Notes under the pieces: generated by a model | The model's database searches: none | What the model was told of the DNA's origin: nothing | Seen by the model: only the letters and a program-made list of their open reading frames with translations | Position numbers and translations under genes: made by a program | NCBI GenBank assembly: GCA_002633005.1 | Contig: NMRA01000612.1 | Location: forward strand, 133,027-197,026 | Source of the DNA: Phoronis australis | Lineage: Eukaryota > Animalia > Phoronida | Length of the DNA: 64,000 bases | Direction: 5' to 3' | In this document: positions 1 to 64,000 of the stretch, piece after piece | Layout of the letters: every line of letters begins with the position of its first letter | Position numbering within the stretch: the stretch's first letter is position 1

Positions 1-1195
1 CTTTTGAGTGGAAAAGTCACAGACAACAGCCAAAAATGTAAGTATTTGAGTGATATTGCAAACAATGAGATCAATATACAGCGAAACCGCATTGATGCAT
101 AAAGTGGTGTGGTATTGGTGAAAAGTTATAAACCGGAAAGCAACGTAGGCACACCTTACCTAAACAGTTTCGGATCGAAAACCTTACCTGTGTTTGAGCA
201 AACGACAACCCTTTTGTTGCAAAAGTATGGAAAAATATACGTTTTCAAACCCAAAAGCCACCGTTATTTTGACCAGCGTTCCGTCAGCGTTCCATATCTT
301 CTGCTCAAAGCCTCGCTTTGAACTTCTTAGTTAACCAGCGCTTCTATAGGGGTCGCCAAGTAAACGGTTTAACTGCACAGTTGTCATCTGTTCTGTACTA
401 GGCCTACATCGAAAGGTTTAAAAATACATAGCTGCTTCCGTCGACGGTTTTGCGTTATGCAACTGTAGCGGTGGTGTTATAGGCAGCGTTGTGTTTTATG
501 TATGTCGTGAATGACCGCAAGTGTCGACCTGACGGATAGATGCTCAGTCGTTTTGAAGTTTGAATATTTAAAAAGCAGGAGTTAAAGGAGATTTGAATTG
601 ATTAAAAATACATTCTTATTTATTGATGTTGTTGAAAATTACAAACAGAGGTTATGAGAAAGAATTGATCAAAAACTATTAAGGAACTTTAAAACTTTTA
701 GAAGAAACTATAGGAGACTTACAAGACGTCACTCATATTTCTAGATTAGACTGGAGTGAGTTTCGAACCCCAGACAGCCCTCCAAAACTGCTTGTGCGCG
801 GCTTTTTATAGACCAAAAGAATGCACGTGTGGATGAGTCCAAAACATAAGTGACGTAATAAAACACCCCTATAGGAAGAGTCAATTAATAAAGTGGCGCG
901 AAACTGTAACTCTATAATTCGCAAAGGGAGGGCGCGCCTGTCACACTCCCCCAACCTCAGATCTAATGTAAATTATTTAACATAGATCAAAATTATACAG
1001 TAGTGACAGTGAGCGACAACTAATTCGTGATAACAAGGTATTCAAGATATTTTAAATGACATCAATAACTCTAGTAATTCACATACACAAAGACCTGAAC
1101 GGTTGGACCATAATAAAATAGAAATAAAATATATGCATAGAAAATGACAACAATTAACTGGGAAACGATTAACAACAACAATAACAACGTAAAAC

Positions 1196-1613
1196 TCAAA
1201 CACCAATAAATGCAACTAGACTTCTTTCCCATTCCAACAATTTGCCTTCGTCCATACCAAACTTCTCTAACTCTACATCTTGAAATGGTGCCCTCTTTCG
1301 ATAGAGCTCACCCATCCTGGCCCACCGCTTTGCCTCCCACACCCTCCGCCAGTGGTTCTTGTTGGCGACCTCTTCTTTCCGATAGGGTTTTGCAGAGTGC
1401 TGCGCCTTTCTCTGGTGGCGACGGGTCTGGTGGGCCCTAGGAGACCGGAAACCGCATGAGCACGTGTACAGTATAATGGTGCGGCAACATGCTGCTTCGT
1501 GGTCGATAGCCTGCGACACCTTCGCGAATTCCTTACTACAATCTCTGCACCTGTATTGATTCGAACTCTTCGCTATGATCTCTCCATACTCCCCAACCTC
1601 TGGATGTAATTCT
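1196..1613 (-). CDS. Small zinc-finger protein coding segment (two Cys/His fingers); start not identified
   Basis: The frame extends upstream of the tracked ORF: ELHPEVGEYGEIIAKSSNQYRCRDCSKEFAKVSQAIDHEAACCRTIILYTCSCGFRSPRAHQTRRHQRKAQH... It contains a YxCxxCxKxFxxxxxxxxHxxxC finger and a second C-x-C...H-x4/5-H finger. A possible acceptor (ttgcag) ends at 1614; there is no in-frame ATG. Confidence 0.45.
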
Positions 1614-2029
1614 CTGCAATGACATGTAAATTAAATTACGGTGACAGAAATCGAGGAGGTTTCTTAATAACTCGACCTCTCCGGGATAGATAGACATCAC
1701 TGCTCACACTGGGGGGCTCAGTGGGAATGCAGCTCTCTAGATTGTTCTCGGTTTCACCACCACATTGGTTATCGGTTTCCTCACTGGACTGGGAAGATCA
1801 TTTGAGTCAAAATTTAAATTGCTAAAATGATTATCTGGTTGTCGCCAGTCTTGGACATATGAGTTAAAACAGGGCTTAAGGTAGTACACGTGAACCGTAA
1901 TCAAGGGTCCGGATCACTCAGCTTGAATTTTATTAAAAAAATCGGTTATAAGGATGCATGTAATGGGAAGTATTAGTTCTTCTTTATCCATGCATTTTGA
2001 TAACAGTCCTTTTCACTAATCCTGTTATA

Positions 2030-3174
2030 TCACGAGGGTTTTTTATTCCATCTTTTATCAAGAGCGTCGCACACACTTTTCCACACGTATCCTTTTTTAC
2101 TCAACATCCTAAAATCGTATTGATACGTCCACTCTTTACGCCATGCATGGAATGAGTTGTATGCGGTCTCGTTTTTCCCAACTACAGTTAAATAGTGAGC
2201 GAGAGACTTGGGAGAGTCAAAATCATCAACATGAATGAAAGAATTCGGAGGTGCTACCTTAACATAGTCCTCTTTGTAGGCTCCCATTACTACTGGCACT
2301 GCATAACTGTCAAACGCTTGCATCCACATTTTTTTTCGCTGATGTAGCCTCGGCAGTTTGAATTCTCGAATGTTAAGAAAAACTTGTAATTTTTATTTTT
2401 TTGACAACCGTGGGCTATGTAGTGCCCCTCACACTTGAGATCACCACATTTACCATAAAAGTCGACGGTCGTGTGCTTTTGAAGTTCTTTAATGTACTTT
2501 ATCCTGCTATTTCGCACGTACTTACAATTGCTAATCATAGCCGCGACTAGTTTTTTGTTTATCCTTAAAAAAACATTTGTTTTTTTGATGGGCTTATCTC
2601 TTCTAATTCTCCAGCCGTATGACACTGGTGCATGCAAATCTTTTCGAAACGTCATGGACCAGTTAAAGGCGATTTTTCCGGTGAAATCCCCCATTTTGTA
2701 CCTGCCCTTATAATCTAAGATTGCAAAATAAGGACTTTCAACGTTGAAGTACAACCATCGTTGCCATGGTGCCCGCTCTTTCGGTAAAGTGTTAAGATAG
2801 GGTAGACGTCTTACCTCAATCACAACTGCGTGGCTCTTGTTCAAATACCTCTTGTCCCTGGTGACTAGGCAATTCCCCGTTTTGTAATTATCGGGAAGAC
2901 CGTTTTCTAAGCTCAGGTACAATGGGTTCCAGTCCATAATAGTAAATTTAGTGGGTTTCACAATCTCAGGCCGCGTAACCTGATTCCTTAACGTGTTTGA
3001 TTCCGCAGTATCACTGTTTGATAAGTTTTCATCAAAGGTGTTGCCGGCAGCATAGCATTTTCCACTGGCAAAGACGTTCAATACGTTCACCTGGGGAGGA
3101 GCATACCAGCATAAGACAAACACTAGCAGCACACCCACCATTAAAACAATGGCAAATTTGGTTCGGAGGTCCAT
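2030..3174 (-). CDS. Intronless alpha-(1,3)-fucosyltransferase (GT10 family, FucT-C-like) with one frameshift at an A8 run (2329-2336)
   Basis: Type II N-terminal TM anchor and stem. GT10 motifs: ERAPWQRWLYFNVESP, FNWSMTFRKD, VAAMISNC..R.KY..EL..VDFYGKCG, YKFFLTFENSNCRGYISEK. The protein continues in another frame with MWMQAFDSYAVPVVMG...PPNSFIHVDDFDSPKSLAHYL. Confidence 0.9.
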
Positions 3175-5229
3175 CGCAGCTGAAACGAAAACATCAGTGT
3201 ATCATTTTAAGGTGATATCAATTTATTGAAGAACACTTAGATTATACAAGGAAAATAATGACAACCCCAGAAATCGCGAAGCATTATATTTGGGTTGTAG
3301 ACAGTACGTAGAGAAAAGTAGTATACACAAAACTGGTCTAAATATTGAAATATTTAGATATGCTATATTCATTCTAATTCACTACTCCCTTTTATTTTAC
3401 GTAGTTTTGAAAAAATACCATGAACAAATTGTTATGAAACAAGCCCATGTAATCGAATATGTTTACTGTTAGATGTATTTCACTTTACTATTGTTGAGAT
3501 AACCGTGCTCTTTACCTCGCTGCCTAAAGATGTGATATCGTCATACAAATAGTTCAAGGTTTTAGCCCTATTTACTGCAAACATCGTAATTTTTGATGTT
3601 ACATTTTGTTTATAAGCCCTATGTTTCATAAATTACAGGTCTTAATGCTTTTGGAGGCCAACTGAGTGGGTAAAATTATCATTACGTGTTGTACACCTGC
3701 GCCACGGGCTGACAGCAAAATTATACAGAAGAATCACAGGCCAAAACCTACATTGGCGATAGTGGTAATCAGAAAAACATTTAGTCACGGGTGAAACCGT
3801 CTTATAATCAGCATAGCAAAACTATCCCTTAAACGTTAATCTTAAGGAATAAAATATTGCAAATCTAACTCAGAAAATTAATACAGTTAATTTATCCAAT
3901 AAAAAAATTTGCGACAAAACCGTAACAGCAAGCTGAACGATTATACAAATTAAACAATACAAAGATACAGTACCTACTGTAGATTTAAATATATCTAAAA
4001 TTCAACTCCGCCTGACGTGAGAATAGAGATGCATCCATAACATGTACAAGAGTAGTATAATAATTGTTTGGTTTTATGAAGATAGATATTGTAATTGGCA
4101 GTATGTCTAATGTTAATGGATCGATAACACAAAATGAAAATGCAACAGATAAATTAAAGATGCTCTTAAAAGAAACACGAATTTGCCTTTTAGTAAGGCT
4201 CGAATTTGGCAAAAATGACTGTCGAGGGCAATTGGGGGTAATGCAGATCTGACAATTGATTTCAACTAATTTTGGGGTGCTGAATCCAAAAAAGTTGTAT
4301 GACGGGTTGGATTTTGCCGGCATATCCCTCAAATCCAAGATGGCCGCCATATGCCATGTAGAAATCGGCAAGTCCCCATAAATACCTTTTAGAATAATTT
4401 TGATACATCAAGCTATAGCTTTTCAGGTGTGATAAAATCGATTCTGATACTATTCTTGTGATTGGAGGTCAAGGGCACTTGAAAAGGTCAATGTCAAGGT
4501 CACATTGGAAATACAGTGATGTCAAATATTTCAGGGCATCTTTACACATAAATTCAGACTGGCGTTAGGTATTGAATTTGTATGGCAAAATGGATTTTTC
4601 AGCTTACGTAATCTATAAATCTAAGATGGCCGCCAGCCGCCGTTGTGGAATTGTAATGCCTAAGGAAGTATTGCTAACACCAATTGCATATTTCAACAGG
4701 GAATGACATAACCAGCAATTTGGGCAACACTCTTGCAATATTGAAAATACCCTAAGGCATAGATTGAATACAGTAAATAAATCTTCAAATTGGAATAAAA
4801 ACGGTTGCTAAAACTGCCGTTTCTCTTTATTAAAAACTGAAAATGAACCAAATGCTCAAGGTTTACTAATTTAATGTTTGATGCCTGCACACCATATGAA
4901 ATGTAAAAACAAGAACGTCTTTAAAGGTCAGTGGCGAATTGACTCTGGTCTAAATGGAATTTTGTTTGACAGCCATACTGTGACTGATGAGCTGGTTTTG
5001 CTTGAGGGTCTTCTCCCGACAACACGTTGAACTTTACTGCTCGGAGAATGGCTAGGATCTCAAAGCGGTAGGGCAGGAAGCTTATTGCCACACTCGCGAG
5101 CTTTAGCTAATTTTGACTTCGGACTGAATGTTTGCAACAGACCCACTTATTTTGAGCAACCCTTTGTGTCCATTTTTCACTACACCAGGAGATACATCCT
5201 CAGTCGTCATGTTCCCTGGTACAACTTTG

Positions 5230-5292
5230 GTCAATATTGAGAAATCCAAAAGTCAAATTAGAATGTGTGGTGATTATAAAGTTACTGTGACG
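5230..5292 (+). mobile_element. Tiny Gypsy-type reverse transcriptase remnant
   Basis: Peptide KSQIRMCGDYKVTV matches the Gypsy RT motif IRxCGDYKVTVN; nothing flanking is recognisable. Confidence 0.5.
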
Positions 5293-5649
5293 AGCAACAG
5301 AACAAAATTCTTACTACTGGTGATTTGTTTAACACATTATCATGTGCTTTAGGTTTCAGTAAGGTTATCATGTGTGAGTCTGATATTTGATGTCGGAAAT
5401 ACACAATGATTGACGACTTTTGAACTTCTATCCGATTGAAGAACGAAGACGGTCATGAAATTCACGGACACATTCAGTTTAGTTTTGTGTTGTAGTTACA
5501 TTGTATGAATGTGTGATTGCATGTGTCAATTACTGGTGTATTGTTACAATTAGTTTTGCAAATGTCATATTATTTTACTTCAGCTTGTATTGTCAAGAAG
5601 ATAAGGGTTTGGGGTTAGATAATGGTTAAATTATACCGTATTACCTTAA

Positions 5650-8150
5650 GAGTGAAGTACTGCTCACAGCAGGCAAAATGCCCAGAGGGGTCATAAACCC
5701 AATGTCACCGATTTCAACCATATTATGCATTTTAGTTACCTTTGGGATGATAAGCAAAAGAGGAAAGTCCAATCTCATTTTACCATGTCTAAGGGGGAGA
5801 AATCAGGGAGCCTCTGTTTTAGGGGTCATGCAATGAACTCGCCGAAAATGCCTTATTTGCACTGCTTAATAAATATACCGGCGAACCAAATCATTATTTG
5901 TTTGTAACTTATAAATAAAGCAAGTCTTTGGCTTCACAAGGGTGTTAAACAATACTCATTAACTCTGCCGCTAAGTTAAAAATTTCTGGCATAAAATATA
6001 GAGGGGTCAGAGGTTAACAAGGCATTGCTATTTTGCCAGACTTTGAGCCCGTATATCTCAGCTGGCACAACACTGATCAAAACCAGACTTTTACACAAGA
6101 CGTTTGTATCTTATTGCTGTTGATTAGTACAATAAAATTTTCTGGCGCTGAGCATTTTCCTATAGGAATTGCAAGATTGTGACAACCACCTGAGTAGAAA
6201 TTAGCTTCAATACCGATACCTGTTTGGAACATTACAACACCAGTAAAGTGCATAGTTTTGATTCAAAAGTTGGATTATTAATATTTAGTTTAGAGTCATT
6301 AAGTCAGGTGAAATTGTTTAAGGTATTTTTCCTTTTTATTTAAAATTCCGCGTTTTTCGTGAACCCAGTGTCCAACAACAGGTGTCACTTTAGTGGTGGC
6401 AAAATGGCTGATCCTGACTTGCTGTGTTAACTGCTAGTATGATGGAGTGTGATGAAGTGTGTGGGACTTCAAAAGAATGTCCTCTGCACATGTGTGAAAT
6501 CTTGATGCGGCATAAAGTGAGTACCAATCCACCGCACCTACAGACTGCGGCAACTGAATTTGGCGAGAGTCGGACAATTTACAAATTCTTGTTCACCGGA
6601 CCCGTGTCACGCCTGTGTGACTGCGTCCAAGGCAAGGGCAAGACACCAGGCTCATCGTGGAATTCTGTGGAAACCAAGTAGACTATGCAAACACCCATTT
6701 CATTAGCAGTAGCTCGCGTGCCAAGCCTGAAGTGGGGATGGTATTTCAATGTCGAAAGTCAACTTACTTCCACAGGAACTCAACGATGAACAGTTTCAAT
6801 GCATGTGTTCTTTCCTGTTGGACCTGGTGAGTACTACTACTACTTTGTCTGAATTTGAAGTTATCACGGTAGCATTGTGGCGGTAATAGTCAGTTTTGTG
6901 GATACTTGATTCGAGAACCAGTTAGCACCACTAGAAACAAGTTACAGATGTTATTCCAATGCAGTACCCTGCAGTGCAAGTTACTCATTTCAGAAATTTC
7001 ACAAACTGTGTGACCATGCATGTACCACAAAATATAACAACAGCACTTGTTTTTGAACAGTATAGACAGAGCTTTTTAGTGTGCCCACTGGTGTAATTTT
7101 GTAGTCCTATGCCTGCATCACTGTAAACAGCTGATGAACAGTCTTGTGTTCCTAACGGCAAATGATATACCTGTGCTGTCGCCGTTGTTGGAGTCTAGGC
7201 TAGCGTAGAGCTATTCAGTCCACTTACTAGTACCGTCTTGTGTTAATTGTAAGTTCAGTCCGAGATTATGTGCATCTAGTGACCTGTAGTTGTTGCAAGC
7301 GGAAAATGCAATATCTCTTTGACTTTAACTTTTCAACAACCATTATTGTTGTTATGCGTCTTCTTTTTAGTTCATTACAAGAAGTATTTTTCCTATTCAT
7401 ATATTGATGAATGCTGTAGTCACAGCATTATAAATTCCAATTTTAACTGACAACCTGCATGCCGCAATTTCTTTTCACTTCAGCTGTCAGTGAATTATGT
7501 AGTTCTGGAAATCATAGCATGTCGTTATGTTTTATGAGTACCAATATGTCGACATTTATTGTCTTGATATGATATTCTTATGATGTCCAAAGGAATCCGG
7601 CAAAAATGAATCAAATACCCACAGTGTTTTTTTCTTGTTGTACTTAGGGTCATTTTACATATTACACTCCACGGGTCAAAAGAATTATCTCATCTAAAAT
7701 CATTGGATCACTCAGCAGCAGTCACACCTGTGTAGTGGCTGGGCTCTGCGAAGTTCTGCAAAAAGTGTATAATTTGAGACTGTTACAACCTGCCTGTCAT
7801 TTTTCAGAAAGTAGAACAACAAAGCAGACCCGCAAGAACTGCACAGGCGATGAAGACGGATGAGCAGTTTCGGGAGGAAGGCTGGCTGACACTACAACAG
7901 GATAAAAGTTTCGTTTCACGCTTGGCCGTCTTGAACCGCGTTGGAAAATGGTCAAATGAGGGAGATAATTAACTTGACTGTCAGTGATGTCCAGAAATAC
8001 TCCGGATTTCATCTTTGTCCGAACTTTGTACAATCTGTTGGCTTGTCTGAGTGATTTAACCAGTTGTAATTGATGTGATATTGTAGAAACTGAGGTAAAT
8101 GCAAAATGCAATATAGCAACACTTGTTGTGATTTTGTCAGTAAAATTTAG
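5650..8150 (+). mobile_element. Degenerate intron-containing DNA transposon, Sola3-like; 5' end present, interrupted by the Ngaro/DIRS fragment
   Basis: Begins TTAA|GAGTGAAGTAC at 5646-5660; a TTAA target with a 5'-GAG terminus is what I recall for Sola3. Frameshifted peptides: HRGILWKPSRLCKHPFH (~6650-6705), then C-terminal GWALRSS (7737), KADPQELH (~7821) and IKSFVSR (~7902). No matching right TIR was found. Confidence 0.55.
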
Positions 8151-9500
8151 GCCGGGCTTGGTCCATCTTTCTCCGAGGCTTCAATGGGAAAACACTGTTC
8201 CTATTCGACGAGTGGACATCTTCAGACACCATCAAACTGTACTCTGATGCGGCGGGCTCCAACGGGGGTTTTGCTGCGACATTGGGAGCTTCCTGGTTTG
8301 CCTGCCCGTGGCCTGAGTACCTGCAACGCCATCACATCACCTTCAAGGAACTCCTTCCGATTGTCATAGCGCTAGAACTGTGGGGCTCAAAGCTCGCCAA
8401 CCACAAGATCCTCTTCCTGTGCGACAACCGTGCTGTCGTTGACATTATCAACAAGACATCCTCCCGCCACGCCCCCATTATGTCTCTTGTCCGTCGTCTG
8501 GTCATCTCCGCTCTTACCTTTAATGTTCATTTTCGGGCAAAGCATATCCCCGGCTACACTAACATCATTGCTGATGCACTTTCTCGTTTCAACTTTCAGG
8601 TCGCCTTTTCCCAGGGTTATTGGCTCAGCCCTCATCCGACACCGATCCCACAGCACCTCCTGACAGAGTGACCAGACTGCTCCGGGCTTCCCTGGCCCCC
8701 TCCACGCTTCAGTCCTACACCCGCATCCTGCGTAACCTCGCACAGTTTCACCTCTCCTCTAACAACTCTCCGCTCACCTTGCCCATTAATACCTCTTTCT
8801 TGGCCATCTNNNNNNNNNNNNNNNNNNNNNNNNNNNNNNNNNNNNNNNNNNNNNNNNNNNNNNNNNNNNNNNNNNNNNNNNNNNNNNNNNNNNNNNNNNN
8901 NNNNNNNNNNNNNNNNNNNNNNNNNNNNNNNNNNNNNNNNNNNNNNNNNNNNNNNNNNNNNNNNNNNNNNNNNNNNNNNNNNNNNNNNNNNNNNNNNNNN
9001 NNNNNNNNNNNNNNNNNNNNNNNNNNNNNNNNNNNNNNNNNNNNNNNNNNNNNNNNNNNNNNNNNNNNNNNNNNNNNNNNNNNNNNNNNNNNNTAGGTCA
9101 GGACTGTTGTTGCAGCCGGCCTCCTCCCGTTCGCAGGTCTGTTGTTGCAGCCTGTGGCCCAAGGCCTGTAGTTGCAGGCTTCAATTTCTAGTCATTAGTT
9201 CTAGTTAACTTTACTTCCATTTCGTTATGTTCTTGTTTTTTATATTCTAGCCTTATGTATTCTAATTTGCTGTTAACCTGTTTAGTACCTATATTTTATC
9301 ATAGTCTAACCTTGTTATTGCCCGGGTTTCGCTTCCTCGGATGGGCGATGTCAGCATTCCCGTGCTGCCATTATGGCGTTTTGTGCATGCCCATCTTGCA
9401 GAGTCTTAGTTAGTTTTATCTATTACGTCATAATAAATGACAAATATTCCCAATCCTCCTCTTGTTTTACTCTGCAACATAGCTCGTGGCGTACCCCGGG
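8150..9500 (+). mobile_element. Ngaro/DIRS-type tyrosine-recombinase retrotransposon fragment: RNase H C-terminal part, start of the YR ORF, and 3' non-coding region
   Basis: Open frame from ~8156: WSIFLRGFNGK...LYSDAAGSNGGFAATLGASWF...HITFKELLPIVIALELWG...LFLCDNRAVV...AKHIPGYTNIIADALSR (DIRS/Ngaro RNase H). An overlapping frame, RLLRASLAPSTLQSYTR, is the typical YR N-terminus. C-rich composition; N-gap at 8810-9093. Confidence 0.9.
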
Positions 9501-9739
9501 CAAAATAGATTACGATAAAGGCTATTTAGTCAGTGTTCTGGTTGAAACTTTGCTGTCAAATTTTTTTAAAGATGCTGGTATTTCAGTTTTCATCTTTTAA
9601 ATTCAAATTACACCACTTCATCTCACTTAACTAAAAGCAGAGCCTTATCTGAGTGTTAACTTATGTACAAGCTTAAGGAAAGGTAGGCAGACTGGCTAGT
9701 TTCATGTAGTATATGTGATGACAAATTAAGGGAGGGCCC

Positions 9740-10295
9740 TATCAGGTTAACGTTGGGAATGTCACTGGCATTTAGATCAATGAACACATTTTCATATCTC
9801 GTTTTTCCATTCTACTTTGTACCACTTAACTGGGTGACCAGTGTTAAACCAGATTATAGTCACATTAAACATGATTTTGACTGTAATCTGTTCCAACATT
9901 GTTTTTGCAGAATGAGAGTTATTTGTACGGCATGTGATGATGAGTTAAGGGAAGTCACCTGTATACTGAATTGTTAACATCAGGAGTGTCATGCTTGAGC
10001 CAATTCACTGGTATTTAGATCTTTTAACCCATTTAGATATCTCGTGTTTTCAATGGTAGTTTGTATAACTTAACCAGGCGATGAGTGCTAAACCAGATTC
10101 TAGTCGCATTAAATATCACTTTTTAGTTTAAAGTGGTCCAACATTGTATATACAGACTGGGGAGTTACATGTACAGTATGGTATGAGGAGGTACATGTAA
10201 GTGAGATCACCTGTATTTTGAGCAGCTCACACAGGAGTGCTATTTGAGCCAGTCCATTAGAACTTAGATCAGTTACCACTTTTAGATATCTCTGC
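9740..10295. repeat. Degenerate tandem repeat, ~245-bp unit, ~2.3 copies
   Basis: Anchor cactgg(c/t)atttagatc...atatctc recurs at ~9763, ~10006 and ~10255. Confidence 0.65.
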
Positions 10296-11867
10296 TGTGA
10301 TTTTGCCTTAGAAAGTTGGTAGTCTTGCTATTAAAGCACCTCGAAGACTTAGTAGTTAGAACCCAATGTGCATGAAGTTATATTTTGAACTTAAGTTTCA
10401 AAGTTATACGCTGTATATTGTTTGTCTGCTGAGAAGTCATGGAAAAACATGAGCTACAATACAATACTTGTCGTGTACTTATGGACTTTATACTGAAAGC
10501 AGCCTTAATCATCCTCATTTCCTTCACATGACCTCTGCAGTGGATGAAAATCTGGTCATGCTTCCAACAGGAGGCATTTATATGGTCAAGTAACAGCTGA
10601 TCACCTGGAACAGGATACCTTTGCCCTCTGGAGGACTGGGAAGTAATTTGAATTCACGCTTTAGACTTCTCACAACTAGTCACCACACTTATTCAAGTAC
10701 GTTCCTCTGTGCCTCTCACTGCGCAGGTGAAGTATCTTCTCACTGGTAGCTGATTCCATTTAGTCAGCCCCCATTGCTACTCGAAAGTCTCCCATTTTTC
10801 ACTTGTGTCAATCCCAACAAATTGCGCGCAGATACAGCGAAATGATTACATTAGCCAGCCATACCACTTCAAAAGTGAAGTTATTGGGACACTGACGGCT
10901 ATATAACGTCCACGGAGTGAATCTGACCAGTTGTTTCGCATTTGCCTGTAATTGCCAATGAATCTTTCACCTTGGCACTGTCCTCCGCTTTCAACGCCCT
11001 GCATCAAAACCACTTGAAGATTCCTTAAAAAAAATGTTTGTTCAGACACACTCCACAGCTAACCCACAGTAAGCATCTTTGTTAACAGGACAATCAAAGA
11101 TAAAACCAAAAATAACTGGTCTTGTTTATACAACACTGTAAGATTTGGAACGTCGCAAGTGGGGAGGGGCAACTACGATTTTTGAAGGAAAATATGAAAA
11201 TGATTTGTCGGCGGTGTTTTTTTTTGTTTTTAGCCGTGCAAATAAGATTACTGAGCTTTGTAAAACAATCACACTTTAATATTGATTAAAATACACATTT
11301 TCTTTCTCATTCTATTGTAAGTGGATGTTAGATTATGTATTCTAACCATTTTCAATCACACAGTAATTTTATTGCACGTTGAATGTCATTAAAATATGAA
11401 TTTATGAGTGTTTACATTCTTCGGACTGTGCCCTCAACTAAGTGTTGATTATTCACCGCTTGGGGCGCTAGTGTTTCGACCGGTAACCATTGCGGCGAAT
11501 GGTAAAATGGCGGAGTGAACTCTCCTGTACTAGTACACTCCTTGGTGTAAGTCAGTAAGGGTATTTATAAGGCACTGTCTTCGCCATTTTGTTCAATTAA
11601 ATTGTTACTTCAAGAGAAATTTGTATTTTCTTGTTGAGTCTCCTTGTAGCCACTGGATCAATACTCACATGTGTGGAACAATTTAACTGACACTATTGTT
11701 TTGTTGAGTCGAACGAAAGTCGTGGGGTAGACCACACACTTTGAATCACAGAATTCATCTAGTGATAATGAGATTTTAGCAATAGCAGTATAATACTTCC
11801 ATTTCTCAGGTGAAGTAACAATAATGCACAAACAGGTGACACCAAAATACAAACATTCAATGGTCAG

Positions 11868-12106
11868 CTACATCTGTGTAGCCTATATAATGCCCCACAG
11901 GGTCTGTAAATTTGTTAGTTATTGTCCATGAACAACTCTGACCAACCCTCTGCACACTTCTTCCAAGTCGTCCATGTCGCCACAAGATAAACTTCTGTAT
12001 GCCTAGACACATTCTGATCAGTCTCGGGCCTCAGTGCCATAAAGTCATTCCGTTGCAGCTCATCTAAGGCAAGAACGGTTTCATCTAGGCAAAACACTCA
12101 GAAATC
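11868..12106 (-). pseudogene. Fragment of a P2X7 C-terminal (ballast/Nanor-like) domain gene, the type carried as an accessory gene by Kolobok transposons
   Basis: After acceptor tttcag: DF*VFCLDETVLALDELQRND..., then after a frameshift WRHGRLGRSVQRVGQSCSWTITNKFTDPVGHYIGY. This matches the W.HG.LG...R.V.PSC....IR..FP.P.G.Y.GF signature. Confidence 0.7.
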
Positions 12107-12719
12107 CTGAAAATATCAGAAAATGTAGTTTTATGCTGTTTTAGCATCATTTCAGATTTGACAAGGAAATGTGTAGTAACTTGTCGCTTACAAATGAATT
12201 ATAAGCCACAACTGGTTGATGCGGATTGACATGCTTAGATTAGAGCCAGTGTTATATCACTATGTCACGTTGGAAACGTATTTCTCGTAAGCAACTGATA
12301 TCGTCGATAGAAAAAAAATCGTGTGCCTACTTGTAGTATCTAATCTCCTCGAAGAGGAAGAGGTGACAATCAAACTCGACGAAGTCATGAGGCACTAAAA
12401 CTAAAACTCGATCTCAGGTTTACACACGACACGGCCACGGATAGGTCGACTTCGATTGACATAAATCATTAAGAGAACTAAGATTCAGAGCAAATAAATC
12501 TAGTTGTTTACGGGTAGGCACCAAGCAGTGTAATTTCCAAATGTTAGTGACTTTTGATTCCTTGTGTTTTTCTGACAACATGTGCCAAAACACTTTCGCT
12601 GAAGGTCCGTTCTCTTCTTATACGTTTTAACAATTAACAGTAAAGTACCCGGGGTACATATATGGTTGTAATTTACGGAAAGTGTTAACTGTAGCGGTAT
12701 CTTTCGACTGACTACAGGA

Positions 12720-12925
12720 GACTCTTGCGCTGATCAGCAGAATCTATGACTATCTTGATAATTACTTCACCCCAATAGCTATATTCATGGACTTTTCAAA
12801 AGCATTTGACACAATATACCATAATACATTACAAGAAAAATTGTCAAAATGGTATCCTGAACGCAGAACTAAACTGATTTACTAGTTACCTAGACAACAG
12901 GTCACAATATATCGCATACAATCGA
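12720..12925 (+). mobile_element. CR1/L2-type LINE reverse transcriptase fragment
   Basis: Translates (with frameshifts) to LISRIYDYLD...PIAIFMDFSKAFDTIYHNTLQEKLSK...FTSYLDNRSQYIAY. Confidence 0.85.
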
Positions 12926-13147
12926 CCCAAATCGTCAATCAGCTCCTCACAAGATCTTCAAACAGCTCAAGTAAGTAGCTGCCACGCTCCTTTGTTTGAG
13001 GATTGTAATCAGAAAACACTTCATGAAATTATCCCTGTTCGTGTAAGATGGAAAGGTAATGATATTGCAATACTCACTTAGGCATTCTTCGACAATGGTA
13101 GCAGTGGATGTATCCTTGCCGATCGCCTTAAATCTGATTTACATTCC

Positions 13148-16100
13148 TCAGGTTACGAAGTTTCCCTCGATCTCCACACCATGCGCGGGCGTAATTATGT
13201 GAATAACGAGATAGGGTCCTCTCCAACCCAACCCTAATTTTTGATTAACAGTGGGTGGATACCAACGAAAGACCAAATCACCCTCTTTAAACGCTCTGAG
13301 TTTAAGTTTAGAATCGTAGTATGACTTTTGTCTGGACGCACTTGCTTTTAGTTTCTCACGAGTTACTCGTGTGTAAACATCAATGTGGACTTTAACCACT
13401 CTACGTAAGCAGTCAAACACGGTACGTCTGTCTCATGTCGGGAATCACTGGGGTTTTCCAGCATGACTTCAATGGGATGTGACACCTCGTGTCCAAACAA
13501 CATTCGAAAGGGAGAACACCCTATACTGTCGTGCACCGTGGAACGGTACGCCAGCATAACGTAAGGCAAGTGATCGTCCCAGTCTTGGCGGTTTTCGTCG
13601 ACAAACATGGCAAGCATTTGCTGGACAGTTCGGTTAAATCTCTCGTCCATGTCGTCAGACTGTGGTCTGTATGGCGTAGTTCTGGTTTTCGAGATTTCGA
13701 GCAAGGAACAGAGTTGAGACATAAGTTCACTCTCAAATTCTCTACCGTGATCGGTACATGTATGTATGAATTTGGAAATACCAAATCGACAAATAACTTC
13801 TTTAACGAGTGTGTCAGCAACAATGTAGGCCGTATGTTCAGGTAGACTGAAAGCTTCTGTCCACTTGCTGAAGTAATCGCCAACTACCATGATGTACTTG
13901 TTCCCGTTTTCTGTCTCAGGTAATGGCCCCAAGATATCGATGGCAACTCGTTGAAAGGGAGCACCCACTCTGCTTTGCTTTAGAGGTGCCCGTCCATGCC
14001 CTAGTGCAGGCTTGCGGCGTGCGCACATGTCGCATTTGCGACACCACCATGTGACATCACCAAGTAGACCTGGCCAATAGTAGCAGGACCTCACAGCTCT
14101 CAGGGTTCTCTCTCTTCCGAGGTGACCAGCTGTCCTGTTATTATGCAAGGCTTTCAATATCTCAGAACGCAACGTCTGAGGTACGACCAGCACACAACGT
14201 TCTCCGTTCCCACAATCATCGATCCATCTGCGGTATAGTAAACTGTCGCGTATTTCAAGTAAATTCGATTTGCTGAATAGCCTCTTTGCCTGATTACTAT
14301 ATTCAGCGATGACATCACGGCTAGGTTTGTCAGGGTATTCTCTGGGCCAACAACACAGTCTTGCTCCTTCAGCCTCGCAACTCGTCAGGATTCCACCTTG
14401 GCAACCACATATTCGGTTCTCAATTACTTTGACGTGTCGTCCGTCACTTGTTGGCGGGCCTCAAGGCAGATACCACACTGGAGCCGGCACACTGGGTGCA
14501 ATCGCCCCGTTGACATCTCCTTCGTGGTTTGCTTGACAGCCCGTCGGCGTTTCCATGTAGGGAGCCTTTAGGATGCTCATTGTCAAAATCATACGCATCT
14601 AGAGTCGCTATCCAGCGTGCAAAAATATCGGTCGTTTGTTTAAATTTTCTGAGCCAGCGTAGAAAACTGTGGTCAGTTCTGACAAGGAATTTCCTGCCCC
14701 ACAAGTAATGGCGGAAACGCTTCACAAAAGTGACAAGAGCCAAGAGCTCTCTGTATGTTGTACAGTATCTCTCTTGGGTTTTGGATAGAGCGTTACTGGC
14801 ATATGCAATTACATTTTCTTCACCGTTTTGGACCTGTGACAGAACGCCTGAGGTACCATAGGCAGACGCGTCAGTGTCTAGAATGAACTGACCATTACCG
14901 TTGGGGAAGGCCAAAACTGGATGTTCCGTAAGGGCATTCTTGAGACTGTCAAAGGCATGTTCACAAGCACTGTCCCACACAAATCTGTGTCAGTGCAGTG
15001 AGCGGGGCGGCGATACTAGAAAAGTCGAGGATGAAGCGCCGATAGTACGAAGCTAGACCAAGAAAGCTCCTGACGTCTGAAACGTTCGTGGGGCGTGGCC
15101 AGCAATGCACAGCTTCAACTTTATCTGGATCGCAAGAGACACCGAAAGTCGAGACCTCGTGACCAAGGAACTTGACTTTCCGTTGAAAAAGACATTTGGA
15201 GGGTTTCAATCGTAAGTCAGCTTCTCGTAGCCGAAGAAAAACTTCTCTCAGATTTGCTAAAGCAGAATTAAATGCATTTGCGTAGCAAATAACATCGTCG
15301 AGATACACTCGACATTTCTGCCATTTAAGACCTTGAAGGACATTTTCCATGAGCCTCTCAAAAGTGGCACCAGCATTGCATAAACCAAATGGCATAAATT
15401 GATAGTGTTGCCCTCTGTCAATCACAATCGCCGTTTTGGGTTTGTCTTCTTCTGACATGGGGACTTGCCAGTACCCACTTGCTAAATCTAGCGTGGAGAA
15501 GTACGACATATTGCCAAGTTGGTCAAGACAGGTGTCTATGCGTGGCAGGGAAAAACATCTTTTCTCGTAGCCGAGTTGACTTTTCTGAAGTCAATGCAGA
15601 ACCGCCAATCAGACGGATTTTTACTAGGTTCGTTAAGTCGGGCCGTGTCTTTGTCTTTTCTGACCAAGACAATTGGTGATGCCCATGGACTGTTAGTGGG
15701 CTCAATCACGCCTGATTTTAACATTCGGTCAATTTCAGCGTCTGCTATTTCACGTTGCATTACAGGTCTAGGGGATTGCTTTATGGGAGCATGGTTACCC
15801 GTGTCAATTTTGTGAAAAGCTTTAGCCGTGCGTCCTAACTCGCCGTTAGGGCCAGCAAAGACGTCTGAGAATTCGACTATTAGGGCTTTAACTTGAGCGG
15901 CTTGATCGGCATTAAGACCTTTGATCGCGCTCTTAAACATGGGTTCTAAATGGCTGGTCAGTGAACCGTTTTCCAACCCTGAAGGTTTGTTGCGGTCACT
16001 AGTCACTACACCACTCATACATGTACACTTACTGGACAGTGGACCGTTTTCCAACCCTGAAGGTTTGCTGCGGTCACTTGTCACCACACCACCCGTACAT

Positions 16101-17606
16101 TTACGGTTCGGACGTAGAGATATCTGTACCCCCTTGATAAAAACGAAGTCCTTTGGGGAAAATTAAACGTTTGACAACTATTTCGTTTCATGAAATCGAG
16201 ACCCAAAATAATTGGTATGTCGATATCAACGACAAGAAAATTGTGTGAAAATTCCAAATTTTCCACACTAAACGAGATTTCGAGGTACCCGAAATCTTTA
16301 ATCAAGTTTCCACTCGCATCATAAAGCGGAACAGTATTTGGACACAGTTCACGGGTATTCAACCCGATCCCTTCAAATACAGTGACGGACATCAGCGTAC
16401 GAGCTGAACCCCTGTTATACAAGGCATCAAATGCTTCACCAAAAATATTTACAGTAAGAAAAAGACAGTTAACATTATTTACATCGAAAGCGGCTGAATC
16501 TCCGGTCTCAGACCCAACCGTTTTCAGTTTAAATTTGGGTTATGCCCATTTGCTGCTTGGGATCTCGAGTCGGCCTGACGCTCGGCATCCGCTGAGCGGT
16601 TCCTTGAGCGACAGTCGCGACTAATGTGTCCACTCAGGCCACATGAATGACAAATTACAGGTCTTCTCTGTTCTCTCTGAACTCTCAACTGATTTTTCAG
16701 ATCATCAACTTCTTTGCGTAATTCGCCATATTGACGCGCAATTATGCTAGAATCCTTCTTATTTGCCGCGTTCACATTGCATATGCGTTCAGGGTCATAA
16801 GGTTTACGATTGTATGGTTGTGTGCTTTCAAAAGCTTCAAACTCTACTGCCAGTGCAATCGCAGCGTCAGTAGATATTGGATGGTTAAATTGGACATGCC
16901 TCTGTAAGGCTTTGTCCCCAAGGATTTAAACTCGCACTTGTATGCGGCGATTCTCTCCGGGGGATTAAATCTCTGTGACAGTGTTTCTCTTAATAGATGA
17001 TAATTGGATAGTTGACTAGGAGTTAGTTCAGACATCACTCGCAAGGCGGCGCCTCTCAGGCAAGTCGAGAATTGTATGGCTATTTCGTCTTCAGTCCACC
17101 CATTCCATCTACTAATTATTTAAATTGCCAAATAAAATCCGTCCAGTCACATGTCTTTCCATCAAATGAAGAAAGTTGTTTTTCTTTTCTTTTTACAACT
17201 AAATTATTTGTTTGTGGTACTGAATGCACCGAGCCTTCATCAAATAGTGCGGCCTCATATCTGGCGTACGAATTCGTACGCAGCTCACGTGCAGGACTCG
17301 CGGGCAAACTATTTTCATTGTTCAACGAGCTGTCTAGAATCGGGTTGGTAGTTGAGACTGCGGTCATTATTCGATTTTTTTCAGGCATTGGACTTTGATT
17401 TGGTGATGAAGTTGATATCACTGGCCTTTCACCTTGAAGGTTTTCAGCACAGTTTTCGTCAACTTTATGTGGAGTGAAGAAGTTAGTCGCCAAACTCCAA
17501 AAACGGGACATCGTTTAGTCTGACTTGTTGATCACAGATTAATTCAAGGAGAAGAGTTTATTCACAGACTGATTAATTGTTGAGTCGATTTTGGGCTGCT
17601 TGGAAT
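13148..17606 (-). mobile_element. Gypsy/Ty3 LTR retrotransposon internal region, multiply frameshifted (gag-pro-RT-RH-INT); LTRs not identified
   Basis: gag 16524-17511 with zinc knuckle CHSCGLSGHISRDC; protease remnant IILGLDF (~16200); RT 14961-15800 (SPWASPIVLV, RFCIDFRKVN, TLDLASGYWQV, YLDD); RNase H (FILDTDAS, TDH, NADGLS); integrase (HH-CC, RVAIDILGP, TDHGREFES, ERFNRT) and a WRGPY module. Confidence 0.95.
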
Positions 17607-17610
17607 TTAA

Positions 17611-20600
17611 AGTCCAGGTATCACACGTTGTTAACCCTTATTACATTGTTAGAGGATGTTATAACGATCCAAGAAGTACCTACCCCATAACTAATAGACG
17701 ATCCGTACTCGAAAAAAGTTTAAATGAACGTGCCACTCACGATTCGCACCCGAAGAACAACCGCCATTTTGAACTTGCCGCGAACCCGGAAGTACAATTC
17801 ATTCAAGAACCCAGGCTAAGAAAACGCCGTCAGTGTGAGTGCCTGTTACCAGCCTGCAAACGGGGATAAAATAATGGACAGCGCGCCTTAATTTTAATAA
17901 AATAAAAATACGGACCACTTTATTGAATTTGCCCGGCCGAAGAAATGTGGCGAATAAATTTTGTCAGAAATTATTTTGCCGGCCTCAGGACCGCAGCCTA
18001 TCGGACCCGGTGCGGATCGAAACAAGACCTACGCGAACGATAAAGTCATACGGTTGCAAGCTGCTTTGTCGAAGTAAAATGTTCAAATCATAAATGCCGT
18101 ATATATTCAAAGGTAGTTTCAGACACTTGGATAAAATTACGGGTTGGTTAATCCTGTGTCACACTGCCGCGGCAGCCCTTAGCTAGCCTCAGTGCCAGCT
18201 ACCAGTATGAAGACTACCGTCACAATACAGCTAGCTTGTTAGTAGGCCCATACAGCTTTGGGCCAAGGCTACCCTTAAGCCTACCTGGTCGCTGGCCACA
18301 GCGCTCGCTCAAACGAGGTTTATTTAGAACTTGGGTACTTCTGGCGAACTGTGCAAAGTTGTTGTTTTTCGACAGAGATTTTCCCAAACTTTGTATGAGA
18401 GCACCAAGCTTAAAAAATGGGGGGCTGGAATTTTTCGGAATGTCTTTCTTTTACTATAAGGTTCACTGGGTGTGTTCAGAGTTAGGAACTTCCTGTCTTC
18501 TTGTAGAATATGTCGTCTCGTTTTCTACTTTTTTGGAGTTCGTGCTTCTCTGACTGAGGCAGACCTTTTTCCATTTCTCCAAATAGGGGCTCGTTCGAGC
18601 ACATAAGTATGACAAGTCCAATACAAAATGTTATCATTTTTTATTCATTAAAGTCCTTCTCTCACGCGTTGATAACCCTTATTACATGGTTAGAGGATGT
18701 TATAAGGATCCAAGAAGTACTTAACCTATAACTAATACACAATCCGTACTCGAAAAAGGTTTAAATGAACGCGCCACTCACGATTCGCACCCGAAGAACC
18801 ACCGCCATTTTGAGCTTGCCGCGAACCCGGAAGTACAATTCATTCAGGAACTCAGGCCGAGAAAACGCCGTCAGTGCGACTGGAGCAGTGCCTGTACTGT
18901 TACCAGCCAGCGAACGGGGATAAAATAATCGACAGCGCGCCTTAATTTTAATGAAATCAAACTACGGACAATTTTATCGAATTTGCTGAAGAAATGTGGC
19001 GAAAAAATNCAAAACATAACCTCGTTTTAGACCTCAATTTCAGTTAACTGGACAATGCAATCATAGTTATCATGTTTCTTCAGGAACCTCGTTCATCCGA
19101 GGGGAAAGGTGCCAGTGCCTACTGAGAGGCGATTTTTTCGCCGAGTGAGGGCGGGAACAATCTACCTCCCGATCACCATCAATAGCACCCCCGCCCTGTT
19201 GCAAGCTCTCATAGGCTCTGTCTCAATTTAAAGTAGCCTTTTGTGCTTTTAAAAATTGTCACCTGTGTGGTTACAAATGACGTGAACTCAGAGAGATTTT
19301 TCACTAGGGGAATTTTTATACCTCGTGGGGGGAATTTCGCTTGATATTTCAATATTTTTGAGAGGGGAATAGGACCGATATTGGGCCCCAAATTTGAGGG
19401 ATTGAGGGCCCTGTTCTTTTTGGAAAGAAGAATTATAATGTTTCAACCCGTAGCAGGGGCGGATCCAGGATTTTGAGTTAGGGGGGGCAGGGCACAGGAA
19501 TAAGCAGCATTTCGGCAGATGCGCGCGCCCAGCCTAAAATCTGGAGATGCAGGGGTCTTGAATTCTTGGGTTTGCGGACCTGTTGACTAAAAAAATGGTA
19601 AACGGGGTTCATTCAGCGCCTATGCGTTGTTTATTCACCCCCCAAGACCCCCTGGTTGCGCTCGTGTGCTAGTCAGCAATTCGCACCCGAACTCAAAAAT
19701 GGGATCTGATACAATTTTAGGGGGGACACCTCACTCCCCCAAATCCGTAGTCATGAAAATACAGCCTGGCATTCTCCGGTCGTTACTACATGATGCTTGA
19801 CAACTGACCAAGATGCGCGACAACATATGATCTACTCATTTGAAAACATTTATTTTACACGGACATATTTTGCTTCGTCGCGGCGTATGGCAACGACCCA
19901 ACGCTTCCGAATCTCACGTCTTTAGAGATTGTAAAGCAAACAGTTGCGTGTCCGTATTTTTTCTAGCCGTTCGCGGAACAACACGGACGGAAACACAGAC
20001 TCCTATGCCGATAAGCTAACAGAGCTATCGTAGCGAGCCTCGTTTTGGAACGCGCCTCCTATCGGCGTGAATAGGGTCTATACAGCTTTGCGCCAAGGCT
20101 ACCCTTAGGCCTAACTGGTCGCTGGCCACAGCGCTCGCACAAACGAGGTTTATTTAGAACATGGGTACTTCTGTCGAACTGTGCAAAGTTGTTGGCTTTC
20201 AATAGAGATTTTCCCAGAATTTTTATGAGCGCACCAAGCCTAAAAGAAGGGGGGGGGCTGGAATTTTTGGGAATGTCTACCTTTTCCTATAAGATTCAGT
20301 GGGTATGTTCAGAGCTATGAATTGCAGACTCTTAATTTTGGTACTTCCTGTCTTCTAGTGAAATATTGTCTCATTTTCTACTTTTTTCGGAATTCGTGCT
20401 TCTGTGACTGAGGCAGACCTTTTTCCAGTTCTCCAAAAAGGAGGCTCGTTCGAGCACATAAGTATGACAAGGTCAATACAACATGTTAAAAATTAAATAA
20501 TTAAAAATTATTTCAACTATGTTTTTAGCTTAGTGTAAGATCACCTGTATGGGAAATTTACAGTAAAATAGTTCGATTATATCTTATATTTTTGCACAAA

Positions 20601-23052
20601 AAACACGAAATTTGAACAAAGTTTCTTTTTGTAGCAATGTTTGTAGAATGTATCAACGTTAAATCTTCACAAATTTCAAAGTAGCCGATTGAACATGTCC
20701 TTCAGTTCAGCAAAAGTTGCCATGTTGTCGGTGCCGCCAGAAATGAGACGGGAATTGTGAGCACATTTATCACTTAATGAGTAACAACTGCGAGGCTGAA
20801 ATTTGGTGAACACTGTTAAATCGTGCAGAATAGTAAGTAAAGATATGTCTTACTAAATTCCACCGTAATTTGTTGGCGAAAACAATTTACACAGTTTTAA
20901 ACTCGTAACTTATCCCGCTGTCCTCCAATATGGCCGACGCGATCCAAACAAATTAAGTGACACAAATTTCGCCACAAAACTTGCAATAACTTTACACTGC
21001 TTGCCCCGATTTTCACTTTTTCGATTTTTACTGAGTAGAATGCACTACCTTTCCGATGATAGCAAAGTACTTTTTCAAAACGAGAAAAAAATAAAACCGA
21101 AAAAAATTGGTTCGACCCACATTGGTTCCTACGTTCGACCGGCCTACATAAGGAACTAAACGCCAATGCTATATTTTAACATACTAAGCACGCGTAACAT
21201 TCCAAAAAAATCAACGACCACTAACTACAAACTATAAATACACTACATATGCAAACGAATCACGAGATATTACTAATAAAACAAAATAATGAAGAGTTTT
21301 CGAGCAAGCCATAGCACATTCAGTTGCAAGGAAAAAATGGCGGCGTTCGGGACAAGTTCCTGAACTGATGAGCCGGAAATGTGGGTACGGAAATAACCGA
21401 TGACAGCCGGTAATTATACGCTCACAGAGAAGGGTCAAATACTGTTAAAATCACTTTTGGCAAGAAAGGCGAAAAGAATATAAAGAAAGGGTGTCGAAAA
21501 TAAGATTTTATGTAGTAAGTATTTTCGGATGCTGGAACCACATGGGCAGTTTGAGAGAAGGACTTTAAGCCAAAATGATTCAACCTTTTAACATAATAAG
21601 TAACTTAAAATGCACAATACTTTACAACATTTAGCATTACAAACACTATTCAACAGCAAAAGTTTCCACGATATGAAAGTGGACATACATGCAACTATTA
21701 CCATGGTGACCGAATAGTGTTTCCTTACACCAGAATTTGACAAGCATGATTAAAAAATATGAAGTTGCAAGGAATAAGAATTGGAGGCTTGAAGCTTCAC
21801 AATACAACATAGCTTATTTCTCAAATTAAGATTAATCATATTGTTGACTTGATAACCTGAATTAAGAAGCAATAAGTTACAAAACATGACTTGAAAGCAA
21901 TTGAGACTTAAAATTTAGAAAAATATTAATCATTTTGTGACACCTAATCAAGCCTTGAACAGCAGTTGATAGTCAAACAAAAAACCATTTCAAAAGTACT
22001 TCAACTATTTCTTAGCTTAGTGTGAGATCGCCGGAATGGGAAATTCACAGTAAAAAAATTCGAATTATCTTGTATTTTTTTCACAAAAAACATGGAAATT
22101 GAACAAAGTTCCTTTTTTGTAGCGAAATTTGTCAAAATGTATCAACGATCAGACATCATAAATTACAAAGTAACAGGTTGAACATGCCTTCCAGTTCAGC
22201 AAAAGTCGTCATGTTGTCGGTGCCGCCAGAAATGAGACGAGAATTGTGAGCACATTTATCACTTAATGAGTAACAACTGCGAGGCTGAAATTTGGTGAAC
22301 ACTGTTGAATCGTGCAGAATAGTAAGTAAAGATATGTCTCACGAAATTTCACCGTAAATTGTTGGAGAAAATAATTTACACAAAGTTTTAAACTCGTAAC
22401 TTATACCGCTGTTCTCCAATATGGCCGACGCGACCCAAAGAAAGTGACCCAAATTTCGCCACAAAAATTGCAATAACTTAACAGTGCTTGCCCCGATTTT
22501 GATACTTTTTGATCTTTACTGAGTAAGATGCACTACCTTTCCGATGATAACAAAGCACTCTTTCAAAACGAGAAAAAGTCAAAAACGTAAGAAATTGGTT
22601 CGATTCATATTGGTTCCTAGGTTCGACCGCCCTACGTAAGGAACTATGCACCAATGCTATTTTAACATAATAATTACGCGTAACATTCCAAAAAAATTCA
22701 ACGACCACTAACTACAAACTATAAATACACTACACACACAAACAAATCACGAGATATTACTAATAAAACAAAATAATGAAGACTTTTCGAGCAAGCCATA
22801 ACACATTCAGTTACAAGGAAAAAATGGCGGCGTTCAGGATAAGTTCCTGAACGGATGAGCCGGAAATTTGGGTACGGAAATAACCGATGACATCTGGTAA
22901 TTATACGCTCACAGAGAAGGGACAAATACTGTTAAGAATCGCTTTCGGCAAGAAAGGCGTAAAGAATATAAAGAAAGGGTTTCGAAAATAAGATATTATG
23001 TAGTAAGTATTTTCGGATACTGGAACCACATGGGCAGTTTGAGAGCAGGACT
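17611..23052 (+). mobile_element. Non-autonomous TTAA-targeting DNA transposon (Kolobok-like), copy A, split by nested copy B
   Basis: Left end TTAA|AGTCC at 17607-17615; right end TGAGAGCAGGACT|TTAA at 23040-23056. Segments 17611-18647 and 21569-23052 are collinear with copy B. An RR terminus with a TTAA target is the Kolobok pattern. Confidence 0.75.
18652..21564 (+). mobile_element. Same family, copy B, inserted into copy A
   Basis: Perfect 13-bp TIRs AGTCCTTCTCTCA / TGAGAGAAGGACT flanked by TTAA (18648-51 and 21565-68). 18660-19008 matches 17620-17960, 20080-20490 matches 18250-18630, and 20510-21564 matches 22000-23052. Confidence 0.85.
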
Positions 23053-23056
23053 TTAA

Positions 23057-23726
23057 AGTCCTTATTGCAAACTGCCCATGTGGTTCCAGTATCCGAAAAT
23101 ACTTACTACATAAATTCTTATTTTCGACACCCTTTCTTTATATTCTTTTCGCCTTTCTTGCCAAAAGCGATTTTTTAACAGTATTTGACCCTTCTCTCTG
23201 AGCGTATGATTACCGGTTGTCATCGGTTATTTCCGTACCCACATTTCCGGCTCATCAGTTCAGGAACTTGTCCTGAACGCTGCCATTTTTCCTTGTAACT
23301 GAATGTGCTATGGCTTGCTCGAAAAGTCTTCATTATTTTGTTTTATTAGTAATATAGCGTGATTCGTGTGCATATGTAGTGTATTTATAATTTGTAGTTA
23401 GTGGTCGTTGATTTTTTTGGAATGTTACGCGTACTTAGTATGTTAAAATAGCATTGGTGTTTAGTTCCTTACGTAGGCGGGTCGAACCTAGGAACCAATA
23501 TGGGTCGAACCAATTTTTTTCGGTTTTATTTTTTTCCTCGTTTTGAAAAAGTACTTTGCTATCATCGGAAAGGTAGTTCAATCTACTCAGTAAAAATCGA
23601 AAAAGAATCAAAATCGGGGCAAAGTTATTTCAAGTTTTGTGGCGAAATTTGGGTCACTTTGTTTGGATCGCGTCGGCCATATTGGAGGACAGCGGGATGA
23701 GTTACGAGTTTAAAACTTTGTGTAAA
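23057..23726 (-). mobile_element. Same family, truncated copy C in inverted orientation sharing the TTAA of copy A
   Basis: Near-exact reverse complement of 22375-23052; junction AGGACT-TTAA-AGTCCT. Confidence 0.85.
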
Positions 23727-24121
23727 CATAGATTATAGACAACAGATTCGCAACTCCGGCCTATTCTTACGAGCTGAGTTGAACTCTCCTGACCTATCTG
23801 CTGCAGTTTCCGGTCAGTGTAATTTGACGAGAAATACTTGCATCTACTTTACTGTCCAAAACATCGAAAAAAACATTAATTTATATTAATTTCGGTATTG
23901 AAACGCTTTTCAAAGTCTTTCAATAGTAGAAGTGTTGGTATTGTGTGTACTTTTGGCAATGCTACTGGTAATTAATTTCAAAATTCAAACTTCGGTTCCG
24001 ACCCTTTATGTCGTCTGCTTGCCCAATAGCAGCATAGTTATCGGACAGTTTTTGATTTACGGTTCACATAGGCCTACTGAGAAAACTACGAAAGCGTGTT
24101 TATAAATCAACATTCTCAAGT

Positions 24122-24210
24122 GAGCAGTTCTTCTGGGAAGTGTTGAGTGGCCCTTAAAAGGACCGTTGGTTGTAGATATAGCGTGAAATGGTTCTTAAAA
24201 GAACCGTTGA
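24122..24210 (-). terminator. Two tandem histone-mRNA-type 3' stem-loops plus a downstream purine-rich (HDE-like) element
   Basis: Minus strand: TCAAC-GGTTCT-TTTA-AGAACC-ATTTC (24190-24205) and CCAAC-GGTCCT-TTTA-AGGGCC-ACTCA (24149-24164), followed by CAGAAGAACTG (~24125-24135). Both fit the GGYYYT-TTTN-ARRRCC consensus with CAAC 5' flanks. Confidence 0.85.
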
Positions 24211-24215
24211 ATAAT

Positions 24216-24542
24216 TCAACATAAATCACACAGTATACCATGCTCACTCAAGTACTGAAGGTCCTCTTCATTCAAGTTTTCATCTGGGAAGGTGGGATGA
24301 AAACAGAGGAGATGACAATATCGATGACAGTTGTAACACCTTAGATAGAAATTACCGTTCACCAACGTTGTCACGAACCCTGCATCGTTCAGTTCTTGTT
24401 CCTGTATTCACAAATAATCCTGAACTGTAGGAAAAAAAACTTATGACAAACAACACAACACAAAAATAAAATTTCGAAAATCATCGCCTTCGTACGATTC
24501 CGTGTTGCTGTCACCAGACTGATGTTCTTCTCCAACGTCCAT
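24216..24542 (-). pseudogene. Intronless ~109-aa protein with an acidic N-terminus and a C4HC3 (PHD/RING-variant) finger; disrupted in this copy
   Basis: ATG at 24542. Reconstructed: MDVGEEHQSGDSNTESYEGDDFRNFI-LCCVVCHKFF-PTVQDYL*IQEQELNDAGFVTTLVNGNFYLRCYNCHRYCHLLCFHPTFPDENLNEEDLQYLSEHGILCDLC*. The last 63 codons (24219-24407) are fully open. The N-terminal CVVC needs two compensating 1-nt indels in T-runs, and there is one in-frame TGA at 24408-10. Confidence 0.7.
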
Positions 24543-24849
24543 CGTAAAAAATCGACGTTGCAAGTGATGGAAACTTGTCTACGCTCTCGTCCTTTGTTTC
24601 TAACCTTTAACCCATTTTTTAAAAAAGGGGTTTACTGTTTTTGTCTCATGTTGATAGTGCATAATCTATGGTTTTACAATGTATTAATCGTGTTAAATGC
24701 ATATATATATGAACTGGTCTCATTGAGGTGCACACCAAATAAATTAACTATAACAAATTACATGACGTGGTGCTTACTCGAATGAGTTTCATTTTAGCGG
24801 CTATTTCCAATTGTGTAGGTGAAGTAAATTAACAAANAAAGAATCAAAT

Positions 24850-26720
24850 CTTTCCTCTAGCTCCGCCTCCTGTCCTACAAGACTGCCTTTCACATTCTGA
24901 TGACGCAATACATCATGCATCCTGCAATATCATTCAGCCGCAATACAGTGAGATCAGCTTAATGTCATACCCTTGCTTTGACATAAGTTATGATAACAAG
25001 GTGGTTTTCTACTTGGTGGTGATCGTAACCACTTAGTCTGAGAGTAAGACAGCTAAACAGAAAACAACTGGTTCTTAATCTTGACGTCAAGTTCTGCTAA
25101 TTCAAATGAATTGTAAATGATTTACCGTAGGTTGTTTTTTAGATAGAAAACCAAAGGTTCAAAGGGTGAGAATCTATTTTGGAGATTTTTGAATGGAGAA
25201 ATTCTAAAATATGACAATAAATCATGGCATTATTATTTTACATGGGCTTAATTAGAAATGATTTGTTTTGTGACATTTCATGGCAACAACTAGGACATTC
25301 TATTACCTGACATGACATTAAGTGGGCTGCACTGTATTACTAACCAACACCAATAGTACTCACAGACTTGATGTAATTGGTAGAGTCATCAAGTCGCTAT
25401 TGCCAAGTCACAGACAGCTAAATTTCCTGACTGGTTACAAGTGCAATTAAGATCTCAAAAAAATCTTGAAGGCTCAAGTCTTTTCAGGTATGAAAGAATT
25501 TCTTGGATTGTGACTAGAGTATGTCTGCATGACTGCATGTTAGTGGTCTAACTCAATGCTGATACTTTTAACAATAAGGTTTGCCAATAATAACTCTGTT
25601 GCAGATTTACACTAATTCAGCAGATACTTCAACACTCGTGATTTCCTAAAACTGCTAGGAAGTGGTGACGTAATATCACCATTTCTAAAATCTATTGATC
25701 TATATCTACACAAGCCCGGCACAAAACTAAATAGAATAAAGGCTAATACAGTAAATAGATCAACAGATTTTAGAAATAACGTTCCTTCAACACTCATTTT
25801 TAAAACTTTTTTCTTTTCATAGCACATGGTGGGAAGATCACAAATATTAGAGGCAGGCTTACATCTGAGTCAGTCTCCTCCCTTCAATATTCATCAACTC
25901 TCTAAAAGATGGGAAGCTAGAGTAGTAATCCCAGTCATTGCCCGCACATGGTAAATCATTGGAACTTCTCACAGCACCAATGACTGCTTGCAGCGCCCTC
26001 TGTAAATAATACCACTGGCAGTCAGAGCATACCTCATAAGACACGTTTACCCATGATAGATTGATAGTTGAAAAATGAAGAATTTTACAGACATAAATAT
26101 CAATTTCCAGGTGATAGCACGACAATAGTGTTTCAATCATAAACCAATCGGCAAATGCCCAGGAACAGGGTGAAATAAGAGAAACCGCCACTGATTATTA
26201 TAGCTATTAAACTAAAGCTATGACACAGGTTAACTGACATCAAGGGGCAATAGTGGAGTTGCACCCGTGCCATCTTGAAAATGACTCAGAATGTTGCATT
26301 GTGGGTCTGGGAGTATCATTCGGTAAACAAGCAGGCTAAAAAACGTGGAATTCGTTAGGGGCACTAATTTACTTTCTGCAGTATCTTGAGTGCATGCTCA
26401 GATGTGTGTGCATGGTAACTCTAACAGGTTACCAAACAAGATGTCAGGTCATACTGGCAACCTCAAGTCATATGATTCAATAAGTTGCATGCTATAGACA
26501 TGCACAGAGATGCAATCACAACAGAAATAACTCAGTTCATGATTTTGTTGACAGAACGAAGTCCATTTGGAAATTTGATAGTAGAAGTACTTCTTCGAGT
26601 TGGAAGCATTATACTTATTGTGAAAAATCACTTTGCTCCATTTCGAACCCAGTACTCTTATTTCAAAGTCTGGCGTCCTCACCAGTCAACCAAAGAGCGA
26701 TTACCCATACATGAGTGATA
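24850..26720 (+). pseudogene. Heavily degenerate coding-like region of unknown family, divergent from the finger gene
   Basis: Stretches of protein-like frames broken by stops and frameshifts (e.g. IGRVIKSLLPSHRQLNF, SRYFNTRDFLKLLGSGDVISPFLKSIDLYLHKPGTK), with possible splice sites. No motif recognised with confidence. Confidence 0.3.
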
Positions 26721-27799
26721 AGAGAGGCCTTTATGACAATCACTAGGGGTTCACCAGACTCCACAGGCACAGGATTTTGACTGCAACTGCCTTCAAATTC
26801 CCTACTTGTTAAAGAACACGTAGCCATTCGGCTGGCTATACAGCGGCTACAACACTCCCTATTAGTATCTGTCTCAATTTCATTTCCTGTATTTTTGGTA
26901 TGCCAAATCCGCTCACCAAATAAGAGGTTTTCAACTCATCAAAAATGCATTTTACGCTTAAAATTGTTACTTAAAAAGCACTTACATTCTTCAGCGATCC
27001 TTTCTGGTTTTGCTCATATCCTCAGGACCGAGCGAAGCACATGACTTTGTACGTGACACTTGTAAACAATAGCAGGGCAAGATAACAGGATGTGTGCAAT
27101 TGACTTAATTCTCTCCAGAGTCATGGTACATGTTAATTATAACTCAAAATGTATATTAAACCATAATCTATTCGATATTATTTGCTGTATTTTAAGATGA
27201 GTAACTTTTTAAGGGGGTGTAGTATCCCCTGTGTATGGCTGTGGCATGCACAGCGATGTAATTGTTGAAAGGAGTAAAAGTTGCAGACGGGTTCCTCTTC
27301 AGAATTGCTGTTGGGAATCAGTATTCACTGAATAACAATCGTTAGTTTTATTCAGTGAATCTGGTTCTGGCAGTGATTTTGATATGAAGAAGTACCTGCC
27401 TATTCAACTTTTACCTTCTAAAAGTGCATAATCAAACGCGTCGTTTAGTCGAGGGTTAAGCATAGTTTGAAGAACCTCTTCCAATGGATAGGTTGGGTTA
27501 TGATGTGGGTTATTGTTTACATTTTGGTATTGTTCAATTCCTTGCATCATCATTCCAAATATCAAATTTATGCTCTCACTATTTCCCAGTAGTGACAATG
27601 GAAGGAGTCATCTGGCACCCATGATCACCCTGGCGAGAAGATTCAGAAAATATTAATATCAAGTATGTACGCTAATGGAGTCGGATTGCAAACAATAAAA
27701 CAATGTCGTCACACTTTAGACAATCACCTACAGGTAAAGGTACCCAACTATGTCTTCACTGATTTCAAGTTCAGTTTTTATCAATTCACTAATGTGACT

Positions 27800-28690
27800 A
27801 GGCAATTACATCGCCCTGGATGCTGCAGGCATACAGGGGCGATATTACATCCCCACAGAAAGTTACGCATTTCAAAATTCTGCAAATAAAATCAAATGAA
27901 CCATACAAATTGGAACATGAGGTTATAATTAACACATACCACAAGTCTGGCGATGATTCAGTCGAGATAATTTGAACAAATCGGTGAAAATCTGTCGCGG
28001 TTTGCTAGAGTTTCTTTTACCGAGTGCCATTTTGAGGAAGTTACGTGAAATCAAGCATGCTGACGAATAAAGAGTCCAAGGGACATATATCTTATAGATT
28101 TCACCTGGGCCCAGTCTCCAATCTTTTTACTCGAAATGGAACTCGAAATTAGGTTTGGCATTTTCTACTCTACTTTTGGGCGAACTCAAGATATGTGTCT
28201 ATTATTCTATGCTCGAGTACACAATAACTTACGTACATAATTTATTGCCCTTAGTTCATACTTTGTAAACCCAATATTAAAGCAATAAGTTCGAGTTTGA
28301 ACTCGAAATTTCGAGTTTTTACTCGAGTTTGTAGCACGAATATAAGGGTCTTCAAGGGCAAACTTGAAGTGGAAACTCCTATGCATAAACTATAATGTAT
28401 TCGAGCTCAGTCTGATAACCAATTATCTTAAGTTCGCACAAAAGGAGCAGAGAAATTGCCAAAAATAGTTTCGAGTTCGTTTCGAGTACAAAGATTAGAG
28501 ACCGGGCCCTGATACCTTCGCATGCTAATTTGAAAAAGTCACGCGCTAGCGTCGCGCTTTGCCCAGTCTCGCGCTAGCCTTTGCCTAAATCACGTGACCG
28601 AGTTGACATACTTGTGGTTATCACGCACGTGGTGAAAAAGTTAACAGCAACCAAAAAAGTGGACTTGGAATTCTTCGCCAAAGTCAACTT
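27800..28690 (+). mobile_element. Dispersed non-autonomous DNA element; second copy inverted at 61500-62030
   Basis: Reverse-complement similarity to 61500-62030 over the whole length once the MITE at 28108-28508 is removed; ends next to TTAA at ~28690. Confidence 0.75.
28108..28508. mobile_element. PIF/Harbinger-type MITE
   Basis: TIRs GGCCCAGTCTCCAATCTTT / AAAGATTAGAGACCGGGCC with a 3-bp CTG target duplication. The empty site is visible in the paralogous copy at ~61680. Confidence 0.8.
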
Positions 28691-29107
28691 AATTCTCACA
28701 ACTAAGCTTAATCGAAGATATGTATACTAACTATAGATAGGGAGGACAATCAAAAAGTAGGTCACGGTGCTCCATATCTGCCTCCGTGTAAAACTCACGT
28801 CAGTAAATTGCCCGATTTCAGACTTCAAAGTTAACTATAAGACAATTTTGTGTTATAAATCATTACCTTAGTCTTTATTTGTAAGTTTGTAATCTTTTTG
28901 TCTCAAATTATCGCTGATAAATCATTTTTTGTAAGCTTTTTTTAGCGCACGATTTTCCGCCACGCGATCAACTTTCGAAAAAGTACCTCCTGTTCCTCCT
29001 ATCCAAAAGAGCACTATACTCTCAAATACAAACATGAAATTTGGACAGGATGTAGTTTAGTAAGTGCGCATTGTCACGTTTTTCCCCGTGTGTGGGTGGG
29101 CGCAAGG

Positions 29108-29877
29108 TGTTACAGACCGGTGCTAATAGCTTTCGGTGCGAAGATTGACTGAAGACTGGTTCGAGTTAATCCTTTATTAATCCCGACCGTACGTTCACAA
29201 GCCTACTCAAACAAAACGTCCGACGTAATGTCTGTTCTATGCTCCAGCCAGTGCTGCGAAGCCTTGACTTGTATTGAACTTCTGAGATACTTCCAGCAAC
29301 TGTTACACTCGATTCAATAACCTGCTGTCTCTATAGCTGGCTCTCTATTGACTATCGCTGTAACTGCTGATTCTCTTCACTGCAACTCAACTGTAATCTC
29401 CTGAATAACTGACTTGATCTCTTCGTACTCAACTTTCTTGAATTCAACTGACTTGATCTCCTGATGAAATGCTGACTTGATCTGACTGACTTAATCTTCT
29501 TGGACTCAAGTGACTAACACAAACCCGTGCTTGTGTATTTATAGCCTAATGCATTGTTCTAAAACTTTTCATCAATTCAAGCACATACCAGAACTTTCTG
29601 GAACCTACCCAATCATTCTACAAACGTACTAGTCTCTAGAATATTCCAGACTGCATTAATCACTGTCATGCTAGAGTCTTCTATAAAGTTCCACGCTATA
29701 CTGTAGTAAACAAATTACATCATCACTGTTCTGACCTCAGTCTTCTAGAAAGTTCCACACTATTTTGTAGTAAACAAATTACATCATCATTGTACTTAAC
29801 TCAGGGGTCATGCCGATCAAACTGAATAACAAAACAAAACAATACAACTAATAATACTGTCAGAAAATAGTCTGACA
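29108..29877 (-). mobile_element. Probable solo LTR
   Basis: TGTTACAGAC...GTCTGACA termini; minus-strand TATA-like motif (~29540) and AATAAA (~29175); short internal repeats (actgacttgatct). No clean TSD. Confidence 0.55.
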
Positions 29878-31276
29878 CGTATCTCCTCAAGTTGTTTTCT
29901 TGCAGTCTTGGCCAAGTTTTCATGGCGAGTTTTCGATCGTCCGGAAGGCCTAATTTTGGTCGGTCGGGAGATTGATGTTTTTCCAGTTGCGCAATATGCC
30001 CCCCCGATTTTTAGATGAGGAATTTATCACTCTTTTAAATGGTAATTATTTCATTTTCAGAAATTCTGTCAAACTGCTGCGCATCGGTACTTTTCAAACA
30101 GCAGTCGTTAGTTCACTAACTCGCCGCATGTAAGCGCCACCAGCGGCTACGTTGAAGTTCAATGGCATCGCAACTTCACCGTTCGAAATAAAGTTGTTAC
30201 TAAGTTTTTGTTGCGTAAATGATGAAATCCTTCATGTTAGGGGTGATTTGTTTTCCCAAATGGTCTTTTGTCTACTTTCTGATGTTTTTTGCCATGATAC
30301 GATCTAATAGTACATGGGTGGCACCCAGCACTGAAAAAAGTCACTGGGGGAGCCTATAGCTCCTGTCAGGCAATGATGTGTTGNACTTAAACGGCAATAT
30401 CTCTGTAGAAATCGATCCAAATTTTATATAATACACACCACCATGTTTGTCTCAATGAGACAAATCTTTTTATATGCAGCACATGTATATTCTTTTATTT
30501 TTACGAAATTATGTAAAAAGGCAGATATTTTACGCATAATCGTCGCGTTTCAACAGCCATTTTCTCGTCAACCACTCATCCAATTTTTCTGATTTTTGTA
30601 CCATTTCATTTCTCACACCAAGGGCTATTCAAAAATGTATGACACATGGGTATTGTAAAAAAAAAATTAAAAACGTTGTCCTCCCTACTATACAGAAGTA
30701 GAAAGGACCAATGCCCAATGGCAATGATGAAAGTAAGCGCAATGTATTTTTGACGATCGAGGTGAAAACTCAAAATCGGTAACCTAAATCCGGTCATGGC
30801 CCGTTTAAAATACACGTAACGAAATGCGCACAGAAAGCGAATGGAAGTATGGTAGCCCCTAAATGGCCAACCGAGGGGTTACGTGAACCACTCGACTCCT
30901 CTTTGGTGTTCCAACACCAACTTCTCACACGACAAACACAATGCATTGCTCAATGATCGTGATGTGTCATGTCTACCTTTGCGTTAGTTCAAACACTTTT
31001 GTAATACCTGAGAAAACGACTTAACATCTACAAGGTCCAGTTGTATCGTTTTGTTTTCATCTGTCTTATCACTTTCACTGGAAGCGGCCATTTTTAAACA
31101 CGTGTGACGGTCAGCGCCACCTTCCGGATGCTAGCGTCTAATCTTTTTCATTCGAATAGGCCCCGCAAAGGTTTGTCACATGTCCCGTTGTTCTTAATCT
31201 ATAATTCTCTATGATGCTAAGTTTGAGTATGGTATGGCTTACTTGGACTGAGTGGCTTCACCAAGGGACTGAAGAC

Positions 31277-34200
31277 CAGGGCCGTAGGAAGCGGGGGGCC
31301 GGGGGGGAGGGGGCACGGGCCCCAAAAAAAATTTTCAGGTGTCTGGGTTTAACCGTGGCAACCGACATAGGCGTTTTGCCGGGGACAGTCGAGAAAAGAA
31401 AGACTGCGAAAAACGGATAAGAGAGAAAATTCAAGAGAACATTTAAGAAATCTGCAGCAGTGCACGGTTTACCTTTTGAGGACCCTGGCCAGGACTGACA
31501 CTGTCGTTAGTGCCGGTCTTCTCTTGAGTGCAGCACAGGTCGTCTTAACGCCCACATATATTTCGAAAAATCGAGAAAATTTGTAAAGCGAAGCTTTTCC
31601 GGAACGTACTAATTTACTGGATGTTTAAATTCAACAAGTCACCGAATGCAAAACTATATTTTTCCAGAGGCACCTGTCTGGCAAGGGATAACGGAGACAA
31701 CTTTCGCTTTATTTTTTTTTCTCGAAACTGTAAATCCCTTGAGAAAATTTGATGGCCTGACAGATAACATCAATTGGTGTGAATTTCCTGATATTTTCGT
31801 ATTTAGGAGCCCCGCCCTTGAAGGAGGCCATTGATGACATTCGAGTGGCCACCTCAGTTTCTGTGTCCTTATTGACAAATTCTTAAGGGGCCGCTCACGG
31901 AGAGAGGGCCCAATGTTGGAATTGGTTACCTATATTTTCCTGTTTTTTTTTTGTGAAATCGGGCTTTCATGTTGAAGGAGGTCACTCTCTGTATTGTTTT
32001 GGGACCACACGACTGTGGAATGACTTTTTTCCAAGCTTAATGATGTTTAGCCTTTCATCTTAAGGTGTCCCATTCAGACAGTACCCTCTCTCGGTGGAGC
32101 AGTTCGGGGTAAATGTCCCTTTGTTCCTCTATATACATGTATATCTGCGCGATCAGACTGATATATGTGAACGATGATCAGTCTCATCAGAATTCATATC
32201 AACCAAAATGGAGGTGCAAGATTTTTACACAAGCATTACTTAATCTAAGTTTAGAAAATAGGAAGAAGACGAACAGTACACAGTGTCTATTTTGTGACGT
32301 ACAAGTTCAGTAAGATTGGCGGTAAATATAAGGGGAAAAACTAAGCCTTTGAACTAGCAAGGAGAAATGTATAATGCATACAGAAGTATGCAACAGTCAG
32401 GGCACGGACATCTGTGTACATTCTGAGGGACGTACATGTGTAGCTAGTATGGAGGGAGATTTGTCTCGTGCGGAACCCTCTCCAGTGGGGAGGAGGGGGG
32501 AGGGAGAGGCGACACAACAATTCGTGATGATCGGCACTAAACATTTTAGCATCAGAAATATTACATAGATTCATTCAAGTAAGTCAGGCAAACGCATTTT
32601 AATTAATAACCCACTGGTACATGCCACCTGCCGCCCCGAAGTGTCGTACCAGATGGTTCCAGTTCAATCCCGTCCTGCAGCCATTCTATTACTGCTTATG
32701 AATTTCTGTAATTACATCACGTTTCATCTATTATAGTTGCTAAACGTAAATTGAAACATTAGAACGTTCTAGAAACCATGTACAGTTAGTTGTTGCAACA
32801 AGAGGGGGGGTAACATATATCAAACTTTACAAATATCCGTGGCGTTGGAATTTTGCAATTAAATGCTGACTGACGTCAATTTGAACATGTGTCGTAAAAC
32901 GCTACGCAATATTGCCATAAGTCAAAATTTTAATAATTTTGCTAAAACTAATGATTGCTTAAAGGTATTTCAATAAACACAGTGTACATTCAATGACTGG
33001 CACTGGTGCATTACAAGCTTCAAGGTGTAAGACATATCAAATCCAAATAGAAAAAATATTCTACATGTATAAAGAGTTCGTCTCACCCACGTGTTAGACG
33101 AAGTACAGGCTCTATTTCCTATTTTTTGGTTACACTAATTGTCGTAGCTCGCTACATAAATATAGACAATCTAAATCCGTGGTCACGACCATAATATAAA
33201 ATAGCGTGCTACATATAATATAGACATTCTAAATCCATGGCCATAACCATAATATAGAATAGCGCACTGACCCTGTATGTAAATCCGACACTGCCAAGTA
33301 TTCTCGAGGGAAGTTGAGATTCCAAATTCATCAAAAAAACAAAAAAAAACTCTTGCATAGCCCAGTCATTCGACCCAAACAACCAAAAATTTGAAAAAAA
33401 TACAGTAGGATTGCCGTCATCGCCGGGAAAGGGTGGAATTTTGAAGAAGGTGAAGACTGCTACTTGTGAATTACACAAAAGAACTATTTCCAATGGTTGA
33501 TTATAAAATAATGTTACTGATTTCCGTAGAATCACAAGAATAGTATCTCTTTTGAAGATGGTTACTATGAGTTGTTTATAAGGAATGATTCCCACTTGTG
33601 GAAAACACTGCTGTCTAGGCTACTATTTGTAATGATCGTGTACTGTACATGTCGAAAGTGGTGCTCAAAGAACTCTCGCAATCATAAACAAAGAATTCAA
33701 CGTTTTTTTGTCAGTGGAGTTCAAGTTTACATCGTGAACCGTTATAGGCACCTCTGAAAAAAACACCTTAATACGAATACCCCATCTCCCATATTCCCCC
33801 GGTTACCCGTCAAAAGTCTGCGAGCATGCATGCGGAAATAGAGCATAACATTCCTGTTTGATAAACAAATTCGTTGGTTTCTGATTTACTTGTTTATGTA
33901 TCTACGAATATCGATAGAGTCATAGATGATGCTTGACAATTAGAAGCTAATCTTGTAAGAATTGGTGATAATCCAGTGATTTTTATTGCTGCCTGAAGTT
34001 GGAAAAACTCTATAATCTGATCTTCAAATAGTAAAGTACACTTAGACGATTTTTGCATATCTACAATAACTCTCAGACATTGATGAAATTCGTGCTTAAA
34101 CCGTAGATAGAAAAACGTTTTAAAAATCATTAAATAAATATAATTAAACTCATTTCTTGGAAAGTTTGTCTTCGCAGTTCCTTGGTGTTTTTAGTTTACA

Positions 34201-34864
34201 GTAGTATTGATCGAGTAATGAATTTTTGTTCTTCAAAACTGAATGGATTGCTTTCCCTGATTCGCATGCAGGTCATGACTGACGTATCTACGTTATGAAA
34301 AATAAGATGTAACCATGCAGTAGGCCGCGCAGACAGTGATTTTTTGGACACACTATCCTTTTCCCCAGCCACCAGAAACAGAACTACCGGTCGTGTTTCA
34401 ACTAGGGATTTTGAAACAGCCCCAAAGGCACTATAACAGTGACTTCGGGACCTCACCTTTTCAAAAAAACTTTCAAAGAATGACCATAATAAAATAAAGT
34501 TTTCCTGAAAATCGATTACAACAAAACGAATCTTGACTTTAGAACGAGTGCAGACGCTGCCTGTCTCAAGTGAATCATAGTCGGTTGAGCTGACCAGCAA
34601 CTAGCTTTCATCGGGAATTTCGTATTTTCACATTGTTAGATCTCGGCTATAGCTACTTGAGGCAACTCCTCGCTACAGGTCAGTGTACTGGTCCTAGGCC
34701 CATTCTTACTCTCCGTGTTGGTTCACGATTACTGACTCAACTCTTAATGGATGGATCTCCGGAACTGTCCCAGCGCGGATCCAGGATTTTGTCGGNGCGG
34801 AGGTGGTGGCGACGTCGAAATGGTTTGTGCCTCCCCCAATAATTTTTGCCTTCCTACGGGCCTG
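31277..34864. mobile_element. hAT-like TIR pair enclosing ~3.6 kb of mixed, decayed sequence
   Basis: CAGGGCCGTAGGAAG at 31277 and CTTCCTACGGGCCTG ending at 34864. Flanks CTGAAGAC / CTGAAGAT suggest an 8-bp TSD that overlaps the right end. Confidence 0.5.
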
Positions 34865-35965
34865 AAGATTTTCTGATGTAACACATGCCCTGGAAGATCC
34901 TCAGGCAAAATCATTCCCGAAGACTCCGCCTAGAAGTTTTCGGGAAATTGTCAAATTAATTCATAATCAAACTTTTGCGCTTTCCAAGATAGTCTATGTA
35001 ATAAATAATTTAAGAATGGGCAGCGTAAATGGAACGAAAGTCAACATTATAATAAAAGAAATAACAAAACGTGACTTTAAATTTTTATTGATATCCGGCA
35101 GTGGTTTGCCAGTTAGTGAGGCAAATGTTATCAAGTCATTACTACTAAAATGGGTTACCTATTGTTTGGACGGAAACAATGTTTAAAGTGTTTTCAAAAT
35201 ATTTGGCATATGGGGATATTCTGATCTTTAAATCAAATCGTTAACTGTGCGGCTTGCAAATTGGATACTAGTAGTCTTCTACCATAATGATGCTTGAGAA
35301 ATTCTAGGCCACTTGCGAATGTGGAGCAATAAACGCATTTTCATTGATGGTATGACTGTGTTCTTCAAGTTCCTATGAGGCAGGTATCATTGGATTTGAA
35401 AACTAATTTTTGGAGCTGGGAGGTACTGAAATAAAAATACGAGCTTTTAAACAGGACGGACTATATTACTTTGAGACATGTAATAAACTCGAAGGTGGAA
35501 CCTACCAGGTCAAAATATAGCCTTATTTCAAGCTAAATAAGATAAATACCCTGCTTTCCAAAATTGTTTCGCCTCCGGATTTGTAATCAGCTTGATTGAT
35601 ATTCAGCATAGACAACCTGTCAAAATTAAGTTACACAAAACTCGTGTTGCCTGATCCTTATGTTAGAACTTTCAAATATTAGTTGTATTCATGAAAAGGT
35701 TAACACAAAAAGTGGAAATTTGTGGTACAAGATTCAGGAAGTCTTAACTACACAACAGCACGATTTAATGTTAAATAAAACTGTTATTTTAATAACATGT
35801 ATACGTAATTTGGAAACTAGTTGGCTGCTAATTGTCAACCTAAGACTTACATGCACAATGACAAAGTTAAGATTCACATGGGATACCTCACAGATTAAAA
35901 TACCCAACCCATAACACTTGTCAAGAAGCCCCTCCTCCTACGGGAGTCTACCCAGCGAAAGATAG

Positions 35966-36380
35966 ATGAAAGCGCTCCGAGGAGCGACACTTGGCGAAAT
36001 TAACAGAAAAGATGACGATAGGGATGACGACGAAGAGGACGACTATGACGACGATGGTGGCGATGATGAACAATTCAAGTAATGATAACATTCACAAGAC
36101 GAACGTAGAGGCCAGACATCAGGAAATATAGGGTACAGTCTTGAACGACACTTGGCGAAAATAACTGAAAAGACGACGGAGATAATGACGAAGAGGACGA
36201 ATATGACGAAGATGGTGGCGATGATGAACAATTCAAGTAATGATAACATTCACAAGACGAACGTAAAGGCCAGACATCAGTCTTGAACGACACTTGGCGA
36301 AATTAACTGAAAAAACGACGACGGAGATGATGACGAAGATAACGAATATGATGACGATGGTGATGATGCTGAACAACATC
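35966..36380 (+). repeat. Three tandem ~140-160-bp units rich in GAY/GAR triplets
   Basis: Anchor cgacacttggcgaaa at ~35986, ~36147 and ~36288, each followed by an Asp/Glu-codon run and gatgatgaacaa or a variant. Confidence 0.85.
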
Positions 36381-37689
36381 ATAAAATTCATATGAAGCAC
36401 TTAGATGTCATAAATCAGCAATAGGCTACACTCTTGCCCAATAGAAACTAAACCAACATCAATGGAGCAAGAGCGCTCAACAAAGGAACAGCGCTATCAG
36501 AAAATCTCGAATAATTCAAAGAGTAGACGTCCTAGCGAAAAATGGTAAACATCTTCTGAAAGCCCGTTCAAAACTCTATCTAAACTGATGGTATTGCCTA
36601 ATTCCGTAAATTTTTCGAAAAAAATGAAATTTTGCGTTTTTTTAAGAATTTCAAAGTCAAAGAACTCGAAAACGGTAAGTCTGAGGAAAAAATTGTTGCA
36701 GGTCATTTGAAAGAGTATACCTCAAAGAATCCACAAGCAAAAATTCACGTCTTTTTCTCTTCCCGTTTAAAATCGCACTCCAGCACGACTGAAAATGGGT
36801 CAACATGCGCCAGATACGCCATCTTGAAAGCAACTTCCGGTTTTCGGCTCTGTATAATAGCAAGTCATGAGAAACTAATACATGTAAAAATTCGAAGCAA
36901 TTGACCCTATAATGCACACTCTACAGGAGAAAACGTTTTTAGGTCAAAATCGAGGTGCGCGTGCACGATCGCCGATATTTCCGCCATCTTTAACCGGAAG
37001 TAAACAATTTCCGGTATACTTGTAGCACACTTCCGGTCAATTTACTGTGGCCATTCTTAGCCTTGTACGTAAAAACATGTGGCCTCCAGCATTTGAACCT
37101 TTAAATGAAATCAAAATGGCCGCCACCTTGGATCCGATTATAACGCAAAACAATAGGCTTCCAGTACTTCAGGAACTACGTGTTATGTGAAATTTCGTGA
37201 TGATCGAACGAAAATTGCGACCTGCATTGTGCGAACAAAAAATAAAAAAAAATTAGTGAAAGAAGCAACATACTTGGCGAAATTTATTTCTCAAAGTAAA
37301 AATTTTCGTTTTGACTACGATGAATCTTCACCCAGAATGAAGGAAAAATGTTACCCATGGTCGCTAAAATTTGTCCAGTTTCATTGTCTCCAATTAATCT
37401 AAAATAACCACTCCTTGTTCCAGAGAGATAAGACTACTGATTCAGCTATGCGAGAGAAAAAAGGAACATGAAATTACGACTAAAAAGTAAGAACCAAAAA
37501 AGCAAAAATAGTTGAACTGCTTTGTAAAACGAAGCAGAGAGTATGTACCTAAGGTTAGAAAGCACAAAAAAAACTTTGCTTGACCAGGCATATATTTGCA
37601 TACAATAATGCAAGTTACATAACATAACGTAACATAACTCTGAGTGTAGCAATTGATCAAACATTCATTGAACAATGAAGACATGGTGT

Positions 37690-40234
37690 TTAATCGTCTT
37701 CCTCTGCCTCCTCCTCTTCGTTGTTAATCTGGAAGTAACGAAGTTCGTAGGAATCCTTTGCGATGGCAACAACACGCAGCCAATCACGAAGATTGTTTTT
37801 CTTCAGGTATTTCTTCGTCAAATACTTGAGATACCTGAAAAAAGATTTGTCATTAACACCAGTTTGAAAGGCCATGAAGTGGCTACACTGACAAAAGCAC
37901 TGAGCAGGTGTCAAACCAAACGGATACTGCAGTTTAAGACATGTGGAATGAACTGTTGTGCTCAATCAAATGTTATATGCCAGCTTTGTAGAAGGTGGTT
38001 CAACTGATACTTAACACAACCAGTTCAATGTCATAAGCAATCAAATGTTATGTAACACCTTTGTAGTAAGGTGGTTCAACTGGTACACAGCTGGTCAAAT
38101 TCAATTCTAACATAAACACTCTCGCTAACTAAATTTCAACAGCCTGATAACCTTATCCCCATGCCTTGAAAAGACAAAACATCATTTTCTTCATTTTTCG
38201 TATAAATGTTGACACCATGTCTCACCTTTTAGAGAACTTTATCTCGCATGTGACAGTGATTTTTGACTTCTGACGTTCCACCTTTACATCATTTCCCAAG
38301 TTTCCAGTTTTCCCTTGAACCTTGATGCGTTCTTTCAAGAAGGTTTCCTGTTGACAGCAGAGAAGAACTACTGGTTAGGGAAGTAGGCCCTAACACAGTG
38401 CCTCTAGGGAAGAGAACCCTAGGCAAGTAGCTTCTTTAGTGACCCATAATAAATTGGCATTCACCATAAATTCACAACAAACAATAATTGGACTTAGTCA
38501 GTATGAACAAAAATCCAGTTACTGTGATACTTGAGCTTTTGTAACTGGCCTGGGCCCACGGTAGTATCTCCAAAGTTAACCTCTATTGCCTGACAATGTC
38601 TCATACAGATGAGTGCCCATGTGGCACTGGGCTCCCAGACACTTGAACACATAGAGCAGAACTGCCCTACCTTTAACGTTCTAAGGTACCAGGCATAGCC
38701 CCAGGTAGAGCTCCAAGTACAACTGTTACTCTCACAGACTTTGACCAGAAGACTGGACTAAACATTTAAACTGAGTGGCTGGGAATCTCCAAACTCAGAC
38801 TCGTAAATCAATCAATCATGTTGCATGAATATTAGTTCAAATTTGTAAGTGTATTTACTGAAAGCATGCTAAGGAATTGGTTAATTTTGGAGTCAAGAAA
38901 ACTCAGATTGAACCAAAGGCCCTGGTCACTTTCAAAAATGTTCTATTAGTCCAGCAACTGAAGGTGATTTCACAGCAAAATCTCAGCAATACTTACAAAG
39001 TCAGCACACTGCATTATACCATCTTCCACAGGATGTGTACAGTCAATGGTAAACTTCAGCGTGATTTTCTTCTTTTTGCCTTTGCCACTTGGCTTGGCAG
39101 GTTTGCGCTGTGCAGCCTAAAACAAAGAAGAAACAATCATAGTTATGATAAACGATGAGTGCAAAAAATTTTCAACTTTATGAAAAATTAGAAGAAAAAG
39201 GCAATAATGAAAACGTCCAGGGCTTTATTTGACGACCTACAGCATGAACGAGAGACTTTGGCAGATTTTAGATCTGCTGTCGATTTCAAAAACTCTTCCA
39301 TGGTTGAATGCAGTGCAGAAAATATTCAGCAAGACCATATCCCTGGGAACCAGTGCCACCAGCAATGACCAAGACAGTTGAAAAAGTTTTAAAAATTTGA
39401 AATAAGAGCTTCCAATCGTATCATTCGTAAGAGTGCCGAGCAAGGTCTCGATACTTTTTCGTAGTCACATTTTAAGACAAATTAAGAGTACAAATTAGGA
39501 AATATGAGTTCAAATATGCAGTTGCACATAGTAGGCTTGACCCTAAAATGCAGGATTAGCCAGATTTAATACGATGTTGGCTTATTGCACTGGAAAAGCA
39601 ATAATTTAAATTGGATTTTGAACTTTCCCCTTATTGAACATAACTATTTTATCAGACTTTTATCCCCATCCTTCCTCACTTAGTCTTAGTGACCTGACCA
39701 AGAGTCAGTACTGTCTGGTAAATCCGACAACAGAAGTCGGGCACCATGCAACGACCTTGGCAACAGAGGGATCCCACTTCCCATATTCGCGTGGGTAACA
39801 GGCTTTGCCACTTGGACCATTTTACCACCACCCTCCTTTCAAAACCCAGGCCCGGGGGAAATGCTGGTTATTTACCAGTTTACAGACAGATTACGAGGCG
39901 AAATGCGTCTTGTTAGATTTTCAACATATGTTTGAAGGAAACTGTTATTACAGTTTATCTGTAGTTTGTAGTTCCAATGTAGACTCGTGAAGACCACATA
40001 CAAACCACGTGGACTGGAGAAGGAAAATGGCGGGGCGTTCATTCCACGACTGTCGAAAGAATTTTCTATCGAAAGAGTGTAATAAAACGGGCAAGGTAGA
40101 ACAATATTTAATCAAATTTAATTCACAGAAGATAGTTGGTTTAAACAAACAGACCAAACCACCGCAAAAATGAAAAAAACGACAAAAAAGATAAAAAATG
40201 TGAGAGAGCCAAATTTCACCTTCTTCGGAGCCAT
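37690..40234 (-). CDS. RPL22: 60S ribosomal protein L22 (eL22), 4 coding exons
   Basis: Exons 40220-40234 (MAPKK), 38997-39116 ([40 protein letters not shown]), 38226-38347 ([40 protein letters not shown]) and 37690-37834 ([24 protein letters not shown]...[19 protein letters not shown]). All introns are GT-AG and phases are consistent. Confidence 0.97.
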
Positions 40235-40256
40235 TTGCGCTGTGGGAGAAAAGGAT
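40235..40256 (-). promoter_or_regulatory. TCT initiator / 5'TOP tract of RPL22
   Basis: Minus strand TCCTTTTCTCCCACAGCGCAA directly before the ATG, the typical polypyrimidine start of ribosomal protein genes. Confidence 0.8.
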
Positions 40257-40605
40257 TTGCGGGGGGTATGATTTTAGGAATTTGAGTTAATCAATTTCGT
40301 AGGCGACTTATTCAACTGCAACGTTGAAAAATACATCTATATTTAGAGGTTATAAAATGGAGGAAACTTAGATTTTATTACATTTTGAGTTAAATGATAT
40401 ATATATGACATAAAAATTCCGGAAAATTCCGGGAGTTTCCGGGGTAGGCTGTCTCATCCGGAACACGTCGGATATTTCCGGAACATCAAATTATAGGCTA
40501 CGGTAATACCCGAAGTGTTCCGAATAAGGCTGCCTGTGCATTGTGGGATAGGCCATTTTGGAGGCAAAGGAACTCCCACTCGTCGGGCGTTGCAATATTC
40601 TGTTG
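40257..40605. promoter_or_regulatory. Bidirectional promoter shared by RPL22 and AP2M1, with probable AP2M1 non-coding exon 1 (~40550-40605)
   Basis: Cluster of CCGGAA/TTCCGG ETS-type sites at 40418-40483, TGCATTGTGGGA (ZNF143/SBS-like) at 40537-48, GCCATTTT (YY1-like) at 40552-59, and donor TTG|GTAAAG at 40606. Confidence 0.65.
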
Positions 40606-41057
40606 GTAAAGTATTCACTTTAGCGTATTGTAAAACTTCAGAGTAGAGTCCATGAGTTCAAATTGTTACTTCAAAAATATGCGAGCCTGTCAAATATCTT
40701 TTAGCCATTTTGAATGCTAATTAGTTTCGCAGACATTGTCTTGCAAGCCAGTTCCAGCCAGGTCAAGTCTGGTGAATCATGGTGTAGACTGTGTCTGTAG
40801 TGAAACCGTCGGAGTAGACGGCGTCAGAGCATTGATTGGTTGCCGGTTTTCTAAACTCTCAACTTTCTCTGGCAGCCCCTCATCTGCTCACTCACTGTTT
40901 CTCTTTAATGTGGGTTCATCTAGCCTTGGTACAGTTTTCATACAGCTAGCTGGCTGGCTAGGGAGCCGCTAGGGTTCATCTTGCCTCACCTTTTTCCGTG
41001 TGTAAAAAAACAATTTCAAAAGGTCTTTTTTCACATTGCCATTGGTCATTGGCATTT

Positions 41058-41197
41058 GGCTAGCTGGCACTGGTCGGATGTAGTGGTCCTTGCTTTAGAG
41101 AACCAGTTTTGACATCCACTAAGTAGCGGCCAGTTATTTAGTGACTGTCTGGTTCTCTAAATCCCGGACCGCTATATCCGACCAGTGTCGGCTAGCC
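41058..41197. mobile_element. 140-bp palindromic MITE-like element in AP2M1 intron 1
   Basis: ggctagctggcactggtcggatgtagtggtcc...tttagagaaccag pairs with ctggttctctaaa...ggaccgctatatccgaccagtgtcggctagcc. Confidence 0.7.
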
Positions 41198-42582
41198 TCC
41201 AAGTTCTTCCTCTTAACAGACAGAGAGTATCACCATCTCAACTAGCCACGGAGAGACTGTAGTCATCCCAAATACTGGATTTTTTTTGGAAAATTTTGAT
41301 TAACACTGATTAAATCCTCAAAGTCACATTGCTATAAGTACCTCAAACGTTTGTGCATAAAGAGACACTTGATGAGTCCGTTGATGTCTTTATCTCTTTT
41401 CAGCTTGAACAAGTGATCCCACAATCCAACTTTTTCTTTAACAGCCCAAACCAGCAACTGGCCATTTTTACATTGCTTGTGTCAGGGGATAGGATGGTAA
41501 AAGTACTTATAGCTATATCGATTGTTTAATCAGTGTGAGGCACAATCTGTCGAAAAGCTTTCGGCATGTGGAGGGTCTATGGGATGACTACCGTCTCTAC
41601 TGCGGCCAGTTGAGACAGTGGTACTGTCTAACTTCATTTGGTTGTTTGACTGTCTACAGTACATACAGACTTCAGACCGTAATAGCCAGTTACAAGGGTC
41701 TGTTTTTATGAAGTCACATTTTTCATCAAAACACAAAAATTTGATGGAGAGTTTTGAAAATGAAGTTAACCAAACTTGCTCCCATATATGTTTTCTTGTG
41801 GTTGTAAAATGTCTGCAAGAGCACTAGTTTTTTTAGAGGATGAAATGTATCCGCGAGAAAGAGCACAAAAGATTCTGCACTTCTCTCAAAATTAAAAAGG
41901 GCGGAACCATGCTAGACTGCATCAAGATCTTTATTGTAGTAAAAATTTAGAGCTTGTTCCCCGCATTTTAGAAATTAAATGTTTTTGTTAAACAAGTCAT
42001 TGTGAGAATGAATTAAATATGTGTAGTAAAATAAGGTTCATTTTAATCCAAATTTTGCCAGTGATATTGGCACTCTTAAGTAAAGAAATCCCATTATCAA
42101 ACCTACTGTTCAAAAAATGTGTTTTTTTATCAGTTCAAAGTGGCAGAGAGTTTCCTTCTTGTTTTCCCTTTCTGTGCATGTTTTGAGGGATTCTGAACCT
42201 TTGATCACTTCTACCAGGGCAAAATGGATACAACTAGTGATGACAGTGGGACTGGTGGTTTTCAATTATTACACCACTAGAAACTTGAGATTGATGAAGT
42301 GATTTTTGCAACAACATTGGCCAGTTGCATGCAAATCAAATCACTCATTCTTTGGAGCCTCATGATTGGAACTATTATTTTGACGTAGTCTCAAGCAACA
42401 ATGAACAGTCCAAATTGTTTCTATGCCCAGAATCACAAGTGGATGCCACTTTAAAAATGTTATGGTGACTTATAAATAAAAAAATTGAGAAGGCAATTTG
42501 GCCTAGTGGGGATAAGTGTCCACTTCCTTTACTGAAGGTCTTGGGTTTGAGTGTCTCTGGGGAACTCTGCTTGACATGTTAA

Positions 42583-47771
<5,189 letters not shown>

Positions 47772-48693
47772 CACAGGGCTACAGTGAACTAGACTGGACT
47801 TAACAGAGCATCGAAGAGTGGACTTGTGTTGTGATATATTGTATGTTAGTGGTGTATGATTTAGTAGTCTGTCCAGTCACAAGTTGCAATATTGGAAGGG
47901 AAAGTGACTGTCCATGTTTCAATCCTCAGATCCATTTACATCTGTGTTGTACCGTATTATTGCCGTTTTGACATTAGTCGAGTGATGTACATATAGCACA
48001 AAGAGGTACCCAGTAATATCTGTTGGCATAAATTAATGTCTGTAGGTTCAGTATCTTAGTACTATTTGTAGTTGTATGTATTCAATGTAAAGTGGCATCA
48101 CTAATGCCTTGTGTATTCCACTTCAATTTATTCAAAATTGCTTAGCATGTCCAATAGCCCTTGAAATTAGAATTGTCTGTTTAATAAATTTTGTTTATTG
48201 CATAAGGAGTTTCCTTTGACGAGGTTTTGTTAAAAGCTCTTGCATGCATATAACTTTGGATAAACTTACTACAACTGGATATCAAATACATGTATTTAAT
48301 AAATGCATATAATCACAACACATCCCTATTTTCAATAATGTAGGTTGAGATGTACTTCCTTGTACACACTGTAGCTTGGCAATTTCAGGTAAACTAAACA
48401 AATAAGGTGAAATACTGAAAACAACATTAAAATTAGCTTTATACAACTGGAGCAAATATGGTGGATGTACTCTATATAGAACTAAGTTCATCACATTGGC
48501 ACGGCCCAGTATTATGCCTGGCACTGCACATGAATGTCACCTGTAAATAATTGATGTATAAAAATAACAGCCAGAACTTGGTCAGTCGTGCTGATGTGAT
48601 AATCCAATCCAGGCACTGCGGATGCATCATTTATAAAGACACCAGTGCGTTCACAAATCCATTGATACAGCAACCAGCACTGACCACTGTCCG

Positions 48694-51600
48694 TCAGAGT
48701 CCACTTGAGAATGGCTTCAAATGTTCTAACTGTATTTCCAGTGCAATTCTCTGCTCCATAACCTCTTGTAACTCTTGGTTCAGCTCACTGTTCAATCTCG
48801 ACAGCATTGTATTACGTTCCTTTTGAAGACGTATTGCAGCTTGGATATCTTTTTTATCTTTACCAGCACTCCTATCAAATACACAATAGTTGAGCACTAA
48901 ACAGATATTTAACAGTCAGGTTAAAAATGAATATAATGCAACCATAACATCGTGTAAAAATTTCCAACCTTCTTCACAAGTGTATTTGCCCTTCCAACAC
49001 AATGTCGTATTATTATTTAAATTAAAATTGATGACAAAACTCAACCTGTAATTTCCCCGACAGTTTTACTTACCTGGTAACTGAAACCAAGCAGCTTGAT
49101 GCAAAAGGTGAGGTGCACTGAGTGCAGTTTAGGTATTATGGCTATTATGCAATGGCAAGTGTCACAAAAAATTAAATCTTGAAATAAAAGCATCTTGACC
49201 CAGCACTTACCGCAATGAGCTTAAATAAATAGGCTGTTCCACTGAGGATTCTTGTCCCCTGTCTAGGATGTCGGTTGACTTGTCTACAGCCATAGCACCA
49301 TGATCAGAAACATCAACCTTAGCCAACTCTGTAAAAATGGCCAACAATTATGAAATACAAACAAGGAGCAATGTGTCCTTTAAACAAACGTAGCTCTCTG
49401 TTGGTCACTAATTCATGTAGAGCACTGATTGAAGCAGACTGATGTAGACACCATCTTCACCTCAGAAACCATCCACGTAGTTAAAATGAGTACCCTACTG
49501 CATGCATGCAGTGGGTGGTACTTTCTCAAGCTGGCAACAGGCAGTCTATGAAATGAGGATATGGACACGCAAACATAACTTACAGCAATGAGGGACTGTG
49601 TAAACAAGCCCTGACAAGTGGATACCTTTTGACCCTACTTCTCACCTGAGTCTCCTTGGGCGGTGTTAGCATGGTCCTGCAGTATGTTCCCAGCATCCAC
49701 CGACAGCGACCGATGATATGAAGTGGAATCGTCCACATCACCACCCGCTTCTCTGGCTTGAATGGACTCTACTTCTATTGCACTAGACACAGCTGGCTCA
49801 CTCTTTTGGCTGACAAGGCGCCTGTTTTGAGCGCCATCTTTTGCACTTCGTGGTGGAACAATGGGCACAGCAGGGGGTGGAACTATCTGCATGATACCTG
49901 TGAAGAAAGGTTAATATGCCAGTGAAACGGGAACCAAATATGACATACTGTTGTCCTTGATCGTTTTACCATTAGGTGCTGCCTACTATTATCTATTACA
50001 TCAGTAATGTGAGAGCAGCTACTTTGCGTCATGAGACAGTTTTGCAATTGGACTTTAACGCAGTTATTTTCAGCAGTTCGTTAAGGCAAAAGAAGTGACT
50101 TCAGACATCACAACTTGTAGGCTACACTTAAACTCTCTAAAATCAGCATACCTGACTGCTGTTTTTTTGGTGTAGGTCTGGGTCTACTCTGGAGAGGGGT
50201 CGATAGTTTAGCAGGGGTGGACTGTACCTCGGCCGCTGGGTCTACAAGTCCGTCAGTGTAGGACCGTTGCTTGGATGGACTTTTGTCCTGGTTAATGTCA
50301 TCCCCGCCCTCATATACTGATGGGTCTGTAACATACAGTCATTCGAATAAACAAGATAATCACAAGTTAGTTTTATGGAAATCAATATTATTTGAGTGAC
50401 ACTAACAGAAACAGTATCTCTAAGACCAACCACATAGCTAAAAGATCAATTTGAATACCATTTTAGAAATTGAAGAAAAGAAGTGTTGTAAGTCGACCAA
50501 TAAAATAACTCTTGAGCAACGAGATTAAAAGAAAGGCATTGTAACAATAACAAAAGTGCACCACAGTCATGTTGGAGGGAATCACTTCAATATAAAGACA
50601 TGAAAGTGACATACCGTAAAACAAATGGCCATTGATAGTGAAGACTGACATGTAACAATGAAAGCGATGGTCATATATCGTTCGTTAGCAATGTTAGGTA
50701 GGACTGCACTTACCCAAGCAGTTTAAAAATTGTTGTTTTTGATGTCCTTGCAAATTGTTTTCCAAACAACGAGAAATAGTGCTTCAATGTTCTGCGCAAA
50801 TTTTCACAATTTTAGGGTTATGGTAGATTGCACCTCGTATCCACATCTCAAGATGGTACTTGGGTGGAGAATTGTGGGAGGTCTTCACAAACTGTTGCAA
50901 TTTGAAGATTGCAGCAGCTTGCGCTATAGTGACAGCTTGTGGTCCAACAATGGTCTCGCATTACGTGAAAATCGACAGTTAGACCTGCTGACAAGGACAG
51001 ACACCAGGACACCACTGCCCTCAAAGTTTTCGTGAAATTTCCAGGAAATGTCATAAACAGTTATTTCATCATTGAAATTTCTCAGATTATTCCCTTTTGT
51101 GTCACCAAAATCAGACACCGAGAAACAAAACTTACCAGAGAAGGTCCTTGTTTTGTCCTCCACAGTTAATGGCAAGCCATCCGGAGACATTCGTAATGCG
51201 ACAGGGTGAGCTATTTTACCATCCTGAAACATCCATGTCAGTACTATTGATTCAGTTTAAGCTAACAATTCAAGTTACTAGCATTAACTTCAACCTTTTA
51301 GAAAAGGCAAACTACCATTACACACTTACTCTAAGTGAAAGGACTACATAGTTTTGTGGGGTATTACCTTAGGTTTAGGAGCTCTGTGTCCTGTTGCAAG
51401 AAACAGTCTCATTAGAGACTCAACTAGACTGTTTACTCACTAATGTTATGGTATTTTTCTATTACTTTATCTTTATTGTGAGCTACTCTTTAACAAATTG
51501 TATTTTCTATTGTATTTGAAAACTGAGCTCTTATTTTAATGAAAACAGATAAGCACTTAAATTAGGGATGTTGTATAAGAAGTGATTGTTTATTTTCAAT

Positions 51601-54600
51601 AATTTTTAGAATTCAAGGTAGAGTTTAATCTTAAGTCCACAAATGCATTGGAAATTTAGGCAGCATAGTTGAGTTCCTATTGGGACCTGTTTCATACAAC
51701 CAGGCCTTGTACTCTTACTTCAACAAGCAGTCATATCATTAGATACATAACTGTGACCTCATGAGATTCATTCAGCTTTCAACCTAATGACCCCAATAGC
51801 TTTGCTGGTTTGCTGGTCATTTCTAATCTGAGTAACGAGCAAGATGAGACTGGTTATACAACACTAAGTTGCCTATGTCAAAAGTTGGTTCTTCACAGAA
51901 GGCTTATTGCTGATTCAAGTGGATAATGTCAGAGATATTGAAATTATCATTACTGGGATTATTAAGTGGAAAAGTGAAGGAAAGAAAAATTATTGTATGA
52001 ACGTATCAAACTATACATTTCTGAGCCACAAATTAATGAGACTGATCACCAGCTGATGTTCAGTTTGCAGGGTGAAAAGTACCACATAGCCAGAACCAGT
52101 GATGGAGTAACTAAGTCAGTGAATCATATCTAGTGCATTTTCACCTTAAGCGCTTCACAACTTCTACACGCTGTATATCTGATCAGAGCTTACCTATGTT
52201 ATTCCCAACAACAAAAGTTCAGAAATTACAAGGATATCTACTTTCCTACAGTACAGCCGAAAATATTCAGACTAAATGACCCGTCCAATAAGTTGTGATT
52301 ACTTACATCAGCGACTGGCTTTAAGTCAAACTGTAGTGGCATCAGTGACAGACGTGAAGTTAAACTGTAGTGGCTTATTATTACACCAGTGACTGGCTTG
52401 AAGTTAAACTGTAATGGCTTGTACTTACATCAGTGTCTGGCTTGTTCTTACATAGTGATTGGCTTGACGTGAAACTGTAATGGCTAGTATTTACATCAGT
52501 GACTGGCTTGAAGTCAAACTGTAGTGGCTTGTACTTACATCAGTGACTGGCTTGAAGTCAAACTGTAGTGGCTTGGTACCCGGTGATGACAACGCACTAG
52601 ATGACTGGGAGTCCAATTGGGACATCAACCACTGTTGAGAAAATTTAGTCACATGTTATGGCATTGGTCAACCACTCTACAACTGAGTGTATACCAATAG
52701 AAAATATTCAATGCAAGGAAATGCAAGGCCATTAATTTTCTATTTTAAAATGAAAAGTTTTCCATTTCATATACAAATTCAGTTTCATTTCTGCTCACAA
52801 CTTTATTTCTAACGTTCTTCCAAAAATATGAAGAGACATGACTTTCTGGAAATGATTCAAAGGGCAGACTTTCCTCTACGATAAGATGTCCAATCCCTCT
52901 AAAGTTCTACGTCTGAAGCATCTTTCATTGTGATCAAAAGCCATTTTTCCAGAGTTTGCAATGCAATGCTAATGTCAATAACATTGCCACCCTCTCATCA
53001 ATGCTGACCCCCCCCCTTCAGATGTCACCCAGCAACATATGCCCTCCCTTCTATGTCCTAGCTACGACGCTGTGGAAAATCTCTCTGCTTTCTGTTTGGG
53101 TAAAAACTAAAAATGTCAAAAAATCAAAAGGAGAAGAAATTCCAGCTCAGCTAACTTTAAGACATTCTATGTTTCTTAACGCACTAACCTGATTTGGTGG
53201 AGGGGATGATGGAGTTAGTCGCTTTAGGGTGCTTCCAGGTGGCAGATCAGATGCAAATGGTTCATCTGCACAAACAGGTAACACTGGGTCAATGGTAATA
53301 CAAACTGAGGAAACGATATTTAATAAACAATAACGAAACAATGGACCACACTTTACATGAATCAACAGTCCAATAGCTCACATTGAACGATACGTATCAA
53401 GAGACATGTGCGAGCGAAATAAAATCGGACCCAAAATTAACACCATTAACAGTCTTTGAGTAAATTAACATGGTTACCGATGCTAAACAAAATGCCGTAA
53501 TTCCGCTGCTAAATTTGAAGACCGATCATGGGTTGGGTTTGAGAATCATGAAATACAGTGTAACCGCCTGGCGAATTTCTGTTTCTTCCTCCTACAGTAC
53601 TCTTCTATCAAGCATTACTGATAGTCTAGTCGCAAATGAGCAAAACCCCAAAATATATCACCTTAAATCACACAGCAGTAAAGTTGATACAAAAACTGTT
53701 GTGCAAAATCTGCACTGGCACAGGTAACAATTATAGAATACTAAATTACTGTCATTAGAATAAATAATAGTCTTCAATGGAAATGATATCCTGCAAAAGC
53801 TTGAGTCCCTAATGGGGGCAGTGTTGTTGTGCCATAAGAATAGCCAAGAAAGTCTAAAAAGTCGTACCAGAAAGAGGAGTATAGGGCATGAGGGAAGGCG
53901 GCAGGTGGCCAGGCAGCTCTATATCATTCCGGCGTAACACAACAAGGTGCATGGCTGTACAGAACTCCTCCAGTGACAAGGCTCCATCACGATTCATGTC
54001 GGATAACTGCCAGATTTTGGAGAGCTCAAATAACGGCAGTCTGGATTTCTCAAAAAACTCTTTCGCAACAACCCCTGTAACAGTGATGTCATCACCATAA
54101 AAGGAAGCCAGCATGACATTCTCACAGTTTACACATCACATTAGCACAGTTATCACATTAGCACAGTTATCACATTAGCACAGTTATCACATTAGCACAG
54201 TTATCACATTAGCACAGTTATCACATTAGCACAGTTAAAGTTGAAATTGTTTCAAGGAAATTGTGAGAGTTAAGCTGAGCATGGGCATTTAAAGTGAAAA
54301 TTTGGGAATTTTGTGGGTGGATGGTAAACCGAACATGAGAGTTAACCTGGAAAAGGAACAGTAAATGAGTGTCAGGCCCTAGTCTCTAACCCAGAGGTCT
54401 ACTGTATTTATGCAGTTAAACAATGAATGAACGGTTGACTACAGTACACTATCAGAAAGTATGTGAATTAGTTTTGATACACAAAAAAGTTGTGATAACA
54501 TGTTATTATACCACAATATTAGCCTCGAATGGCAGATACAACCGTGTAATAACCCATAAGTTATCTCACTAGTGAGATAACATTTTGGCGGGAAACCGAG

Positions 54601-57600
54601 GCCGGATTCGAACCCGGGCCTCAAGAGTTTCGAGTCGCCGACTTTACCACTACACCACTCAGCGGCTGACGTCATTGAACGTGAAAATAGAATACTTAAA
54701 TGAGCACGCGCAACAATCGCATGTTCAGCAAAGGGCATTGCACCGACATTTATACGCTATGAAAAATAATACGCATAATTTCCATAAAAACGATATTTTA
54801 ATTCAGCGAAATTTTTCTCTCGTGTTCTCTCACTTGTAAATCACCGATCTCCAATTTGAATATGGGTATCGTGTCGTCGGGATCCTTTCACTTGAGTATT
54901 ATAGTCAGTTACTAGTGATGAGTGGTAACCTACTTTAGCAGACGATATTTTCCAGGTCGAAGCTTAGCGAGATAAAATGTGTAGTAAGCTACAATAGTTG
55001 CTAAACCTTAGTTTATAGATTCACTTTATTTCTATTTTGTTCAAATTTTCAATTGGTTCTGAGTAAAAGTATTATTTGACAAAAATAGCTCGGCTTTTCT
55101 TAAAAGGTCACAACCTCCGATCCCTGGCCTCTGACAGAGAAAGTAGTTACAAAGCCGAGACGAGTCGAGAAAGGTAGATTCATTCATTGCAATGTTTCTC
55201 GGAGAATTATCACCCTCGGGGCTAATGCCCCTCGGGTTACAATTCTCCAAAATCCACTCGGGCTCTAGATAACGGGGGATAACGACTTCGCCATGTAATA
55301 ATCTATATTTATTTCAACTGGCAATTATTTATAAATGTTTATAACATGTTTTGGAATGAACAAGAATGGTTTCTGGCAACATCAAAATTGCTGTACACTG
55401 TATTCACATGTCAAGATCAAGTTTCTTAACACAGGCATATTCGCTCTTCCAAAGCAATGTCTTCGTAACCTTATCCTTAGCTCAATTTGAAATTGCTTGC
55501 ATTAAACACCCGCAACTCCAACACCCGATGGCTATAGCTTCAGCGGCTGAAACTAACTGGGCGTGACAAGCAAACTTGATGAGGCAGCCTGAAGCAATAA
55601 TATCCTGTCAGTTCTTCTCAAGTCTTGAAATTATTACTTAAATCTGTGTAAGGAACAAGACAAGACAAGACTGATTTTATGATGGTAAGTGGCTTAAATC
55701 AAAAGTTGTTTTTTTAGACACAAGGCACAGGTTTATCACACCACTAACATTTGGATCTGGTTAATGTTGTGGTTCATATTCGCTGTGTTTCTGTTTACTA
55801 CAGTCATGATACAATGAAAATCAACCACTTAACATTCATTCTTCAGACCAAAAGATTCAACAGGCTGTTATGAGAAAGAAATGACTAGACATATTTTCAG
55901 TTGGCATATAAATACACTAAAACTCACGTCATTCAGGTAAGTGAAATCTTCACTTAAGTTGGACATTACCTGTCACTGAAGATGACTTTTACCTCCTTAA
56001 TGTAAAATATCTCGGTCTTACTAGATCGGACTTAACCAATAAAACAAACAAAAGACGGTCACCTGATATGACTCCACTCAAGTCTGGCTGCATGCTAGTG
56101 AACTGATTCACATAATACTCTCTTTGTTCTTCACTTATTGTCCAGATGTCCGTCTCACTCTCTGCATCTGAGCACGTGGAACTGACTGAAGATGTGTCTA
56201 CCTTGGAACCATCTTGGAAGTTGGCCCACTCCTTATCACTACGCTTGCCAGTGCCCAGAAGACCTTGGAAAACACATCCGCACAACACATGAGAGAAGAC
56301 AACAGCCATCACAGCTTCTTTATACAGAATGAACCCCCCCCNNNNNNNNNNNNNNNNNNNNNNNNNNNNNNNNNNNNNNNNNNNNNNNNNNNNNNNNNNN
56401 NNNNNNNNNNNNNNNNNNNNNNNNNNNNNNNNNNNNNNNNNNNNNNNNNNNNNNNNNNNNNNNNNNNNNNNNNNNNNNNNNNNNNNNNNNNNNNNNNNNN
56501 NNNNNNNNNNNNNNNNNNNNNNNNNNNNNNNNNNNNNNNNNNNNNNNNNNNNNNNNNNNNNNNNNNNNNNNNNNNNNNNNNNNNNNNNNNNNNNNNNNNN
56601 NNNNNNNNNNNNNNNNNNNNNNNNNNNNNNNNNNNNNNNNNNNNNNNNNNNNNNNNNNNNNNNNNNNNNNNNNNNNNNNNNNNNNNNNNNNNNNNNNNNN
56701 NNNNNNNNNNNNNNNNNNNNNNNNNNNNNNNNNNNNNNNNNNNNNNNNNNNNNNNNNNNNNNNNNNNNNNNNNNNNNNNNNNNNNNNNNNNNNNNNNNNN
56801 NNNNNNNNNNNNNNNNNNNNNNNNNNNNNNNNNNNNNNNNNNNNNNNNNNNNNNNNNNNNNNNNNNNNNNNNNNNNNNNNNNNNNNNNNNNNNNNNNNNN
56901 NNNNNNNNNNNNNNNNNNNNNNNNNNNNNNNNNNNNNNNNNNNNNNNNNNNNNNNNNNNNNNNNNNNNNNNNNNNNNNNNNNNNNNNNNNNNNNNNNNNN
57001 NNNNNNNNNNNNNNNNNNNNNNNNNNNNNNNNNNNNNNNNNNNNNNNNNNNNNNNNNNNNNNNNNNNNNNNNNATAATTTTGAGACAGATTAGTTGTTAT
57101 TACCTGACTAGAATGGATGACTGTGTCAGATGGTTGAACAGTGATGTTCCGTGAGCCTGAAAGGCTGCGAACATGATGTTTTGTGGGGGGTGGGGGAATC
57201 TGCACGCTGCCAGGAGGCGCCACTGTACCACCATTCCTGTATAAGCATAAAACATGTAACTATTAGCAAACATAATCCATGTAATCCATTATCAACCTCC
57301 ATGAAAGTTTTTAACTGTCCATTTTCAACTCGTACAAGTTTGCATTTTATGGATTCTCGATGATCACACCTTGGTTTATGATCATGACATAATTTATGTG
57401 AAAATTGTTTTTTTTTGCTTAAAATGAATGTCTAAATAACCTCAATGCAAGGAAAGGAGTCTCAGAGATTTTTTAATTACCCTCGAATAACAGATAAAAG
57501 CAATGTCCTAAGTCTTCGCTATTGACAGCCAATATCTCCGCTGTGTGGTCAAGGAGAATCCTAAATTTGTGGAACGGTTCCTTCAGCCAAAGACCAAAAA

Positions 57601-60600
57601 ATGAGCCTGCAAATTGTATGTGAATCAATGCACTAAACAGAAAAGAATCTTCAGAGAGTGCTGACAGTGCTGAAAGTCAGAAGGCCTGAAAACAGCTATT
57701 TGAGATCCATCAATACAAGTTGCTTAAAGCAACTCTCATATCTTGCACACCAATGACGCCACTGTTTAAAGAAATGTTATGGACAGCAATGGAAAATAAA
57801 GATATAGTTTTTATTATATAATACGCGAACTTTGCATTTCTGAAAAGAAAACCTACAAAGGTTGCCATTTAATGCCATTTAAGATAAGGTTACGTGAAAA
57901 CTAACCAGTTCTTGTTAATAATACCAGCTAACTCCCTTAACTTCTCACTCTCAACACCATGACAAAACAACTTATCCGTTAGGCTTTGTTGTTTTGCATG
58001 TGACCAGTAATAAGGTCAAGATTTCTGCTTAGACTGCGACTCGAAAGGGATTTCCAGCAATGTGCACTAACACTTTAGACACTGAGCTATTGGGATTGAA
58101 AGTTAGACACAGAAATCCAATCAGACTTTTGGAAGGCCTCCAAATTGTGCGTGCACCTGAATATGCTATTGTAATTCAGTGATTCGATGTTGCTATAACA
58201 ACCATTACTAGTCTTCACTCAGACCAGCTTTTTTGTCACATCATGTGACCTGAAATAATTTCAGGTCCAACTAGTGCTGAAACGCAGAATTTCCTGCAGC
58301 CCGAGCAGTCTAACAGTTCCATCTCGAGTGAATTTGTTTCAAGTTACCAATTGCTTATGATTTAAATGTTTTCATTTGGTAGTCTTAGCTTTTCTTCTTT
58401 AAATCCCATACACTAGAATTTCAAAAATCCACAGAGGGTTTACATATAACGTAACACAACTGTCAAAATCTAAAGTATGAAAATGTGCATTAAGAAAAAA
58501 TTACTAAAAGAACACTAGTTAAAAATTGTAATCATCAAAGTAGATTGATGTCATCAAGAATTAAATTATACTTACCTATCCACAGGATTTAGTGTTTTCT
58601 GTATTTCTGGAAGAAAATGCAGGACATTAATGCTTTGATGTGATTTTAAAATAATTTGCAAGCCACTGCACATTAAATTGACTCACCAAAGAAAAATCAG
58701 TCTTAGACATCATTAAACGTGCCTGCATGCTAAATAACATTTGAAACTTGGTTTTGCAAGAATTTGTCTCAGGTTGGCAGCAGTTTTTCACATTCAGAAA
58801 ATGAGCAACAGACGAGCCATACATATCGAGTACACAGGACAGACAGACAGGCAGGCAGGCAGACACACAGAAGGTCCAGGTGGTAAATGCTGACACAAAA
58901 CAAGAAATACAAAACCACAAAAAAGGACCTACCTGTATTTGGCAAATGAGCAAATTTTGGCAGGGGTATATCAGTGCCTGAAAAGAAGAGAGCATAGCTA
59001 CATCAGTGAGTGTTAACGTATATCTTTTCAAGTTTTCTTCAATACAGATGAAAGAGTTACTGAATACAGTACATGCCAAAAATAGGAAAACGGAATGATA
59101 CGCAATTCCATGTCATAATGACTGACCACAAATGGAGTTTCCAGTAATGACGGAAAAATGCAATCAGAATTCACAATTAGAGTAGCTGGAAAGGCGAGGG
59201 TTTAGAATGCCCAATGACAAAAAAGAGGAAAAAACTCCGGGTGATGCATCGTTCCACAAATAAATAGGATTGTGTGATAGAAATAATTTTTGTGTTGTAA
59301 AATTTAACAGAAATAAAGTTTTTGCATGATTAAAGTCAAAATAGTGATAAAAAGAGATGAAAACAGGAAACTGGAAATCAAAAAGAGGAAACTGAAACCA
59401 AAAAAGAGGAAATTCTCTTAAAAGAGGAAAATTCTAAATTCTGAATGGCAAGACATGACAAACTAAGACTTGTCATGATGAAACAGATTTTTGTCAGGAC
59501 AATAGTTTTGACAAGTACTGTAACACCACCAGTTCCAGCATTAACAGCAGCCTTTTTAACATACAATTGAATATATATACGGTACTGCATTATGCAGCAG
59601 TCAGCATACCAAGCCAATATAACTTAGACAACAAGATAACAAAATGCTATGACTTGGAAAGAAATGCAAAAATGAAATGTAGTAAATCTTCCAAGCACTT
59701 CTAGATTGCAGACTTTATGTCTAGTTTGAAAAATTGTGAAAATTGTGTTATTCCTAGGAAGACTATCACTTGTAACAGACTATACAAGGTTTGTGTACTC
59801 AACACCAATAACTTTCAAGAAAGATTCTCAAGCAAATATTCACAAAATCTAGATATCCTTCAGCCTAACCCTGATAAAACTGTTTTTGTTGTAAATTTCT
59901 CAGATAATTTTCTTTTGATTAGCCAGAGATACAAAAAATATTTCTAACCCACTTTTGACCATCAAAAACTTATGTTTAATTAATGAGAAAGGTAGATAAA
60001 CACACAATAAAGTAAACTGGATTACAAATATATTGACATGACAATGGACTACAAAAATCTATACCTTGATTGAAGACCTCAAACTTTAACGGAAGCCCAG
60101 ACTGAGCTACGGCTATTAACTTCAAAGCAACATAGAATTGACTGCGACCAAAATGGCCAAGCCGCTGAGCACCGCATAGTTCAGTTATCTGAAACAGAAA
60201 ACAAAAATGCATGGAGAAAACCCGCTTAAGCTTCTACGTAAATGTGAACACTTACTTTTACACATCTCTAAGAACATACCAGAGATCAAAATGTTGAGCA
60301 GGTGACAAGCTTATGCTACCTATTCAAACATAATAATCAATACAATATAACAATGTGTTGCTTGAGGGCAAATGTACGGTACAAATCGTGATTTTTAATG
60401 TAAAATCTAGTGTCTGTAATATGTGTGATAAACAAATGAATAACTGAACACCATACCTCATACCAATGAAAAACAGCATCCAAAAAATATCAAGTCACAA
60501 ATAAGAAATTACAGTGAACAACAGAGATTTATTTAGACAGAAAAGTACAGTTTTAAATGAATTTCAAATTTAGATTCTAAGATTTAAAAATAAATTTATT

Positions 60601-62267
60601 GTTAATAAGGACATTTTAAAAATTTCTGAGATATTTGTAGTTATTTGATTTAATTGTACAGTGTTCTCGCTCATATACGGTAGGCGCTTCATACACTGGA
60701 AGCTTTCCCGTGAATTATGCCTCACGCTGATTAAAATATCAAAGTCATGTTGTTATAAGTACCTTCTGCGCATAAAGAGAGTCCTTAGGAGGCCATCGAT
60801 GTCTTTAATTCCTTCCAACTCCAATAAATACTCCCATAATCAAACTTTTTCTTCCAGCAGTCCTTCGTTCAGTTGCCCAAATCAGCCCAATCAGACCAAT
60901 TTTATATAACAGGCCCTCCTATTTTTACTGTGCGCCAGGTGCGCCAGAGTGTACGCAGTGTTAAAAGTGGCCAATTGCCGATTTGGGCCACAGAACGAAG
61001 GACTGCTCAAAGAAAAAGTTTGATTACGGTAGTATTAGTCAGAGTTAGAAGGAATTAAAGACACCGACAGCCTGCTAAGGTGTTCCTCTATGTGCAAAGG
61101 GTACTTACAACAACGTGACTTTGATCTTTTAATCAGTATGAGACATAATTCACCGAAAAAGCATCCACATACAGGAGCTTCACTGTCTCTACTGGAGCCA
61201 GCAAAAGGCGGAGGTCACTGTCCACAATTTCACTTCAGTGTGATTTCCAACCATTGTTTATGGGTTAGTTTAGAGATAGGCAACACGTAGCCCCTCGGTT
61301 GGCCAGTTAGGGACTACAATACCTCCCATCGCTTTCTGTACGCATTTCGTTCCATTATTTTAAGCGGGCGGTAGGCCAAATTCGTGCGATTTTGAGTTTT
61401 CACCTCGTCAAAACTACATTCTACACTCAAAACTACCACTTAAAAATGAGCTTACTTTCTTCAGTAATCCTTTCTGCTTCTACACATATCTTCCATGAAG
61501 GTGACTTTGGAGAAGAATTCCAACTCCACTTTATGGTCACCGTTAACTTTTTCACCTCGCGCGCCATAATCACAAAATATTTCAACTGAGTCACGTGAGT
61601 AAGGCAAAGGCTAGCGCGAGACTGAGCAAAGCGCGTGACCTGGCTTGTGACACTTGCAAAATAGCATGGGAAGATATCAGGTGGAATTTGTGAGTTTTGT
61701 GTCCCTTGTTCGTTAATAAGCGTGATTTCTTGCAACTTCCTCAAAATGGCACCCAGTGAGAGAAACTCAAGCAAACCGCGACAGATTTTCATGGATGTTC
61801 AAGTTCTGTTGACTAAATTGTATTCAGAGTCATGGTATGTGTTATTATAACTCCATGTGCATTTATGCATGTTTCATTCGATTTTATTTGCTGTGTTGAG
61901 GAAGTGCTGCTCATATATGATTCACCGGAAGCACTTTCACAACAGCTGCATTTTGAAATGCGTAAGTTTTTATGGGGATGTACTATCGCCCCTGTATGCC
62001 TGCGGCATCCAGGGCGATGGATAATTGCCTAGTTACTTATTAGAGGCTAACCCTGCAAGACCTCCGCAAAAAACGGAAATATGAACAAGTAATTTAACTT
62101 GAATTTTAACAGTTTACCTGCTGTTGAGTATCTGGAACAAGACCAGATGCACGAAACAGCTCCGATGCTTTTGCCCAAGAAACTTTGCCGGTAGATTCGG
62201 TGTCGCAGAGGTGAAACAGATCAGAATACGCCCTCTGTTCCTGATCGGTTAACTTTAGAGTTTCCAT
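48694..62267 (-). CDS. REPS1: RalBP1-associated Eps15-homology domain protein (REPS1/REPS2-like)
   Basis: Exons 62118-62267 ([24 protein letters not shown]...), 60065-60188 ([31 protein letters not shown]), 58933-58977, 58576-58606, 57104-57236, [probable exon in N-gap], 56063-56263 ([15 protein letters not shown]), 53868-54074 (EH domain: [29 protein letters not shown]), 53189-53265, 52539-52631, 51136-51223, 50152-50325, 49646-49897, 49211-49328 and 48694-48871 (coiled coil [22 protein letters not shown]). Confidence 0.93.
52298..52575. repeat. Tandem ~44-bp repeat (about 6 degenerate copies) made of a REPS1 exon end plus its 5' splice site
   Basis: Unit gtacttacatcagtgactggcttgaagtcaaactgtagtggctt is repeated; the last copy is coding ([12 protein letters not shown]). 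Confidence 0.85.
54133..54237. repeat. 17-bp minisatellite, ~6 copies
   Basis: (tcacattagcacagtta)n. Confidence 0.95.
54496..55350. mobile_element. Non-autonomous DNA element in a REPS1 intron, containing a tRNA-like segment
   Basis: Ends ataacatgttattata / tataacatgtt; internal ccctcggg repeats near 55210-55265; CpG-richer than the flanking intron. Confidence 0.5.
54594..54663 (-). pseudogene. tRNA-derived segment (pseudo-tRNA or SINE head)
   Basis: Minus strand GCTGAGTGGTGTAGTGGTAAAGTCGGCGACTCGAAACTCTTGAGGCCCGGGTTCGAATCCGGCCTCGGT. A-box, B-box and T-arm are intact; the anticodon stem is mispaired. Confidence 0.65.
60750..61110. mobile_element. MITE-like element with ~70-bp imperfect inverted arms in REPS1 intron 1
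   Basis: aagtaccttctgcgcataaagagagtccttag...tgtctttaattccttccaactc pairs with gagttagaaggaattaaagacacc...ctaaggtgttcctctatgtgcaaagggtactt. Confidence 0.65.
61500..62030 (-). mobile_element. Second copy of the 27800-28690 element, without the MITE insertion
   Basis: Reverse-complement similarity to 27800-28107 and 28509-28690. Confidence 0.75.
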
Positions 62268-64000
62268 CAGACAACCTGGCTAGAGGGTGACGTAGGGATA
62301 TCAGATGCACGTGAAGTGCTATGTTAACTTGCAGAGAAGGCCATCACGAAACCACAGATGAAGTATGCAGCACGTTTACATCTGAAATCATTGCTCTTCT
62401 TCTAAGACGACCACCATGTTGACTTGGATAGCCCGGATGTTGCATAGCAAGCAAATGCTAAGTTTGCATTATGTTGAAGCTCAAATTTTGATGGATTGTT
62501 TGTTTTTGCGGTCTCACACTTTTAATACGCTAATTTCATTTGTCTTTGTTTATCCAACAGCTTAAAAATGCATGATTTAATAAAAAATTAGCTTACGTTT
62601 ACATTTCCCCCACCAGGATCGCGCTCGAGTATGTCGCAGTTGTTTTATTGGTAGGCCTATTGGTCGACTCAAGTGCTGAATAACCCCGACGAGAAGCATT
62701 TGTAGACGCCGGTATTTACTTTCGAAGAAGCCACGGTAAAAATGTTACATATTTGCATTTTTAAAAAGTATAAATATAATGGTAAGTTCTTAATTGATAT
62801 TTTTTATGTGCAGCTAGGTGACTACAATTAGGGTCAAATGTCACAGTACTCAGTGCAGCTCAGTGCTACTATCGGTCATCCACGCTGGGCGATCTAGGAT
62901 GTCGTCAAGAGGAAACCCCAACTCCCGCGTAGTTAGAGACCGTGACCTGGCATTTGCTGATGCTTTCTGTAACTAGTTCAGTGATCAATTAAATAATACA
63001 ACAGATACCACCAAAAAAATTCATGTCATGCAAGCCGGTGGGGTTGGATAGGTAGCCTGAGGCCTACATAGGCTATAGCGTTTTGGTAGTGACAGACCTG
63101 AGGTGCGAAAAATTGGTGTTTTATAGTAGTCGAATTTAAATTCTAACGATAACACACTTCGCCCAGTTTAATTAGCTTAAAAGTAAAAATTGAATTAGGC
63201 CTTTTACTTTCGTAAAATTGTTCTCATTCCTTACCCACATTGAATGGCGTTGCCCCGAGGTCGGCGACTGAGTCACACTTGCAAGCAATAGGTACATACC
63301 GCGCCATTTGCGAATTAGTGGCCAACCGAATTAACTCTGAAACGTTTTTTCAAGTCGGTGATTTTTTCGATGTAAGGGAAATTGAATCTTTTAATGATAA
63401 GGAACATTGCGGCTTTATGTATGGGAGTAGAAGACCTAATGTGTATTTCCTTTTTAGTCATCTAAACGGGGTGAAATACAGTTTTGGTGTATTTTCGACA
63501 AAAGCCTGTGTAGGTACAGTTGGATTTTTATGGGTTTCAGGTTACGCTGAAGCCAGTTTTCAACCAATCTATGCCCCGACATCTATAGTACGTGTTACTG
63601 TGACAATCCACATATTGCACTGCATACACATTTTTACCCGAACTTTGCTGATTCGGCTTTTACAATGCGAAGTTCGCATTATTCACCGTCAGTGGGGTTT
63701 CTCACTGCTCAAATTCCTACAGGACATGTACATCACACGTTTCAATTTAGGCCTCGTTCCGGTTAATAATGGAAAAATATACATTCGAGAATCAGTGTTA
63801 ATGGGTTGTAGCGACGTTGTAGCCAGGTTTTAAATGAAGTTTAGAGAAAATGACTTACTTTGTACAACATGTGTTGTTGGAAGCGATGCCATTCATGATC
63901 AATAGCACGTGCGTGTTCCTAGGTACCACTGAACACCACAAGGGCCGCAGTGCAGATAAAGTTCCGGGCCAGCTAAAACGAATGTCGAATTAGCTGTTTT

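Follow-up and report, generated by a model that had tools for sequence, protein, structure and literature searches.

A decayed PHD-finger gene followed by tandem histone-type stem-loops in a dispersed repeat of Phoronis australis

Replication-dependent histone mRNAs are, according to the available part of PMC4604434, the only cellular mRNAs that end in a stem-loop instead of a poly(A) tail. A 64,000-nucleotide stretch of Phoronis australis DNA (hereafter the window) raises the question of whether a gene of another kind may be provided with such an end. On the minus strand of this stretch, a short frame for a putative PHD-finger protein is followed by two hairpins of the histone type and a purine-rich element. 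What the frame encodes, what carries it and whether the signals behind it are likely to be used are discussed below.

The frame is intronless and occupies positions 24216-24542 (minus strand), from an ATG at 24542 to a TGA at 24218-24216 (109 codons including the stop). On the basis of its sequence, a profile match and an alignment with the database protein P0002, it is a decayed frame for a PHD-finger protein of approximately 105 aa with an acidic N-terminus. An initial annotation of this DNA had placed an intronless frame of about 109 codons with an acidic N-terminus at this position and had described the copy as decayed, and the breaks can be located in the frame. One in-frame TGA lies at 24408-24410 (minus strand), and T runs at 24438-24464 (minus strand) have gained 4 and 5 nt in two insertions, 9 nt net. 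These insertions, near 24460 and 24438, put the first cysteine pair out of frame, and because of the T-run shift the unshifted frame carries an additional TAA at 24443-24441. Most copies are without these breaks. The T-run letters are missing from other reads and contigs (in DNA run X4, the summed depth without them is 438.5 out of 692 and 438.5 out of 476), and the TGA site is open in other copies (46 of 59 RNA reads in run X8 and 57% of the depth in DNA run X4). P0002 is near-identical to the window protein (83% over 24542-24291) and is open at all three breaks. Intact relatives, which had been recommended as an object of search, do exist. The sense strand of 23727-24836 contains no AATAAA or ATTAAA poly(A) hexamer.

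The C-terminal piece of the frame gives a weak match to Pfam PHD (E-value: 0.0062). A first protein search returned seven representatives, and a wider search returned 18 proteins among 700 candidates. The family consists of stand-alone proteins, mostly 107-110 aa in length, with an acidic N-terminus and eight ligands that are kept throughout (alignment A3). One named member is KAH3730070.1 of Dreissena polymorpha; P0004 has five near-identical members, each on a separate megabase contig. In the same alignment, the finger core is C4HC3 with the spacing C-x(2-4)-C-x4-H-x2-C. RINGv (RING-CH) fingers have the core spacing C-x-C-x7-H-x2-C. A RINGv E3 ligase was rejected because the core spacing of the family is PHD-type, and no RING family is found among the profile matches. 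PHD_NSD matches 11 of 13 family members, with P0004 above its cut-off. When a model of P0004 (pLDDT 76.8) was used in a fold search, 40 of the 50 best matches named a PHD finger and none named a RING. The matches are low but consistent (best match: Z 4.3, rmsd 2.7 over 52 residues), and the best Foldseek E-value is 0.12. Judged by its ligand spacing and the modelled fold, the window finger is PHD-type and not RINGv. The initial annotation had offered a PHD/RINGv finger and a ubiquitin-ligase-type product; the first half of that description stands, while the RINGv half and the ligase are not borne out. From its fold, the finger product is predicted to bind a histone tail.

Alignment A3 gave no matches to solved structures by sequence, and the clusters that an atlas search matched to P0004 were all generic PHD ones, with values under 0.9. 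NCBIfam and plasmid searches gave no match. In prokaryote genomes, one of ten matches passed (L003, E-value: 1e-4) and was rejected as an antisense frame of a bacterial gene. Within the family, the window protein groups with P0002 and P0003 in a long-branched clade (support 100/99; branch of 1.88 changes per column).

Stem-loop 1 (24190-24205, minus strand) begins 10 nt after the stop codon. The core of stem-loop 2 (24164-24149; 24144-24169 with its 5-nt flanks, minus strand) begins 25 nt past stem-loop 1, and both are where the initial annotation had put them. The stems are 6 bp long with G-C as the second pair, and the loops are of 4 nt with U in the third position. The hairpins differ at two of six pairs with pairing kept in both, a comparison of two sequences that has no statistical weight. 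In the Rfam Histone3 check that had been suggested, both hairpins matched RF00032 (stem-loop 1: 23.6 bits, E-value: 5.7e-4; stem-loop 2: 28.6 bits, E-value: 7.7e-6). Neither reaches the gathering score of 34, which is why a whole-window scan at that threshold returns nothing. The strict histone stem-loop pattern occurs at two places in the 64-kb window, both behind the finger frame. When the window was simulated 60 times with a second-order Markov model, the pattern matched 0.033 times on average and never twice.

The 26-nt signal of hairpin 2 lies 46 nt after the stop, with a predicted cut after 24144. A purine-rich HDE-like element is located at 24122-24134 (minus strand), and its purine run AGAAGAA (24134-24128) is 10-16 nt past this cut, in conformity with the HDE-to-cut spacing of histone pre-mRNAs given in the available part of PMC5435866. 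In histone mRNAs the signal lies 25-60 nt after the stop, as far as the available text of 10.64898/2026.10.14.759114 goes; hairpin 2 is therefore inside this range, and hairpin 1, whose 26-nt signal is only 5 nt from the stop, is outside it. Hairpin 1 also has no purine-rich element behind it, and the HDE-like element of the initial annotation is accordingly retained for hairpin 2 only. No histone family matched any of the 37 stop-free frames of at least 25 aa at 23600-24900 or the 31 long frames searched across the window (31 of 48, plus the finger piece; gap-filled and overlapping frames omitted), in agreement with the earlier statement that there is no histone coding sequence.

The arrangement is like the 3' end of metazoan replication-dependent histone mRNAs (RF00032 and HDE; SLBP, U7 snRNP, CPSF73) in its stem, loop and 5-nt flanks, in its short intronless frame, in the placing of its purine element past the predicted cut and, by the parts of 10.64898/2026.10.14.759114 and PMC5435866 available, in the distance of hairpin 2 from the stop. 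It differs in that the frame is non-histone, that there are two hairpins, that they are located in a dispersed repeat and that no processed end is seen in RNA reads. The feature resembles a histone 3' end; the gene itself is not a histone gene. Such a resemblance could be passive. An element may have captured histone-gene 3' fragments, or captured one and duplicated it, such that only the PHD frame is selected and the hairpins have no role. The placing of hairpin 1, with its signal so near the stop and no HDE, is consistent with this explanation. The cassette as a whole argues against it: it adjoins the stop on the strand of the gene, its HDE is correctly spaced and no remnant of a histone coding sequence accompanies it. 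We consider passive capture unlikely.

The frame and hairpins are part of a copy of a high-copy dispersed repeat (23727-24836, strand undefined), which was recognized from read depth, variable flanks and 245 DNA contigs. There is read depth over 23727-24836 and none in the intron next to it, and reads past 24836 carry other sequence. The right end of the repeat is lost in a single-N assembly gap at 24837; other copies run past this point (20 reads). The 245 contigs (DNA run X4) align to 24060-24600 with a summed depth of about 400-7400, which is not equivalent to copy number and to which true histone loci may add at the hairpins. Single divergent contigs over the repeat show a depth of 4-16 in the same run. 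These values suggest that there are hundreds of copies of the repeat.

One terminus of the element lies at 23727-23768 (plus strand), where unlike RNA flanks, loose ends and a cut into an older repeat coincide. Unlike flanks precede 23727 in 164, 139 and 128 reads of three RNA runs (agreement 0.44-0.52), and loose read ends lie behind 23756-23768. The approximately 40 nt at 23727-23768 are common to an abundant transcribed sequence that diverges afterwards, and which we infer to be the opposite terminal repeat or a sister family; as a sign of terminal inverted repeats, this common stretch is no more than suggestive. The terminus interrupts an arm of the older repeat exactly at 23726/23727. This older repeat is a 1.35-kb palindrome (22375-23726; arms 89% alike, no spacer) whose right arm is cut by the element, and a direct copy of palindrome sequence is found 1487 nt upstream at 20501-21568. 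A form of the element with an internal 652-nt deletion joins 23812 to 24465 (seven reads).

An inverted copy of the terminal 10-mer 23727-23736 was identified in the sequence at 24661-24670 (minus strand). Since a contig of depth 54 continues through this copy, it was rejected as the second terminus for most copies. Neither a transposase nor a second terminus nor a target-site duplication can be seen in the 64-kb window, the second end falling in the gap. Copies of the repeat are dispersed, and their sharp terminus adjoins unlike flanks, as expected of a cut-and-paste element; the repeat is likely a non-autonomous or partial DNA transposon. The terminus, the 245 contigs and the deletion form together uphold the earlier proposal of a mobile element.

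Beyond the gap, the minus strand carries exons of EXOSC10/Rrp6 at about 31091-31008 (by eye), 25999-25863 (PMC2NT, E-value: 1.2e-5) and 24920-24838, with a splice joint 24920-25862 in RNA reads. Nesting of the element in an EXOSC10 intron was rejected as unproven because the N at 24837 truncates exon 3 and inspection of 111 minus-strand frames by eye revealed no exon after it. The window also contains a frameshifted Gypsy-like retrotransposon (13363-19008, minus strand; zinc knuckle, protease, RT, RNase H and integrase) in which 17607-17959 and 18648-19008 form a pair of 360-nt direct repeats, an intronless fucosyltransferase (GT10) gene split over two frames (2033-3201, minus strand) and three tandem units of approximately 150 nt with many acidic codons (35982-36376).

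Variation among the copies bears on whether the hairpins belong to the gene. A depth-34 contig covers 24107-24402, comprising both hairpins and the finger, with nine differences and no gap. Because this contig spans both, the finger gene and hairpin cassette are one unit; the co-occurrence of stem-loop and finger gene that the initial annotation had proposed for study is thus seen on one collapsed high-depth contig. The sole stem difference of the contig makes its pair Watson-Crick. Across copies, hairpin 2 has a Watson-Crick (G-C-type) pair in place of its single G-U pair in 5796 of 5901 summed DNA depth (98%; 26 contigs) and in 50 of 57 RNA reads. Among the 40 listed of 107 variant rows, no other site varies in a stem, an observation that is suggestive and does not amount to a test.

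Of these 40 rows, 30 were scorable, with seven outside the frame, two in the T-run break and one in the start codon left out; removal of five variants with less than 5% DNA support left 25. Synonymous changes make up 12 of the 25 DNA-supported variants, compared with 19-27% expected (p 0.001-0.02), and 17 of the 25 fall at third codon positions (p 4e-4), with the limitation that variants are not independent events. None of the 25 affects a Cys or His ligand. With the same limitation, the synonymous excess supports the selection on the C4HC3 frame that had been anticipated.

One subfamily, recognized by loose ends in X9, X4 and X6, diverges downstream of 24097 and retains the whole hairpin cassette with its purine-rich element, and four X4 contigs retain the frame and hairpin 1 and diverge before hairpin 2. 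The start codon differs in one read group (15 of 33 antisense reads, 0 of 19 sense reads). In organism B, near-identical pieces are present at a depth of about 2 only and may be trace DNA. Divergent contigs without hairpin 2 are compatible with passive capture, and a recent burst would leave any cargo intact. The stems are nevertheless the same in subfamilies that have diverged from one another at many sites of the frame and beyond 24097, and this argues against hairpins that have no role.

Transcripts ending at the hairpins had also been predicted. The raw RNA runs X8, X9 and X10 are stranded, as judged by the EXOSC10 exons, and 18-19% of each was read. A separate run search listed no holder of the sequence that is recorded as RNA, a result that speaks neither for nor against transcription. 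Both strands of the element are transcribed. In X9, the sense depth ranges from 32 to 45 over the two hairpins and from 40 to 45 past them with no pile-up of ends, and X8 and X10 show no lasting drop in depth at the hairpins. No RNA 3' end was found at the hairpins in any of the three raw runs, whose library selection is unspecified and whose reads come from many copies; the near-zero intron depth hints that the libraries were poly(A)-selected. A pile-up of eight molecules at 24175 in X8 was rejected: it is on the opposite strand, is off the predicted cut and is absent in X9.

A>G and T>C differences are in excess in RNA (33 and 20 places, compared with 8 and 5 in DNA from different individuals), and this excess is strand-specific over 23727-24836. 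It is likely the product of A-to-I (hyper-)editing of repeat duplexes. There is also a run of reads in which every A of the plus strand of hairpin 2 is read as G. RNA from both strands, together with the A>G and T>C excess, is as expected for repeat read-through. The read-through is evidence against constitutive processing of most copies and is not decisive. The predicted ends were not recovered in X8, X9 or X10, a result that counts in part against the initial annotation and in favour of passive capture.

The same data bear on a regulatory alternative. The hairpins could be SLBP-bound attenuators or decay signals that limit element transcripts, or SLBP decoys that perturb the histone supply of the host. 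A tandem pair is more than one cleavage needs, hairpin 1 is without an HDE and most element RNA is read-through from both strands, all of which would suit such a role. A plain mRNA end is the simpler explanation for the purifying selection on the upstream frame and the ordinary histone geometry of hairpin 2, and attenuation or decoy activity appears improbable.

Relatives with surrounding DNA were found in a metagenome scan, in which 55 pattern matches yielded two loci, L001 and L002. The two are 87% alike over 1208 nt, and each has a large frame that begins 2 nt after the finger stop. The resulting layout, a finger gene and then a transposase-like frame of approximately 760 codons (L001: 171-2465, L002: 1441-2440), is apparently undescribed. 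The large frame of L001 has one internal stop; that of L002 is decayed, and an element of 980 nt, whose inverted ends measure 28 nt, has split it at 2443-3423. The L001 large frame matches PF25273 (DUF7869; E-value: 2.4e-6) and also matches eukaryotic clusters with PF25273 at 0.94-0.97. Its single-sequence model is of low confidence (pLDDT 41) and has no clear fold match, a search of solved structures by sequence gave one chance row, and none of 19 matches in viral data is a relative. No trace of this frame is present in the window.

Neither L001 nor L002 has a hairpin behind its finger gene. Because the finger adjoins a transposase-like frame and lacks a hairpin at these loci, the finger gene is, from sequence, probably an accessory gene of transposons throughout its family, and the hairpins were probably gained in one lineage. 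The hairpin is dispensable for the family at large, since these distant relatives are without it. The expectation of the initial annotation that homologous finger genes would have the stem-loop thus fails in both distant relatives, which weakens that reading in part; relatives that manage without a hairpin are also what passive capture would predict.

The motifs of the large frames resemble those of Sola1 transposases, which makes L001 and L002 candidate Sola1-type DDD transposons. Sola1 is present in bivalves according to the available part of PMC10294476, and one member of the finger family is from Dreissena polymorpha (for the classification of DNA transposons, see the parts available of PMC5751038 and PMC4455052). 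The window copy differs from Sola1 in having no transposase. AcademHP elements are DNA transposons with a PHD finger. In the available part of PMC2836005, PHD fingers are fused to Ginger1 (Ginger1-9_HM) and Mutator transposases. The window element is like these in that a mobile element carries a PHD finger, which presumably reads chromatin; unlike them, its finger is an unfused, stand-alone gene of approximately 105-110 aa with a helical insertion, and in the window lineage this gene ends in a histone-type signal.

With its right end in the gap and no transposase in the window, the repeat could be carried by something other than a DDE transposon, such as a tyrosine-recombinase/Crypton-like or Polinton-like element, or it could be a multigene family of the host with the make-up of histone genes. 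The long branch of the window clade means that its carrier may differ from that of L001. The virus-like element of the initial annotation is not supported: viral contigs contain no relative of the finger among eight pattern matches and no DNA matches, and no viral fold matched with an E-value of 0.001 or less. No fused longer form of the finger protein was found among 7993 longer candidates, which is weak evidence against another element. A host gene family is opposed by the sharp terminus at many unlike flanks and by the deletion forms. A carrier of these other kinds is accordingly given little credence.

The explanation that we favour, and regard on balance as the probable one, is that the window holds a decayed copy of a likely non-autonomous or partial DNA transposon, and that intact sources likely use the stem-loop pair behind the PHD gene as an SLBP/U7-type, poly(A)-free end. 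The steps would be as follows. The lineage gained the hairpin cassette where relatives have the transposase gene, as we infer from L001 and L002. Intact source copies would make a short intronless RNA. SLBP is predicted to bind hairpin 2 and U7 to pair with the purine-rich element, and these two signals would direct cleavage after 24144 to give a poly(A)-free message. Hairpin 1, being without an HDE, would be an extra or spare SLBP site. The PHD product would bind chromatin at the histone H3 tail and may help the transposase of the element, and the histone-type end would confine this product to S phase or oocytes. Cut-and-paste elements gain copies during replication. The advantage of the arrangement may be expression that is timed to this phase. 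Most genomic copies would be passive, visible in RNA only as read-through.

A broader claim can be made more tentatively: a transposon lineage may have rewired a chromatin-reader gene into the histone mRNA pathway, giving an S-phase- or oocyte-timed, poly(A)-free PHD message by way of SLBP and U7. We find this plausible, with doubt slightly the heavier. A message rewired in this manner would mean that the helper of the element is present while chromatin replicates. Intact copies likely use the histone mRNA pathway, although the RNA reads continue through the hairpins.

In the literature searched, the coverage of which excluded Repbase and the supplements of bioRxiv preprints, such a 3' end was not found described for any transposon or non-histone gene. 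PHD fingers in DNA transposons are already known; a stand-alone PHD gene with a histone-type end is unreported in that literature. The finger family contains a built-in comparison, as relatives without the hairpin exist. If the proposed explanation is true, a pathway regarded as exclusive to histones would have natural substrates of another kind in the messages of this element. If a non-histone gene that is under selection and present in many copies has the complete signal, selfish DNA is able to time its expression by the histone pathway, and poly(A) RNA-seq would miss messages of this type.
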